From Alphaproteobacteria bacterium (lineage in GTDB: Bacteria; Pseudomonadota; Alphaproteobacteria; UBA828): a DNA stretch of 64,000 bases. Under the pieces are notes generated by a model that was not told where the DNA came from, did no database searches, and worked only from the letters and a program-made list of their open reading frames with translations. The stretch spans positions 32,001 through 96,000 of the forward strand of contig CAXXVO010000012.1 in assembly GCA_963422645.2 (NCBI GenBank), in the 5' to 3' direction. Of the stretch, positions 1 through 64,000 are shown piece by piece (the first letter of the stretch is position 1; every line of letters starts with the position of its first letter). The translations under genes and the position numbers were made by a program.

Positions 1-58
1 AGCGCGTACTCCGTAGCCTCTCGGGAAACATCGGTGGCGGCGAAGCCGAGGCCGATCC

Positions 59-1123
59 TCACTCGCGCCGCTGCTCGCCGGCACGCCCGGCAGCCGGTCG
101 GCCTGCGCCTCCCCGCAACGCGAGCAGCTGCCGGCGCCCCCAATCCCACACCTGCTCCAGCCCGCCAGCGGCGCCCTGCGGCAGGAGCACGACGATGGCG
201 ACGATCAGCGCGCCGTAGCCCATGTTCCTGATCTCGACGAAGTCCTTCATGCCCTCGTCCGCGAGCATCACCAGGGCGGCGCCGAGGATCGGCCCCCAGG
301 CCCGCCCGAGGCCGCCCACCACCATCATCGAGATCAGGAAGAGAAGCAGCGGCAGCGACAGAACGTTGGCACCCATGACCCGGAAGTGCCCGGCGAAGAC
401 ACCGCCCGCGAGCCCGGTGAAGAAGGCCGACATCGCGAACACGAGGAGCTGATACTTGAAGCGGTTGAGCCCGCGGGAGACGCCGTATTCCGGGTTGTCG
501 CGCAGCGCCCGGAAGGCGAATCCCAGCGGGCTGCGAATGATGGCGAAGGAGAACACCGTCGCCAGCACGAGCAGGAAGAGGGAGAGATAGTAGTCGCCCT
601 TCAGGTACTCGCGGCGGCCGAGCAGCTCGCGGAAGCCGAAGTCGCCGAACTTGGCCAGGCCGCGCGTGCCGCCAGTGAAATTCCGGCAGGTCACGCCCTC
701 CATGTAGAAGCAGGCGGTATCGGTGATGATGAGCAGGTACATCACCTGGGCAATGGCGAGCGTCAGCAGCGCGACATAGGGCCCGCGCAGCCTGAGGCAG
801 GCTAGTCCGATGATGATGCTGAACAGGATCGACCCGATCCCGGCAAGCACCAGCGTGAACCAGAGCGAGATGCCAAGGTAGAGCCCCATCATGCCGGTGG
901 CGAAGCCGCCGAAGGCGAAGATCGCCATCTGAGCGAGCGAGAAGATGCCGGCAACGCCGAACACCAGGTTCCACTGCGAGACCACCGTTGCCCAGATGAA
1001 GAAGAGCGTGAGCTGGCCGATGAAGTAACGCGACGGCCCGAGCAACGGGATCGCGATCATTACCGCGATCAGCACCACGCCGAGGGCGACATCCCGCCGC
1101 CAATTGGGGGCCGTCTCGAACAT
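59..1123 (-). CDS. livM: Branched-chain amino acid ABC transporter permease (LivM-like)
   Basis: C-terminal part of ORF 59..1918 from MFETAPNW; hydrophobic, with LRLRGPYVALLTLA and MMVVGGLG motifs; start overlaps livH stop. Confidence 0.85.
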   Translation of the reverse strand: MFETAPNWRRDVALGVVLIAVMIAIPLLGPSRYFIGQLTLFFIWATVVSQWNLVFGVAGIFSLAQMAIFAFGGFATGMMGLYLGISLWFTLVLAGIGSILFSIIIGLACLRLRGPYVALLTLAIAQVMYLLIITDTACFYMEGVTCRNFTGGTRGLAKFGDFGFRELLGRREYLKGDYYLSLFLLVLATVFSFAIIRSPLGFAFRALRDNPEYGVSRGLNRFKYQLLVFAMSAFFTGLAGGVFAGHFRVMGANVLSLPLLLFLISMMVVGGLGRAWGPILGAALVMLADEGMKDFVEIRNMGYGALIVAIVVLLPQGAAGGLEQVWDWGRRQLLALRGGAGRPAAGRAGEQRRE

Positions 1124-2001
1124 CAGACGCGGCGCACCTGGCGGCGCCCGAACACGCCGTAGGGGCGCCAGATGAGCGCGATAATGACCAGCAGCAGCAG
1201 CGCCGGGAAGCCGAAGCGAACGCCGACGGCGAACTGCACCGCGGACTCGAACAGGCCGAGGACGAAGGCGGCGATGAGCGCGCCAGGCACGTTGCCGAGC
1301 CCCGCGATCACGCAGATGATGAAGGCCTTGAGCATGGGGTCGTAGCCCATGGTCGGCGAGAGCGTGGTGATCGAGCTCAGCATCACGCCCGAAATCGCGG
1401 CAACGACGCCGGCGATCCCCATCACCTGGGCGAAGATCCGCCCGACATTGACCCCCATGAGCTGGGCCGCCTCGCGGTTCAGCGCCGTCGCGCGGATGGC
1501 GCGGCCCATGCGGGTGCGCGAGAGCAGCGTCGCCACCAGCAGCATGGTGACCACCGCGAGGACCAGGATCACAACGTTCTGGAAGCGGATGAAGACGCCG
1601 GAGACGAAGAAGCCCTCCTCGATGGAGAAGGGTTGGAGGAAGGGATAGGCACCGTAGATCAGCAGCGTCACCTGCTCGAGAAAAATGGCGAGGCCGACGG
1701 TCGCGATGATGACGTTGGTCTCGAACGCGGGGTGCCGGTACATGAAGCGGAAGATGATGTGGTAGATCGCGAGCCCCACCACGAAGCTCACGATCATCGC
1801 CGCCGGCAGGCCGAGATACCAGGGCAGTCCCACGTGGAGCACTGCCGAATAGGACGCGTAGCCGCCGATGGTGAGCAGTGCGCCGTGCGCCATGTTGAGC
1901 ACGCCCATCGCCCCCCACACCAGCGAGAGCCCGATGGAGCTCGCGGCGTACATGGCGCCGAGCGTGAGCCCGCTGACGAGAATTTGGACGAAGGTTTCCA
2001 C
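1123..2001 (-). CDS. livH: Branched-chain amino acid ABC transporter permease (LivH-like)
   Basis: GLTLGAMYA..SIGLSLVWG..VLNMAHG and TRMGRAIRA motifs. Confidence 0.88.
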   Translation of the reverse strand: METFVQILVSGLTLGAMYAASSIGLSLVWGAMGVLNMAHGALLTIGGYASYSAVLHVGLPWYLGLPAAMIVSFVVGLAIYHIIFRFMYRHPAFETNVIIATVGLAIFLEQVTLLIYGAYPFLQPFSIEEGFFVSGVFIRFQNVVILVLAVVTMLLVATLLSRTRMGRAIRATALNREAAQLMGVNVGRIFAQVMGIAGVVAAISGVMLSSITTLSPTMGYDPMLKAFIICVIAGLGNVPGALIAAFVLGLFESAVQFAVGVRFGFPALLLLVIIALIWRPYGVFGRRQVRRV

Positions 2002-2010
2002 CGCGCCGCC

Positions 2011-2727
2011 TCAGGCCCCGAGATAGGTCTCGAGGATTTCCTCATGGAGATCGAGCTCGCTGGCGGTGCCCTGCCAGACGAACTGACCGTGGTCGAGCAG
2101 ATAGATGCGATCCGCGAGGTCGGCGACGCGGCTCGCGTTCTCCTCCACGAGCAGGATCGTCCGTCCGGCCTCTTTCAAGGCCCGGATTAGGCCGTAGATG
2201 GTGTCGATCGCGATGGGGGCCAGGCCCAGCGAGGGCTCGTCGATCAATAGGATGCGCCCGCCCGTCATCATCCCGCGCCCGACCGCCAGCATCCGCCGCT
2301 CGCCGCCGGAGAGCGTGGACGCAGTCTGGCCCTCCCGCTCCTCGAGCCTGGGCAGCAGCGCGTAGACCTCCTTGAGGTTTGCGTCGGCCTGGCGGTAGGG
2401 CGCCGGCAGGTAGGCGCCCATGAGGAGATTGTCGCGCACCGTCATCTCCGAGAAGATCATGTCGCCCTGCGGGATGTGCACGATGCCGTGCGCCACGATC
2501 TGGTCTACTCGCGCGCGACCGAGCGCCTTGCCGTCGAAACGAATCTCGCCCGCCATCGGGTGAATCAGGCCGGAGACGGCGCGCAGCAGCGTCGTCTTGC
2601 CGTGGCCGTTGGGGCCGATGATGGTGATGAGGCCGCCGTCCGGCACCCCGAACGAGATGTCTCGCAGCACGCGCTGGCCGTGATAGCCGGCGTCGAGCGA
2701 GTCGACCTCGAGCAGCGGCGTGCTCAT
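2011..2727 (-). CDS. livF: ABC transporter ATP-binding protein (LivF-like)
   Basis: Walker A GPNGHGKTT, LSGGE, LLIDEPSLGLAP. Confidence 0.88.
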   Translation of the reverse strand: MSTPLLEVDSLDAGYHGQRVLRDISFGVPDGGLITIIGPNGHGKTTLLRAVSGLIHPMAGEIRFDGKALGRARVDQIVAHGIVHIPQGDMIFSEMTVRDNLLMGAYLPAPYRQADANLKEVYALLPRLEEREGQTASTLSGGERRMLAVGRGMMTGGRILLIDEPSLGLAPIAIDTIYGLIRALKEAGRTILLVEENASRVADLADRIYLLDHGQFVWQGTASELDLHEEILETYLGA

Positions 2728-2746
2728 GCTCCCCTCACGGGCTTGC

Positions 2747-3571
2747 TCATGGAGCACTTGGAGCACCCTCGTCGGGCGACGGATCGTCTTCGAGCAGGTG
2801 CCTGAGCCGCCGCGACGAGCCCTCCCCCAGATAAACGTCGACCACGGTCCTGTCGTAGACGAGGCCGGAGGCCGATCCTTCGAAGATCTTCTCGCCGTGG
2901 TGCATGATGAGCACCCGGTCCGAGAGCCTGACCAGAAAGCGCATGACGTGCTCGATGAGCATGATGGTGAGGCCGCGCTCCTTGAGCCGCCGAACCAGGG
3001 CCATCACGTCGTCGATTTCTTGCGGATTGAGGCCGCCGACCGGCTCGTCCATCAGCAGCATCTTGGGCTGGGTCGCGAGCGCGCCCGCCACCATCAGCAG
3101 CTTGCGGTGATAGACGGGGAGCGTCCGCACGGTCTCGTGGGCGACCGCATCGAGGCCGACGAACTCCATCGCTTCATCGGCAAGGCGCTGGGTCTCCCGG
3201 TCGAACTTCATGCCGGGAACCAGCCGATTATGACGCCCGAAATAGGCCGCGATCAGCGTGTTCTCGCGCGCCGAGAGCGTGTCGAAGCCGGCGTTCAGTT
3301 GAAAGGTGCGCGCCATGCCGAGCCGGCAGGTGCGGTCCGGCGTCGCGCGCGTGATCGACTGGCCGTCGAAGGTGATGCTGCCGGCGGTCGCCGGGTTGAG
3401 GCCCGAGATGACGTCGAAGAGGGTCGTCTTGCCGGCGCCGTTCGGCCCGCCGATCCCGAGCGCCTCGCCCGGGAAGACGTCGAAGGTCATGTCGCGAACG
3501 GCGGCCAGGGCGCCGAAATACTTGTCGACGCCCTGGCAGGAGAGCAGCGGCTCAGGCGCCGTCCGCTCCAT
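2747..3571 (-). CDS. livG: ABC transporter ATP-binding protein (LivG-like)
   Basis: GPNGAGKTT, MDEP, IEHVM, VYLG C-terminal motif. Confidence 0.88.
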   Translation of the reverse strand: MERTAPEPLLSCQGVDKYFGALAAVRDMTFDVFPGEALGIGGPNGAGKTTLFDVISGLNPATAGSITFDGQSITRATPDRTCRLGMARTFQLNAGFDTLSARENTLIAAYFGRHNRLVPGMKFDRETQRLADEAMEFVGLDAVAHETVRTLPVYHRKLLMVAGALATQPKMLLMDEPVGGLNPQEIDDVMALVRRLKERGLTIMLIEHVMRFLVRLSDRVLIMHHGEKIFEGSASGLVYDRTVVDVYLGEGSSRRLRHLLEDDPSPDEGAPSAP

Positions 3572-3579
3572 GGCAGGTC

Positions 3580-4944
3580 TTAGCCGCTAATCCACGGCGG
3601 GATTTGGAACGAGGCCGTCTCGTAGGGCTCCGGCGCGATCAGCTTGCCCTGCTCCAGGTGGTTCTGGACCTGGAGGAACTGGTGAGGCATGCCGAGCGAG
3701 GGATCGCGGGTCTCGGTCGGATAGGTCCGAGCCGCCTGGTAGGGCAGCACGAACGCCGTCGCCCCCTGCACGCCGCGATAGATGTTGCGGCGAATGCGAT
3801 CGCACACCTTCTCGTTCTGCTCGAACTCGCCGGGTGCCCCGGTGCCGCCGGCCATGGCCGACGCGATCGCCCAGTAGTGGCACGAGTCGTAGGGCTGGGA
3901 GCCGGTGAGCGGGCTCGCGCTCTCACCGAACTTCGAGTTGAAGCGCTGGAAGTAGTCTTGGCCAATCTCGTCTTGCAGCGCGCCGACCACGGTGGCGAAG
4001 AGCACCCCGTTGGTAGCCTCCTTGCCGATCTCGCGGAAGGCCGAGAGCAGCGGACCGTACTGCATGTAGACCAGGCTGTTGGTCGGGTTGGGCACGAACT
4101 GCGTCATGAACTGCGCGAGATCCTGCGGCACCCAGTGGGTGATCGCGATGGCCGCCGGCGGGTCGTTACGGATCTTCTGCAGCGTCGGCCCCCATTCGGA
4201 GATCGGCACCACCACGGTCTCGTAGAGGCTGATCTCCCAGCCGTACTTCTCCGCCGAATCGCGCATCGCGTTGGCGATGACGACGCTGTAGTTCTGCGAG
4301 CCGGTGACGATGGCGACCTTCTTGTTGGGCGCTTCCCACTTGCCGGTGTCGTTGAGGTCACTGATGAACTTCATGAAGCCCTCCCCGTACCAGTACTCGG
4401 CGGGGTCGGCCATGAAGTTGCTGAAGTAGGTCTCGGGATCGTTGCCCACCGTCTCGTGATGCACGATGTCGGTGTTGTGGTGGAGATAGGGCACACCAGC
4501 ATCGGCGATCGTGTCGTATTCCGCCGTTACGGCGCCAGTGTTGTAGCCGTTGATGATGGCGTGGACCTCGTGACGGTCGATCAGGCGCAGCATCGCCGGG
4601 ATGATGTTGTCGGCGCCCTGTTCCTTGCTGTCCTCGAAGACCGGCGCCAGCGGCCGGCCGAGGATGCCGCCCATCATGTTGATCTCTTCGCAGGCGAGCT
4701 CGAGTCCGCTCTTGAACGAGAGACCGTCGGCGGCGGCCCAGCCGGTGAGCGGCACGCAGCCGCCGACCGGGATGGGCTCGCCCTCGGCGCGGGCGCCGTC
4801 GTTGATGTCGGCAAGCAGGCCGCTGGTCATGGCGGCGGCGCCGAAACCGGCAAGCCCCGCGCCTTTCATGAAGTTCCGTCGGCTCGCGATGAAGCGCTTC
4901 CGCGCGCCTTCCTCTCTACGTGTTCCGCGGCGTCGAATGATCAT
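3580..4944 (-). CDS. ABC transporter substrate-binding protein (Liv/amide family) with Tat signal
   Basis: SRRNFMK twin-arginine motif; EINMMGGILGRPL; good RBS (AGGGAGG); first gene of the operon. Confidence 0.85.
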   Translation of the reverse strand: MIIRRRGTRREEGARKRFIASRRNFMKGAGLAGFGAAAMTSGLLADINDGARAEGEPIPVGGCVPLTGWAAADGLSFKSGLELACEEINMMGGILGRPLAPVFEDSKEQGADNIIPAMLRLIDRHEVHAIINGYNTGAVTAEYDTIADAGVPYLHHNTDIVHHETVGNDPETYFSNFMADPAEYWYGEGFMKFISDLNDTGKWEAPNKKVAIVTGSQNYSVVIANAMRDSAEKYGWEISLYETVVVPISEWGPTLQKIRNDPPAAIAITHWVPQDLAQFMTQFVPNPTNSLVYMQYGPLLSAFREIGKEATNGVLFATVVGALQDEIGQDYFQRFNSKFGESASPLTGSQPYDSCHYWAIASAMAGGTGAPGEFEQNEKVCDRIRRNIYRGVQGATAFVLPYQAARTYPTETRDPSLGMPHQFLQVQNHLEQGKLIAPEPYETASFQIPPWISG

Positions 4945-5236
4945 GGTCGTCTTCCTCCCTCTATGCGCCGGACATTTGCCCGTGTGCGCAATGGCCTTCC
5001 CGACAAGCGAGAACCTTTCGCCGTCGCACGCTGTCAGCGGAAGTCTGCCCCGCTATGCAGCAGTTCGCAATTGGGGAACACGAATCGTCATAACGGTCGG
5101 AGCGCCGTTGCAAGGGGCGAGGGCAGCGCCCACCTCAAGCGGACCATGCTGCGCGGAGGACACGGGGTCCCCGGCGCAGCCAGCAACAGGCGGAATGGCG
5201 GGATGCGCCGCCCCGCCTATGAAGGAGAGCAAGCAC

Positions 5237-5779
5237 ATGAAATATCTCTTTGGGTTGACGGCATTCGCTGCCGTCGTTGGCCTGACGACCGGCGTGAGCC
5301 TTGCGTCATCGCATGTGACCTACGAGGTAACGGTCACCAACAACATGGACGAAGAGCTTCTCGCGCCGGTGTTGGTGGCGCCGGTTTCCGAAGACGGCAA
5401 GATCTTCGTCGAGCGCTACGTTTCGCCGGAAGCGGAGCACCAGATCCTGACCGGAGACCCCGGAATGCTGGCGGAGGCGATCGGCGACGATGCCGCCGTC
5501 GGCCACGGCATGGACGGCCCCCCCGGCGTTCTGCTTGCGCCGGGCAAGTCGATCACCTTCGAGGTGGCGAGCCACGCGGGTGAAGTTCGTGTCCTGGCGA
5601 TGGTGGCTCCCACCATGTACGAGGACCACTACGTGACGGCGGTCGTCTCGTTGAACGGCGAGCCCATGTCCATCGGGCTCGACCGCTTCGACATCGGCTA
5701 CGATGAGGGCCGCAAGACGATCGAGCCCGTCGCCATCGCCGTCGCGACCGTCGAGGTCAGCGAGAAACAGAGCTACTGA
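5237..5779 (+). CDS. Secreted spondin-like domain protein
   Basis: Signal peptide MKYLFGLTAFAAVVG; YEVTVTN, LLAPG, AMVAPT motifs resemble bacterial Spondin_N proteins; RBS GAAGGAG. Confidence 0.55.
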   Translation: MKYLFGLTAFAAVVGLTTGVSLASSHVTYEVTVTNNMDEELLAPVLVAPVSEDGKIFVERYVSPEAEHQILTGDPGMLAEAIGDDAAVGHGMDGPPGVLLAPGKSITFEVASHAGEVRVLAMVAPTMYEDHYVTAVVSLNGEPMSIGLDRFDIGYDEGRKTIEPVAIAVATVEVSEKQSY

Positions 5780-5885
5780 ACGCTCGTTGGGCGCCGGCCG
5801 GTCGGGAAACCGATCGGCCGGCGTCGCATATTCGAGGCGTCATTGTTAAGTTCGGGTCGTACCGTCGGGACGGCAGGAGCGAGGC

Positions 5886-6195
5886 ATGACCCGAGAACAC
5901 ACCTACAGCGCATCGGTGACCTGGACAGGAAACAGCGGCCAGGGCACGGCCGGCTACAAGGCCTACACGCGCGACCACGACATCGCCTGCCCCGGCAAGC
6001 CGGTGATCCGGGGCTCGGCGGACCCCGCCTACCGGGGCGACGCGGGCCGACACAATCCCGAGGACATGCTGGTGGCCGCGCTCTCCGCCTGTCACATGCT
6101 CTGGTACCTGCACCTCTGCTCGGCTGCGGGCGTCGTGGTCGCGGCCTACGAGGACGCGGCCGAGGGCGTGATGCAGACGCATCCCCCCGGCGCCC
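5886..6195 (+). pseudogene. OsmC/Ohr-family protein, 3'-truncated by IS insertion
   Basis: WTGN.G.GT..Y..Y.R, GSADPAYRGD, NPEDMLVAALSACHMLWYL; similarity ends at about codon 103, where AT-richer sequence starting CAATGGCATTC begins. Confidence 0.8.
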
Positions 6196-7085
6196 CAATG
6201 GCATTCATTTGGCGCGAAGATTGTTCCGGGGTTTTTTTGGTGGTGTCGTAACGAGTTGATTTCTTGTGTGGATTGTCGGTCTCGGCGTTTCCCGCACGAG
6301 GGGGATTGACCGGCGGCGTGTGCTTTGGCACACTGTGGCTGTCCCCCTGTCAGTGGAGCCGGCCCATGGACCCCCGCATCACCGCGCTGAAGTCGACGAC
6401 CTTTTTCGGCAGACGTCTGACCCGCCGGCAGATTGCCGACATCCAGGAGACGGTGGCGCTGTTTCCGGCGATCAGCCGCAACGAGCTCGGGCACACGATC
6501 TGCGAGCATTTGAACTGGCGCGCGCCGAGCGGGCGGAACCGTGTCGCGGTCTGCCTGCGGATGCTGGAGGAGTTGGAGCGGCTGGGCATCCTGACCCTGC
6601 CGGCGCGGGACGAGGCGCAGGTGCGGGGGCCGCAGGAGGCGATGGCCCGGAGCGAGCGGACGGCGCCGGCCGCGGCGATCGCGGAGGACCTGGCCGCGCT
6701 GATGCCGCTGCGCCTGTCGATTGCGGCGGGCAAGGAGGAGGGCGGGCTGTGGAACGAGTTCGTCGCGCGCCACCACTATCTCGGGCTGCATCGTCTGGGG
6801 TCGGCGCGCATCTGCGCTATTTTCTCCTGGACCGCCACGGGCGGCCTCTGGGCTGCCTTCTGTTTGCCCGGGCGTCGCGCACGCTGCCCTGCCGCGACGA
6901 GTGGATCGGGTGGCCGGCGGAAGGCTTCCGCAAGCACCTCGATCTGGTCGTGGGTCACACGCGTTTCCTGATCTTTCCCTGGGTCCGGGTCGACAACCTG
7001 GCGTCGAAAGCGCTGTCGATGGCGCTGCGCCAGCTGCCCGGCGACTGGGAGGCGCGCTTCGGAGCGCGCCCGGTTCTGGTGGAGA
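6196..7085 (+). mobile_element. Remnant of DUF4338-type IS element (left end plus truncated gene)
   Basis: Starts CAATGGCATTC (IS4-like terminus, inferred), followed by the DUF4338 gene; right part missing. Confidence 0.55.
6366..7085 (+). pseudogene. DUF4338 (DruA-like) domain protein, frameshifted and truncated
   Basis: ISRNELGHTICEHLNW..HHYLG in one frame, AHLRYF..RDEWIGW..RFLIFPWVRVDNLASKAL..PVLVE in another (shift near 6790); ends before the expected TFVD motif. Confidence 0.75.
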
Positions 7086-7274
7086 TGAAGGCTTCATAAT
7101 GCTTCTCCGTTGTGCAGGTGGGCGGGCGTTTCTACCGCATTGATAGAAAAGGCGGTTTGGATTCCGTTGTTGCCGCCGCGGCGACCTTTACATCGTGCCG
7201 GACGTGATTTTCCAGTATCGCACGTTGGAGGTGCGGATCTGCATCGGGCGTTTTGCCTGACGGTCCGGGCATGG

Positions 7275-9455
7275 TCACCCCCCATCACCGTTGAGCCCGC
7301 GCAGCAGCGGCAGTTCGTCCTCGACCGGCAAACGCACATACAGTCCGCGCGTCTTGCCGCGGGTCACATGGCAGCTGTCCAGCCTGCCCGCCTTGATCCG
7401 TTCCCAGACCGTCTGCCGCGTGACACCCAGACGATCCATTGCCACAGCGAGGGGAACAAACCCCTCCGGAGGCGCCTCACGAAAGCGCTCGCGCAAGGTC
7501 GGGGTCATCCGGATCCGAAGAGGAGCACCTTCGATATCGGGCTGGGCAACCGGAACCAGCCCCTCGCGGATCCAGCGATAGATGGTGTCATCCGAGACTC
7601 CGATCTCCTTCGCCACATCGGCAACGCCCATGAGCACCGGCTCGTCCCCGTCGGGCTGGTAGGGCGCAATGCCATGGCGGCGACGCAGGCTGCCAACAAG
7701 CTCGGCCGTGAAATCCAGACCCCGTGCTGTGCGCCGTCCCTGGCGGGTGAGAACCTTCGCGGTCTCCCGGTCGTTGTAAAAGCATGACAGCTTGCGCACG
7801 AGCTCGACCGTGCTGCGCTCATCGCGCCGGGGTGTCGGAGAGCCCGCGAGCATCGGCAAAGTGATCTCGTCGATCTGCCCGCCACGCCAGCGCAATGTTG
7901 CCATGATCTCACGCTCCTGTCGCGCAAGCTCGATCGTCACCTCGTCGAGGAGGCAGGCGAGCAGGCGCTTGCGCTCGCGCATGGTCGTCGACGACGCCCC
8001 CCAGACCTGCGACAGGCGCGCGCCGAGACCCTCGAAAACCGCCGGGGCAGGGGCCGCGGGCTGACGCGCCCGTGCCGCCTCAAGCGCTTCCTGTGCAGCC
8101 TTCTCGGCGCGAAGCGCCTTCTCCCACTCGCGCTCCAGCGTTGCCGCAATCAGACGGTTGTCGGGATCGACCTGCTTTTAGCGCCGCTCGGCAAGCCGCG
8201 CCTCGTACCGGCAGTGCTCAAGATCCAGCTCCCAACGGCGCAACGCGCGCAGGCCGCGTTCAGCAACATCACAAGCCGCCTGCCGGGCCGCCTCCACCCC
8301 CGCCGGCGTGACCGCATCGAGAAACAGACGGGCAACTTCCGCATCAACGCGCTTGCCGCCTGTCGACCAACAACCGCCGCGCCGGCGCGCAGCATCGCGC
8401 TTGCGGCACTCATACCCCCAGCCCGTCTTGCTGTAGTAGACGGTCATCGGCAATCCGCAGCCGCCGCAGACCGCGAGACCCTGGAGCAGAGCCGACCCTT
8501 CCCGCGCCGCGCCGCGGGCTCCGTCCGGAGCCATGTGGTTGCGGGCCAGCTGCTCCTGTACTTCAAGCCATTCTGCCCAACTGACATATCCCTCATGCTT
8601 CTCCGGCTGAAGAATATCCCAGCGCTCCTGGACCGGCCGCAGCGGCGCACCGTGACCAACGCCGCGTTTGAAGCCGTAGGCATAGGCGCCGCCCATCGCC
8701 GGGTTGGTGAGGATGCGGTACACCCGTTCATAGCGCGCCGGGCCCCATTCCAATGCTGCCCCCGGGTGCCGGCGAGAGGGAACATCCTCGCCCGCCTCAC
8801 GCAGCAGCATCGTCGCCTGGCGGGCCGAACCGGCTTGCCGAAAACGCGCAAAGACCGTTGCAATCGCCGCCTGAACCCGGGCATCCGGATCCTTCCGCAA
8901 AGTCGAGCCATCCCGCACAAATCCGATCGGAACGCGCGAGTACAACTCGCCACGAAGCGCCTTGTTCCGCTTTCCGCCCTCCATCCGGGCGCGAATAAGA
9001 GACAGCTCAGCGGCGCTCACGGTTCCCTTGATCCCCAGGACAAGGGAGTCGTCGTCCCGGCTCGGGCAGTAGATGTGGCAGTCCTCAACCAGAACCGTGT
9101 CGTGCCTGCGACATAGATCGAGAAGCTGAAACCATTCCATCGTGTTCCTGGCGAGCCGCGAAACCTCAATCCCGAAGATGCCCCCGACATGGTCCCGGGC
9201 GATCAGGTCGCACATCTCCCGAAAGCCGCCACGCTCGCCGCGCGCCTTCTCGCTTGCGCTCTCGCCAAGATCGGCGTCGATCGTCCGTATCCGCTCGGCC
9301 GGCCAGCCAATCTCCCGGGCACGCTCGCCAAGCGCGTATTGGCGCAGCTGCGATTCCTGGTGCGCGTTCACTTGCAAGGGTGTCGACTGGCGAACGTAGA
9401 CAACTGCAAGACGCTCAAGATGACGCTGGGTGATCTTCGACGGATCGACCGTCAT
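7275..9455 (-). pseudogene. Large serine recombinase with C-terminal HTHs; single in-frame TAA at 8178-8180
   Basis: YVRQST catalytic motif, EVSRLARN, CGGC zinc ribbon; ORFs 8178..9476 and 7275..7982 share a frame joined by ERR*KQVDPDNRLIAATLEREWE. Confidence 0.85.
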
Positions 9456-9606
9456 CGGCCGCCTCCCGATCCGCAATCCGAACCATCAGATCGGCCAGAC
9501 CCTGCACGACGCGATCCCGGTCCGGAGCCGGAAACGCCAGCCACCGGTCCCGGCGCTCCTCCCACTCCATCAGCGCGATCAGCGCCAACTCCTGCTCCGC
9601 ATCCAT
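9415..9606 (-). CDS. Small hypothetical protein coupled to the serine recombinase
   Basis: MDAEQELALI..W..FPAPDRDRVVQGLADLM; overlaps the recombinase start, like the small partner ORFs of such elements. Confidence 0.45.
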   Translation of the reverse strand: MDAEQELALIALMEWEERRDRWLAFPAPDRDRVVQGLADLMVRIADREAADDGRSVEDHPASS

Positions 9607-9804
9607 CGCGCCTGAGTTCCCTCTCATCAAGGTCATTCAGAAGATTAAGGAGGGTGAGGAAATCAGACAACTCTCCGATCAGGCGTGGTGCATCCTCGGG
9701 ACGGCTGAGCGTGCGCCCAGCATTTGATGGTGCGGTTTTCGGATTATTTGATGTTCGTGATGCGGCGCTTGGTTGATCTGCGAGAGCGGTGAGTGGCCTG
9801 GCTT

Positions 9805-10674
9805 TCATCGAGACCGCAGGAGCATCTCGTTCCAGTCCTTGGCGTGTCGTGGGCGCAACCTTTTCACCCTTGGATCGTTGAGCACGAGATGCTCGGCGGC
9901 AGTGTCGCCGGCGCTGTCTGCGTCGTAGGCACAGACGATGCGACGTGGCTTCCACTCCTTGATCCAGGGCGGGACCGAGCTGGCGATGCCGGCGGTTGAG
10001 GCGACGACGGCGCCGTTCTCGCGCGTCCCCTCGACGCGCAGGCTTCGTGCAGAGATGGCGTCGACGGCGCTCTCGGTGAGGATGACGAGGGCGGGCTGGT
10101 TTCGGTCGCAGTGGAGCCAGAAGCCGCCACGCGCCTTGCGCGATCCCGGGGCCATGCCCCTGAAGCGTTTTGTTCCGGGCTGCGGCGCGGTGCCGAGGAT
10201 CTCGGCGCCGGTCGTGTGCCCGCTGGCGTTTCGGCAGATGAAGACGGCGTTGATCCTGTCATCGGCGTAGAGGAGGCCTCGGCCGTGGCAGGCTTCGAGC
10301 ACGTCGGTGCCGATAGCGCGTTGGCGGATGAGGGCGTCCCGGACCCTGGGCCAGGCGCGGGGACTGGGCCTTGGCAGCCGCAGGCGTCGCGGGGCGGCTG
10401 GGATGGTGGTGATCTCCCTCCGCCCCTCATGGCTTCCGAGGAAGCGGAGGGCTTCCGGGAAGCGGCATCCCGTCGCATGGATGACGAGGTCGATGGCGCC
10501 ACCCCCTCCCGTGCCGCGCAGGTGATCGAAGAACTTCTCGCCGTTGATGCTGATGACCGAGCCCCCGCGCTTGAAGCGCGCCCGGTCGGTCGGGTCTCTG
10601 CGGTAGCCGAGGGCGGCGGCGACCCGGTCGAGGGGGATGTTGCGGCAGGTGGCCAGGGGATCGCCGCCGCTCAT
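9805..10674 (-). CDS. DUF3991/Toprim domain primase-like protein
   Basis: GGGAIDLV, LYADDRINAVF, LTESAVDAIS, CAYDADSAGD, KDWNE Toprim motifs. Confidence 0.8.
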   Translation of the reverse strand: MSGGDPLATCRNIPLDRVAAALGYRRDPTDRARFKRGGSVISINGEKFFDHLRGTGGGGAIDLVIHATGCRFPEALRFLGSHEGRREITTIPAAPRRLRLPRPSPRAWPRVRDALIRQRAIGTDVLEACHGRGLLYADDRINAVFICRNASGHTTGAEILGTAPQPGTKRFRGMAPGSRKARGGFWLHCDRNQPALVILTESAVDAISARSLRVEGTRENGAVVASTAGIASSVPPWIKEWKPRRIVCAYDADSAGDTAAEHLVLNDPRVKRLRPRHAKDWNEMLLRSR

Positions 10675-10715
10675 TGCCGGGTCCCGGCGAAGGTCTGCTT
10701 GGAAGGGAGGCTGAC

Positions 10716-10776
10716 GGCGTTCCCGTTCCTGTACCCTTCAACGCTTAAGAGTTCCGGGAACGGGAACGGGAACGCC
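10716..10776. repeat. 14-bp inverted repeat with GGGAAC iteron-like units between helicase and primase genes
   Basis: GGCGTTCCCGTTCC (10716-10729) / GGAACGGGAACGCC (10763-10776); three GGGAAC tandem copies; AT-richer core. Confidence 0.6.
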
Positions 10777-11775
10777 TCATCCCGCACTTCCGTTGATGGC
10801 GGCAGGGGATTGCGGCTCCCGGTGCGCCTCGGCGGCTGCGAGGCGATAGCCACCCCTGGGCGCCCGTTCGATGCGCCCCTCCCTGGTGAGGCTCTCGATG
10901 GCGGCAACGACGGTGGCGTTGCGGGCAGCGGCGCGTGAGCGGATCTGGGCTTTCGAGAGCGGCTTTTCGGCCTGCTCGATCGCCTTGAAGACGCGCTGCT
11001 CGACGGTGGCGGGCTCGTGCCTGTCTTCATCTGCCGCGTCCTGGTGCAGACGGAAGGCCGGCCCATGTCCGCCGTCGACGAGTTCCAGCTCGATGTCGTT
11101 GAGGCCCCGGGCGTCGCGCTGCTCGACCGTCATGACGATCTTCTTGTCGCGCCGGCGCAGGTACAGATTTGAGTCACCCCAAGCGTGCAGCTCGCTGCTC
11201 CCGCGCAGGGCCTGCCCCGGCCGGGTGCCGCCGCTCTTGCGGGCGTGGTGGACGAGGAGGACGGCGGTTTCGAAGCGGCGCTGCAGTTCGCGCAGGAAGC
11301 CGAGGATGGGGGCGATCTCTGCGACGGCGTTCTCGTCGACGCTGTGCAGGCGGACCAGGGGATCGAGGATCAGGAGGCGCGGTTCGATGCGCTCCACGGT
11401 CTGCTGCAGGCGTTGACGGTCGCCGGGCCGGTCGAGACGCAGGGTGGGCACGTCGATGACGGCGATGTCGAGTTCGTCGAAGGGGGTGGCGGCGGCGCGG
11501 GCGATCCCCTGCAGACGCTTGCGCACCCTGTGGCCGGCGTCCTCGGCGGCGAAGAGCAGCACGGTGCCGCTTGCGCTGGGGCGGTAGTGGCGCAGGCATG
11601 GGACGCCGGTGGCCACGGCGACGGCGAGATCGAGCGCGAGCAGGGATTTGCCGCACTTGGGCTCGCCGCCGACGATGCCCACGGCCTGCTCGGCCCACAG
11701 CGTGTCCACCATCCACTGTTGCGCCCGGGGGCGATCCTCGAGCTGCATCGGCGCCCGTGTCGGGAAGCCCTTCAC
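10777..11775 (-). CDS. RepA-like (AAA_25) helicase/ATPase
   Basis: GGEPKCGKS Walker A, LFAAED, LLILDPL Walker B, VHHARK, LRGSS; GTG start overlaps upstream stop. Confidence 0.82.
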   Translation of the reverse strand: MKGFPTRAPMQLEDRPRAQQWMVDTLWAEQAVGIVGGEPKCGKSLLALDLAVAVATGVPCLRHYRPSASGTVLLFAAEDAGHRVRKRLQGIARAAATPFDELDIAVIDVPTLRLDRPGDRQRLQQTVERIEPRLLILDPLVRLHSVDENAVAEIAPILGFLRELQRRFETAVLLVHHARKSGGTRPGQALRGSSELHAWGDSNLYLRRRDKKIVMTVEQRDARGLNDIELELVDGGHGPAFRLHQDAADEDRHEPATVEQRVFKAIEQAEKPLSKAQIRSRAAARNATVVAAIESLTREGRIERAPRGGYRLAAAEAHREPQSPAAINGSAG

Positions 11776-12605
11776 CGCCGTGCCCTCTTCGGCTTGGCGG
11801 GCTCGCCCAGGATCTCCATGAAGAGCTTCTCGTCGAGAACCTCGCGGTTCTTCTCGGCGCCGGCGGCGAGCAGCATGTCGCCCATGACGGTAAGCGCCCT
11901 GGGGTTGCCGCCGGCGTGGGTGACCAGGGTGTCCTTGAGCTCTGCGCTCATGAGGCCCGGATTGCCGCCCTGCTCGACCAGATGGTCGAGCAGGGCCGCG
12001 AGGTCGCCGGCGTCTGCCTGGGTCATGACCAGGCGCTGGCGCAGGCGCGAGGCGATGGGCTGCAAGTCGGGCTGGCGGAGCCTGTCGATCAGGCGGCTGT
12101 CGCCGGCGAAGACGACCGAGAGGATGGCGCGCGAGTCGAAGTCGGTGGACGCCAGCAGGCGGATCTCGGAGATCACCGAGGGCAGCAGCTCCTGGGCCTC
12201 GTCGATGAGCACCACGGGCCGCATGCGGGTGTCGTCGACATGGGTGAGCCATCGCTCGCGCAGGTTTTTGAAGCTGGCCCAGCGGTTGTTGTACATCAGG
12301 TCGACGCCGAACATCCCGCCGATCTCGCGGTAGAAGTCGGACAGCCTGGAAGAGGGGTGGGTGATGGCACAGACCCTGAGCCCGTCCGAGCGGCCGAGGC
12401 GGTCGGCGAGCACGCGCAACGCCACGCTCTTTCCGGTGCCGGGCTCGCCGGCGATCAACGCGAAGCCGCCCTGGCGCACAAGATGATGCTCGATTCTGAG
12501 GCAGAAGCTGTCGACGGCGGGGCTCACCATGAGGCTGTCGACCGGAAGGTCGGTGGCGAAGGGGTTCCATTTGAGCCCGTAGAAGGTGAGCAGCTCGCGG
12601 TTCAT
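11772..12605 (-). CDS. Transposon-associated ExeA-like AAA ATPase (TnsC/MuB-like role)
   Basis: YGLKWNPF, GEPGTGKS, LIDEAQ, GNPR; coupled to the transposase. Confidence 0.82.
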   Translation of the reverse strand: MNRELLTFYGLKWNPFATDLPVDSLMVSPAVDSFCLRIEHHLVRQGGFALIAGEPGTGKSVALRVLADRLGRSDGLRVCAITHPSSRLSDFYREIGGMFGVDLMYNNRWASFKNLRERWLTHVDDTRMRPVVLIDEAQELLPSVISEIRLLASTDFDSRAILSVVFAGDSRLIDRLRQPDLQPIASRLRQRLVMTQADAGDLAALLDHLVEQGGNPGLMSAELKDTLVTHAGGNPRALTVMGDMLLAAGAEKNREVLDEKLFMEILGEPAKPKRARR

Positions 12606-14078
12606 GACGGATCTCCCTGATCGTCGTCCTCGCCCGGACCGGGCGTCTTGTTATGGGGTACCCAGGCCGGCGGCAGGCCTGTTGCGGCCTGGGCGTCGAG
12701 CACGCCCTTGAGCAGCGGCGGAAGTTCGCCGACGCCCGCGCTGGCGCCGCCATGGTCGCTGCCGGGTCTCGCAGGACGGCGGACGCCATCGGCGTTGCCG
12801 CGCTTGTCGAGGGGGTACAGCGTGCACAGCCGCTCGCCGCTTCGGCCTTCCACCAGATCGACGCCGCTGAGGTCCCAGCGCGCATAGCGGACCCAGAGCG
12901 TCCTCAGGTGGCGCCACGGCTGTGGCACCTGGTAGCGGATGCCCTCGACCGAGACGGTGCCGTCCGAGCGCCTGAGCGTGCGCTTCCTGGCGATGCGGAA
13001 GGCCGCCTTGAGCTCGTCCGAGGCGGGGCAGGGCCTCGATGCCTTGACGCTCCCGGCGAGGCGTTCATGCGGCGTCATGCCGAGCTCGCGGTGCACCCGC
13101 CGATGGTAGTCCTGCTCCAGCCAGGCTATGGTGGCGTCGTTGAGCATCTTCAGGGTGAGCGCGTCGACGCCTTCGAGCTGAGCCATCAGGCGGCCCTCGA
13201 CCGTGCCCCAGAACGACTCGATTTTTCCATTTTGATGGGGGCTGTAAGCGAGTGTCGTGGCCCCCACGATGCCGAGGCGGTGCAAGCCCTCCTCGACCTC
13301 GCCCGCCGTCATCGGCCCGCCGTTGTCGGTCAGCAGGGACCTGGGCAAGTCCCTCTTCATGAAGGCCTGACAGAGCCCGTGGACGAAGACCTCGGCGGTC
13401 TCCTCCAGGTACCACTGCAGGTGGCAGCCAAGCCTGGAGTGGTCGTCGAGGAAGCCGAGCAGGATGGGCGTCTGCCATTCGCCCGACGCCGTCAGCACGC
13501 GGCGCTTGCCGTGGTGGAAGTCCCCGTGCCACAGCGCGTGACTGCGAGACACCTCGTAGCTAAGGACCTCGCGGGCTTCGACCGCCGGCTTGTCCTCACC
13601 CTCGTGCCACTTCCTGGGGCGCTCGCGCACCAGGCCGCGATTGCGCATCGCCCGCGCTCAGCGTCGCGTAGGACGGCATCGGGCCGAGCTCGGGATGGGT
13701 CGCAACATGAGCCTTGAGGGTCTCGTAGTGGAGCTGCGCCGCCCACGAGGGATGGACCCGGTACTGCTCGCGCAGCGCCGCGATCAGCCCCGCCGACATG
13801 GACCGCTCGCGGCCGACGTCGGTCCGAGGCTTCCGGCGCAGCGCCTTGACCGGGTCCTGCTCCTCTGCCCGCGCCCGGTAGTACCAGCGCTCGATCGTCG
13901 AGGCCGCAAAGCGCACCGGCCCCTTGCCCGACGGGTGCTCCCAGTCGCGCTGCGACAGACGCTCGAACTCGGCCCCCAGCTGGCCTGCAGGCGGCGGTGA
14001 AGCCAGAAGCGGCCCCACCACCGCAAAGCGCAGCCGGGCCCACTTCTCGCGCCTGGCGCCCGCGTCGTCCTTGTCCAT
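12602..14078 (-). pseudogene. DDE transposase (rve/Mu-like), +1 frameshift near 13657
   Basis: WHGDFHH, FLDDHSR, TDNG, GKIESFW; matches the intact copy at 39560..41035 apart from one extra base. Confidence 0.85.
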
Positions 14079-14127
14079 TCCGGCATCCCTCCCTCGCCGC
14101 ATCGGAGAGATGCCCATGTAGAACGCC

Positions 14128-14745
14128 CTATCCGGGCGTGACAGGAACACTTTCTGCGGGCGGCGCCGAGCCATCGCCGAGCCCGCAATAGCCCGTCCAC
14201 GGCTTGAACCAGATCAGGCTCAGGAACAGACGCTCACCGAAGCGTCCGCCCCGCATCTGCCGCAGCACGAAGAGCAGCGGCACCTCCTCGGGTGGCATCA
14301 CCAGTTCGCCACGCTTCGCTCCCCAGGGCTCCGTCGCCGGGAACGCCTCCAGCCACCACTTCCGCCAGCGGCGCAGTGTGGCGACCGAGACCCCCCACTT
14401 CCGCTTGATCGTCTGCAACCGCACCCCGCCTCTCAGAACCAGTGCACTCAACAGAACGAACAGGGCGCCCAGATAAAAGCGGCGCCCGAAGAATCGTACC
14501 GATGGTGGGGTCGCTCGCAGGCGGCAATCCGCGCAGCAGAAGCTGAACCGCCGCGTGCCCTCTTCCCTCAACTCGGCTGCCAGACCGTACGGCTTGCGCG
14601 GATACGTCGCGCTGTGCAGCTTGCCGGGGCAGTGTCGGCAGCCCGCCTCGCGGCAGCGCGCCGCCTCGGCCTCATCGACCTCGCGCAGCCAGGCCCAGAC
14701 CAGGGCGTTGCAAAGCATGGAGTGGCGGAAAATGTTGTGCGACAT
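14128..14745 (-). CDS. Zn-finger/HTH accessory protein of the transposon
   Basis: CRHC..CCADC and GVSVATLRRWRKWW HTH; identical protein at 38893..39510. Confidence 0.7.
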   Translation of the reverse strand: MSHNIFRHSMLCNALVWAWLREVDEAEAARCREAGCRHCPGKLHSATYPRKPYGLAAELREEGTRRFSFCCADCRLRATPPSVRFFGRRFYLGALFVLLSALVLRGGVRLQTIKRKWGVSVATLRRWRKWWLEAFPATEPWGAKRGELVMPPEEVPLLFVLRQMRGGRFGERLFLSLIWFKPWTGYCGLGDGSAPPAESVPVTPG

Positions 14746-14895
14746 TGGGGCCGTCTCTGGCGATTGTGACCGTCACCACGAGACAAAGCCCCCCGGCGAA
14801 CTTCTTGCAAGTTCGCCGAGGGGCACCCGCCCCAAAACCTCAACAAATCCGAGCGGATCAGGCCCCGATCCCCGCTGAAAGACCGCGCGCGCTCA

Positions 14896-15267
14896 GAAGG
14901 CCGGTCCGACGCCGACTGGCCCGCGGCCGTGCTCGGAGGCCCGGTCATGGCCGCCATCGGCGCACGCTCCCGAACCGCCCGCCTCTCCGCAGAAACCGCC
15001 GCAAAGCAGGCCAGGAGACACCCCGATCTCGAACCCGCAGACTACGCCCGCGTCCAGCGCATCCTCGATCAAGGGGAGATGTTCGTGGAGGACAACGGCC
15101 GTTTCGCGCAGGGCTTCCTCGAAGAGGACGGGCGCCTGTGGAAGGCCGTCGTCAAGTCGGCCGCAGGTGGCGACGAGGCCTACATCGTGAGCCTGCACAA
15201 GGCGCAGCCCCATAACCTCGACGCCGCGCGCCGGCGCCTGAAGCGGATTGTCGGGGAGGGAGGTTGA
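14896..15267 (+). pseudogene. C-terminal PBECR-type nuclease domain of a MuF-like head protein, 5' part lost at the transposon junction
   Basis: Open frame from the junction: DWPAAVL..AIGA..LSAET..KQ..HPDL..DY..WKAVVK..GDEAYIVSLH, as in phage BECR-fold nuclease domains; same position relative to the Mu-like end as MuF in element B. Confidence 0.6.
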
Positions 15268-15334
15268 CGCCGGGCGGGTCGTAAACCCCGCGCTCGCCCG
15301 AAGGCATGAGAGGACTACGAATGCTTCCGGCGTC
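15266..15334 (+). ncRNA. Putative structured (pseudoknotted) RNA
   Basis: Closing stem GACGCCGG/CCGGCGTC; inner hairpins GCGGG/CCCGC and CTC-GCC/GGC-GAG; loop TCGTA complementary to TACGA (15316-15320). Confidence 0.4.
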
Positions 15335-15412
15335 GCGCCCGACCCTACGCGCCGCCGCACGCCACCTCAAGCCGATTCAGCGCCCCGGCGCGGGCCGCCG
15401 CCAGCCTCGCGG

Positions 15413-15701
15413 GACGGGCGCCTCGCCCCGCACCTCGCACCGGATTTTCCAGCCGAATCCGATACCCCGAAACCGCACCGATTTACGGGCCTTTCAGCAC
15501 CCCTGAAACGCCCCGAAAATCATCGTTTCCAGCCAATTCACGGCCTCTGCACGGCCCGATTCGCAAAGACTTCCGTCCGCACGCCAGCCGCCGCACCGCC
15601 ACCGTGCCGCCGCGCATCCCCTTGAGATTCCGCCACCTTCCGCCCGATTCCGCCTGATTCCACCCCTTGACCCGATTCACAACGACTTTCGTCCGTCTAC
15701 A
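15413..15701 (-). mobile_element. Left end of Mu-like transposable element A
   Basis: Minus strand begins TGTAGACGGACGAAAGTCGTTGTGAAT; second site GGACGGAAGTCTTTGCGAAT about 120 bp inside; homologous to 37397-37665; truncates the aminotransferase. Confidence 0.8.
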
Positions 15702-16126
15702 GCGCTGCCGCCGTGATAGGCACCGACGAAGGAGAGGATGCCGCGGCGCTGCGTCGCCGCCTCCAGCAAACGCACCACGGCGTCGTTGGCGTCGGAGCCG
15801 GCATGACCGAACCAGACCCGCCGGTCGCGGTCGTCGGGCAGACGCGCCAGCAGGTCCTCCGCCAGCCCGACCGCGTTCCCGACGGCGCACGAGGCGAGGC
15901 TGACCGCACCCATGTTGCCCACAGCCTCGCTCACCGCTTCGGCCAGCGCCGGATGGCTGTAGCCGAGACACGCCGCGCCCCACGAGGCGCTGAAGTCGAG
16001 CACGCGCCGGCCCCCCTCCTCGATCACGTAGGAGCCCTCGCCGCCCACGGCGGTCGCCGGGAAGAAGCGAAGCCGCTCGATATCGGCGATGGTGCGCCCG
16101 TCGCGGGCCAACAGGTCATCGGTCAT
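15702..16126 (-). pseudogene. Class III aminotransferase, 3'-truncated by Mu-like element A
   Basis: GEGSYV..LDFSASWGAACLGYSHP..GSDAND..FVGAYHGG, then the TGTA end. Confidence 0.85.
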
Positions 16127-16172
16127 GGCGCGTTCCAGCTTCGATGTTCGCTTTGGGTGTGCGGGCGGAGAG

Positions 16173-17594
16173 TCAGATAGGCGGGAGCACGTCCCGCCAG
16201 GGATTGGCCGCTTCGTAGGCCGCCGCGGCCTGGAAGACACTCAGGTCGTCGTAGGTCCGCCCGACGATCTGAATACCGGTGGGCAACCCGGCAGACGAAA
16301 GGCCGCTCGGCACCGCGATCACCGGGCATTGGCTCACCATGTTGAAGGGGTAGCAGAGGTTCCAGCCCAGATAGGCGTGAACCGGCTTGCCGTTGACCCG
16401 GAAATCCTCCGCGCCGCAGTCGTGCTCCGCCGCCACCGTCGGCACGGCGAGCGACGGGCAGACCAGCACGTCGCACTCGTCCAGAATCGGCGCCAGAGAG
16501 CGATACATCGCGCCCCGCACGATGTTGCAGCGGTAGAGCGTCCCCGCCGTGTGCGCGCGGCCGTTCTCGATGATACCGACCATGTAGGGGTCCATCTCGT
16601 CGCGCCACTCGTCGACCATCCCGCCGAGGCTCGACGCCGCCATGCCCTCCCAGTAGCGGAGATAGGGATGGGGCAGGTCGAACCCGCCCCAATCCGGCGT
16701 CACCTCACGAATCGTGCAGCCGAGGCGGCGAAACACGTCCACCGCGGCCTCCGTGTTGCGGGCGACCTCGGGGTCGATCTCAAACATGCCCAGGTCCATC
16801 GAGAAGCCGACCGTCCAGCCCTCGATCGGCGCATAGCTTTCGGGCAAGACGATCCGCTCCTTGAGCGAGCACATGTCGTCGCCGTGCGCGCCCGACATCA
16901 CGTTCTGCATCAGCGCAGCGTCGCCGACGCTCCGCGTCATCGGCCCGTAGTGGAGCAGCGACTCGATAGGATGATCGACGTCGAGAGGATTGCGCCCGAA
17001 GGGCGGCTTGTAGCCGACGATATGGCAGGCGGCGGCCGGTATGCGGACCGAGCCGCCGGCATCGGTGCCGTCGGCGAGCACCGTCATGCCCGCAGCGAGC
17101 GCAGCCCCGGCACCGCCCGACGAGCCGCCGGGGGCGTGCTCCAGGCTCCAGGGGTTGCGGGTAACGCCCCAGAGCGGACTTGCGGTGATCGGCGCGTAGG
17201 CGAACTCCGGCGTGGTGGTGCGCGCGTGCATGATGCCGCCGGCGTCGAGCAGACGGGCGACGGTGGGCGCGGAGCGCTCGGGCCTGTGGGTCGCGAACGC
17301 CTTCGAGCCGAAGGTCGTGAGCTCGCCTGCAACCGGGTGAAAGTCCTTGATGGCGACAGGAATGCCTTCCAGCGGCCGCGCCTCCCCGCAAGCGTAAGCC
17401 GCCTCTGCCGCGCGGGCCTGGTCGAGGGCGCGCTCTGCATGCACCTCGGTGAAGGCGTTGAGGGCGGGGTTGACGGAGTCGATCCGAGCCAGAGTCGCTT
17501 CCATGAGAGCGACCGGCGAGAGCGACCCGGTTTTGAACGCGGCAATCGCCTGGGTGGCGGTGAGCGTGCAGAGCTCGCGCGCGGATAAGGTCAT
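16173..17594 (-). CDS. Amidase signature family protein
   Basis: PLEGIPVAIKD, GGSSGG, GTDAGGSVRIPA. Confidence 0.92.
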   Translation of the reverse strand: MTLSARELCTLTATQAIAAFKTGSLSPVALMEATLARIDSVNPALNAFTEVHAERALDQARAAEAAYACGEARPLEGIPVAIKDFHPVAGELTTFGSKAFATHRPERSAPTVARLLDAGGIMHARTTTPEFAYAPITASPLWGVTRNPWSLEHAPGGSSGGAGAALAAGMTVLADGTDAGGSVRIPAAACHIVGYKPPFGRNPLDVDHPIESLLHYGPMTRSVGDAALMQNVMSGAHGDDMCSLKERIVLPESYAPIEGWTVGFSMDLGMFEIDPEVARNTEAAVDVFRRLGCTIREVTPDWGGFDLPHPYLRYWEGMAASSLGGMVDEWRDEMDPYMVGIIENGRAHTAGTLYRCNIVRGAMYRSLAPILDECDVLVCPSLAVPTVAAEHDCGAEDFRVNGKPVHAYLGWNLCYPFNMVSQCPVIAVPSGLSSAGLPTGIQIVGRTYDDLSVFQAAAAYEAANPWRDVLPPI

Positions 17595-17634
17595 TCTCTA
17601 CCCTCGGCCCTACGGCGCAGCCCCGGCCTGCCAA

Positions 17635-18369
17635 CTAGCTCCGAGCGCCGCCGTAGCGCCGCTCGCGGCGCTGGAACTCGCCGATCGCCTGATCGAGGTG
17701 CTCCAGGGTGAAGTCGGGCCAGAGCGTCGGCACGAAGACAAGCTCGGTATAGGCCGATTGCCACAGCAGGAAGTTGCTGAGGCGTTGCTCGCCGCTGGTG
17801 CGAATCACCAGATCGAGGTCCGGCAGATCACGGGTTTGGAGATGGCGCTGGAACGTCTCTTCCGAGAGCGTGTCCGCATCGAGCACACCGTCGCGGACCT
17901 GCTCGGCGATCCGGCGCACCGCATCGACGATCTCCTGGCGCCCGCCGTAGTTGACCGCGACCGTGAGCGTAAGCTTGGCGTTGTGCCGGGTGCTTTCCTC
18001 GGCCTCGTCTATGAGGGCGTTGATCTCCTTGCTCAGCCGCGCGCGGTCGCCGATGAAGGCGATCCGGACGCCATTGCCGTGCAGGTCGGCCACCTCGCGG
18101 CGCAAGTAGAGTCGCAGGAGCCCCATGAGGTCAGCGACCTCGCCCTGGGGTCGCTTCCAGTTCTCGGATGAGAACGCGTAGATGGTGAGGTATCGGACGC
18201 CCCGGTCGGGGCAGCCTCTCAGGATCTTCTTCACGACCTCGGCGCCGCGCCGGTGCCCCGCAGCTCTCGGCAAGCCGCGCGCCCGTGCCCAGCGCCCGTT
18301 GCCGTCCAGAATGATGCCGACATGCAGGGACGTGTCCTGCCGGTCGGCGAATGACTGCGCGAGCGCCAT
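17635..18369 (-). CDS. uppS: Undecaprenyl diphosphate synthase
   Basis: HVGIILDGNGRWA, YAFSSENWKRP, IRTSGEQRLSNFLLWQ; follows frr. Confidence 0.95.
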   Translation of the reverse strand: MALAQSFADRQDTSLHVGIILDGNGRWARARGLPRAAGHRRGAEVVKKILRGCPDRGVRYLTIYAFSSENWKRPQGEVADLMGLLRLYLRREVADLHGNGVRIAFIGDRARLSKEINALIDEAEESTRHNAKLTLTVAVNYGGRQEIVDAVRRIAEQVRDGVLDADTLSEETFQRHLQTRDLPDLDLVIRTSGEQRLSNFLLWQSAYTELVFVPTLWPDFTLEHLDQAIGEFQRRERRYGGARS

Positions 18370-18371
18370 GT

Positions 18372-18929
18372 CTAGACCTGCAGAATCTCCTGTTCCTTGG
18401 CCTCGAACATCTCGGTCAATTTCTTGACGAACCCGTCGGTCATCTCCTGAATCTCGTCCGCCCAAAGTCTGGATTCGTCCTCGCCGAGCTCGCTCGCCCG
18501 CTCCATCTTCTTGAGCTGGTCCATGCCGTCGCGCCGCACGTTGCGCACCGCCACCTTGGCCTGCTCGGCATACTTGGCCGCAACCTTGGCGAGTTCGCGG
18601 CGGCGTTCCTCGTTCAGCTCCGGGATTGGAATGCGGAGCGACTGGCCATCGACGATCGGATTGAGCCCGAGATCGGAGGAGCGAATAGCCTTCTCGACGG
18701 CCTTCACCTGAGTCTTGTCCCAGACCTGGACCGAGAGCATGCGCGGCTCGGGGACACTGATGCTCGCGACCTGATTGAGGGGCATCTCCGTCTCGTAGGC
18801 CTCGACCACGATGGGCTCCAGCAGGCTCAGCGAAGCCCGCCCGGTGCGGAGCCCCCCCAACTCCTTCCGCAGGGCTTCGACGGCGCCCTTCATCCGGCGT
18901 TCCAAGTCGTCGAGATCAGGATCGGCCAT
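18372..18929 (-). CDS. frr: Ribosome recycling factor
   Basis: [25 protein letters not shown]. Confidence 0.96.
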
Positions 18930-18939
18930 CGCGGCAGCC

Positions 18940-19659
18940 CTAGTCAGAGATAAGGGTGAAGGGTCCATCCCCGTCCAGCACGGCGGCAAGCCCGCCCTTC
19001 TTCTGAATGGAGAATACCACAATCGGAATTTCGTTTTCCCGCGCCAACGAGATCGCCGACGCGTCCATGGCCTTCAGATCCTTGGAGAGCACGTCCATGT
19101 AGGAGAGTCGCTCGAAGCGCGTCGCATCGGCATCGACCTCGGGGTCGGCCTCGTAGACTCCGTCGACCTTTGTGCCCTTGAGCAGGGCGTCGCAGCCCAT
19201 TTCCGCAGCGCGCAGGGCCGCCGCTGTATCGGTGGTGAAGAAGGGATTGCCGGTGCCGCCCGCGAAGAGCACGATCCGCCCCTTCTCCAGGTGGCGCTGC
19301 CCACGCCGGCGGATATAGGGCTCGCAGATCGGCGCGATGGGGAGCGCGGAGAGCACCCGGGTCTCCTTGCCCATGCGCTCCAGGGCATGCTGCATGGCGA
19401 CCGCGTTCATCACCGTCGCCAGCATGCCGATGTAGTCGGCGGTCGCGCGCTCCATGCCCGCGGCGGCGTCGGATGAGCCGCGGAAGATGTTGCCGCCACC
19501 AACGACTGCGCAGATCCCCACGCCCCTGTCTTGAACCTCGGCGAGCTCGCCCGCGAGCCGCTCCACCGCGTCACCGTTTATGCCGTAGGGCTCGTCTCCC
19601 CGCAGCGCCTCGCCGGAAATCTTCAGGAGGATGCGCTTGAAGCGGGGAGAAGCGGTCAT
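18940..19659 (-). CDS. pyrH: UMP kinase
   Basis: [27 protein letters not shown]. Confidence 0.96.
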
Positions 19660-19687
19660 CGAAGGCTCCGGGCCGGGAGGCTTCCGC

Positions 19688-20614
19688 TCAGGAACCGAGT
19701 TGCTCGGCGACTTCGGCGGCGAAGTCCTTGCTGTCCCGCTCGATCCCCTCGCCCAGCTGGTAGCGGACGAAACCGCTCACGGAGACCGGGGTGCCGAGCT
19801 CGCTGGCAAACCTCTCCAGCATCGCCTTCACCCGTGTCTCTCCGTCGAGAACCCAGGTCTGCTCGAGCAGAACGACCTCCTCGAAAAACTTGCGCAGCCT
19901 GCCCTCGATCATCTTCTCGATGATCTTCTCGGGCTTGCCTTCGGCGCGCGCCTGCTCGGCGAGGATCGCGCGCTCGCGCTCGACCATCGCCTGATCGAGC
20001 GAATCGCGCGAGACCGCATGCGGGCTCGCAGCCGCAATGTGCATGGCGAGCTCATGGGCGGGGCGCTCGAGGCTCTCGACAGGTGCGTCGGCTTCCACCG
20101 CGACGAGCACGCCGAGCCGGCTCAGCCCCGGCGTCGCCGGCATGTGGAGGTAGTCGCCCACGGCGCCTGCCGGCATGTCGAAAACCGCCGTCCGCCGCAG
20201 CTGAATGTTCTCGCCGATGGTGGCGACGAGATTGGTGATCTCCTCGGCCACCGTGCGGCCCGTTCCCGGATAGGACGCCGCAGAAAGGCGCTCGATATCG
20301 CCGTCGCAATCCAGTGCCAGCGTCGCGACCTCGCGCACCACCGCCTGGAAGTCGCCGTTGCGCGCGACGAAGTCGGTCTCGGCGTTGATCTCGACCATCG
20401 CCGCCTTGCCCGGCGCCGTCGCCAGCCCGATCAACCCTTCGGCTGCGGTGCGGCCGGCCTTGCGCTGAGCTTGCGCCAGGCCGCTCTTGCGCAACCAGTC
20501 GACCGCTGCTTCCAGCTCGCCGTCGGTCTCGGTCAGCGCCTTCTTGCAATCCATCATGCCGGCGCCGGTCTTCTCGCGTAGTTGCTTGACCAGCGCGGCC
20601 GTGATCTGAACCAT
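19688..20614 (-). CDS. tsf: Elongation factor Ts
   Basis: [24 protein letters not shown]. Confidence 0.97.
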
Positions 20615-20643
20615 CGCTCGCTACTCCCAAGTGTGCGGCGCGA

Positions 20644-21612
20644 TCACGCGCCCGCCGCCTGCTCTGCCTCACCGCCCTCCGGCGCTGCGGATGCCTCGGC
20701 CGCCTGAGCCGCATCTGCCGGTTCCGGCGTTTCCGATGCTTCCGGCGCGCCCGACGCGCTGGACGACTCCGGCGTTGCGTCGGCGTCGGCAGGTGCCTCG
20801 GCGGGCGCTTCCGCAGCCGCATCGCCATCGGCCGGCGCGGCTTCAGCCGCGGCCGCTTCGACCGGTGGCAGGTCCTCGGCCAACCCCTCCTCGGCGGCGC
20901 CGATGTCGGCGCCAGAGGCAGCGAGCTCCACCTGCAAACCGTCGATGACAGCGCGGGCAAACAGGTCGCAGTAGAGATTGATCGCGCGGATCGCGTCGTC
21001 GTTGCCGGGAATCGGATGAATGATGAGGTCGGGGTCGCAGTTGCTGTCGACGATCGCGACCACCGGGATGCCCAGCTTGCGCGCCTCCAGGATCGCGATG
21101 TCTTCCTTGTTGGTGTCGATGACCACGAGCACGTCCGGCACGCCGCCCATGTCGCGGATGCCGCCGAGCGCGAGATCGAGCTTGTTGCGACGCCGGACCA
21201 GCTGCAGCATTTCCTTCTTGGTCAGGCCGGCGGACTCGTCGGCGAGTGTCGCCTCCAGATCGGCGAGGGTCTTAATCGAGCCCGAAATCGCCTTCCAGTT
21301 GGTCAGCATGCCGCCCAGCCAGCGGTGGTTGACGTAGTACTGCCCGCAGCGGCGGGCGGTCTCCGCGATCGGGCGCGAGGCCTGCCGCTTGGTGCCGACG
21401 AAGAGGATGCGCCCGCCCCCGGCAGCCACGTCGCGCAGCGCGACCAGCGCCTGGTGAAGAAGCGGCACCGTCTGCTCCAGATCGATGACGTGAACCTCGT
21501 TGCGCGCGCCGAAGAGGTAGGGGCGCATCTTCGGGTTCCAACGCCTGGTCTGGTGTCCAAAATGCACGCCGGCCTCGAGCAGCTGGCGCATGGTGAATTC
21601 TGGCAATGCCAT
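20644..21612 (-). CDS. rpsB: 30S ribosomal protein S2 (Ala/Glu-rich tail)
   Basis: [35 protein letters not shown]. Confidence 0.97.
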
Positions 21613-21779
21613 TGGTCGTCCTTTCTCCGGTTCCTCCTCCGCGGATCATGCCCCTGCTTGGCCGGGCACCGGATCGGCACTCATGTCAGGAATGCCGTCA
21701 TCCGCGTGTGAATTCCTGCTACACGCAGGTGAGGGCTTGATAGCGCCGGTGCCCCCGGCGCGCAAGGCCCCAACCGGCC

Positions 21780-24700
21780 TTAGCCGGCCCGCGCCGCCGG
21801 GAGCTCCTGGACGGTCGTGACCCCGGCGAGCGCGCCGATCTCACCGCCGAGAGAGGGGCTGAGCGTGTAAGATTCGGGCAGCTCGACCTCGACCGTGCTG
21901 TCCCCGCCGGTCTCGACGAAGAGCGCGATTCGTCCGCCGCCCGCCGGACGGCTCGCGAGAATTGCACCCAGAGGCTCCAACGCGGCCGGATCGTGGACAA
22001 AGACCGCGAGGCCGGTGAGATTGCGCGTGAGCCGGGCGTCCAGATCGTCGAAGCTCTGGGCCGAGAGCTTGACCTCGTCCCCCTCGATCCGGGCCTGTGC
22101 GGTCACCAGCACCGGCTTGCCGGGCTCCAGCATGCTGCGCCCGTCGCCGTAGGTTTCGCGGAAGGCCGCCACCTCGAAGCTGCCGCTCGGGTCGGAAAGC
22201 TGGATGAAGGCGTAGCGCCGCGAGCCCGGTCCGCGCTCCCTGACCGAGAGCACCACGCCGGCCAGGCGGAAGCGCGTGATACCCCGCGCCACCTGCTCCG
22301 CCATCTGGGCGGCGGGCGTGACCGAGAGCCCCTTGAGCGCCGCCTCGTAGGAATCGAGCGGATGGGCGGAGAGATAGAAGCCGACCGCCTCCTGCTCGGC
22401 CGCAAGTCTCTCGTCCTGGTCCCAATCCGCCTGCTCCGCCAGGCACGGCCGCGGAGCGAACGATGCATCGGCATCGTCGAAGAGCGAGGCTTGCGAGCGA
22501 GAGAGCCTGGACGAGTTAGCGAAGGCGAGAAGCACCTCAGCACCCTCCGCCATCTGCCGGCGGTTCGGCGTGAGGCTGTCGAAGGCGCCGGCCTTCGCCA
22601 GGTTCTCGATCTGGCGGCGGTTGATCTGGTGCGGGTCGACCCGGCCGGCGAAGTCGAAGGGGTCGGTGAATGGCCCCTTCGCCTCCCGCTCGTCCGCGAG
22701 CGCCGTCATCGCCTGCACGCCGACATTCCTGACTGCGCCGAGCGCATAGCGGATCGCCTTGGTGTCGTCGGCCCGGATCTCGACCGAAAACGTCGCCCGC
22801 GAGGCGTTGATATCGGGCGGCAGCAAGGCAATCCCGAGCCGCTCCAGTTCCCGGCGGAACACCTCGAGCCGATCGGTATTGTTGAGCTCCAGGCTCATCG
22901 AGGCGGCCAAGAACTCGACCGGGTGATTGGCCTTGAGATACGCGGTCTGGTAGGCGACCAGCGCGTAGGCCGCGGCGTGGGACTTGTTGAAGCCGTAGCC
23001 GGCGAACTTCGCCACCAATTCGAAGATGCGGGTCGCGTCGCTGCGGGCGACATCGTTGGCAAGCGCGCCGTTCACGAAGGTCTCCCGCTGCGCGTCCATC
23101 TCCGCCTTGATCTTCTTGCCCATGGCGCGCCGCAGGAGGTCGGCGGAGCCCAGGCTGTAGCCGGCCAGAACCTTGGCGATCTCCATCACCTGCTCCTGGT
23201 AGATGATGACGCCGAAGGTCTCCTCCAGCAGGCCGGTCAGCATCGGGTGCAGATAGTCGGGCTTCTCCTTGCCGTGCTTGCAAGCGATGTAGCGGGGAAT
23301 GTTATCCATCGGCCCCGGGCGGTAGAGCGCGACGAGGGCGATGATGTCCTCGATGGAGTCGGGCTTGAGGCTGCGCAGCGCGTCCCTCATGCCCGTACTT
23401 TCAAGCTGGAACACTCCCATGGCGGCGCCGGCGCCCAGCATCTCGTATGTCTTCTCGTCGTCGAGCGGGAGCGAATCGATATCGATATCGACCCCGGCCT
23501 CGCGCAGCATCGCGCTCGCGTGGTCGAGCACCGTGAGCGTCTTCAGGCCAAGCAGGTCGAATTTCACGAGCCCGGCCATCTCCGCGTACTTCATGGAGAA
23601 CTGCGTTGCCGGCATCTCCGAGCGCGGGTCGCGATAAAGGGGCACGAGCTCGCTGAGCGGCCGGTCGCCGATCACGATGCCTGCAGCGTGGGTCGAGGCG
23701 TGCCGGTACAACCCTTCGAGCTGGAGCGAAATTTCGATCAGGCGCGCGACCGTCGCATCGTCGTCGCGCTCGGCCTGGAGCCGGGGTTCGCTGTCCAGCG
23801 CCTGCTGCAGGGTCGCCGGGTTGGCCGGATTGTAGGGGATCAGCTTGCAGAGCCGATCCACGCGGCCGTAGCCGAGGCCCAGCACGCGCCCGACATCGCG
23901 GAGCACGGCGCGGGCCTGGAGCTTGCCGAAGGTGATGATCTGGGCGACGCGATCCTTGCCGTAGCGCCGGCACACGTAGCCAATCACCTCGTCACGACGC
24001 TCCGGGCAGAAGTCGATGTCGAAATCGGGCATCGACACCCGTTCGGGATTGAGGAAGCGCTCGAACAGGAGGCCGAAGCGGAGCGGGTCGAGATCGGTGA
24101 TGGTGAGCGCCCACGCCACCACGGAGCCCGCGCCGGAGCCCCGGCCAGGGCCGACCGGAATCCCCTCCCCCCTGGCCCAGCGCACGATATCGGCGACGAT
24201 GAGGAAGTAGCCCGCGAACTGCATCTCGCTGATGACGCCGAGTTCGTAGGCGAGCCTCTCCCGGTAGGGCGCCGCGGCCTCCTCGCGCGCCGTATCGTCC
24301 ATGTCGGCGCGGTAGACCTGGGCGGCGAGCCGGCGCTCCAGTCCCTCCTCGGCCTGGGCTCGCAGGGTATCGGCCTCGCTCACGTCGGCCGCGATGGGAA
24401 ACACCGGCAGGATTGGCTTCCGCGTCTGCGCCATGACAGCGCAGCGCCGGGCGACGGCCAAGGTATTGTCGACGGCATCCGGCAGGTCGGCGAACAGCGT
24501 GCGCATCTCGTCGGCCGGGCGGAAGCGGTGCTGCGGTGTGAGGCGGCGCCGGTTCTCGTCCTCAACGTGGCTGTTCTGGGCGATGCAGAGCAGCGCGTCG
24601 TGGGCCTCGTAGGTCTCGGCGCGCAGGAAGTAGGCGTCGTTGGTCGCGACCAGCGGCAGGTCAAGCTCATCGGCGAGCGCGATCAGCCGCGCCTCGATTT

Positions 24701-25253
24701 GCTCCTCCTCGGCCAAAGCGTGGCGCATGAGCTCGACATAGAGCCGGTCCGGAAAGATCTCGCCGAGCCGCATTAGCAACGCGCGCGCGGCCTTGACCTG
24801 GCCGTCGATGAGGAGACGTCCGACCGGCCCGGCGGGGCCGCCCGTGAGCGCGAGCAGACCCTCTGCCCGCGCCGCCAGCTCGTCGAGGGTGACCAGAGGC
24901 TGCCCGCTGGCGCCGCCCTGGAGGTAGGCGTGGCTGGTCAGCGCGGTCAGGTTGCGATAACCGGTCTCGTCCTGGGCGAGCAGCAAGAGCCACGATGCCG
25001 CGCGGTCCTGCTGGCCGGGCTGCTCCGTGCGCGTGCCGATCGCGAGGTCGCAGCCCATGATCGGCTGTACGCCGGCCCCGATGCAGGCCTCCGAGAAGGC
25101 CAAGGCGCCGAACATGTTGCCGCGATCAGCGATGGCGCAGGCCGGCATCCGCCACTCGCGGCAGGTCTCGACCAGCCCGTCGAGCCGGATCGCGCCTTCC
25201 AGCAGCGAGTAGGCGGTGCGAACCCTGAGGTGGACGAAATCGGCGTGGCTCAT
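21780..25253 (-). CDS. dnaE: DNA polymerase III alpha subunit
   Basis: FVHLRVRTAYSLLEG, GPGRGSGAGS, RVSMPDFDIDF, FAGYGFNKSH. Confidence 0.97.
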   Translation of the reverse strand: MSHADFVHLRVRTAYSLLEGAIRLDGLVETCREWRMPACAIADRGNMFGALAFSEACIGAGVQPIMGCDLAIGTRTEQPGQQDRAASWLLLLAQDETGYRNLTALTSHAYLQGGASGQPLVTLDELAARAEGLLALTGGPAGPVGRLLIDGQVKAARALLMRLGEIFPDRLYVELMRHALAEEEQIEARLIALADELDLPLVATNDAYFLRAETYEAHDALLCIAQNSHVEDENRRRLTPQHRFRPADEMRTLFADLPDAVDNTLAVARRCAVMAQTRKPILPVFPIAADVSEADTLRAQAEEGLERRLAAQVYRADMDDTAREEAAAPYRERLAYELGVISEMQFAGYFLIVADIVRWARGEGIPVGPGRGSGAGSVVAWALTITDLDPLRFGLLFERFLNPERVSMPDFDIDFCPERRDEVIGYVCRRYGKDRVAQIITFGKLQARAVLRDVGRVLGLGYGRVDRLCKLIPYNPANPATLQQALDSEPRLQAERDDDATVARLIEISLQLEGLYRHASTHAAGIVIGDRPLSELVPLYRDPRSEMPATQFSMKYAEMAGLVKFDLLGLKTLTVLDHASAMLREAGVDIDIDSLPLDDEKTYEMLGAGAAMGVFQLESTGMRDALRSLKPDSIEDIIALVALYRPGPMDNIPRYIACKHGKEKPDYLHPMLTGLLEETFGVIIYQEQVMEIAKVLAGYSLGSADLLRRAMGKKIKAEMDAQRETFVNGALANDVARSDATRIFELVAKFAGYGFNKSHAAAYALVAYQTAYLKANHPVEFLAASMSLELNNTDRLEVFRRELERLGIALLPPDINASRATFSVEIRADDTKAIRYALGAVRNVGVQAMTALADEREAKGPFTDPFDFAGRVDPHQINRRQIENLAKAGAFDSLTPNRRQMAEGAEVLLAFANSSRLSRSQASLFDDADASFAPRPCLAEQADWDQDERLAAEQEAVGFYLSAHPLDSYEAALKGLSVTPAAQMAEQVARGITRFRLAGVVLSVRERGPGSRRYAFIQLSDPSGSFEVAAFRETYGDGRSMLEPGKPVLVTAQARIEGDEVKLSAQSFDDLDARLTRNLTGLAVFVHDPAALEPLGAILASRPAGGGRIALFVETGGDSTVEVELPESYTLSPSLGGEIGALAGVTTVQELPAARAG

Positions 25254-25425
25254 GGCAGGACCCTAACGAATCGCTGAAGGGTACGAATGCACGATAGATG
25301 CCACAGGGCGGCGTGAGCGTCACGCGCTGCGGCCGCACGCGGAACACGAGACAGTGTGCGATGGCTCGGCGGGGCGCGCTTTGGTAGACTTGGCGTCTTG
25401 GCGAATTGACTGGGAGCCGGGCATC

Positions 25426-26076
25426 ATGGACGAAAGCGGAGAGGCACGCATTTTCGAGCAGGAAACCGACCTGCGCGAGACCATGGGCGAGACCATGGAA
25501 ATCTCGGTGAAGAAGTGCATCCCCTCGCTGGACAAGCACTGCAGGGAGTTTATCAGCCGCTCGCCTTTCCTCTGCATCGGCACCAGCGGCGAAAGCGGCC
25601 GCGCCGACGTCTCGCCGCGCGGCGACCCGCCGGGCTTCGTTCAGGTGCTCGACGACAACACGCTCTTTATCCCGGACCGGCCCGGCAACAACCGGCTGGA
25701 TACGATGACCAACATCATCGAGAACCCGAACGTAGGCCTGCTCTTCCTGGTGCCCGGCTTTGACGACACGCTGCGGGTGAACGGCAAGGCGACGATCGTC
25801 CGTGATGACGCGCTGGCGCAGGCTGCCGTGGTCAACAAAAAGGAGCCGAAAGTCGGCATCAGGGTCGAGGTCCAGGAGGCCTTCCTGCACTGCGCCAAGG
25901 CGTTCAAGCGCTCTCGGCTCTGGGACGAAGAGAGCAGACAGAACCGCCGCGAGATGCCGTCGCTCGGCCGGATAATCCTGGAGCAGACGGCGCCGCCGGA
26001 GGAGCCGCCCACCGAGGAGACGGTCAAGGAGACCGACGAGTTCGTCGAGGAGAACTATCGCACCGAGCTCTACTAG
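25426..26076 (+). CDS. Pyridoxamine 5'-phosphate oxidase-like FMN-binding protein (MSMEG_1061 type)
   Basis: DVSPRGDPPGF, PDRPGNNRLD, LRVNG, HCAKAFKRSRLW. Confidence 0.85.
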   Translation: MDESGEARIFEQETDLRETMGETMEISVKKCIPSLDKHCREFISRSPFLCIGTSGESGRADVSPRGDPPGFVQVLDDNTLFIPDRPGNNRLDTMTNIIENPNVGLLFLVPGFDDTLRVNGKATIVRDDALAQAAVVNKKEPKVGIRVEVQEAFLHCAKAFKRSRLWDEESRQNRREMPSLGRIILEQTAPPEEPPTEETVKETDEFVEENYRTELY

Positions 26077-26169
26077 AGGCCGGGCGGCGGGAAGTTTCTT
26101 CCTGTCCGACCGACGCCTGAGCCGAGAGACCGGCACCGCTCGGTGCATACCAGCAGCAGGAGCTTCACC

Positions 26170-26721
26170 ATGGAACGGATCGATGTCAGCCCCGAGTACA
26201 TGGAGAGCGAGCGCGTCGCCCGCTTCAAGGACCTGAAATCGAGCGGCCACGCGTTCGTCGATGCGCTCATCCCGGGCTATGAGCGCGACATCTACAACAT
26301 CATCGGCCGCGGCGTGGTCGAGGACAAAGAGCTCAAGCCTCCGATCACCGACAACCGCGACTTCAATGTCGGCCTGATCAAGGCCGAGCCCGGCAAGGGC
26401 GCCTCGTTGCACATTCACGAGACCAACGAGGTGTTCATTCCGCTGACCGGCAAGTGGGGCATCTACTGGCAGAACAGCGACGGCCAGCGCCACGAGGTGG
26501 TGCTGGAGCCCTACGACACCGTCTCGGTCCCCATCGGTGCGAGCCGGGGCTTTCGCAACGCGGGCGACCAGACAGCGCTCATGCTGGCGGTGGTCGGCGG
26601 CACCGATCCGGGCAAGGTGCACTGGCCCGAGGAGACCATCGAGGAGGGGCAGCGCCACGGGATCGGCCTCGACGAGCACGGCGACCTCGTGCTGCTGGAG
26701 GGCGCCCAAGCGGCAGAGTGA
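26170..26721 (+). CDS. Cupin domain protein
   Basis: GASLHIHETNEVF and LEPYDTVSVPIGASRGFRN cupin motifs. Confidence 0.75.
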   Translation: MERIDVSPEYMESERVARFKDLKSSGHAFVDALIPGYERDIYNIIGRGVVEDKELKPPITDNRDFNVGLIKAEPGKGASLHIHETNEVFIPLTGKWGIYWQNSDGQRHEVVLEPYDTVSVPIGASRGFRNAGDQTALMLAVVGGTDPGKVHWPEETIEEGQRHGIGLDEHGDLVLLEGAQAAE

Positions 26722-26929
26722 TCGCCAACGCGGCCACAGCTGAGGCGCGGAACACCCGCACTGCCGCACCGAATGGCGCGCTGAGCGCACGATCGAGCGG
26801 AGCGCCCGCCCGGTGATCGAGGAGAATTAAAATGAGTGGCGGGACGTCCCGCGTTCCCCGCCGCTTGACACCTTGTAACCACACGCTAATGTCGCCGCGT
26901 CCACGACACCAGAAAGCCGAGCGCATCCA

Positions 26930-27097
26930 ATGGCCAAGGCCAACAGCATCCTGATCAAGCTCGTCAGCTCGGCGGGTACGGGGTTCTACTACACGACGCG
27001 CAAGAACCCGCGCAGTCAGACCGAGAAACTTTCGCTGCGCAAGTTCGACCCCGTCGCCCGCAAGCACGTGGTCTTCAAGGAATCGAAGATCAAATAG
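26930..27097 (+). CDS. rpmG: 50S ribosomal protein L33 (Zn-free type)
   Basis: Hand-translated [55 protein letters not shown]; too short for the ORF track. Confidence 0.95.
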
Positions 27098-27114
27098 AAC
27101 CCGCAGGATCCGGC

Positions 27115-27600
27115 ATGTCATCCGGAGGGCACCGCCGGCGCGTCGGCGGTGTGACCATTGCTGCGGCAGGTTTGATTCTGTCGCTGACTCTCCTGCATGT
27201 ATCCACCACCGCGTGGGCGGATATGCAGGCTGGCTGGCAGGCGTACACAGCCGGCGACTATGAGACCGCGATCGGCGAATGGCAGCCACTCGCCGAGGCC
27301 GGTGACTATCAAGCGGCGTACGCGCTTGGCATGGCCTATCAGATCAAGGGCGAGCCTATGCAGGCGGTGCCCTGGTATGAGCAGGCAGCCAGCGCGGGGC
27401 TGACCGAGGCGCAGATCCTGCTCGGCACGATTTTTGCGCGCGGCAATGACGTGCCCCGCGATCTGGTGCGCGCCTACGCCTGGCTCTACAAGGCAGCCGA
27501 GAAGAAGAGCCCGAACGCCCAGCTCATTCTCGAGTCCGTCGCGGGTCTGATGACCGCCGAGGAGATCGAAGAAGCGAAGGCGCTGAGCGCGACGCTATAG
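27115..27600 (+). CDS. Secreted Sel1-repeat protein
   Basis: Signal peptide; WQPLAEAGD..A.Y.LG, AQILLG..F..G..VPRDLVRAYAW. Confidence 0.8.
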   Translation: MSSGGHRRRVGGVTIAAAGLILSLTLLHVSTTAWADMQAGWQAYTAGDYETAIGEWQPLAEAGDYQAAYALGMAYQIKGEPMQAVPWYEQAASAGLTEAQILLGTIFARGNDVPRDLVRAYAWLYKAAEKKSPNAQLILESVAGLMTAEEIEEAKALSATL

Positions 27601-27766
27601 AGCGCCAGTCTTGCGGCAGTAGCCTGCCCGGCGGCCTGTACAAGCCCCTTTCCCCATCAAGATTGTCTTCCCAACCGCGGACACATGCGCAAGCCGACGG
27701 GCCGAAATTGCGCCCTTGGGCGGTCTTGCCTAGAGTCGAGCCCGGTACGTTGCGCGAGGGTACGCA

Positions 27767-28792
27767 TTGGCTCGTCCCGACCTGGCGACCCGCTTCCTGG
27801 GCTTGAACCCGAAATCGTCCGCCGGGCGATTCCTTGGCGCCGTAGAGCGCGCGATCATCGACAATCCCACCGTCTTCACCGCAGGCATCCTGCTGCTGCT
27901 GTGGCTGATCCTGTCGCAGCTCTCGCCCTACTTCTTCACCGTCAGAAACCTGTTCGAGATTACCGTCCAGGCGGCCGTTATTGCGCTGATCGCGGTGGGG
28001 CAGACCTTCGTCATCCTCTCCAAGGGAATTGATCTTTCCGTCGGCGCGATCCTCGCCGCCTCCGCGGTCACGTCCACCATGGTCATGGATGCCGGCTACG
28101 GTCTTGCCGCCGGTGTGATTGCCGGGATCGTCGTCGGCGCCTTCTTCGGTGCGGCGAACGGCGTCGCAGTCGGCTACATGCGGATTCCGCCTTTCGTCGC
28201 GACTCTGGGCATGATGGGGATCGCCCGCGGCTACGCGCTGATCATCACGGAGGGCATTCCCATCTTCAGGGTGGCGGATGGCTTCGAGATCCTGGGCCAG
28301 GGGCGTATCTGGGGTGTGGTGCCGGTGCCCACCGTTGCGACGCTCGGGCTCTACGCGATCGGCGTCTTCGTGCTGCTTCGCACTCGGCTCGGCCGCTACA
28401 CGGTCTCGATCGGAAGCAACGAGCAGGCCACCAAGTTCTCGGGCGTCAACATCCCGCTCTATCTGATCCTGATTTACGGCCTGAGCGGCGTCACTGCCGG
28501 CATTGCGGGGCTTACCGAAGCCTCGCGCATCGGCAGCGGACAACCGGCAGGCGGCGTGGGCTACGAGCTCGACTCGATCGCGGCCGTGGTGATCGGCGGA
28601 ACCAGCCTCTTCGGTGGTCAGGGCAGCCTGATCGCCTCGCTGATCGGGGCACTCATCATCGCCACGTTACGCAACGGGCTCAACGTGCTCGGCGTCTACG
28701 CCTTCTGGCAGCTAGTCGCCATCGGTGCTATCCTGATCGGCGCCGTCTACATCGATAATTGGCGGCGATTGAGGCGCGGCGGAGAAGAATAA
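27767..28792 (+). CDS. Sugar ABC transporter permease (RbsC-like)
   Basis: GIDLSVG, IPPFVATLG, YELDSIAAVVIGGTSLFGG. Confidence 0.9.
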   Translation: MARPDLATRFLGLNPKSSAGRFLGAVERAIIDNPTVFTAGILLLLWLILSQLSPYFFTVRNLFEITVQAAVIALIAVGQTFVILSKGIDLSVGAILAASAVTSTMVMDAGYGLAAGVIAGIVVGAFFGAANGVAVGYMRIPPFVATLGMMGIARGYALIITEGIPIFRVADGFEILGQGRIWGVVPVPTVATLGLYAIGVFVLLRTRLGRYTVSIGSNEQATKFSGVNIPLYLILIYGLSGVTAGIAGLTEASRIGSGQPAGGVGYELDSIAAVVIGGTSLFGGQGSLIASLIGALIIATLRNGLNVLGVYAFWQLVAIGAILIGAVYIDNWRRLRRGGEE

Positions 28793-28852
28793 GAAGGAAC
28801 AGAGGGGGCCGCGCGTCGCAAGCGGCGACAATGCCGCCAGGGAGGAGAAAAC

Positions 28853-29833
28853 ATGAAGAAGCGCTCACCCGTATCGAAGACCATTCGAGGCCTCGCGGCA
28901 GCAGCCGTGATCGCCGCATTCTCGGCGGTGGGGTTCGCGTCTGACGCAACCGCAGCCGACAAGACGCTGGCGTGGATCCCGAAATCGACCGATTCGTCGT
29001 TCTGGCTCGCCATCAAGCGGGGTGCCGAAAAAGCCGGCGCGGAACTGGGATACGAGGTCCTCTACGTCGGCGTGCAGGACCAGACCAACATCGCCGGCCA
29101 GATCAACCTGGTCAACGACATGGTCACCCGCAGGATCGACGGCATTCTGATCGCCGCGACCGATGCCAAGGCGCTGTCCGACCCGGTGACCAAGGCCATC
29201 GAGGCCGGCGTGCCGGTCATCACGGTGGATTCCGGCATCGACCCCGACACCTCGCTCGCCTACATCGCCACCGACAACATCGGTGCCGCCGAGGCCGCCG
29301 CGGAGCATCTGGCGGGGCTGATCGGCGGCAAGGGCAAGGTCGGCGACATCGGCATCACCGCCGGCTCCCAGACCGGGTACGAGCGCGAGAACGGCTTCCT
29401 CGAGCAGATGAAGAACTATCCCGATATCGAGGTGGTGCCGGTGCAGTACTCGGGGTGCAGCCCGGCCAAGGCGCTGAACATCGCGACCGACCTGTACACC
29501 GGCAATCCCGACCTCGTCGGCTTCTATGGCGCCTGCGACGGCGCCGGCACCGGCGCGGGTCAGCTCGCCAAGCAGAGAGAGCTCGATCTCCGCATCGTCG
29601 CCTTCGACAGCTCGGCCGAAGAATTCGAGTTGTTCAAGGAAGGCTACATCGACGCACTCATCCTGCAGGACCCGTTCAAGATGGGCTATGACGGCGTCTA
29701 TGCCATGGACCAGATCCTGAAGGGCGGGACGGTTGAGCCGCGCGTCGTGGCGATTCCGGCGCAGGTGGTGACGCTGGAGAACATGAACGAGCCCGCCATC
29801 CAGAAGCTGCTCACCGACATGGAGCTTCTGTAA
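28853..29833 (+). CDS. Sugar ABC transporter substrate-binding protein (RbsB-like)
   Basis: Signal peptide; AGVPVITVDS, YIATDN, ILQDPFKMGY. Confidence 0.88.
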   Translation: MKKRSPVSKTIRGLAAAAVIAAFSAVGFASDATAADKTLAWIPKSTDSSFWLAIKRGAEKAGAELGYEVLYVGVQDQTNIAGQINLVNDMVTRRIDGILIAATDAKALSDPVTKAIEAGVPVITVDSGIDPDTSLAYIATDNIGAAEAAAEHLAGLIGGKGKVGDIGITAGSQTGYERENGFLEQMKNYPDIEVVPVQYSGCSPAKALNIATDLYTGNPDLVGFYGACDGAGTGAGQLAKQRELDLRIVAFDSSAEEFELFKEGYIDALILQDPFKMGYDGVYAMDQILKGGTVEPRVVAIPAQVVTLENMNEPAIQKLLTDMELL

Positions 29834-29951
29834 TCGTACCCACGGCCGGGCGCGGCGCGCGGCCGCTCGCCCGGTGACGCAAAGGAACGGGCCTCCACTG
29901 CGTTTCGGCGTAGTGGAGGCCCACGTCGCCGTAGCAAGAGGAGAATCGACG

Positions 29952-30995
29952 ATGACACCGAAGTTGCACAGAACGGCTCTATCGGCGCTCGCTGCGATCG
30001 GCCTGGCCGCGGTCATCACCGGCGCTCAGGCGCAGGAGATCGACACGATCGCGGTATTGGTGCCAGAGCAGGGCACCGACTACGGCTGGAACCAGCAGGG
30101 CGTGGACGCGACCCGGGCGGTCGGCGAGGCCATGGGGCTCGAGGTGATCGCGGCCGAGGGCCTCGGCTACGGCGACGTGCGGCCGACGCTGCGCGAGCTC
30201 GCGGCGGAAGGCGCCGATCTGATGATCGCGCACGCCAGCGGCTACAACACCGCAGCACCCGAGATCGCCGCTGAGACCGGGGTTGCGGTCGCAATCGTGG
30301 ACAGGCCGGAAGACATGGTGGCGGGCCTCGTCGCCGACTACACGCTGAGCGGGCATCACGGCGCCTATATGGCCGGCATGCTGGCGGCGCAGCTTTCGCG
30401 CACCGGCACGCTCGGCATCGTCGTCTCCGGTGAGCCGCCGTCCTGGAACTCGCAGTCCGCCGGCTTCGCCATGGGCGCACGCGCGGCCAATCCGGACGTC
30501 AACCTGCTCTACGCGGTGATCGGCCCTGCGGCCTATGCCGATGCGGCCGGTGGCAAGCGGGTCACGGAATCGGTCATCGCCGCCGGCGCCGACATCGTCT
30601 TTGGCCAGGGCGACGGCTCCACCTTTGGCATGCTCCAGGCGGTGGAGACGGTGCCTGCGGCCGATGGCGGCAAGGTGCTCTTCATCGACGTGATCGGCGA
30701 CAAGAGCGAGATCGACAAGGGCCACCTGCTCTCGTCGGTGGTCTGGAACATGGTGCCGGTCTACACCGCGATGGTCGAAGACCTGAAGAGCGGCACCTTC
30801 GGCACCGTCGGCTACGCCATCCAGCTTGCGGACGATTCGGTGCAGCTGCTGCGGACAGCGCACATCTCTGACGAGATGTGGGCGGGGCTGATGGACGTCC
30901 GGGCCCAGATCATCGCGGGCGAGATCGACGTGCCGGCGGTCTGGGAAGCCACGGAGGTGCGCGCCCTGATGTCGTCGGTCGAGGCGGCTGAGTAG
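29952..30995 (+). CDS. BMP-family ABC substrate-binding protein
   Basis: DYGWNQQG, GAYMAGMLAAQLSRTG, FIDVIGD; heads a nucleoside-type ABC operon. Confidence 0.85.
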   Translation: MTPKLHRTALSALAAIGLAAVITGAQAQEIDTIAVLVPEQGTDYGWNQQGVDATRAVGEAMGLEVIAAEGLGYGDVRPTLRELAAEGADLMIAHASGYNTAAPEIAAETGVAVAIVDRPEDMVAGLVADYTLSGHHGAYMAGMLAAQLSRTGTLGIVVSGEPPSWNSQSAGFAMGARAANPDVNLLYAVIGPAAYADAAGGKRVTESVIAAGADIVFGQGDGSTFGMLQAVETVPAADGGKVLFIDVIGDKSEIDKGHLLSSVVWNMVPVYTAMVEDLKSGTFGTVGYAIQLADDSVQLLRTAHISDEMWAGLMDVRAQIIAGEIDVPAVWEATEVRALMSSVEAAE

Positions 30996-31115
30996 CGCAC
31001 GCAGAGACAGCAGGCGGCGCCCGGCCGCGAGGAATCGCACGCCGGGCGCGCCTGCCCTTTTTCTCCGGGGGTGCTGCGGCGCCCTCCCGCCCGAACGGAC
31101 GCCCGTGGCCTGACT

Positions 31116-32699
<1,584 letters not shown>

Positions 32700-32706
32700 G
32701 CGCGCG

Positions 32707-33792
32707 ATGACACACGCGCCGACCGCACACGAGGAGCGGCCCGCCCCCGGCGCAACCGCGTTGCTCCGCTGGGCCGTGCCGGTCGCGTCGGCGCTGCTGC
32801 CCATCGTGCTCGCGCTCGGCGTCGGCGCGCTGATCCTGCTGGTCCTCGGCGCCGACCCGGGCGCCTTCTATTACAACATCATCAAGCGCGGCCTCCTGAG
32901 CTGGATCGGGCTGCAGGACACGATCACCCGCTGCGCGCCGCTGCTGCTGCTGGGCGCGAGCCTGATCGTCGCTTTCCGTGCCGGTCTCTGGAACCTCGGT
33001 GTCGACGGGCAGTTCCTGCTGGCCGCGGTGATCTCCGCCGCGCTCGCGCCGGCGCTGGTCACGGTCCTGCCGATCTGGCTGGTGCTGCCGCTGGTGATGC
33101 TGGTGGCGATGGCCGTCGGTGCCCTCTGGTCGCTGCTGCCGGCTGTGCTCAAGGCCTATTACGGCGTCAACGAGATCGTCACCACGCTGATGATGAGTTT
33201 CCTGGGGATCAGCGCGGCGAACGTGCTCATCAAGCTTCCCTTCGACGACCCCACCACCACCGTGCCGCAGACCGAGACGCTGGCGACCGACGACCGCCTG
33301 CCGCGCCTCTTCGACAGCACGATCAACGTGGGCGTGATCGTCGGCCTTGCGGTGATCCTGTTCATCCACTGGCTGATGACGCAGACGTCGTTCGGCCTGC
33401 GTCTGCGGCTGGTGGGCGCGAACCCGCGCGCTGCGGTGCATGTGGGGCTGCCGCTCGGCGCGCTGATGGTCGCCGTGTTCGCGCTGAGCGCCGGCCTTGC
33501 CGGGCTCGCCGGCTCGGTCGAAATCCTCGGCGTCTGGGGCAACGTGCGGGCCGACTGGAACCCGGCCTATGGCCTGATGATCATCCCGCTGGTCTTCCTC
33601 GCCCGCTTCAACGGCATCGCCGTGATCGGCTTCGTCTTCTTCTTCGCCGTGCTCTCCATCGGCGGCGAGACAGCCTCGCGCAAGGCGGGGCTCCCCAACT
33701 ACTTCATCCTGGTACTGGTGGCGCTGATGCTGGTCTTCCTGGCGCTCACCGAATGGCTCGGCCACCGCCGCCAGATGGCGGCACGGGACTGA
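32707..33792 (+). CDS. ABC transporter permease (nucleoside type)
   Basis: FRAGLWNLGVDGQ, VNEIVTTLMM. Confidence 0.88.
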   Translation: MTHAPTAHEERPAPGATALLRWAVPVASALLPIVLALGVGALILLVLGADPGAFYYNIIKRGLLSWIGLQDTITRCAPLLLLGASLIVAFRAGLWNLGVDGQFLLAAVISAALAPALVTVLPIWLVLPLVMLVAMAVGALWSLLPAVLKAYYGVNEIVTTLMMSFLGISAANVLIKLPFDDPTTTVPQTETLATDDRLPRLFDSTINVGVIVGLAVILFIHWLMTQTSFGLRLRLVGANPRAAVHVGLPLGALMVAVFALSAGLAGLAGSVEILGVWGNVRADWNPAYGLMIIPLVFLARFNGIAVIGFVFFFAVLSIGGETASRKAGLPNYFILVLVALMLVFLALTEWLGHRRQMAARD

Positions 33793-33798
33793 GCGGCG

Positions 33799-34737
33799 AT
33801 GTCGCAGGGCCTGCTCAGCGACGCCTTCCTGATCTCGCTGATCGCGGGTGCGGTCGCGGCCGGCGTGCCGCTGCTGCTGGCCGGGCTCGGCGAGCAGGTC
33901 TCGGAGAAGGCCGGCGTGCTGAACATCGGCATCGAGGGGATGATGCTCTTCGGCGCCTACGCCGGCTTCGCCACCGCCTTCGGCACCAACTCGCTCTGGC
34001 TCGGATTCCTGGCGGGCGCCGCAGCCGGCCTCGTGATGGCGATGCTGATGGCCCTCTTCTGCGTGCGCTTAGGGCTAAACCAGATCGTGATCGGGATCGC
34101 GCTCACCCTCGGCGCGGACGGCATCACCGCCCTCCTCCACCACGTGCAGTTCAGCCGCACCTATCCACGCCTGCCGCGGGTCGAGACGGTGGACATTCCG
34201 GGACTCAGCGAGATTCCGATCGTCGGGCCGAGCCTCTTCGCCCGCCACCCCATGGTCTACATCGCGGTCATCCTGGTGCTGGTCCTCGCCTATCTCTTCC
34301 GCAACACCCATGTCGGGCTCAACCTGCAGGCGGCGGGTGACAAGCCCGATGCCCTCGACGCGGCCGGGATCAGCGTGACTGCGACCCGCACCTGGTCGGT
34401 GCTCTTCACCGGTGCGATGGCGGGGATGGGCGGCGCCTACATGGCGATGATCGGGGCCGGCATCTTCGTCCCCTTCATGACCGGCGGGGCGGGCTTCATC
34501 GCCATTGTGCTGGCGATGCTCGCGCGCGGGCGGCCGATCTGGGTGCTGATCGGCGCCCTCCTCTTCGGCGCGAGCCTCTCGCTCACCACCGCGCTGCAGG
34601 TCGGCGGCGTCAACGTGCCTACGGATGTGGTGCAGATGCTGCCCTTCCTCATGGTGATGATCGTGCTGGTGCTCTTCGCCCGGCGCGCGAGCCTGCCGGC
34701 CGCGCTCGGCCTGCCCTACGTGCGCGGGCAGCGTTAG
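33799..34737 (+). CDS. ABC transporter permease (nucleoside type)
   Basis: EKAGVLNIGIEGMML, MLPF, PAALGLPY. Confidence 0.88.
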   Translation: MSQGLLSDAFLISLIAGAVAAGVPLLLAGLGEQVSEKAGVLNIGIEGMMLFGAYAGFATAFGTNSLWLGFLAGAAAGLVMAMLMALFCVRLGLNQIVIGIALTLGADGITALLHHVQFSRTYPRLPRVETVDIPGLSEIPIVGPSLFARHPMVYIAVILVLVLAYLFRNTHVGLNLQAAGDKPDALDAAGISVTATRTWSVLFTGAMAGMGGAYMAMIGAGIFVPFMTGGAGFIAIVLAMLARGRPIWVLIGALLFGASLSLTTALQVGGVNVPTDVVQMLPFLMVMIVLVLFARRASLPAALGLPYVRGQR

Positions 34738-34763
34738 ACTGGAGGGATGCAGGGAGCGAGGCG

Positions 34764-35582
34764 ATGAAAGAGACGCGGGTCTTCATCCTGGACGGCGGCA
34801 CGCTGGTGATCGACGGCTTCCACATCTACTGGAACCGGGGTCCGGCGGGCGAGGTGCGCTTCCCGGTCTATAGCGTGCTGATCGACCATGCCGACGGGCT
34901 CTACCTCTTCGATACCGGCTTTGACTGCGACCACGTCAACGCCGTGCTGCCCTTCGAGAAGCCGATCCAGTCGGATAAACAGTCGCTGGTCGGCGCTCTC
35001 GCGCTCGCGGGCTACCGGCCCCAGGACATCGATTACGTCGTCAACTCGCACTATCACTTCGACCACTGCGGCGGGAACCGCCATCTGCGCGAGGCCTGCA
35101 CGGTCTGCCATGCGCTCGAGTTCGCCCAGTGCTCGGCTCCCGAGCCCTTCGAGCTGCTGGGCTATTCCGACATGCGCTTCCACGCGGACCTCTACCGCGA
35201 GCGCCTCAAGCGCGAAGGCCGGGAGGTGCCGGCCGACCCGGAGAGCGACATCTGGACCCCGCGTGTCGAGCTCGTGAGCGGCGATCAGGAGATCGCCAAG
35301 GGCCTGCACCTGATCGAGACGCCGGGGCATACCGCCGGGCACTACAGCCTGCTGGTCGAGCTCGCCGGGAGGCGGCCGATGCTCTTCACCGCCGATGACG
35401 CCTACACGCGCAAGGGATTGGAGCAGGAGATCATCCCGAGCTTCCACCTGGACCCGGTGAAGGCGGTCGCCTCGATGAAGCGGCTCAAGGACGTTGCGGT
35501 GGAACGGGATGCCGAGATCTTCGTCGGCCACGACGGCGAGGCCTTTGCCGGCTACGACACTGCGCCAGCCTGGTATAGCTAG
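34764..35582 (+). CDS. 4-pyridoxolactonase-like metallo-beta-lactamase-fold hydrolase
   Basis: HYHFDH motif; N-terminus LDGG.LV.DG.H..WNRGP.GEVRFPVYS and VLPFEKPIQ recall Mesorhizobium loti 4-pyridoxolactonase. Confidence 0.75.
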   Translation: MKETRVFILDGGTLVIDGFHIYWNRGPAGEVRFPVYSVLIDHADGLYLFDTGFDCDHVNAVLPFEKPIQSDKQSLVGALALAGYRPQDIDYVVNSHYHFDHCGGNRHLREACTVCHALEFAQCSAPEPFELLGYSDMRFHADLYRERLKREGREVPADPESDIWTPRVELVSGDQEIAKGLHLIETPGHTAGHYSLLVELAGRRPMLFTADDAYTRKGLEQEIIPSFHLDPVKAVASMKRLKDVAVERDAEIFVGHDGEAFAGYDTAPAWYS

Positions 35583-35606
35583 CCGGCAGGCGCGGGAGCA
35601 GCAGTC

Positions 35607-37396
35607 GTGATCCGCGCGCTGGTCGCAGAGCTGCAGGCCGACGCCCTCTCGGCCAAGCTTCCCGCTGCGCTCTCCACCGGACTCGTGGTGGCGGTGATCA
35701 TGCTGGTCTCGGAGGCCGCCATCGCCTCCATCATCTTCTCGGGGCCCCTCACTCCCTTCATCCCCCAGGGTACCGGCGCGATCCTCTTCGGCACGCTGGT
35801 GATGTGCCTCATCACGGCGCTCTCCAGCACCTACAAGGGCATCATCTCCGCCCCCCACTTCGCGCCCGCTGCGGTGCTGCTGACCATCGGCGGCACGGTC
35901 GCGGTCAGCCTCGCATCCGCCGGCGGCACGGCGGTGTTCGCGACGATGATCGTCATCCTGGGACTCACCACGGTGATCTCGGCGATCATCTTCCTGCTCA
36001 TCGGGCAGTTCCGGCTGGCCCATCTGTTCCGCTTCATGCCCTACCCCCTGGTGGGCGGATTCCTCGCGGGCATCGGCTGGTTCCTGGCCAAGAGCAGTGT
36101 CGCGGTGTCGTCCGGGATCAGGCTCGACTGGGAGACCTTTCCGCATCTGGCGGAGATCGACACGATCCAGAGGTGGGCGCCGAGCGTCCTCTACGGCTGC
36201 GTGCTGCTCGCCATCTCGAAGATCCGCGCGCACTACCTGATCCTGCCCGTTTCGGTGGTGATCGCCGTCGGGCTCTGCCACGCGGTGCTCTACGCGCTCG
36301 ACATTTCGCTCGCCGAGGCCACCGCAGCCGGCATCCTCTTCGTGGGCATTCCGGCCGAGTCCACCTGGCCACCCATCGGTCTCGGCGACCTCACGCATGT
36401 GGACTGGGGGGTGGTGGGATCCCAGCTACCGCTCATCCTGGGCGCCATGCTGGTTGCGCTGATCGGTGTCGTCCTGCATGCGGGCGCCATCGAGCTCGTG
36501 ACCGGCGTTGAGATCGACCTGAACCGGGAGTTCCGGGCCGAAGGCGCCTCGTGCCTGGTGGCCGGCATCGGCGGCAGCGCGCCGGGCTGCAACACCTCGC
36601 CCGTCTCCCTCATCAGCCACGCGACCCGGGCCGACACGCGGCTTACGGGCGTGGTCGTGGCCCTCATCGTCGGCCTGATCCTCTTCGTGGGCGGCGAGGT
36701 GCTGGCGATCCTGCCCACGCCGATGCTGGGCGGCCTGGTGCTCTTCGTCGGGCTCAACCTGCTCTACGACTGGCTGGTCACGAACCGCAGGACCCTGCCC
36801 TGGCTGGACTACGGCACCGTTCTCGTCGTCTCCCTCATCATCGGCATCTTCGGGTTCCTGGAAGGCGTGGCGGTGGGGATGGCGGCGGCCGTGATCTTCT
36901 TCGTGATGCGCTTCAGCAAGGTGAGTGTCATCGACGCCGCGTTCACCGGACGCGAGTTGCGGAGCAAGAAGACCCGCTCCGTCACCCATCGCGCCATCCT
37001 GCGGAACCAGGGCGAGCGCCTGCGCGTCCTGCGGCTGCGCGGCTACATCATCTTCGGCAACGCCGCCGCCATCGGCGGCTGGATCAAGCAGGCGCTCAAG
37101 GACGACCCGCCGCCGCACTGCCTGCTGCTGGACTTCGCCGCGGTCTCGGGCTTCGACAGCTCCGCCGCGAACGTCATGAGCCGCGCGATCCGCGCCGCGC
37201 ATGGACGGGGGACCCGCGTGGTGCTCAGCGCGGCTCCAGCGCACGTGCGCACCATTCTGCAGCGCGGGCTGCCGCGCCCCCTGTGGCAGGCGCTGATCGT
37301 GGAAGAGGATCTCGACCGCGCCCTGGAGCGCTGCGAGGACCAGGTCATCGCCGAATGGGACCGGCTCCACGGCGACTCCGACGCAGCGCGCGCGGC
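35607..37396 (+). pseudogene. SulP-family anion transporter with STAS domain, 5' part (split by Mu-like element B)
   Basis: FRFMPYPLVGGFLAGIGW, LRLRGYIIFG, DLDRALERCED; continues in frame at 42335 once the insertion is removed. Confidence 0.88.
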
Positions 37397-37666
37397 TGTA
37401 GGGGGACGAAAGTCATTGCGAATCCGGAAGATGCCGGGAAGAAGGCGGAAGAAGGCGGACGGTCAAGGGGTTGGCGGCGTTTCCGGGGTCTGGCGGGCCG
37501 GACGAAAGTCTTTGCGAATCCGGCCCGGAAAGGGCCGTGAATTGGCTGGAAACGGTGATTTTCGGGGCGTTTCAGGGGTGCTGAAAGGCCTGTAAATCGG
37601 GGCGGTTCCGGGGGTGCGGATTCGCCGGCAAATCCCGGTGCGGCGCGGTGCTTCGCCTCGCCCGGT

Positions 37667-38605
37667 CTACGATGCCGGCGTTGTCCCCGCGCCGGCCTCC
37701 TTCCCTTCGAGATCGGCGCGCCGCGGGTCGCGTGCGATCTCCTCGTCGGAGAAGGGCTTTCGCCCGGGGTTCCCGACCTCCCAGCTTTCCATCCATGGCA
37801 GCGACTGGCATCCGCAGTTGATCGTCTCGGCGGCGGGTCCGGCGGGATCGCGGGGGTACATGAGCGTGGCGCCGCCGACGTCGAAGGGCCTGGCGGCTTC
37901 CCTGGTCTGTCCGTCGACGGCGTCGTGGGCGATGCGGCTTCTGAGCTTTCCGGAGCGTCGCCACTGCTTCCTCAGCCCCGGCAGGATCCCGGCGGCCTGC
38001 TCCATGCGCTGCTGTCCGGCCATGGAGTATGCGCGGCCGAGCTCGGTCCGCACGATTGTCAGGGCGCGGGACCTGCCGCCGGTCTTGAGGATGGCGGCGA
38101 CGCGTCCGGTGGTCTCGCCGACGGGGACCGAGCCGGTCATGGCGAGGCCGAGCTGGGTGTTGACGCGGTCTGCGAGGGCGGCGGTGACGCCCTTCATCTT
38201 GTCGGTGAGGAAGGATCGCATGGCGAGGAGCTGGCGGGTGTCGACCCGGGGCAGGACGGCGGCGATGCGGAAGTCGGGGGCATCGAGGCGCATGGCGGCG
38301 TCGACGGGGGCGTCCACGGTATCGATGCCGGCGTCCCAGGCGCGGGTTGCGCCCTCGGCCATGGCCTGCCCGGCGTCTGCGCCGAGGCTGTCGAGGGCGT
38401 CCCGGACGGAGGCCTGGAGGGATGGCAGCGCCCATGCCTGGTAATCGGAGGGCGCGCCGGCGAGGGTGGCCCGGATGTCGCGCTCGGCGCGCCCGAGGAT
38501 GCGGCCGACCTCGGCGGCGGTGTCCTTCTGGATGCGGGGCAGGGCGCGGGCGCGGCGGGATCGCTCGCCCTTGAGCCTGCGCTCGCGCTGACGGTCGGTA
38601 GCCAC
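37667..38605 (-). CDS. Phage minor head protein (MuF/gp7-like), no toxin extension
   Basis: RALTIVRTELGRA, KQWRRSG..R..H..VDGQ, LMYPRDP.GPAAETINCGC. Confidence 0.82.
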   Translation of the reverse strand: MATDRQRERRLKGERSRRARALPRIQKDTAAEVGRILGRAERDIRATLAGAPSDYQAWALPSLQASVRDALDSLGADAGQAMAEGATRAWDAGIDTVDAPVDAAMRLDAPDFRIAAVLPRVDTRQLLAMRSFLTDKMKGVTAALADRVNTQLGLAMTGSVPVGETTGRVAAILKTGGRSRALTIVRTELGRAYSMAGQQRMEQAAGILPGLRKQWRRSGKLRSRIAHDAVDGQTREAARPFDVGGATLMYPRDPAGPAAETINCGCQSLPWMESWEVGNPGRKPFSDEEIARDPRRADLEGKEAGAGTTPAS

Positions 38606-38608
38606 GTG

Positions 38609-38742
38609 CTACGCCTCGCCGTCGTCGGCGTCCTCGTCCTGCGGGGGCTCGCGGAAGGCGTCTTCTTCGGCCCGTCCGGCGGCGTCTTCGCGCGCCGCCT
38701 CGAGTTCGGCGTCGGCGTCGATCTCGACGCCGAGGCGCCCGG
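38609..38742 (-). pseudogene. Acidic C-terminal fragment of the gene upstream of MuF (probable portal), cut by the transposon
   Basis: ..GRLGVEIDADAELEAAREDAAGRAEEDAF..; portal identity inferred from position only. Confidence 0.4.
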
Positions 38743-38892
38743 TGAGCGCGCGCGGTCTTTCAGCGGGGATCGGGGCCTGATCCGCTCGGATTTGTTGAGG
38801 TTTTGGGGCGGGTGCCCCTCGGCGAACTTGCAAGAAGTTCGCCGGGGGGCTTTGTCTCGTGGTGACGGTCACAATCGCCAGAGACGGCCCCA

Positions 38893-39510
38893 ATGTCGCA
38901 CAACATTTTCCGCCACTCCATGCTTTGCAACGCCCTGGTCTGGGCCTGGCTGCGCGAGGTCGATGAGGCCGAGGCGGCGCGCTGCCGCGAGGCGGGCTGC
39001 CGACACTGCCCCGGCAAGCTGCACAGCGCGACGTATCCGCGCAAGCCGTACGGTCTGGCAGCCGAGTTGAGGGAAGAGGGCACGCGGCGGTTCAGCTTCT
39101 GCTGCGCGGATTGCCGCCTGCGAGCGACCCCACCATCGGTACGATTCTTCGGGCGCCGCTTTTATCTGGGCGCCCTGTTCGTTCTGTTGAGTGCACTGGT
39201 TCTGAGAGGCGGGGTGCGGTTGCAGACGATCAAGCGGAAGTGGGGGGTCTCGGTCGCCACACTGCGCCGCTGGCGGAAGTGGTGGCTGGAGGCGTTCCCG
39301 GCGACGGAGCCCTGGGGAGCGAAGCGTGGCGAACTGGTGATGCCACCCGAGGAGGTGCCGCTGCTCTTCGTGCTGCGGCAGATGCGGGGCGGACGCTTCG
39401 GTGAGCGTCTGTTCCTGAGCCTGATCTGGTTCAAGCCGTGGACGGGCTATTGCGGGCTCGGCGATGGCTCGGCGCCGCCCGCAGAAAGTGTTCCTGTCAC
39501 GCCCGGATAG
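38893..39510 (+). CDS. Zn-finger/HTH accessory protein of the transposon
   Basis: Identical to 14128..14745. Confidence 0.7.
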   Translation: MSHNIFRHSMLCNALVWAWLREVDEAEAARCREAGCRHCPGKLHSATYPRKPYGLAAELREEGTRRFSFCCADCRLRATPPSVRFFGRRFYLGALFVLLSALVLRGGVRLQTIKRKWGVSVATLRRWRKWWLEAFPATEPWGAKRGELVMPPEEVPLLFVLRQMRGGRFGERLFLSLIWFKPWTGYCGLGDGSAPPAESVPVTPG

Positions 39511-39559
39511 GGCGTTCTACATGGGCATCTCTCCGATGCGGCGAGGGAGGGATGCCGGA

Positions 39560-41035
39560 ATGGACAAGGACGACGCGGGCGCCAGGCGCGAGAAGTGGGC
39601 CCGGCTGCGCTTTGCGGTGGTGGGGCCGCTTCTGGCTTCACCGCCGCCTGCAGGCCAGCTGGGGGCCGAGTTCGAGCGTCTGTCGCAGCGCGACTGGGAG
39701 CACCCGTCGGGCAAGGGGCCGGTGCGCTTTGCGGCCTCGACGATCGAGCGCTGGTACTACCGGGCGCGGGCAGAGGAGCAGGACCCGGTCAAGGCGCTGC
39801 GCCGGAAGCCTCGGACCGACGTCGGCCGCGAGCGGTCCATGTCGGCGGGGCTGATCGCGGCGCTGCGCGAGCAGTACCGGGTCCATCCCTCGTGGGCGGC
39901 GCAGCTCCACTACGAGACCCTCAAGGCTCATGTTGCGACCCATCCCGAGCTCGGCCCGATGCCGTCCTACGCGACGCTGACGCGGGCGATGCGCAATCGC
40001 GGCCTGGTGCGCGAGCGCCCCAGGAAGTGGCACGAGGGTGAGGACAAGCCGGCGGTCGAAGCCCGCGAGGTCCTTAGCTACGAGGTGTCTCGCAGTCACG
40101 CGCTGTGGCACGGGGACTTCCACCACGGCAAGCGCCGCGTGCTGACGGCGTCGGGCGAATGGCAGACGCCCATCCTGCTCGGCTTCCTCGACGACCACTC
40201 CAGGCTTGGCTGCCACCTGCAGTGGTACCTGGAGGAGACCGCCGAGGTCTTCGTCCACGGGCTCTGTCAGGCCTTCATGAAGAGGGACTTGCCCAGGTCC
40301 CTGCTGACCGACAACGGCGGGCCGATGACGGCGGGCGAGGTCGAGGAGGGCTTGCACCGCCTCGGCATCGTGGGGGCCACGACACTCGCTTACAGCCCCC
40401 ATCAAAATGGAAAAATCGAGTCGTTCTGGGGCACGGTCGAGGGCCGCCTGATGGCTCAGCTCGAAGGCGTCGACGCGCTCACCCTGAAGATGCTCAACGA
40501 CGCCACCATAGCCTGGCTGGAGCAGGACTACCATCGGCGGGTGCACCGCGAGCTCGGCATGACGCCGCATGAACGCCTCGCCGGGAGCGTCAAGGCATCG
40601 AGGCCCTGCCCCGCCTCGGACGAGCTCAAGGCGGCCTTCCGCATCGCCAGGAAGCGCACGCTCAGGCGCTCGGACGGCACCGTCTCGGTCGAGGGCATCC
40701 GCTACCAGGTGCCACAGCCGTGGCGCCACCTGAGGACGCTCTGGGTCCGCTATGCGCGCTGGGACCTCAGCGGCGTCGATCTGGTGGAAGGCCGAAGCGG
40801 CGAGCGGCTGTGCACGCTGTACCCCCTCGACAAGCGCGGCAACGCCGATGGCGTCCGCCGTCCTGCGAGACCCGGCAGCGACCATGGCGGCGCCAGCGCG
40901 GGCGTCGGCGAACTTCCGCCGCTGCTCAAGGGCGTGCTCGACGCCCAGGCCGCAACAGGCCTGCCGCCGGCCTGGGTACCCCATAACAAGACGCCCGGTC
41001 CGGGCGAGGACGACGATCAGGGAGATCCGTCATGA
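39560..41035 (+). CDS. DDE transposase (rve/Mu-like), intact
   Basis: N-terminal HTH (STIERWYY), WHGD..DDHSR..TDNG..GKIE; RBS GAGGGAGG. Confidence 0.9.
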   Translation: MDKDDAGARREKWARLRFAVVGPLLASPPPAGQLGAEFERLSQRDWEHPSGKGPVRFAASTIERWYYRARAEEQDPVKALRRKPRTDVGRERSMSAGLIAALREQYRVHPSWAAQLHYETLKAHVATHPELGPMPSYATLTRAMRNRGLVRERPRKWHEGEDKPAVEAREVLSYEVSRSHALWHGDFHHGKRRVLTASGEWQTPILLGFLDDHSRLGCHLQWYLEETAEVFVHGLCQAFMKRDLPRSLLTDNGGPMTAGEVEEGLHRLGIVGATTLAYSPHQNGKIESFWGTVEGRLMAQLEGVDALTLKMLNDATIAWLEQDYHRRVHRELGMTPHERLAGSVKASRPCPASDELKAAFRIARKRTLRRSDGTVSVEGIRYQVPQPWRHLRTLWVRYARWDLSGVDLVEGRSGERLCTLYPLDKRGNADGVRRPARPGSDHGGASAGVGELPPLLKGVLDAQAATGLPPAWVPHNKTPGPGEDDDQGDPS

Positions 41036-41568
41036 ACCGCGAGCTGCTCACCTTCTACGGGCTCAAATGGAACCCCTTCGCCACCGACCTTCCGGTCGAC
41101 AGCCTCATGGTGAGCCCCGCCGTCGACAGCTTCTGCCTCAGAATCGAGCATCATCTTGTGCGCCAGGGCGGCTTCGCGTTGATCGCCGGCGAGCCCGGCA
41201 CCGGAAAGAGCGTGGCGTTGCGCGTGCTCGCCGACCGCCTCGGCCGCTCGGACGGGCTCAGGGTCTGTGCCATCACCCACCCCTCTTCCAGGCTGTCCGA
41301 CTTCTACCGCGAGATCGGCGGGATGTTCGGCGTCGACCTGATGTACAACAACCGCTGGGCCAGCTTCAAAAACCTGCGCGAGCGATGGCTCACCCATGTC
41401 GACGACACCCGCATGCGGCCCGTGGTGCTCATCGACGAGGCCCAGGAGCTGCTGCCCTCGGTGATCTCCGAGATCCGCCTGCTGGCGTCCACCGACTTCG
41501 ACTCGCGCGCCATCCTCTCGGTCGTCTTCGCCGGCGACAGCCGCCTGATCGACAGGCTCCGCCAGCCC
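41032..41568 (+). pseudogene. ExeA-like AAA ATPase, truncated
   Basis: Identical to 11772..12605 up to RLRQP, then unrelated sequence. Confidence 0.85.
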
Positions 41569-42157
41569 CACATTCGGCCCCTGGGGCCTCGACCGGTACG
41601 CAACCCACGCCGACGAGGCCGAGCGCCACCGCGCCGACCGGGTGATGCTCGGCATCACCTCGTGGGACACCGCCGACGACATGCACCGCATGTACTGGTA
41701 TCCCGTCTACCGCGCGCGCACCGCCGTCCCCATGGAACTCCCCTTCTTCCCCGGCTGGGAGGACGGCGCGCAGTGGCCGCCGTCGCGGGACGACCCCTTC
41801 GGACCCGTCGCCGGGCGCTTCGCGCTCCAGGCCCTGCTCCCGCCCGGGCTGGAGGCGCTCACCTACCGGTGCACCGCCGCGGCAGAGCCCTGCGGACGCT
41901 GCCCCAGATGCCGCCTCAACGCCTTCTTCGAGCGCTTCTGCCGGGGACGCCCGGCGGACCAGGTCGCCCGCATCGACGACGCCCTCGAACGACACCGCGG
42001 CGCAGGCCGATGGTACGCCGACGCCGACCCCGGAAGATGGACCGGTCACGACGGATACGACGCCGCAGAACGCGCCGTCGAAGACCCCGAATGGTGGAAG
42101 GCCGAACTCGAACGCCCGTGCCGCCCCGGCGCCCGCCCCGGTCCCGACCGCGCCTGA
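41569..42157 (+). pseudogene. C-terminal fragment of a phage protein with a QueC-like Zn motif
   Basis: Frame of ORF 41642..42157 is open back to the junction; TYRC-x5-PCGRCPRC resembles the QueC/ExsB C-terminal Cys motif. Confidence 0.4.
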
Positions 42158-42334
42158 AACCCTCACGCACCGCCCGTGCACGGGCCCTGAACCCCCCGCG
42201 CAGCGCTCCTTCACGGCCCATGCACAGGCCGGTTTTTCCAGCCCGATTCAGCCCCGAAAACCAGACGATTTTCCAGGCCATTCGCAAAGACTTCCGGCCG
42301 CGATTCGCAAAGACTTTCGTCCGGCTACAGCGGC

Positions 42335-42743
42335 GCTCTTCGGGCTCTCCATCGACCGTGCGATGCAGGAGGTCGAGAGGCTGGCCCGATTCGAGGAATT
42401 GACTGAGCGTCTCGATCCCTGGCTGGAGGCGCGCGCCTTCGAGGCCGACGCAACCATCGTGACGCAGGGCGAGGAGCAGGAAGGCATGCTGCTCGTGACC
42501 GAGGGCAGAGCGATCGCGCGCGAGGGCGACACCGGCGCACGGATGGCCGAGCTCGGACCCGGCGATGCGCTTGCCGCCGAAGCGGCGTTCGTCCCTTACG
42601 TGCCGCAGGTCTCGGTGGTGGCGGCGACGCCCTGCCGCGCCGCCCTGATGACGCCAGCCGCCCGCCGCGCGTTGGAGCGCGACGACCTCGCACTCGCCGT
42701 CGAGCTGGACAGGTACCTGATCGAGACGATCTCGGCGCATTAG
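42335..42743 (+). pseudogene. SulP 3' part with cNMP-binding domain
   Basis: IVTQGE..GMLLVTEG..ELGPGDAL cNMP motif; rejoins 35607..37396 as DAARAALFGLSIDRAMQ. Confidence 0.85.
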
Positions 42744-42873
42744 AGCGCGTCCGTCTTTGACGGATGCGGGACAGCACTTGCGTTCTGCATGTTTTGAGAC
42801 GGCAATCGTCCGACGGTTGGGTGTGCCGGCGCGCGACCGTCGAGAGGCGTGCGCGGCGGCGCACTACAGTCAA

Positions 42874-42926
42874 CCCCGCAACATGGTGCGGTGGAGGGCG
42901 CGGGGCTGCCGCGTCAGCATCGCGGC
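42874..42926 (+). promoter_or_regulatory. Dyad plus leaderless promoter-like motif upstream of the gp27-like gene
   Basis: CCGCA-ACATGG-TGCGG dyad; CAGCAT 6 nt before ATG; no SD; repeated with identical spacing at 61555-61610. Confidence 0.55.
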
Positions 42927-43640
42927 ATGCAAAACCTGAACCGACCCATCAGAATCGGCGGGCGCTCCTCCATCGACCGCCTGCCGTCCAAACTCCGCGA
43001 GGCCGTCGATCAAGCCATCGCGGACGGCGCCACCATCGACGACATAACCGCCCTCATCCGGGCCGAGGGCGGCTCCTGCTCGCGTTCGGCCGTCGGCCGC
43101 TATTCCAAGAATATGCGCGCCCTGATCCGCGAACAGCAGGAGTTCGACCGCGCGATGAGGATCTGGGTGCGGGAACTCGGCGAGCGCGCGGAAGGCCGCG
43201 CCGGGCTTATCCTGATCGAGACCCTGCGGACGATGGTGCTCTCCAGCATGGCCGAACTCAGCCAACGCGGAGAGCCTGCGCCCATGCGAGAACTTGCCCG
43301 CCTCGCCCTCACCCTCAAGCGCATCGAAGGCACCGACAAGCTTCGCCTCGAGCGGGAGCGCACGACGGCAAAGCCGGCACCCGTCGGCGGGGCCAAGCCC
43401 CAGGGCGGCCTCTCGCCGGAGACCGCCGCCGCCATCCGCGAGGTCGTGGAGGGCCGGCCCGAGCCGCCCGACCGCACCCTCACGTCGGTGCCGGTCGATG
43501 CCTGGGCGCCTGCGAGTTCCCGGCCATCCAGCTTAATCCCACCTGATCCCGGACAGAAATTCCCGGTTCGCTCGGGGCGGAGGGCGGCGGTGCGGCGCAA
43601 CTCTGCCGCAAGCCCGGATCAGGCGTCCGGCAGCCGGTAA
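42927..43640 (+). CDS. Stand-alone phage Mu gp27-like (DUF3486) protein, putative small terminase
   Basis: GRSSIDRLP..LR..V...I.DG.TID.I...I...G...SRSAVGRY is the DUF3486 N-terminal pattern; ELARLA..L..IE. Confidence 0.75.
   Translation: MQNLNRPIRIGGRSSIDRLPSKLREAVDQAIADGATIDDITALIRAEGGSCSRSAVGRYSKNMRALIREQQEFDRAMRIWVRELGERAEGRAGLILIETLRTMVLSSMAELSQRGEPAPMRELARLALTLKRIEGTDKLRLERERTTAKPAPVGGAKPQGGLSPETAAAIREVVEGRPEPPDRTLTSVPVDAWAPASSRPSSLIPPDPGQKFPVRSGRRAAVRRNSAASPDQASGSR
43517..43561 (+). repeat. 10-bp-periodic ATCC(C) array ending AGAAATT
   Basis: TTCCC 43517; ATCC at 43526, 43536 and 43546; paralogous array at 61746-61791. Confidence 0.5.
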
Positions 43641-45247
43641 TCCTGAAACATCTCGCGCAGGCGCGACTTCTGAATCTTGCCGGTGGCGGTGAGCGGCAGC
43701 TCGTCGACCAGCACGACGTCGTCGGGCAGCCACCACTTCGCGACCCTGGCCGCGAGGTAGGCGTTGATGGTGTCTTTGTCGGGCGTGCAGCCGTCCCTCG
43801 GCACCACCACCATGAGCGGCCGCTCCTCCCACTTGGGATGGAAGATGCCGATGACCGCGGCCTGCTTCACGTCCGGGTGGCCGACCGCCGCGTTCTCCAG
43901 GTCGATGGAGCTGATCCACTCGCCGCCCGACTTGATCACGTCCTTGGTGCGGTCGGTGATCCGCATGAAGCCGTGCTCGTCGAGGGTGGCGACGTCGCCG
44001 GTGGGGAACCAGCCGTTCTCGTCGAGCCGGTCCCCGCCCTCGCCCTTGAAGTAGCCGCTGGCGGCCCAGTTGCCGCGCACCCACATGTCGCCGAATGTCT
44101 TGCCGTCGCGCGGTACCGGCGCGCCGTCGGCGTCGGTGATCGTGAGCTCCAGGCCGAACTGCACGCGGCCTTGTTGACTCAGCACCGCCTGGCGCTCCTC
44201 TTCGGTAAGCGCGTCGATTGCCGGAGTCGCCGTCGCCATGGTGCCGAGCGGCGAGGTCTCGGTCATGCCCCAGAGCTGGTGCACCGTCACCCCGTAGGGG
44301 TCGGCCAGCCGCTCGATCATCGCGCGCGGCACTGCCGAGCCGCCGATGGCGACACGCTCCAGGCTTTCCACCGTCTTGCCCTTCTCGTCGAGATGGTCGA
44401 TCAGCATGGTGAACACCGTCGGCACGCCGAGGGCGAAGGTCACTCCCTCCCCTTCGATCAGCTCCTGCAGGCTCTGCCCGTCCATCTGCGTGCCGGGCAG
44501 CACCAGGCCTGCGCCGGAGAGGCAGCCGAGGTAGGGCAGCGACCAGGCGTTGCCGTGGTACATCGGCGCGATCGGCATCAGCACGTCGTGGGCGGAGATT
44601 CCCATGGCGCTGTTCTGGCAGGCAGCCATGGCGTGCAGCAGGGTCGAGCGGTGGCTGTAGAGCACGCCCTTGGGATTGCCCGTCGTGCCTGAGGTATAGC
44701 AAAGCGAGGACGCGGCGCGCTCGTCGAAGACCGGCCACGCGTAGTCCCCACTCTCGGCCGCGAGCAGGGTCTCGTAGCAGAGGACGTTGGCGAGCGCGAT
44801 CTCGGGCATGTGGTCTTCATCGGCCATCACCACGACCTGCTCGACCGTGGTGAGCTGATCCGCGATGCGCTCTACCAGCTCGACGAAGGTGAGGTCCACG
44901 AAGAGCACCCGGTCTTCCGCGTGGTTGATGATGTAGACGATCTGCTCGGTGAAGAGCCGCGGGTTCACCGTGTGCAGGACGGCGCCCATGCCCGAGACCC
45001 CGTAGAAGAGCTCCAGGTGCCGGTAGCCGTTCCAGGCCAGCGTGCCGACCCGGTCGCCGTGGCCGATCCCGAGCCGCGCCATGACGTTGGCGACGCGCCG
45101 CGCGCGCCCTTCGCACTCGGCATAGCCGTAGCGGTGGATAGGCCCCTCGACGGTGCGCGAGACCACCTGGCGGTCGCCGTGATACTCCGCCGCATAGCGA
45201 ATCAGCGACGAGATCATCAGCGGGATCTCCTGCATCAGGCCGTGCAT
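43619..45247 (-). CDS. Acyl-CoA ligase (DmdB/FadD-like)
   Basis: [42 protein letters not shown]. Confidence 0.92.
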
Positions 45248-45413
45248 GGCTCCTCCCCTCGATCGGTCGGCCGGGGCCGCTCCCCTCGCGCCATTATCGG
45301 CTGCCGCCGCGCCGGTCGAAAGACTTTCCGGTGCGTCGCTGATATTCTCGCCGCCCTTGCAGGGAGCGGCGCATGGTCGCGCTGCGGCGTGGGAGAGCGG
45401 GGAGGAGAGGATC

Positions 45414-46181
45414 GTGAAACTGGAGGGAAAGACGGCGCTGATTACCGGCGGCTCTTCGGGCATCGGCGAGGCGATCGCGGTCAGATTCGCGGCCGAAGGC
45501 GCGCGCATCGCGGTCGCGGCTTCCTCGAATCTGGCCAAGGCCCAGGCCGTGGTGGAGAAGATCGAGGCATCGGGCGGCGCGGCCCAGGCCTTTGTCGCCG
45601 ACGTGCGCGACGTGAGCTCGGTCAAGGCGTTGGTCGGCGACGTGAAGGCAGCGTTCGGCCGCATCGACATTCTGGTCAACTCGGCCGGTATCTTCGAGCC
45701 GACGCCGATCGGCGAGACCACCGAGGCCGAGTACGACGCCACCATGGACATCAACGTGAAGGGCACCTTCTTCGCGATCAACGAGGTGGCGCCGGTCATG
45801 ATCGCGCAGGGCGGCGGCAAGATCGTCAACCTCTCGTCGGTGACGGGGGTGATGGGGTTCAAGACCTTCTCGGTCTATTGCGCGTCGAAGGCCGCGATTA
45901 ACTACCTCACCCGCGCGCTCGCGCTGGAGCTCAGCCCCCACAACATCGCGGTGAACGCGATCCTGCCCGGCAACACGGCGACACCGATGAACGTGAAGAT
46001 CCGCACCGAGCCGCAGTTCGAGGAGATGCTGGAGGGCATGACCGCGGTGACGCCGAGCAACCGGACCTATTCGGAGCCCGACGACATGGCGTCCGCCGCG
46101 CTCTTCCTCTGCTCCGAGGATGGCCGTGCCGCCCACGGCTCGCTCATGCTGCTGGACGAGGGCATCTCCTGCGGCCTCTGA
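45414..46181 (+). CDS. SDR family oxidoreductase
   Basis: TGGSSGIG, NSAG, YCASK. Confidence 0.92.
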   Translation: MKLEGKTALITGGSSGIGEAIAVRFAAEGARIAVAASSNLAKAQAVVEKIEASGGAAQAFVADVRDVSSVKALVGDVKAAFGRIDILVNSAGIFEPTPIGETTEAEYDATMDINVKGTFFAINEVAPVMIAQGGGKIVNLSSVTGVMGFKTFSVYCASKAAINYLTRALALELSPHNIAVNAILPGNTATPMNVKIRTEPQFEEMLEGMTAVTPSNRTYSEPDDMASAALFLCSEDGRAAHGSLMLLDEGISCGL

Positions 46182-46789
46182 TGAGCGCACACGCAGAGGA
46201 GGCCGCCCCGGCCGGCAAGCTCTACACGGTGATAACCCATCTCGCGATGGAGTCGCCGCCGGAGCGGGCGGTCCCGCCGCCGCCGGCCCCCGGCCTCACC
46301 ATCGATCGGCGCCGGACCATGCCGGTCGCCGACTACCTGCGTCTCTATCACGCGATCGGGGACGACTGGCTCTGGTGGAGCCGGCTAACGTGGGATGAGG
46401 CCAAGCTTGCCGCCAATCTCGCCTCGGACGAGACGGAAGTCTACGTCGCCGAGGCCGACAGCGAGGAAATCGGCCTGATCGAGCTGAACCTGCGGCCTAA
46501 GCCCGATATCGAGCTGCGCTATTTCGGCCTGATTCCGTCGTGGACCGGCAAAGGCCTCGGCGGCTGGCTGCTCGCCCACGCGCTCGCCGCCGCCGGGCGC
46601 CATCGTCCCCGCCGCATGATCCTCAACACCTGCACCCTCGACCATCCCGCCGCCCTCGCCTTCTATCAGAAGTACGGCTTCGCCATTACCCACAGCGAGG
46701 TGGATATCGTCGACGACCCCCGCCTCGTCGGTCTCCTGCCCCGAGACGCGGCTCCCCAAATCCCTCTCGCCCGGCACGCCGAGGGATGA
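46181..46789 (+). CDS. GNAT family N-acetyltransferase
   Basis: YFGLIP..GKGLGGWLL, TCTLDHPAALAFYQKYGF. Confidence 0.85.
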   Translation: MSAHAEEAAPAGKLYTVITHLAMESPPERAVPPPPAPGLTIDRRRTMPVADYLRLYHAIGDDWLWWSRLTWDEAKLAANLASDETEVYVAEADSEEIGLIELNLRPKPDIELRYFGLIPSWTGKGLGGWLLAHALAAAGRHRPRRMILNTCTLDHPAALAFYQKYGFAITHSEVDIVDDPRLVGLLPRDAAPQIPLARHAEG

Positions 46790-46835
46790 TGAGGCGCGCT
46801 TGTCGCCCGGCACTCCCTCTCGCTAGATTGGATCC

Positions 46836-47627
46836 ATGACTGATTCGAAGAGCGACACGGCGGCGCGGGCCATCTGGAAGGCCTGGAGCGGCCATCACCT
46901 GATCGACGGCCTGCCCGAGGCGTGCCAGCCTGGCACCACCGCCGAAGGCTACGACGTGCAGGACGCGCTCGCGCGCCTCGCCGGCGCCACGCCCGTGGGC
47001 TGGAAGATCGCGGCCACCAGCGAGGCCGGCCAGAAGCACATCGGCGTGGACGGCCCCCTCGCCGGGCGCCTGTGGGAGAGCAAGCTCCACCAGAGCGGCA
47101 CCAAGCTGCCCGCCGGCCACCTGCACATGGCGGTGGTCGAGGCGGAGTTCGCGTTCCGCATGGGCCGGGACCTGCCCGGCGGGGACGGCGACTACTCGGT
47201 GGCCTCGGTGATGGACGCGGTGGCGGCGCTGCATCCGGCCATCGAGATTCCCGACTCACGCTTCAGGGACTTCACCGTCGTGGGTGCCGCCCAGCTCATC
47301 GCCGACAACGGCTGCACCGAGTACTGCGTGCTGGGACCGGAGGCGCCAGAGAGTTGGCGCGAGGTCGATCTCGCCGCTCATCCGGTCGTCGTCTCCATCA
47401 ATGAAGAAGAGGCTGCCACCGGCAAGGGCGCGAACGCGTTGGGCGACCCGCGCATCGCGCTCACCTGGCTCGCCAACGACCGGGTCCAACACGGCGTGCC
47501 GCTTGCGGCGGGCGACGTGGTCATCACCGGCACCTGCATCGTTCCCGCGCCGATCGCGCACAAGAAGCACGTGCGCGCCGATTTCGGGGCCCTCGGCGCG
47601 GTCGAGGTGGCGCTGGCGTCGTTCTAG
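46836..47627 (+). CDS. 2-keto-4-pentenoate hydratase / FAH-family protein
   Basis: GWKIAATS, VEAEFAF, IEIPDSR, LIADN, VITGT. Confidence 0.85.
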   Translation: MTDSKSDTAARAIWKAWSGHHLIDGLPEACQPGTTAEGYDVQDALARLAGATPVGWKIAATSEAGQKHIGVDGPLAGRLWESKLHQSGTKLPAGHLHMAVVEAEFAFRMGRDLPGGDGDYSVASVMDAVAALHPAIEIPDSRFRDFTVVGAAQLIADNGCTEYCVLGPEAPESWREVDLAAHPVVVSINEEEAATGKGANALGDPRIALTWLANDRVQHGVPLAAGDVVITGTCIVPAPIAHKKHVRADFGALGAVEVALASF

Positions 47628-47696
47628 CTGGGGTCGGACTCGGCTTCTGCCGGCCGGCGGGCCTTGACGAGCCAGCCGAGCAGCAGGGAGAACGCA

Positions 47697-49736
47697 GTGG
47701 GACGACTGGCGACCGATATCGGCGGGACCTTTACCGATCTCGTCCACTTCGACGAGGGGACCGGCGCGCTCAGCGTCGCCAAGTCGCTTAGCACGCCGGA
47801 TGACCTGACGCGGGGCGTGCTCGACACCATCGATCAGGCGGAGCTCGACGCCGACGTGGTGGACTACTTCGTCCACGGCGGCACGACCGTCATCAACGCC
47901 ATCACGGAGCGAACGGGCGCGAAGACCGCGCTGGTCACCACCGAGGGCTTTCGCGACGTACTGGAGATCGCGCGCGGCAACCGCCCCGATCTCTACAACC
48001 TCCGTTACCGCAAGGAGGTCCCCTTCGTGCCGCGCCGGCTGCGCTTCGAGGTGCGCGAGCGAGTCGACGCCAAGGGTCGCGTCCGCGTTCCGCTGCATCT
48101 CGAAGACCTGGACCGCGTGGTCGAGGTATGCCGCAACCAAGGGGTGGAAGCCATCGCCATCCAGTTCCTCCATTCCTACGCCGCGCCTGCGCACGAGGAG
48201 GAAACGGCGACTTATCTGCGCGAGCGGCTCAACGGCGTCGCGATCACCGCCTCGCACGAGATCACCCGTGAGTGGCGCGAGTACGAGCGCGCGAACACGG
48301 CCGTGCTCAACGCCTACGTCCAGCCCATCGTGCAGCGCTACTTCGACACCCTGGAGGCCGGCATCGACAGGCTGGGGCTCGACTGCCCGATGATGGCGAT
48401 GCAGTCGAACGGCGGCACGACGAGCTTCAGCTGGGCCAGGGAGCACCCGATCACGCTGCTCGAATCGGGGCCGGCGGCGGGCGTCAACGGCGCCGCCCTG
48501 ATTGGCCGGCTCTGCGACGAGCCCGACGTGATCTATCTCGACATCGGCGGCACCACCGCCAAGTGCTCCACCATCGAGGGCGGCGAGCCGAAGATCACCA
48601 CCGACTACCGGCTGGAAGCGACGCGCATCCGCTATGGCTACCCGGTGCGGGTGCCCGTGATCGACATCGTGGAGATCGGCGCGGGCGGCGGCTCCATTGC
48701 CTGGTTCGACGAGGGCGGCACGCTCAGCGTGGGCCCACGCAGCGCTGGCGCCGATCCGGGGCCCGCCTGCTATGGCCGCGGCGGCACGGAGCCGACCGTG
48801 ACCGACGCTAAGCTCATCACCGGCGTGCTCAACCCGGCGAACTTCGCGGGCGGGCGGCTCTCCCTCGATGTCGACCGCGCGCGGGCCGCCATGGGCAAGA
48901 TCGCCGAAGGGCTGGGCTGCAGCGTTGACGAGGCGGCGGTCGCCGTGATTCGTCTGGTCGATGCCAACATGATCAACGCGCTCAAGCTGGTCTCGATCCA
49001 GCGCGGCCACGATCCCAACGACTTCGCGCTGATGGTGGGCGGCGGCGGCGGCGCCATGCACGGCGCAAGCCTCGGCCGCGAGCTCGGCGTGAAGGAGATC
49101 GTGGTGCCGCGCTATCCTGGCCTCTTCTCGGCCTGGGGCATGCTGGCGACCGCACCTCGCCGGGACTTCGTGCGCACCGCGCTGCAGCGCGCGGATGCGC
49201 TCGACATCGCGGACCTGCACGCGCTCTTCGCCGAGCTGCACGCGGAAGCGGAGCGGTACTTTGCGTCCGAAGGGGGCGAGGGCACGCTCACGACCGCCTG
49301 CCACATCGACATGCGCTATGGCGGGCAGGAGCACGCCGTGACGATCCCCATCGACCTCGACCGGGCGAGCCGCGAGTCGATCCTCGACGCCTTCCATGCT
49401 GCGCACGAGCGCGCCTACACATTCCGCCTCGCGGACACGCCGGTCGAGCTCGTGACCTTCCGTCTCACCGCCACCGCCGATGTCGCCCGGCCCGAGCTCA
49501 CACCCTGGGCTGCGGAGGGCCGATCCGCCCAAGCGGCGGCGCGGGAGGGGCGCACAGTCGATTTCGGCGAGGACGGTGAGCACGAAAGCGCCGTCTACGA
49601 CCGGGACCTGCTGCCGCCGGGCTTCGACGCGGACGGCCCGCTCATCGTGGAGGAGCCGTCCTCGACCACCCTGGTCTGCCCAGGCCAGCGCGTCCGGGTA
49701 GACGATTTGGGCTTCCTCAGAATTACCGAGGCATGA
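47697..49736 (+). CDS. Hydantoinase/oxoprolinase subunit A
   Basis: DIGGTFTD, ESGPAAGV, GAGGGSIAW, SAGADPGPACYGRGG. Confidence 0.92.
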   Translation: MGRLATDIGGTFTDLVHFDEGTGALSVAKSLSTPDDLTRGVLDTIDQAELDADVVDYFVHGGTTVINAITERTGAKTALVTTEGFRDVLEIARGNRPDLYNLRYRKEVPFVPRRLRFEVRERVDAKGRVRVPLHLEDLDRVVEVCRNQGVEAIAIQFLHSYAAPAHEEETATYLRERLNGVAITASHEITREWREYERANTAVLNAYVQPIVQRYFDTLEAGIDRLGLDCPMMAMQSNGGTTSFSWAREHPITLLESGPAAGVNGAALIGRLCDEPDVIYLDIGGTTAKCSTIEGGEPKITTDYRLEATRIRYGYPVRVPVIDIVEIGAGGGSIAWFDEGGTLSVGPRSAGADPGPACYGRGGTEPTVTDAKLITGVLNPANFAGGRLSLDVDRARAAMGKIAEGLGCSVDEAAVAVIRLVDANMINALKLVSIQRGHDPNDFALMVGGGGGAMHGASLGRELGVKEIVVPRYPGLFSAWGMLATAPRRDFVRTALQRADALDIADLHALFAELHAEAERYFASEGGEGTLTTACHIDMRYGGQEHAVTIPIDLDRASRESILDAFHAAHERAYTFRLADTPVELVTFRLTATADVARPELTPWAAEGRSAQAAAREGRTVDFGEDGEHESAVYDRDLLPPGFDADGPLIVEEPSSTTLVCPGQRVRVDDLGFLRITEA

Positions 49737-49761
49737 TCCGGCGGTGACCGGGGCTGCCGCC

Positions 49762-50757
49762 ATGCGCGCCATGGTCTATCGCGGCAATGGCCCCGCGCTC
49801 ACCCTGGAGCAGCGGCCGATTCCGGAGCCCGGCGCGGGAGAAGTCCTGGTTCGGGTTTCGGCTTGCGGGGTCTGCCGCACCGATCTTCACGTGGTGGACG
49901 GCGACCTCACCGAGCCTCGGCTTCCAGTGGTGCCGGGGCACGAGATCGTGGGGCGCATCGCGGCCCTCGGCGTGGGCGTCGAGCGCTTCGGCGAAGGAGA
50001 GCGCGTAGGCATCCCCTGGCTCGGCTGGACCTGCGACGCCTGCCGCTATTGCCGGAGTGGCCGGGAGAACCTGTGCCCAGACGCGCGCTTCACCGGCTAC
50101 ACCCTGGACGGCGGCTACGGCGACTTCTGCATCGCCGACGAGCACTACTGCTTCCCCCTCCCCGGCGATCGCGATGACGTCCATTCGGCGCCGCTCCTCT
50201 GCGCCGGGCTGATCGGCTATCGCGCCCTCGTGATGGCGGGCGATGCCGAGCGCCTCGGTCTCTATGGCTTCGGTGCGGCAGCGCACATCATTGCTCAAGT
50301 CGCGCGGGCCCAGGGTCGCCGCGTGTTCGCCTTCGTCCGGCCGGGCGACCAGGCGGCCATGGACTTTGCCCGCAGCCTCGACGCCGAATGGGCCGGCGCA
50401 TCGGACGAGGCGCCGCCGGAGGAGCTGGACGCGGCGTTGCTCTTCGCGCCCGTGGGCGCCTTGGTGCCGGCCGCGCTCAGCGCCATCGCGCCGGGCGGAA
50501 CCGTGGTCAGCGCCGGCATCCACATGAGCGACATTCCCGCGTTCCCCTACGAGCTCCTGTGGCGGGAGCGGCGCATCGTCTCGGTCGCCAACCTCACGCG
50601 ACGCGACGGTGAAGAGTTTCTGACACTCGCCGCGAAGACCGCGATCGAGATGCACGTCGAGCCCATGCCGCTCGCCGAGGCCAACACCGCCCTCGACCGC
50701 CTGCGCGCAGGCCGCCTTCAGGGCGCCGCCGTGCTCACGATGAACGAGAACGGCTGA
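49762..50757 (+). CDS. Zinc-dependent alcohol dehydrogenase family protein
   Basis: CGVCRTDLH, GHEIVG, CxxCxxC..C, GLYGFG. Confidence 0.92.
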   Translation: MRAMVYRGNGPALTLEQRPIPEPGAGEVLVRVSACGVCRTDLHVVDGDLTEPRLPVVPGHEIVGRIAALGVGVERFGEGERVGIPWLGWTCDACRYCRSGRENLCPDARFTGYTLDGGYGDFCIADEHYCFPLPGDRDDVHSAPLLCAGLIGYRALVMAGDAERLGLYGFGAAAHIIAQVARAQGRRVFAFVRPGDQAAMDFARSLDAEWAGASDEAPPEELDAALLFAPVGALVPAALSAIAPGGTVVSAGIHMSDIPAFPYELLWRERRIVSVANLTRRDGEEFLTLAAKTAIEMHVEPMPLAEANTALDRLRAGRLQGAAVLTMNENG

Positions 50758-50760
50758 GGC

Positions 50761-51636
50761 TCAGGCAGCGACACCCATCTGGGCCATCGTTGCCCGCGTG
50801 AGCTCGCTGTCGGGCTCGCGCAGCTGGTCGGCCATGGTGAAGTGGTTGAAGCCGGGGAGCTCGAGCCGGCTGAGCGGGTAGCCGTGCGCCTCCCACACTG
50901 CCGCCATGGCGTTGGCCTGACGTTCGTATTCCTCTGATTCGATGTCGCCCGAGACCAGCATGAGCGGCGCCGCCACAGGGTAACGCTGCGCGACCGGGCT
51001 GTTCCTCTGCGCCTCCGCTTCGTCCAAGCCGACCTTGTCGTTGAGGTAGCAGAGCCGGATCGGCTCCAGATCGTAGATGCCCGAAATCGAGACCGCGCTC
51101 TTGACGAGGTCGGCCGGGAGGCCGGCGCCGAAGGCAGGCCAGTCGGTCGCGAGCAGCATCGCGGCGAGATGACCGCCGGCCGACTGGCCGAGCGCGTGGA
51201 TGCGCGAGGGATCGCCGCCCAACGATGCCGCGTTGCGCCAGACCCAGGCGACAGCGGCGCGGTTCTGCCGCACGATCTCGTCCATCCGGTAATCCGGGGC
51301 GAGGCCGTAGTTGATGACGACCGTCGCCACACCATGGGGCAGGCCCCCCTCGGCCACGAAGCTGTCGTGATGCTTGTCGAGCGAATACCAGTAGCCGCCG
51401 TGGATCATGACCAGGATCGGGGCGTTGTGCTCTTCGGCCGGGAAGAAATCGAGGGTCTCGACAGGGAGATTGCCGTAGGCGATGTCCCGACCGCCCGGAA
51501 GGGCTGCGCGGGTCTTCGCGCTCCAGTCCAGCCAGCGCTCGAAATGGTCGACGTAGTCGGGGATTCGCGCGCGGTTGTTGTACTGCGCGTCGAGCGCCGC
51601 TCGATCGTAGCCGCGGTAGATGACCTCTCCGCTCAT
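50761..51636 (-). CDS. Alpha/beta hydrolase (arylformamidase-like)
   Basis: HGGYW, GQSAGGHL, ISGIYDLEP, NHF. Confidence 0.85.
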   Translation of the reverse strand: MSGEVIYRGYDRAALDAQYNNRARIPDYVDHFERWLDWSAKTRAALPGGRDIAYGNLPVETLDFFPAEEHNAPILVMIHGGYWYSLDKHHDSFVAEGGLPHGVATVVINYGLAPDYRMDEIVRQNRAAVAWVWRNAASLGGDPSRIHALGQSAGGHLAAMLLATDWPAFGAGLPADLVKSAVSISGIYDLEPIRLCYLNDKVGLDEAEAQRNSPVAQRYPVAAPLMLVSGDIESEEYERQANAMAAVWEAHGYPLSRLELPGFNHFTMADQLREPDSELTRATMAQMGVAA

Positions 51637-51759
51637 CCAGCCCTCCCGATAGCTGCCTCCCGGAAGTGTAGCCATTTTCCGCCCCGGCCATCGACCGCAG
51701 CCGGATGGCGCACTAAATTGCATTCGAGCACAGTCAACGCACACGAGAGGAATTGGCCC

Positions 51760-52332
51760 ATGCCGCGCTTGGTCCGCACAGCCATTGCCGTTATGGCCGC
51801 GGCAGTTGTCTTCGCCGCCCCGTGGATCGGACTGCCGGCCGCGCAAGCCGCCTCTATCGGGGGCCCTTTCGAGCTCATCGACCACACCGGACAGACGGTC
51901 ACCGAAGAGAGCTTCGACGACCGCTACCTGCTGGTCTATTTCGGCTACGCCTATTGCCCGGACGTTTGCCCGACGGAGCTGCTCATCATGGGCCAGGCTG
52001 TGGACGAGCTCGGCGAGCTCGGCCACGAGGTCCAGCCCCTCTTCGTCTCGGTCGACCCGGAGCGCGACACGGTCGAGTACCTGGCCGAGTACGTGCCTGC
52101 GTTCCACCCCCGTCTGGTCGGACTGACGGGCAGCGACGAGCAAATTCATGCCGCTGCCAAGGCCTACCGCGTCTACTACCGTCTCAACGAGCCGGACGAG
52201 GACGGCGCCTACCTGGTCGATCACACTTCCTACATCTACTTCATGGATTCCGACGGCGATTACCTGACCCACTTCGTCTTCGGGCAGGGTCCGGAGAAGA
52301 TGGCGGAGGTCATGCGCAAGCACCTGGATTGA
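51760..52332 (+). CDS. SCO family copper chaperone
   Basis: IGGPFELIDH, YFGYAYCPDVCP, VDPERD, YLVDH. Confidence 0.92.
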   Translation: MPRLVRTAIAVMAAAVVFAAPWIGLPAAQAASIGGPFELIDHTGQTVTEESFDDRYLLVYFGYAYCPDVCPTELLIMGQAVDELGELGHEVQPLFVSVDPERDTVEYLAEYVPAFHPRLVGLTGSDEQIHAAAKAYRVYYRLNEPDEDGAYLVDHTSYIYFMDSDGDYLTHFVFGQGPEKMAEVMRKHLD

Positions 52333-52354
52333 GCGGGCGGAACCGAGCGGGCGA

Positions 52355-53503
52355 ATGGCGGATTCGGGAGACGGCACCGCCGCAATCGTTGCAGCGCGGG
52401 AGCGCGAAGAGCGCCTGCGCTCGATCACCCGGACTGCGCCGGACGCCATCGTCATCATCGACGAGAGCGGCACCATCGATACGGTCAACCCGGCGGCGGA
52501 GCGCCTCTTCGGCTATTCCGGTGCCGAGCTGGTCGGCCAGAACGTGAAAATCCTGATGCCCTCGCCCCATCGGGAAGCCCACGACGCCCACCTCGCGCGC
52601 TATCGCGAGACCGGCCAGAGGCGCGTCATCGGTATCGGCCGCGTCGTGGTCGGCAGGCGCAAGGACGGGACGACCTTCCCCGCGCGTCTCGCTATCGGCG
52701 AGATCGAGCTCGACCAGGGGCGGCTCTTCACGGGGTTTCTCCACGACATTACCGAGCGGGAGAACATCCAGCGCCGCGCCGGTATCCTCCAGCAGGAGCT
52801 CATGCACGCCTCGCGGCTCTCCGCCATGGGCGAGATGGCGTCGGGGATCGCGCACGAGCTGAACCAGCCGTTGACGGCCGTCATGAACTACACGAGGGCA
52901 GCGCGGCGGCACCTCGACCGCGCCGAACCGAACCCCGCGTCCATCGCGGACCTCGTGGACAAGGCGGGCCAGCAGGCCGAGCGGGCTGCGGAGATCATCA
53001 AGCGGCTGCGGGGCTTCATCAAGAAGGATGAGAGCGAGCGCCGCCTCGAGCCGATCAACGCGGTCGTGGAGGAGGCGGCGGCGCTGGCCCTGATCGGCGC
53101 GAGCGACCGCGACATCGAGTTGATCTTCTCCCTGGACGATACGCTGCCGCCCGTCCTTATCGACCGCATCGAGGTGCAGCAGGTCGTGCTCAACATCCTG
53201 CGCAACGCGATCGAGGCGTTCGAGGGACCGGACGAGCGAAAGATCCGCATCGCGACCTGGGCAGCCAGCCTCCGGCAAATCCAAGTCGATATCAGGGACA
53301 ATGGCCCTGGCCTGGCGCCCGGCATCGTGGACAATCCCTTCCGCCCCTTCCAGACCACAAAGGAGGACGGCTTGGGGATCGGCCTCGCCATCAGCCGCAC
53401 GATCATCGACGCCCACGGCGGGCGGCTCTGGGCCGAGAACGCGCCGGAGGGTGGTGCCGCCTTCCACTTTCTGCTGCCGGTCGGAGGCGGAGCCGATGAA
53501 TGA
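52355..53503 (+). CDS. fixL: FixL-like heme-PAS sensor histidine kinase (soluble)
   Basis: ILMP..H..HD..L.RY..TG...IGIGR.V..RRKDGTTFP heme-PAS; AHELNQPL; GLGIGLAISR. Confidence 0.82.
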   Translation: MADSGDGTAAIVAAREREERLRSITRTAPDAIVIIDESGTIDTVNPAAERLFGYSGAELVGQNVKILMPSPHREAHDAHLARYRETGQRRVIGIGRVVVGRRKDGTTFPARLAIGEIELDQGRLFTGFLHDITERENIQRRAGILQQELMHASRLSAMGEMASGIAHELNQPLTAVMNYTRAARRHLDRAEPNPASIADLVDKAGQQAERAAEIIKRLRGFIKKDESERRLEPINAVVEEAAALALIGASDRDIELIFSLDDTLPPVLIDRIEVQQVVLNILRNAIEAFEGPDERKIRIATWAASLRQIQVDIRDNGPGLAPGIVDNPFRPFQTTKEDGLGIGLAISRTIIDAHGGRLWAENAPEGGAAFHFLLPVGGGADE

Positions 53504-54122
53504 CCGTGCCGCCGCGGTCGCCGTCATCGACGACGATGACGCGGTGCGCGATTCCCTGAGCGCGCTGCTGGAGGCCGCCGGCTACGACGTCGATGCCTAC
53601 GAGTCGGGACAGGCCTTCCTGAACGCGCTGCCCCCGGCCTTGCCCGCCTGCGCCCTCGTCGACGTGCGGATGCCGGAAATGGACGGGCTGGAGCTGCAGC
53701 AGCGGCTGGCCGACGCGGCGCCATCACTGCCCGTCATCATCATCACCGGCCACGGCGACATTGCGATGGCGGTCAGGGCGATCAAGGCCGGCGCCATAGA
53801 TTTCGTCGAAAAGCCGTTCACGGACCGCACCATTCTCGACGGTATCTCGCAGGCCTTGGCATTGCGGGAGGAAACGCTGAGCCGCGAGGCGAGACGCCTC
53901 GACGTCGACCGACGGCTCGACCGGCTGACCGCGCGCGAGCGCGAGGTCTTCGAACGGCTTGTCCGGGGCAGCTCCAACAAGGCCGTCGCCCGCGAGCTTG
54001 GTATCAGCCCACGCACGGTGGAGGTGCACCGCGCGCGGGTGATGGAGAAGCTGCAAGCACCGAGCCTCTCGCATCTGGTCCGCATGGCCATGATCGCACA
54101 GGTGGACATGGGCGATATCTGA
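53496..54122 (+). CDS. fixJ: FixJ-like response regulator
   Basis: DVRMPEMDG, TGHGDI, DFVEKPF, ISPRTVEVHRARVMEK. Confidence 0.88.
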   Translation: MNDRAAAVAVIDDDDAVRDSLSALLEAAGYDVDAYESGQAFLNALPPALPACALVDVRMPEMDGLELQQRLADAAPSLPVIIITGHGDIAMAVRAIKAGAIDFVEKPFTDRTILDGISQALALREETLSREARRLDVDRRLDRLTAREREVFERLVRGSSNKAVARELGISPRTVEVHRARVMEKLQAPSLSHLVRMAMIAQVDMGDI

Positions 54123-54154
54123 TCGTCCCACCGCGCGCGCCGGGGCACGGCACC

Positions 54155-54200
54155 CACGTAAGGGATAGTCCCTACGCAACCACCCGAATTACGTAGCGCG
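54155..54200 (+). promoter_or_regulatory. Possible FixJ-binding region of the fixK promoter
   Basis: CGTAAGGGATAGTCCCTACG dyad and TTACGTAG between fixJ and fixK; assignment from context. Confidence 0.35.
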
Positions 54201-54261
54201 GCAAGAGGCACCACATTCCCTGCCGGAAACCCCGAAACGGACGCGGGGAGGAAGCTCCAGA

Positions 54262-54975
54262 ATGAGGGTTGCCGCGACACATCCAATAGCCGATCCGGTC
54301 GATGCTCGCGCGCCTGGCACGGCGTTCAGCCGGCTAGACACCATTGGCGTGATCAAGCATCTCACCCCCCATGAGTCGCTTGCGCTCGAAGGCGACTCGG
54401 CCGACCGCCTCCACCGCGTCTTGAGCGGCACCATCGCCGGCTACAAGGCGACGGCAGACGGGCGCAGGCAAATCCTGACGTTCTTCTTCCCCGGCGATCT
54501 GGTGGGGCTCACTGTGGGCGAGCACTACGCTTACAGCGCCGAAGCGGTCGATCACGCCAGCGTCCGCTCGGTCCCCCATACACGGCTGAGAGAACTTGCG
54601 GCGCAAACGCCGGCGCTGCAGGAAGGCCTGCTTTCGGCTTTACGCTGGGAGGTAGCGGCGGCGCAGGAAAGGCTTCTCTGGCTTGGACGCAAGACGGCGC
54701 GGGAGCGACTGGCCGGCTTCCTCCTGGAATGCGATGGCCGCATCGGGCAGCGCGACAAGGAAGGACGGCGCTCCGTCCCGTTGCCGATGAGCCAGCTCGA
54801 GATCGGCGACTACCTGGGCCTCGCCTCCGAAACGGTAAGCCGGACTCTCGCCGAGCTGGTGCGCGACGGCGCCATCGACATCGTGCGGCCCTTCGCCGGC
54901 GTCATCATCCGCAACCGCCGCAGCCTCGAAGGGGCAGCAGACGAAAGCGCGCCGCCCGCCAACGCTCAACCCTGA
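54262..54975 (+). CDS. fixK: Crp/Fnr family regulator (FixK-like)
   Basis: DGRRQIL.FFFPGD, LGRKTARERLA, IGDYLGLASETVSR; no FNR Cys cluster. Confidence 0.75.
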   Translation: MRVAATHPIADPVDARAPGTAFSRLDTIGVIKHLTPHESLALEGDSADRLHRVLSGTIAGYKATADGRRQILTFFFPGDLVGLTVGEHYAYSAEAVDHASVRSVPHTRLRELAAQTPALQEGLLSALRWEVAAAQERLLWLGRKTARERLAGFLLECDGRIGQRDKEGRRSVPLPMSQLEIGDYLGLASETVSRTLAELVRDGAIDIVRPFAGVIIRNRRSLEGAADESAPPANAQP

Positions 54976-55044
54976 AGAGCGGCAGTACGCCGGCCGACGC
55001 CGGACATACTCGGGCCGCGTCCAGCCCAGTGATAGACTCGGACG

Positions 55045-55995
55045 ATGACCGTTCTCCCGTCCCGCATGCTGCGGCTGTTTTCGCTTGCAGCCTGCTTGCT
55101 CGCTCCGGCCGCCGCCTTGGCGGAACCGGACATGCCGTCGCCGGCCGGCGACCAGGAGATCGAACGCAGCGCCGCCATGGCCCTCCGGCTTAGGGCAACG
55201 CCGGACGCCGGCGTGGAGGGCCGGTCCGTTCTGCTCACCATGGCGGTTCAGGGTCACGCGTCGTCCCAATACCAGTTGGGGCTCATGCTCCTCGAAGGTA
55301 GGGGAATCGATCGCGACCATGCGGGGGGCGTTCAATGGCTGGAGCGCGCCGCGTCCCGGGGCCACGAGGGCGCACTTGCCCACCTTACCGGGATGGCCGC
55401 GCGCGGCGACGTGGCGGCGCACCTCGCCCTCGGCTTGATCGCACGCGACCACGCCCGCAGCGGCAGGGCGACCATGCGGCACTTGGGCGCAGCCGCGGCG
55501 GCCGGCGATCCGCAAGGGCTGCTTGCGCTCGGCGAGCTCTACCGAGCAGGCGATGCGCTCGAGACCGACGAGGCCTACGCCGCCATCCTGTTCCGCGCCG
55601 CTGCGGAAGCCGCCATGAATGCGGTGCAGCGCGCGCGGCAGGAGGCAACAGCCGGCATCCTCGGCCCTGACTCCGACGAATGGCTGGAGGTCGCCGTTGG
55701 CCGCACGCGCGCCGCGCATGCCTCCCCACCCGGGCGCGACGCCGATCAATCGGAATTCTTCGCACGCTACTGGGTCGGGCTGGCGCTCCTAGTCGGCGCC
55801 GGTACGAAGGTCGACACGCCGCGCGGCATTGCCCAACACCGCGCTGCTGCCGAGCGCGGTTTCGATCTCGCCGAGTACAGCTTGGGGCTGCTCTACGAGC
55901 GGGGCCATGGCCTGCCCCGCGACCTCGATAGTGCGCGGCACTGGTTGGCTCGTGCGGCGGCCCACGGCCACCCGCTTGCCGACCTGGCGCTATAG
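55045..55995 (+). CDS. Secreted Sel1-repeat protein
   Basis: Signal peptide; QYQLG.M..EG.G..RD, AEYSLGLLYERGHG.PRD..A..W. Confidence 0.75.
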   Translation: MTVLPSRMLRLFSLAACLLAPAAALAEPDMPSPAGDQEIERSAAMALRLRATPDAGVEGRSVLLTMAVQGHASSQYQLGLMLLEGRGIDRDHAGGVQWLERAASRGHEGALAHLTGMAARGDVAAHLALGLIARDHARSGRATMRHLGAAAAAGDPQGLLALGELYRAGDALETDEAYAAILFRAAAEAAMNAVQRARQEATAGILGPDSDEWLEVAVGRTRAAHASPPGRDADQSEFFARYWVGLALLVGAGTKVDTPRGIAQHRAAAERGFDLAEYSLGLLYERGHGLPRDLDSARHWLARAAAHGHPLADLAL

Positions 55996-55999
55996 GAGA

Positions 56000-56425
56000 T
56001 CAGCCGTCGCGGTGGGTGCGTTCGTGGCGCTCGTGGCGCTCTTGCGCCGCGAGACTGAGCGTCGCGATGGGGCGGGCTTCTAGTCGGCGGATGCTGATGG
56101 GCTCAGCGGTTTCCTCGCAAAAGCCGTAGCAGCCGTCGTCGATGCGCTGCAGCGCAGCCTCGATCTTCGAGATCAGCTTGCGCGCGCGGTCTCGGGTGCG
56201 AAGCTGAACCGATCGCTCGGATTCGACGGCGGCGCGATCCGCCAGGTCGGGCTCCTGGCTGGTATCGAGCTTGAGCTTCTCGAGGGTCGCATCGGTTTCG
56301 TCGAGGATGTCCTGCCGCCACATTTCCAGCTTGCGCCGGAAATACTCCCGCATCCGCGGCGACATGAACTCCTCTTTGCTCGTCGGCTTGTACTTGGCCG
56401 GGAGCTCTTCTCGATTCTGCGCCAC
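56000..56425 (-). CDS. dksA: RNA polymerase-binding protein DksA
   Basis: EEFM...MREYFRRKL, DLADRA, YGFCEET.EPI...RLEARP.ATL (alphaproteobacterial type). Confidence 0.93.
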   Translation of the reverse strand: MAQNREELPAKYKPTSKEEFMSPRMREYFRRKLEMWRQDILDETDATLEKLKLDTSQEPDLADRAAVESERSVQLRTRDRARKLISKIEAALQRIDDGCYGFCEETAEPISIRRLEARPIATLSLAAQERHERHERTHRDG

Positions 56426-56687
56426 TGCCCTGCCGTATTCCCCTTGAAATGGGCGCGGAGTATAGAAATGCACCAGCGTCTCGGCAAGGCATTCTGACGC
56501 CCTCTCCCGACCGGGATTGCGATTTCGGCATGAGGTGAATTCACATTTTATTTCAATGAGATATATTGACATCTCGACGTAGTCTGGAGCGCCTCAGCGC
56601 CCGAAATGGTCGACACAGCGTCGTGCGGCTATCATGCGGAAGCCGCAGGCGGTTGCCCGCGGTGACAGATGGGTGAGAGGGGAGCCA

Positions 56688-56885
56688 ATGGTCTACGGAC
56701 TTGCGCCAGGCGACTGGGTCAGGAACCCGCAGGCGCCGGACTGGGGGCTCGGGCAGGTGCAGTCCGTGATTGGCGACCGGGTGACGGCCAACTTCGAGAA
56801 TGCGGGCAAGCGCCTGATCAACGCCGCCGTGGTCAGCCTCACGAAGGTCGAAGCGCCCGCGCCGCTCAACGAGGAGGCGTTCTGA
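56688..56885 (+). CDS. DUF3553-like small protein
   Basis: PG.WVR.P..PDWGLGQVQS.IG.RVT.NFENAGK..I. Confidence 0.8.
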   Translation: MVYGLAPGDWVRNPQAPDWGLGQVQSVIGDRVTANFENAGKRLINAAVVSLTKVEAPAPLNEEAF

Positions 56886-57033
56886 GCAACCCGCTTCGCT
56901 GCTCTGTGGCGCCGGCCGGGTCACCGACGTTCAAACTAGGTCTCGACCCTTGCCCGGCTAGGTGTTAGGCATCGGTGCCAGTTCGGCGCAGTGACCGCCG
57001 ATTGCGGCGGCAGAATCCATTTGAGGAGTGTAG

Positions 57034-58734
57034 GTGGCTTTTTCGGGCGGAACTCAGGCTCCCAGACACCCGGGTAGTGGGCGGCGCAAGGCGCGCTACA
57101 TCGAGAAAGGCCGGCAAGTCGATCCCGCGGCGCAGGACGAGATCCGTACGCTGCTGGGGGACGAGCCGCGACGCCGCGACCTGCTGATCGAGCACCTGCA
57201 CACGATCCAGGACCGTTACGGCTGCCTCTCCGCCCGTCATCTCGCGGCACTGGCGGCCGAGATGCGCCTCGCCATGGCCGAGGTCTACGAGGTTGCGACC
57301 TTCTACGCCCACTTCGACGTCGTGATGGAGGGCGAGAGCCCGCCCCCGCCGCTCACGGTTCGGGTCTGCGACAGCCTTACCTGCGAATGTCTCGGCGCGC
57401 CCGCACTGCTGGATTCGCTCCCCGGCGCCGCAGGCGATGCCGTAAGAGTGGTACGGGCGCCCTGCATGGGGCGCTGCGAGGAGGCACCGGTGGCCGAGGT
57501 CGGCCATCGCCACGTCACCGGGGCGACCGTCGACTCGATCCTTGCCTGCATCGAGGGAGGGGACCATTCGCCGGCCATTCCGGCTTACGTCGATTTCGCG
57601 GCTTACGTCGCGGGCGGCGGCTACGCGGTGCTCAAGGAATGCCTCTCGGGCGCGCGGTCCGTCGACGACGTGATCGCGGCACTGGAGGGGAGTGGCCTCA
57701 AGGGTAAAGGCGGCGCGGGCTTCCCGACCGGGCGCAAGTGGCGCTTCGTCCGCGCCGAGGCCGGTCCCCGGCTGATGGCGGTGAACGCGGACGAAGGCGA
57801 GCCCGGCACCATCAAGGACCGGGTCTACATGGAACAGGACCCGCACCGCTTTCTCGAAGGCACGCTGATCGCCGGTTGGGCGGTGGAAGCCGCCGAGTGC
57901 TACATCTACCTGCGCGACGAGTATCCCGGCATCCGCGAGGTGCTGCTGGAAGAGATCGCGAAGCTCGACGCTGGGGGCCTTACGGCACAGACCAAACTCA
58001 TCCTCCGCCGGGGTGCGGGCGCCTATATCTGTGGCGAGGAGTCCGCGAAGCTGGAGAGCATCGAGGGCAAGCGGGGAGAGCCCCGGCACAAGCCCCCCTT
58101 CCCCTCCCAGGTCGGTCTCTGGGGCAGGCCCACGCTCATCAACAACGTCGAAACGCTCCACTGGGTGCGCGACATACTGGAGCACGGGCCGCACTGGTTC
58201 GCAGACGAAGGCCGCAACGGGCGCTCCGGCTTTCACAGTTTCTCGGTGTCAGGCCGGGTGAAGGAGCCGGGAGTCAAGCGCGCGCCGGCGGGCATCACCA
58301 TGAACGAGCTGCTGGCCGAATACTGCGGCGGCATGGCCGAGGGCCACACTTTCCGCGCCTACCTGCCCGGCGGCGCCTCAGGCGGCATCCTGCCCGCCTC
58401 GATGGCCGACCTGCCTCTCGACTTCGGCACCCTCGAGGAGCACGGCTGCTTCATTGGCTCGGCAGCGGTCGTGGTGCTCTCCGACAAGGACGACTTGAAG
58501 AGCGCGGCACTCAACCTGATGCGCTTCTTCGAAGACGAGAGCTGCGGGCAGTGCACGCCCTGCCGCGTCGGCACCGAGAAGGCGGTCGGGCTGATGGGCA
58601 ACGGACACTGGGATGCGCCGCTCCTGCGCGAGCTGAGTGCCGCCATGGCCGACGCCTCGATTTGCGGACTTGGACAGGCGGCGCCGAACCCGCTGCTCTC
58701 CATCCTGCGCTACTTCCCGGAGGAGCTCGCATGA
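57034..58734 (+). CDS. NAD-linked formate dehydrogenase beta subunit (NuoE/NuoF-like fusion)
   Basis: VATFYAHF, GKGGAGFPTG, NADEGEPG, GAGAYICGEES, ESCGQCTPCRVG. Confidence 0.9.
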   Translation: MAFSGGTQAPRHPGSGRRKARYIEKGRQVDPAAQDEIRTLLGDEPRRRDLLIEHLHTIQDRYGCLSARHLAALAAEMRLAMAEVYEVATFYAHFDVVMEGESPPPPLTVRVCDSLTCECLGAPALLDSLPGAAGDAVRVVRAPCMGRCEEAPVAEVGHRHVTGATVDSILACIEGGDHSPAIPAYVDFAAYVAGGGYAVLKECLSGARSVDDVIAALEGSGLKGKGGAGFPTGRKWRFVRAEAGPRLMAVNADEGEPGTIKDRVYMEQDPHRFLEGTLIAGWAVEAAECYIYLRDEYPGIREVLLEEIAKLDAGGLTAQTKLILRRGAGAYICGEESAKLESIEGKRGEPRHKPPFPSQVGLWGRPTLINNVETLHWVRDILEHGPHWFADEGRNGRSGFHSFSVSGRVKEPGVKRAPAGITMNELLAEYCGGMAEGHTFRAYLPGGASGGILPASMADLPLDFGTLEEHGCFIGSAAVVVLSDKDDLKSAALNLMRFFEDESCGQCTPCRVGTEKAVGLMGNGHWDAPLLRELSAAMADASICGLGQAAPNPLLSILRYFPEELA

Positions 58735-61487
58735 GCGACGTGATCCGCTTCACGCTCGACGGCCGGGCCGTTACTGCACAGCCGGACGAGACCATCTGGC
58801 AGGTCGCCAAGCGGACCGGGATCGACATTCCCCATCTCTGCTACACGCCCGAGCCCGGCTACCGGCCCGACGGCAACTGTCGGGTCTGCATGGTGGAGAT
58901 CGAAGGCGAGCGGGTGCTTGCGGCCTCCTGCATCCGCAAGCCGGCGGATGGGATGGTGGTCCGCGTCGATGCGGAGCGTGCGGTGCGCTCCCGCGACATG
59001 GTGATGGAGCTGCTGCTCGCCGATCAGCCTCCGCCAGAGTCCAGCCACGACCCGTCCTGCGAGCTTTGGGATTGGGCGGGAACGATGGGGCTTTCGACGA
59101 GTCGCTTCGAAGCGCGGCAGTCCCCGACACCCGACCTCAGCCATACGGCGATGGCGGTCAACCTCGATGCCTGCATCCACTGCACGCGCTGCGTGCGCGC
59201 CTGCCGCGAAGTGCAGGTCAACGACGTGATCGGCATGGCAGGCCGGGGCGCGCGCAACAAGATCGTCTTCGACTTCGACGATCCGATGGGCGAGAGCACC
59301 TGCGTCGCCTGCGGCGAGTGCGTCCAAGCCTGCCCCACCGGCGCGCTGATGCCCGCCAAGGAGGTCGGCAAGGAGGAGCCCGCCAAGCAGGTCGACAGCG
59401 TCTGCCCCTATTGCGGCGTCGGCTGCCAGCTCACCTTCAACGTCAAGGACAACAAGATTCTCTGGGTGGACGGCAGGGACGGCCCGGCCAACCACGGCAG
59501 GCTCTGCGTCAAGGGCCGCTTCGGCTTCGACTACGTCAATCACCGGCACCGGCTGACCACGCCGTTGATCCGCCGGGAAGACGCACCGAAGTCGGCCGAT
59601 ATCGACATAGACCCGGCGAATCCCTTTGCCCACTTCAGGGAAGCCAGCTGGGACGAAGCACTCGAAGCAGCAGCGGCGGGCTTGCGGCAGATTCGCGACC
59701 GGCACGGCGCGAGCGCGCTCGCCGGCTTCGGCTCCGCCAAGGGCTCGAACGAAGAGGCCTATCTCTTCCAGAAGCTCGTGCGTGCGGGTTTCGGCACCAA
59801 CAACGTCGATCACTGCACCAGGCTCTGCCACGCCTCGTCGGTGGCGGCGCTGCTGGAATGCATCGGCTCCGGCGCGGTCACCGCCAGCTTCAATCAGGTC
59901 GAGCATTCCGACCTCATCATCGTGATTGGCGCCCAGCCGACCACGAACCATCCGGTGGCCGCCACCTTCTTCAAGAACGCGGCGAAACGCGGGGCGAAAC
60001 TGATCGTGATCGACCCGCGCGGCTCGGCGCTCGCCCGCCACGCGAGCCACTTCCTCCAGTTCAAGCCCGGCACTGACGTTGCTCTGCTCAACGCGCTGAT
60101 GCACGTCATCGTCGAGGAAGAGCTTTACGACCGGCAATACGTCTCGGCCCATACGGAAGGGTTCGAGCAGCTGAGAGCCCACCTCAAGGACTACGCGCCG
60201 GAGGAGATGGGGCCGCTCTGCGGCATCGAGCCCGACGTGCTGCGCGAGGTCGCGCGCCTCTACGGACGTGCCGAGGCGGCGATCATCTTCTGGGGCATGG
60301 GCATCTCCCAGCACATCCACGGCACCGACAATGCGCGCTGCCTGATCTCGCTGGCGCTGATCGCGGGACAGGTGGGCCGCCCCGGCACCGGCCTGCACCC
60401 GCTGCGCGGGCAGAACAACGTGCAGGGCGCCTCCGACGCCGGGCTGATTCCGATGATGTACCCCGACTACCAGCGGGTGACCGACCCCACCCGGCGCGAG
60501 CAGTTCTCGGATTTCTGGGAGGCCGAGCTCGACCCCAACGCCGGCCTCACCGTGGTCGAGATCATGAACGCCGCCCACGAGGGCCAGGTCAAGGGCATGT
60601 ACATCATGGGTGAGAACCCGGCGATGTCGGACCCCAACCTGCGGCATGTGCGCCAAGCGCTGGCCTCGCTCGACCATCTCGTCATCCAGGAGCTCTTCCT
60701 CACCGAGACCGCCTGGCATGCCGACGTGGTGCTGCCGGCCTCGGCATGGCCGGAGAAGGACGGCACGGTCACCAATACCAACCGCCAGGTCCAGATGGGC
60801 CGCGTCGCGCTCACCGCGCCCGGCGGCGTCAAGCAAGACTGGTGGATCATCCAGGAACTCGCGCGCCGCATCGGGCTCGACTGGGATTATGACAGCCCGG
60901 CCGATGTCTTCGCCGAGATGAAGGGCTGCATGCCCTCGCTCGACAACATCAGTTGGGAGAGGCTGCGCCGCGAAGGCGGCGTGACCTATCCCTGCGAGGG
61001 CGAGGACGAGCCCGGCCGCGACGTGATCTTCGAGGACGGTTATCCGACCCCGAGCAAGCGCGGCAAGCTCGTGCCCGCCGGGATCGTGCCGCCGGACGAG
61101 ACGCCCGACGACGAGTTCCCCATGGTGCTGACCACCGGCCGCATGCTCGAGCATTGGCACACGGGCGCGATGACCCGGCGCGCCACGGTGCTCGACCACC
61201 TGGAGCCCGAAGCGGTCGCCCATCTCGCGCCGGCGGAGCTGGAGCGCATGCACATCGAGCCGGGCGCGCCGATCACGGTGGAGACCCGGCGGGGCGCCAT
61301 CGGCCTTCGCGCCCGCGCCGATGCCGGGGTGCCTGCCGGGGTGGTCTTCGTCCCCTTCTGCTTCGCCGAGGCCGCCAGCAACATGCTGACCAACCCGGCC
61401 CTCGACCCCTTCGGCAAGATTCCCGAGTTCAAGTACTGCGCCGCCCGCGTCACCCCGGCAGAAGCCCCTGCCGAAGCGGCTGAGTAG
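58731..61487 (+). CDS. fdhF: Formate dehydrogenase alpha subunit (Mo/W-bisPGD, Cys ligand)
   Basis: Fe-S motifs, CPYCGVGC, NNVDHCTRLCH, PLRGQNNVQG, LDPFGKIPEFK. Confidence 0.92.
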   Translation: MSDVIRFTLDGRAVTAQPDETIWQVAKRTGIDIPHLCYTPEPGYRPDGNCRVCMVEIEGERVLAASCIRKPADGMVVRVDAERAVRSRDMVMELLLADQPPPESSHDPSCELWDWAGTMGLSTSRFEARQSPTPDLSHTAMAVNLDACIHCTRCVRACREVQVNDVIGMAGRGARNKIVFDFDDPMGESTCVACGECVQACPTGALMPAKEVGKEEPAKQVDSVCPYCGVGCQLTFNVKDNKILWVDGRDGPANHGRLCVKGRFGFDYVNHRHRLTTPLIRREDAPKSADIDIDPANPFAHFREASWDEALEAAAAGLRQIRDRHGASALAGFGSAKGSNEEAYLFQKLVRAGFGTNNVDHCTRLCHASSVAALLECIGSGAVTASFNQVEHSDLIIVIGAQPTTNHPVAATFFKNAAKRGAKLIVIDPRGSALARHASHFLQFKPGTDVALLNALMHVIVEEELYDRQYVSAHTEGFEQLRAHLKDYAPEEMGPLCGIEPDVLREVARLYGRAEAAIIFWGMGISQHIHGTDNARCLISLALIAGQVGRPGTGLHPLRGQNNVQGASDAGLIPMMYPDYQRVTDPTRREQFSDFWEAELDPNAGLTVVEIMNAAHEGQVKGMYIMGENPAMSDPNLRHVRQALASLDHLVIQELFLTETAWHADVVLPASAWPEKDGTVTNTNRQVQMGRVALTAPGGVKQDWWIIQELARRIGLDWDYDSPADVFAEMKGCMPSLDNISWERLRREGGVTYPCEGEDEPGRDVIFEDGYPTPSKRGKLVPAGIVPPDETPDDEFPMVLTTGRMLEHWHTGAMTRRATVLDHLEPEAVAHLAPAELERMHIEPGAPITVETRRGAIGLRARADAGVPAGVVFVPFCFAEAASNMLTNPALDPFGKIPEFKYCAARVTPAEAPAEAAE

Positions 61488-61554
61488 GACTTGGCGCGAA
61501 TATCATCGCGGCGCCGCATGACCGCCTGAGCCTGCCGCAGGGGTCAACCCAAGG

Positions 61555-61791
61555 CCCCGGAACATGGTGCGGTGCACAGCGCACGCCGCCAGCCTCAGTG
61601 TCGCGCCATGAGGCACAAGAGAGAGCGGGCCGAGGCAGGCGGAGCCGGCATGAGCGGGAGCTCGTCGCTGGGGCGGCTGCGTCCCGCACTTCGCTCTAAC
61701 GCCGTCGACGCCCCTATCAAGGACAGCGGCGGCGGCGACTCGGGACTCCCGCTTATCTCGCCAAATCCCGGCGAATCCCGCAGAAGAAATT
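61555..61791 (+). repeat. Gene-less paralog of the gp27 cassette (promoter-like motif plus 10-bp-periodic array)
   Basis: AACATGGTGCGGTG 47 nt before ATG (61608), as at 42880/42927; ATCYCG at 61755, 61765 and 61775, then AGAAATT. Confidence 0.55.
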
Positions 61792-61898
61792 GTGTCGCCG
61801 TCTCACTCCGTGCGCGACAAGCAGGGCATGACGCAGGCCGCAACGGTGTTGAGAAAGCCAGGTCGGGGACGGCGGCGGGTCGGTGCCCGCCCACTCAT

Positions 61899-62636
61899 TT
61901 ACGACGGACCACCCCGGCCGGAGAGAGGCACGACCGTCGTGGAGACGGCTTCGGCGGGAACATTCTCGTCGGACTCTTCGGCGTCATCAGGCGCACACCC
62001 GGCCTCCTCCCCCAAGGGCAGTCGAGCGGGCGCTTCGCCTGCCCCCTCCGCCTCAGGATCGGCGCTCTCCAACAACCCGGCGGCCTCCAGCTCGTCGACG
62101 CCGGGAAGGTCGTCGAGGCTCTCCAGCCCAAAATGTTCCATGAATGCCGGCGTGGTGACCCAGGTCACGGGGCGGCCCGGCGTGCGCCGGCGCCCCTTGG
62201 GCGCGATCCAGCCGGCTTCCAGCAGGATGTCGAGCGTGCCCCGCCCCAGGTGGACGCCCCTAATCTCCTCCACCTCCGCCCGCGTCACCGGCTGGTGGTA
62301 GGCGATGATCGCGAGCGTTTCCAGGGCCGCGCGAGAGAGGCGGCGGCGGACGACTCGGTGCACGGCCAAGTGATCGGCCAAGTCCGCTGCGGTGCGGAAG
62401 GTCCAGCCGCCCGCGACCTTCGCAAGCTGGATACCGCGGTGCTCGTAGTAGGCGGCAAGCGCTGCGAGCTCCGCCTCGATATCGGTGCCCTCCGGCACTT
62501 GCGCCGCGAGCGCCGCGGCATCGACCGGCCGGCCGGCCGCGAAGATCATGGCCTCCATGATGCGGCGTGCGTGGGCCGCACGCTCCTCATCCTCGGTGGG
62601 CTCTGCGGACAGCGACGCTTCGTGGGGTTCGGTCAT
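61899..62636 (-). CDS. scpB: SMC-Scp complex subunit ScpB
   Basis: EAMIFAA, LSRAALETLAIIAYHQPVTRAEVEEIRGV, PGRP. Confidence 0.95.
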   Translation of the reverse strand: MTEPHEASLSAEPTEDEERAAHARRIMEAMIFAAGRPVDAAALAAQVPEGTDIEAELAALAAYYEHRGIQLAKVAGGWTFRTAADLADHLAVHRVVRRRLSRAALETLAIIAYHQPVTRAEVEEIRGVHLGRGTLDILLEAGWIAPKGRRRTPGRPVTWVTTPAFMEHFGLESLDDLPGVDELEAAGLLESADPEAEGAGEAPARLPLGEEAGCAPDDAEESDENVPAEAVSTTVVPLSGRGGPS

Positions 62637-63454
62637 GTCTCTTCCCGCCTCCGGCGGAGGTAGATCGGGCCGAATGGCTCCATTTGGCGGATCTGCAGAT
62701 GGCCCTCACGCGCGAGCTCCAGCGACGCCGCGAAGGTGCTCGCGAGGCCTGAGCGGGCGGACGCTTCGCTCTCGGGGCTGGGGCCGCGGGGCAGGAAGCG
62801 CGCCAGGGTCTCCCAATCCGGCGTGCTGCCCAGCAACTTCGAGAGACGCTTGTAGGCCTCTTCCATCGAATGATAGGCGCTGAGCTCGATCAGCAGGCCG
62901 AGAGGCTTGCGGCGGATGCGATGAAGGGCGTAGGCCCTCAGCAGCTCGACGAGCGTGCTCTCGTGCAGCGCCTCCTCATGGACCGGCAGGCCCTCGGCCG
63001 CGCCGGCGGCGAAGATGTCTCGCCCAAGCTGCGGGCGGTCCATCAGCGCGGCCGCAGCGTCCCGCATCGCAGCCAGGCGCCGCAGCCTGAAGGCGAGCGC
63101 GGCCGCCATCTCGGGCCCGCTCGGCTCTTCGTCCTCGATCTCCTCGTCGGGCAGGAGCAGGCGCGACTTGAGGTACGCGAGCCACGCCGCCATGACCAGA
63201 TAGTTGGCCGCGAGTTCCAGGCGAAGCCGCCGCGCCTGGGCGACGTAGGCCAGGTATTGCTCGGCCAGCGCCAGAATGGAGATGCGCGCGAGGTCGACCT
63301 TCTGATTACGGGCGAGCGTGAGCAGCAGGTCGAGAGGCCCTTCGAAGCCGTCAAGATTGACGATCAGCTGTGGCTCGTCGCCGGCGGCACGAGGATCACG
63401 CGCGGGCGAAGCCTCCGCGCTGGCGTCGTCTTCGAAGGGTGTCAGATCGACCAT
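62633..63454 (-). CDS. scpA: Segregation/condensation protein ScpA
   Basis: FEGPLDLLL, YLVMAAWLAYLKSRLLLP, FAASLEL..Q..PFGPIYL. Confidence 0.95.
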   Translation of the reverse strand: MVDLTPFEDDASAEASPARDPRAAGDEPQLIVNLDGFEGPLDLLLTLARNQKVDLARISILALAEQYLAYVAQARRLRLELAANYLVMAAWLAYLKSRLLLPDEEIEDEEPSGPEMAAALAFRLRRLAAMRDAAAALMDRPQLGRDIFAAGAAEGLPVHEEALHESTLVELLRAYALHRIRRKPLGLLIELSAYHSMEEAYKRLSKLLGSTPDWETLARFLPRGPSPESEASARSGLASTFAASLELAREGHLQIRQMEPFGPIYLRRRREET

Positions 63455-64000
63455 GACACCAATGCCTCCACACCGAAGAGTTCGACGATCAACTCGAAGC
63501 CCGCGGCCGTCGGCGGTAGCACGATCGCGGCCAACGGGCTGAACGCGCTGCCGAACTCCGCCGCTATCAGCGGCACGATAAAGAACGCGACCAGCACGGC
63601 AACTATACCGAAGCGCTCGAGTCGCGCGAAACGCTCGGCGTGGCGCGGCGGCAGCAGCCCATGCACCACGCGTCCGCCGTCGAGCGGCGGCACCGGCAAC
63701 ATGTTGAAGATGGCCAGCACCAGATTGATCACGATGCCGAGCGTGAACGTCGTCTGCCACCACTCGGCCAGCAACGCCGGAAACGCCGGCGCAGCATGGA
63801 GCAGGACTGCCGAGACGCAGGCCAGGAGAATGTTCATCCCCGGCCCGGCGAGCGCCACCAGGACCATGCCGCCGCGCGGGTTGCGGAGCCTCGCCGGATT
63901 GACTGGCACCGGCTTCGCGAAGCCGAACACGAAGGGCGCGCCGAGAGCGATCAGCGCTCCCGGCAACAGAATGGTGCCCACGGGATGAACGTGCCTGATT
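63442..64000 (-). CDS. Site-2 protease (M50) family protein, 5' end outside window
   Basis: FAKPVPVN, VALAGPGMN, FNMLPVPPLDGG. Confidence 0.88.
   Translation of the reverse strand, partial: IRHVHPVGTILLPGALIALGAPFVFGFAKPVPVNPARLRNPRGGMVLVALAGPGMNILLACVSAVLLHAAPAFPALLAEWWQTTFTLGIVINLVLAIFNMLPVPPLDGGRVVHGLLPPRHAERFARLERFGIVAVLVAFFIVPLIAAEFGSAFSPLAAIVLPPTAAGFELIVELFGVEALVSWSI

Follow-up and report, generated by a model that had tools for sequence, protein, structure and literature searches.

The TerS-like gene at 42927-43640 of the window, the whole 64,000-nt stretch of alphaproteobacterial DNA analysed here, belongs to a slightly eroded cassette that is one member of a many-copy family spread across most of one genus. 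In each family unit, a 56-nt promoter block that ends in an ATG leads into a TerS-like gene, and a 10-bp array and its A/T tract close the unit. From comparative sequence analysis we propose, with moderate confidence, that these cassettes may be TerS-plus-recognition-array units in the late regulon of a domesticated, GTA-like element of Mu descent that most species of the genus retain. The window holds the cassette itself and, further downstream, a mini element of the same family, with the following features.

42874-42929, plus strand: promoter block of 56 nt, ending in the ATG of the ORF; 75% identical to 61555-61610 and recognised by an nhmmer profile.
42876-42891, no strand: dyad CCGCAACATGGTGCGG, with 43.5 nt between its centre and the first base of the start codon (42927).
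42915-42920, plus strand: CAGCAT, a -10-like hexamer at -12..-7 relative to the first base of the ATG, which follows after 6 nt.
42927-43640, plus strand: TerS-like ORF of 237 aa, defined by PF11985 and phrog_426 matches, alignment and ortholog comparison.
43526-43561, plus strand: residual array ATCCAGCTTA ATCCCACCTG ATCCCGG, then AGAAATT; three 10-bp-phased units, shortened by two deletions.
61555-61610, plus strand: promoter block of the mini element, with the dyad at 61557-61572, CAGTGT at 61596-61601 and an ATG at 61607.
61611-61752, plus strand: remnant of a TerS-like N-terminus (..MSGSSSLGRLRPALR..), recognised by comparing its translation with the alignment motif GRSSIDRLPSKLR; the rest of the gene is deleted.
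61753-61781, plus strand: array of the mini element, TTATCTCGCC AAATCCCGGCG AATCCCGC, in 10-bp units.
61782-61792, plus strand: A/T tract AGAAGAAATTG of the mini array, with its terminal unit GTCTCAC at 61800-61806.

An earlier, sequence-only reading of this DNA had taken the ORF for a DUF3486/Mu gp27-like gene, and the profile search bore this out. The ORF matched PF11985 (Phage_Mu_Gp27, DUF3486) with an E-value of 2.1e-22 (80.8 bits, cut-off 28), its residues 16-176 aligning with profile positions 1-171 of 173, and it also matched phrog_426, 'terminase small subunit', at 3.4e-28. The AF2 model of the protein (pLDDT 72) comprises an N-terminal three-helix HTH at 15-46 (helices 15-18, 21-32 and 37-46), long helices at 53-85, 91-113 and 120-148, a chain that stays helical to residue 175 and then a disordered tail. 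Foldseek found no match to this model in the PDB at E<=0.001, VIA-align wide returned generic helical-hairpin matches only (Z<=8.1; no terminase), and a profile search of the PDB sequences gave nothing below E 0.09. Neither Pfam nor the model revealed a catalytic domain in this protein, which is the only one that the cassette encodes. Alignment of the TerS-like copies showed that L162, E165, V167, A168, I170 and G176 of the C-terminal helix are nearly invariant, and this helix is conserved as in canonical gp27. Phage and plasmid collections contained only distant DUF3486 proteins, 25-32% identical and adjoining terminases. In the literature, DUF3486 is named in a Chromohalobacter phage genome, and we found no text pairing DUF3486 with 'small terminase'; a search by the DUF3486 name only retrieved no account of the repeat family.

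In the family alignment the conserved part of the window ORF covers codons 1-176, up to 43454. Comparison with the C10 paralog and with copies in G017, G011 and G006 indicated that the last ~60 codons are non-native and that the 3' part has suffered two internal deletions as well as the loss of its native stop codon, so that the ORF reads 22 nt into a convergent ligase gene, its read-through tail overlapping the ligase stop at 43619-43621. The gene is flanked by a cNMP-binding ORF upstream and the convergent AMP-binding ligase downstream, in agreement with the earlier observation that neither a large terminase nor any other phage gene adjoins it. It thus lacks the usual placement of a TerS gene, directly upstream of TerL and co-transcribed with it, an arrangement seen only in the canonical paralogs at C6 and C9 and in a truncated copy in G003. 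Neither the window copy nor the paralogs examined are flanked by the integrase, replication, excision or regulator genes of a satellite island; an integrase adjoins TerL only in G018.

The dyad and the CAGCAT hexamer described in the sequence-only reading were both confirmed at their distances from the ATG. Across the family, the dyad has the consensus CCG[C/G]ACCATGGTGCGG and the position of the -10-like hexamer is fixed in all aligned copies. Within the window, AACATGGTGCGGTG occurs only at 42880 and 61561, against 0.01 occurrences expected. No Shine-Dalgarno sequence precedes the ATG of the window ORF, which suggests that the mRNA is leaderless; in the portal and G018 TerL copies, the ATG of the block begins a short uORF overlapping the true start. 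The proposal of a phage-late-type promoter is supported, because the same 56-nt block directly precedes TerL, portal, head, tail-fibre and DUF5675 genes; its promoter activity is predicted. Placement of the motif before housekeeping genes, which the earlier reading had named as evidence to the contrary, was not seen among the 47 nhmmer hits in the source genome. The companion idea that a Mu-like phage's Mor/C activator switches on the block fared worse: the dyad has the geometry of a Mor/C-type late promoter, but no Mor/C homolog (PF08765) was found in the source genome, and the resident multi-copy Mu-like prophages, in which canonical gp27 stands by TerL, carry neither block nor array. Among other candidate motifs, DnaA boxes were dropped, as TTATCCCAC differs from the consensus TTATCCACA, and the consensus sequences of alphaproteobacterial LexA, CtrA, sigma-54 and EcfG sites do not match the block.

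The cassette had been regarded as a minimal, stand-alone module, which proved wrong. In the source genome, nhmmer found the promoter block 47 times at E<0.1 (38 times at E<1e-5) and the array block 40 times, with 23 block-array pairs spaced 119-349 nt apart. Most family copies are minis of 120-350 bp that retain only the two ends, and G004, G013, G009, G008, G017, G011 and G006 each have several full-length copies of ~700-800 bp; a protein search collected 787 proteins at E<1e-5. The 19-nt core GGACCATGGTGCGGTGCAC, allowing <=2 mismatches, was present 10-74 times per genome in 17 of the 20 sister genomes and never in the other three, and 0-2 times each in 20 genomes outside the genus (0 for the reversed pattern used as a control). 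The second occurrence of both motifs, reported at 61555-61791, was recovered as the mini element at 61555-61806, which is absent from the orthologous intergenic spacer in G004, G013, G019 and G020; in G017 and G006 the same spacer holds a copy with GRGCC-type units instead. An Rfam scan of 42000-64000 at E<=1 gave one sub-threshold snoRNA-like match, located elsewhere, so that the minis correspond to no known RNA family. In contigs of a virome run, a metatranscriptome and two RNA runs, short contigs from relatives were seen over host genes and parts of the ORF, showing neither starts nor ends nor signs of transcription.

Such copy numbers raise the question of a selfish, MITE-like element, in which the block and array would be cis-acting ends for a recombinase encoded elsewhere, the TerS-like protein an accessory end-recognition factor and the phage genes mere captors of the promoter, with no role in packaging. 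Internally deleted minis that keep both ends are a hallmark of non-autonomous elements, and they diverge nearly neutrally. Orthologous sites are either occupied or empty (the window cassette's own locus is empty in G004 and G013), within-genome paralogs are 85-97% identical and closer to each other than to same-locus copies of other species, and copies prefer gene 3' ends, 26 of 35 being co-oriented with the upstream gene and several beginning 0-20 nt past its stop codon. However, terminal inverted repeats are lacking and the two ends are unlike each other, which is not the structure of a MITE; no clear target duplication was recognised, the spacer being strongly diverged in the empty-site genomes; and the only encoded protein has no catalytic domain. 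Paralogs above 97% identity were absent from the 8 genomes sampled. When 30 loci of G005 were compared with G000, most of those with a clear counterpart were shared, and the comparison revealed only shared copies, internal indels and rearrangements, with no clean recent insertion. Many copies are also syntenic across species, and the block precedes a coherent particle gene set rather than random genes. We regard a selfish, MITE-like element as an unlikely explanation.

The array also counts among the evidence for the regulon proposal. Three ATCC units exactly 10 bp apart, as noted in the sequence-only reading, do lie at the 3' end of the window ORF (43526-43549), an arrangement found once in the window and in none of 100 shuffles. 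Intact family arrays consist of 2-7 phased units followed by AATCCCGGCGAATCCCGC, an A/T tract of 8-11 nt and one more unit, a layout that all array classes share. In G003, G002, G018 and the V-class copies the ORF ends before the array, implying that the array is a DNA element. Three unit types, ATCCC, GRGCC and GTGCC, go together with changes in the recognition helix: Gly accompanies xTC units in 45 of 48 copies, Ala accompanies GTG units (L102), and Val accompanies GGG/GAG units, at a single locus that is conserved among G017, G006, G011 and G008. The Ala and Val classes of this covariation rest on one independent locus each, and L106, an Ala copy, has mixed units. The GRGCC pattern recurs 31-52 times per genome in four genomes (control 0), and the source genome has GRGCC minis despite the fact that no V-class gene was found in it. 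The claim that the cassette has its own, predicted recognition array is supported by this joint shift of unit type and recognition helix; thus the array looks like the cognate binding site of the TerS-like protein.

A protein-array pair of this kind could also serve a purpose other than packaging. The TerS-like proteins might have taken on a role as DNA-binding regulators or as initiators of the origin type, in which case each unit could be a regulatory site or a small replication or amplification origin, switched on along with the particle genes. In its layout, constant across classes, the array with its A/T tract and extra unit is reminiscent of iterons beside an unwinding element, and it lies at the 3' end, or within that end, of the gene whose product is presumed to bind it. 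This reading is at odds with the full-length match of the protein to a family whose genes precede TerL in phages and with a C-terminal helix conserved as in canonical gp27, and neither a helicase-loader nor a primase partner was found beside the copies examined. It seems to us very improbable.

The promoter block ties the cassettes to a set of particle genes. Directly behind it lie the large terminase in G018, G004 and G005, the Mu-type portal (PF06074) in G005 and G004 by sequence and in G018, G006, G014 and G002 by coordinates, and a head protease at C15:208877 of the source genome (phrog_976, 2e-36) and, by coordinates, in G005, G014, G006 and G002. Downstream of the protease, G005 encodes a scaffold, a major head protein (phrog_1005, 1.6e-68), a head-tail adaptor and Neck1. 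The block further precedes a tail-fibre/collar gene, the tail fibre being seen in G018, and a DUF5675 phage gene of the lysis region. Of the 17 sister genomes with cassettes, 16 encode the portal (~412-432 aa) with near-identical scores (about 293-305 bits), and in G020 it is broken by one internal stop; among the sister genomes outside those 17, G012 and G016 have none and G015 only a fragment. TerL is single-copy in G003, G004, G005, G009, G013 and G017, and G018 has the same gene plus one prophage copy; it was not found in G015 or G016, and G012 gave only a weak, unlike match. The protease was detected in 16 of 20 sister genomes (all except G012, G015, G016 and G018) and in none of 20 outside genomes. 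Portal, TerL and protease co-occur across the clade, and scaffold, head, adaptor and Neck1 genes were seen only in G005. The Pfam models PF10124 and PF05065 and that of Mu F (PF04233) matched nothing in the cassette-bearing genomes tested; since PHROGs later found the capsid, in G005 only, these blanks are attributed to low sensitivity and not to absence. In the source genome itself, the portal was seen only at a contig end. An insertion of ~2.7 kb splits its head protease gene, so the particle system may be defective in this strain.

The conserved set also bears on whether the cassettes act against phages. In such a scheme, TerS variants and decoy arrays would misdirect or poison the terminase of an infecting Mu-like phage. 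The predicted variable specificity of the diversified TerS paralogs, a fairly high omega of about 0.5 with variation in the recognition region, as in arms races, and several Mu-like prophage copies of two lineages in the source genome are all compatible with it, and satellites that interfere with packaging are known. On the other hand, a decoy has no need of a block shared with the conserved chromosomal head, portal and TerL genes, no known defence genes lie beside the copies examined, and no genuine copy of the motif turned up in the resident Mu-like prophages or in IMG/VR, leaving no phage-borne activator in view. In IMG/VR, a 17-nt core gave one match, within an unrelated coding region, and a 16-nt array word gave 31 matches, mostly on contigs of far lower G+C than the source genome and without the 5' block or the family architecture. 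We consider a decoy function improbable. A domesticated GTA-like system also fits better than piracy, because the visible partners of the cassettes are conserved chromosomal TerL, portal and head genes.

We then considered whether the family is maintained. Among sampled full-length TerS-like ORFs, 42 of 45 are intact at dS up to 0.5; the median omega is 0.51 over 861 gene pairs and ranges from 0.22 to 0.72 over 20 pairs that are mostly orthologs by shared flanks. The TerS-like family is thus under moderate purifying selection, with omega about 0.5. The window copy behaves differently: comparison with its true orthologs, which yielded 3-4.5 synonymous and 13-14.5 non-synonymous changes, puts its pN/pS at 1.1-1.5. 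The earlier suggestion that solitary copies should show purifying selection therefore holds for the family, by its omega and its intact ORFs, but not for the window copy, in which none was measurable. With its shortened array, lost stop codon and pN/pS about 1, this copy is probably a weakening or dead member. The synonymous divergence of the window gene is 5-fold lower than that of the flanking genes. Orthologous minis of G000 and G005 are 8.3% diverged in the block and 11.6% in the rest, which is almost neutral, and many minis may consequently be relics rather than working sites.

Erosion of this kind invites the view that the whole family is neutral debris, left by many past insertions of transposable Mu-like phages, with gene and arrays functionless today. 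Transposable phages do insert at many sites, Mu-like prophage fragments are scattered in the source genome, minis diverge almost neutrally, and the state of the window copy (pN/pS about 1, stop lost, array eroded) fits such a view. Yet dozens of copies end at the same two boundaries, which random decay would not be expected to produce; the great majority of sampled full-length ORFs are intact, copies in different species share synteny and remain intact, the block and array are missing from canonical prophage gp27 genes, and array classes track the recognition helix. Debris thus appears quite unlikely as a general explanation.

The two elements (A and B) that the sequence-only reading had labelled Mu-like are identical, inverted copies of a transposon encoding an rve transposase and an AAA_22 ATPase, and the 10-bp arrays reported from both of their left ends were not recovered: instead of ATCC decamers, a different repeat of ~23 nt (CGATTCGCAAAGACTTTCGTCCG type, families D3/D8) is found at the transposon ends. 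The placement of the gene about 600 bp outside element B held, the nearest transposon end being at 42325, 549 bp from the promoter block. A query of the plasmid collection with the transposon gave no match. The canonical gp27 paralogs of the source genome, at C6 and C9, lie directly before TerL, with GemA and SLT genes upstream and Mu F downstream.

Sequence comparison establishes that the cassette belongs to the family, the build and copy numbers of its members, the promoter block they have in common with the particle genes, the joint occurrence of the parts, the array classes, the selection statistics and the decay of the window copy. Promoter activity, an activator, protein-array binding, TerL recruitment, packaging and the way in which copies multiplied are inferences. 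In the regulon model, a putative dimeric activator, perhaps unrelated to Mor/C, would bind the dyad at -43.5 and turn on every 56-nt block together, probably giving leaderless mRNAs. The regulon would comprise a head operon (protease, scaffold, major head protein, adaptor and neck), the TerL-portal pair, tail-fibre and lysis-region genes, and the dispersed TerS-like genes. Each TerS-like protein is predicted to bind through its N-terminal HTH the 10-bp array of its own class (ATCCC, GRGCC or GTGCC), beside the gene or in trans at the minis, and its conserved C-terminal helix may recruit TerL. If TerS-like proteins bind the arrays and recruit TerL in this way, packaging would start at dozens of marked chromosomal sites, with the minis as extra pac sites. 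The packaging model leaves the multiplication of copies unexplained: the family shows neither terminal inverted repeats nor a clear target duplication, and copies more than 97% identical were not seen.

Small terminases select the DNA that enters the capsid, and their DNA recognition is poorly understood. GTAs are thought to have lost packaging specificity and are described as packaging DNA at random. A more far-reaching suggestion, which we offer only tentatively, is that this family represents a new kind of GTA, in which a domesticated Mu-type phage would package from dozens of dispersed, dedicated pac arrays, read by Gly, Val and Ala variants of TerS and governed by one leaderless late promoter, amounting to programmed, site-initiated transduction of the whole chromosome. 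On this suggestion, cassettes could spread between strains inside the DNA whose packaging they cause, which would fit the low synonymous divergence of the window gene relative to its flanks. Dozens of TerS-array pairs, in three or more specificity classes, occur naturally in the genus, which also has TerL, portal and head genes behind the same promoter motif. If the suggestion is true, these pairs would form a ready comparative system for the TerS recognition code, would allow a test of chromosomal transduction that is directed and not random, and would provide a new route by which a domesticated phage could shape recombination along the chromosome. If it is wrong, there is still an unusual repeat family, bounded by a promoter and a protein-binding array, with its multiplication unexplained.

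Several known systems resemble the cassettes in part. The TerS-like proteins share with Mu gp27/DUF3486 a full-profile match and a predicted N-terminal HTH followed by long helices. Canonical members, in the source genome and in phages, lie directly before TerL, whereas the cassette genes stand alone between housekeeping genes, with their own promoter block and 10-bp array, in many copies and with 25-32% identity to phage members. Mu late promoters need the activator C, and the middle promoter needs Mor; a dyad lies upstream, and several late units share the motif. The block has the same geometry as the C-activated promoters, with a dyad at -43.5, no good -35 and a motif common to several late units, but its sequence is apparently unrelated, its mRNAs appear leaderless and no Mor/C family protein was found in the source genome.

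With MITEs and REP-type repeats, the family has in common dozens of short intergenic copies, conserved ends, deleted interiors, a location at gene 3' ends and presence/absence polymorphism. It differs in having no terminal inverted repeats, in two unlike ends that resemble functional modules, a promoter and a decamer array, and in a parent that encodes a TerS-like protein and not a transposase. In SaPIs, a TerS with its own pac site redirects packaging. Like the cassettes, phage satellites (SaPI/PICI TerS and PLE interference) have a TerS apart from TerL, a recognition sequence of their own and, presumably, co-activation with late genes. In contrast to satellites, the cassettes have no island; they are units of 0.2-0.8 kb, dozens per genome and largely syntenic, and their partners are conserved chromosomal TerL, portal and head genes, not those of a helper phage.

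The GTAs RcGTA and CcGTA share with the present system a conserved, mostly single-copy head/portal/terminase set within one clade, spread over several loci under one promoter motif. In RcGTA, the TerS C-terminus is reported to bind TerL, and gp1 'binds weakly to DNA' (PMC6854486). GafA and GafYZ are reported to be direct GTA activators. Unlike in RcGTA and CcGTA, the genes found here are of Mu type (PF06074 portal, PF11985 TerS), and TerS has been amplified and diversified, with arrays predicted to be class-specific.

The open reading frame of the window cassette had been assigned to DUF3486/Mu gp27 by the sequence-only reading, and we indeed observed that it matches PF11985 across the whole profile (E 2.1e-22) and also matches phrog_426, 'terminase small subunit'. 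The dyad and CAGCAT claimed upstream of it and the ATCC units claimed at its 3' end were likewise recovered, as follows.

42876-42891: dyad CCGCAACATGGTGCGG, centred 43.5 nt 5' of the A of the ATG
42927-43640, + strand: TerS-like (Mu gp27/DUF3486) ORF, 237 aa
43526-43549: residual array of three ATCC units spaced exactly 10 bp, close to the 3' end of the ORF

CAGCAT occupies positions -12 to -7 of the ORF, and no Shine-Dalgarno sequence was found 5' of it. Comparable 10-bp-phased ATCC arrays did not occur in shuffled sequence (0), and the window contains two copies of the 14-mer AACATGGTGCGGTG (42880 and 61561) against 0.01 expected. A cNMP-binding ORF precedes the TerS-like ORF, and an AMP-binding ligase gene runs towards it from the 3' side. 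The cNMP-binding ORF (42352-42743, 126 aa) starts directly at a transposon end (42325), and relatives' matches to this region start at the first bases of a query that itself began at 42350.

The transposon is present in the window in two inverted copies, 100% identical across 1600 + 1238 nt, that encode a 523-aa transposase of the rve type together with an AAA_22 ATPase.

12057-15700: transposon copy
37497-42325: transposon copy, inverted relative to the first

These are the elements A and B once thought to bear similar 10-bp arrays; at their ends they carry a motif of another kind, repeated ~23-nt sites of the CGATTCGCAAAGACTTTCGTCCG type. A related element of sister genome G005 matches 23 places in G000, the window's own genome, at ~77.5%, both window transposons among them, and at C9:184.8 kb the transposon's end sequence interrupts a prophage's canonical gp27 as well.

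Rather than standing alone, as had been proposed, the cassette belongs to a multi-copy family. In G000 (5.9 Mb, 23 contigs), the profile of its 56-nt 5' block, the putative promoter block, hit 47 sites at E<0.1 (38 at E<1e-5), and that of its 3' block hit 40; 23 pairs of the two are spaced 119-349 nt. The 5' block has the consensus CCCCGGACCATGGTGCGGTGCAC, ~20 nt, then GCGTCAG(C/G)ATCGCG(G/C)CATG, and the 3' block comprises a run of 2-7 tandem decamers of the TTATCCCACT type followed by AATCCCGGCGAATCCCGC, the A/T tract AAAAATTTG, ~10 nt and a unit GTCCCAC. Full-length units measure ~700-800 bp and number several per genome in sister species, with 15 PF11985 matches in G004 and 9 in G017. Short copies, or minis, keep the promoter block, the gene's first codons (..GRSS..RLP..) and the array and have lost the interior; the recurrence of both motifs claimed near 61555-61791 is such a mini, at 61555-61806, with promoter block and array. 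The family may alternatively be a MITE-like selfish one. For 35 elements both neighbouring genes were called; 26 of these elements lie behind a gene of their own orientation, and 23 point towards one of the opposite orientation.

The 19-nt promoter core, counted with at most 2 mismatches, occurs 33 times in G000 and 10-74 times in 17 of the 20 other genomes of the genus; it is absent (0) from G012, G015 and G016 and reaches 0-2 in each of 20 genomes of other genera, the reversed pattern giving 0 in every genome. A protein search returned 787 relatives at E<1e-5, the best 120 of which are at least 63% identical and all without a name. No published description of the cassette family was found in main-text literature under the name DUF3486.

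Other repeats lie beside the cassettes. A small repeat of ~140 nt with hairpin ends TTAGAGCG(C/T)GTCCGTCTTTGACGGA occurs at window 42741-42775 and at four G005 loci (L053, L056, L062, L065); at three loci G005 has an extra ~140 nt directly 5' of the 5' block that G000 lacks, and at L053 the repeat lies within a ~205-nt segment missing from G000. REP-like repeats (..CCCTCAACGGCGGGCG..GCGGTCGCGCCGTCCGGGCTGCTTCGCAGCCCGGTCCC..) are found on both sides of many cassettes in several species (e.g. L067-L099; G000 C10:199.3 kb). A further repeat, beginning GTAACTGCCCAGGT, abuts the array-end A/T tract at at least five G000 loci, which suggests an insertion sequence targeting the array end. Five of these loci, all outside the window, are listed here.

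C10:282162: GTAACTGCCCAGGT repeat
C7:114071: GTAACTGCCCAGGT repeat
C8:652727: GTAACTGCCCAGGT repeat
C5:664729: GTAACTGCCCAGGT repeat
C9:511445: GTAACTGCCCAGGT repeat

At C8:652.7 kb, ~2 kb at the array end in G000 is absent from G005.

G000 carries two lineages of Mu-like prophage, with TerLs ~40% identical, in several full or partial copies.

C9:183-190 kb: Mu-like prophage copy
C15:383.8 kb: Mu-like prophage copy
C8:85-89 kb: Mu-like prophage copy
C6:350-369 kb: Mu-like prophage copy
C13:165-169 kb: Mu-like prophage copy

The canonical gp27 of these residents (C6, C9, C13) lies before TerL, without block and without array. Of the 17 sister genomes with the block, 16 have a conserved Mu-type portal of ~412-432 aa that scores almost identically throughout, and in G020 it is broken; G015 yielded no more than a fragment of it, and G012 and G016 yielded none. 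Sequence places the block 5' of the portal in G005 and G004; coordinates place it there in G018, G006, G014 and G002, and ahead of the head protease in G005, G014, G006 and G002. This protease is present in 16/20 sister genomes and 0/20 outside genomes, and in G000 it lies at C15:208877 (phrog_976, E 2e-36) and carries the block. The G005 operon continues from the protease into genes for scaffold, major head protein (phrog_1005, E 1.6e-68), head-tail adaptor and Neck1. There is one copy of TerL in each of G003, G004, G005, G009, G013 and G017; G018 has a further, prophage copy beside it, and none was found in G015 or G016. The block precedes TerL in G018, G004 and G005. TerL lies next to the portal in G009 and G017 and 80 kb from it in G018; in G004 and G005 an RTX-repeat ORF stands between the two, as it probably does, judging by the spacing, in G013. 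This calcium-binding-repeat gene is ~448 aa long (G004 L172:4270-5616; G005 L167:16535-17878), and G009 and G017 leave no room for it. The block also precedes a solitary tail-fibre/collar gene adjoining the ATP synthase operon and a DUF5675/phrog_1501 lysis-region gene in G018. Where the gene starts elsewhere than at the block's ATG, that ATG begins a short uORF, and the stop of this uORF overlaps the gene's true start (TGATG or GTGA), an arrangement that would fit leaderless initiation followed by coupling. These positions imply that the block is part of a regulon of phage-particle genes.

The array appears to be a DNA element with specificity classes. The ORF ends before it in G003, G002, G018 and the V-class copies, and the reading frame continues through it in most other lineages (..PVDPWNPAESHLIPLNPGES..). 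Units are of the types ATCCC(A/G)C, G(G/A)GCC(A/G)C, GTGCC (G002) and, in one copy, ATCTCAC; architecture and 5' block are common to all classes. The G(G/A)GCC(A/G)C pattern occurs 31 times in G000, 42 in G017, 52 in G006 and 43 in G011 (control 0). In the predicted recognition helix, Gly after 'CSRSAV' goes with xTC units in 45/48 copies, Ala with GTG units (L102; L106 is mixed) and Val with GGG/GAG units, at a single locus kept in G017, G006, G011 and G008. It is suggestive, from few independent events, that this residue tracks array class. No V-class gene was found in G000. At C8:64803-67161 of that genome, a 5' block and a GRGCC array lie 2.2 kb apart on the same strand with long opposite-strand open frames between them, which may be one element split by insertion or two partial elements. 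The cassettes may alternatively form an origin-like module.

The cassettes may instead be neutral prophage debris. The ORF is intact in 42/45 sampled full-length copies, with a median dN/dS of 0.51 (861 pairs) and 0.22-0.72 in a set of 20 pairs, most of them judged orthologous from their shared flanks. Synteny across species is common among the copies; the C10 copy, for example, has orthologs in G005, G008 and G009. On sequence evidence, the family as a whole is maintained. Minis common to G000 and G005 diverge nearly neutrally (58/699 positions differ in the block, 407/3499 in the rest). Within-genome paralogs are 85-97% identical, closer than same-locus copies of other species, which indicates concerted evolution or turnover. 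The window cassette's locus is empty in G004 and G013 and that of the mini at 61555-61806 in G004, G013, G019 and G020, with spacers too diverged for exact junctions.

The window copy itself is eroded. It has true orthologs in G005 and G010, 91-92% identical across the locus; G000 and G010 share the same 3' part of the gene, and erosion of the G005 copy took a related form. By reference to the C10 paralog and same-locus copies in G017, G011 and G006, little of the array is left after two deletions, which also took the native end (..ESWTEIAPRVYRTSPTSILSLGPE*), and the ORF therefore reads on into the ligase gene. Over a 176-codon core, 3-4.5 synonymous and 13-14.5 non-synonymous changes separate it from its orthologs (pN/pS 1.1-1.5). 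Between G000 and G005, the TerS-like core (42927-43454) has a synonymous divergence of 0.022, versus 0.136 in the ligase gene (43619-45862) and 0.094 in the cNMP gene; for non-synonymous divergence the TerS-like gene has the higher value (0.033 versus 0.016). The low synonymous value could reflect recent between-lineage exchange or gene flow, or DNA-level constraint. In G000, ~2.7 kb that G005 lacks interrupts the head protease gene ~262 codons in (C15:208877-213002), and the only portal sequence seen is at the end of a contig; together with the eroded cassette, this suggests that the G000 system may be defective. One ORF of the ~2.7-kb insert resembles a DNA methyltransferase (phrog_56).

The simplest account would be that a Mu-derived particle gene set is retained in most species of the genus as a scattered, co-regulated, GTA-like regulon, whose small terminase would have multiplied into dispersed cassettes, each paired with a cognate array, the minis being additional arrays. 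Under this account, the arrays are read as candidate packaging-initiation (pac-like) sites and the dyad as a putative activator site. The cassettes may alternatively act as an anti-phage decoy; this and the three alternatives given above (MITE-like selfish family, neutral prophage debris, origin-like module) differ in likelihood. Among known systems, a satellite TerS with its own pac site is closest to the cassette unit in working; the cassette, however, is no island. A GTA with dispersed loci is the closest likeness of the regulon. Unlike a GTA, the regulon is Mu-type, with TerS amplified and apparently sequence-specific; RcGTA gp1, in contrast to this TerS, is reported to be a weak DNA binder (PMC6854486).
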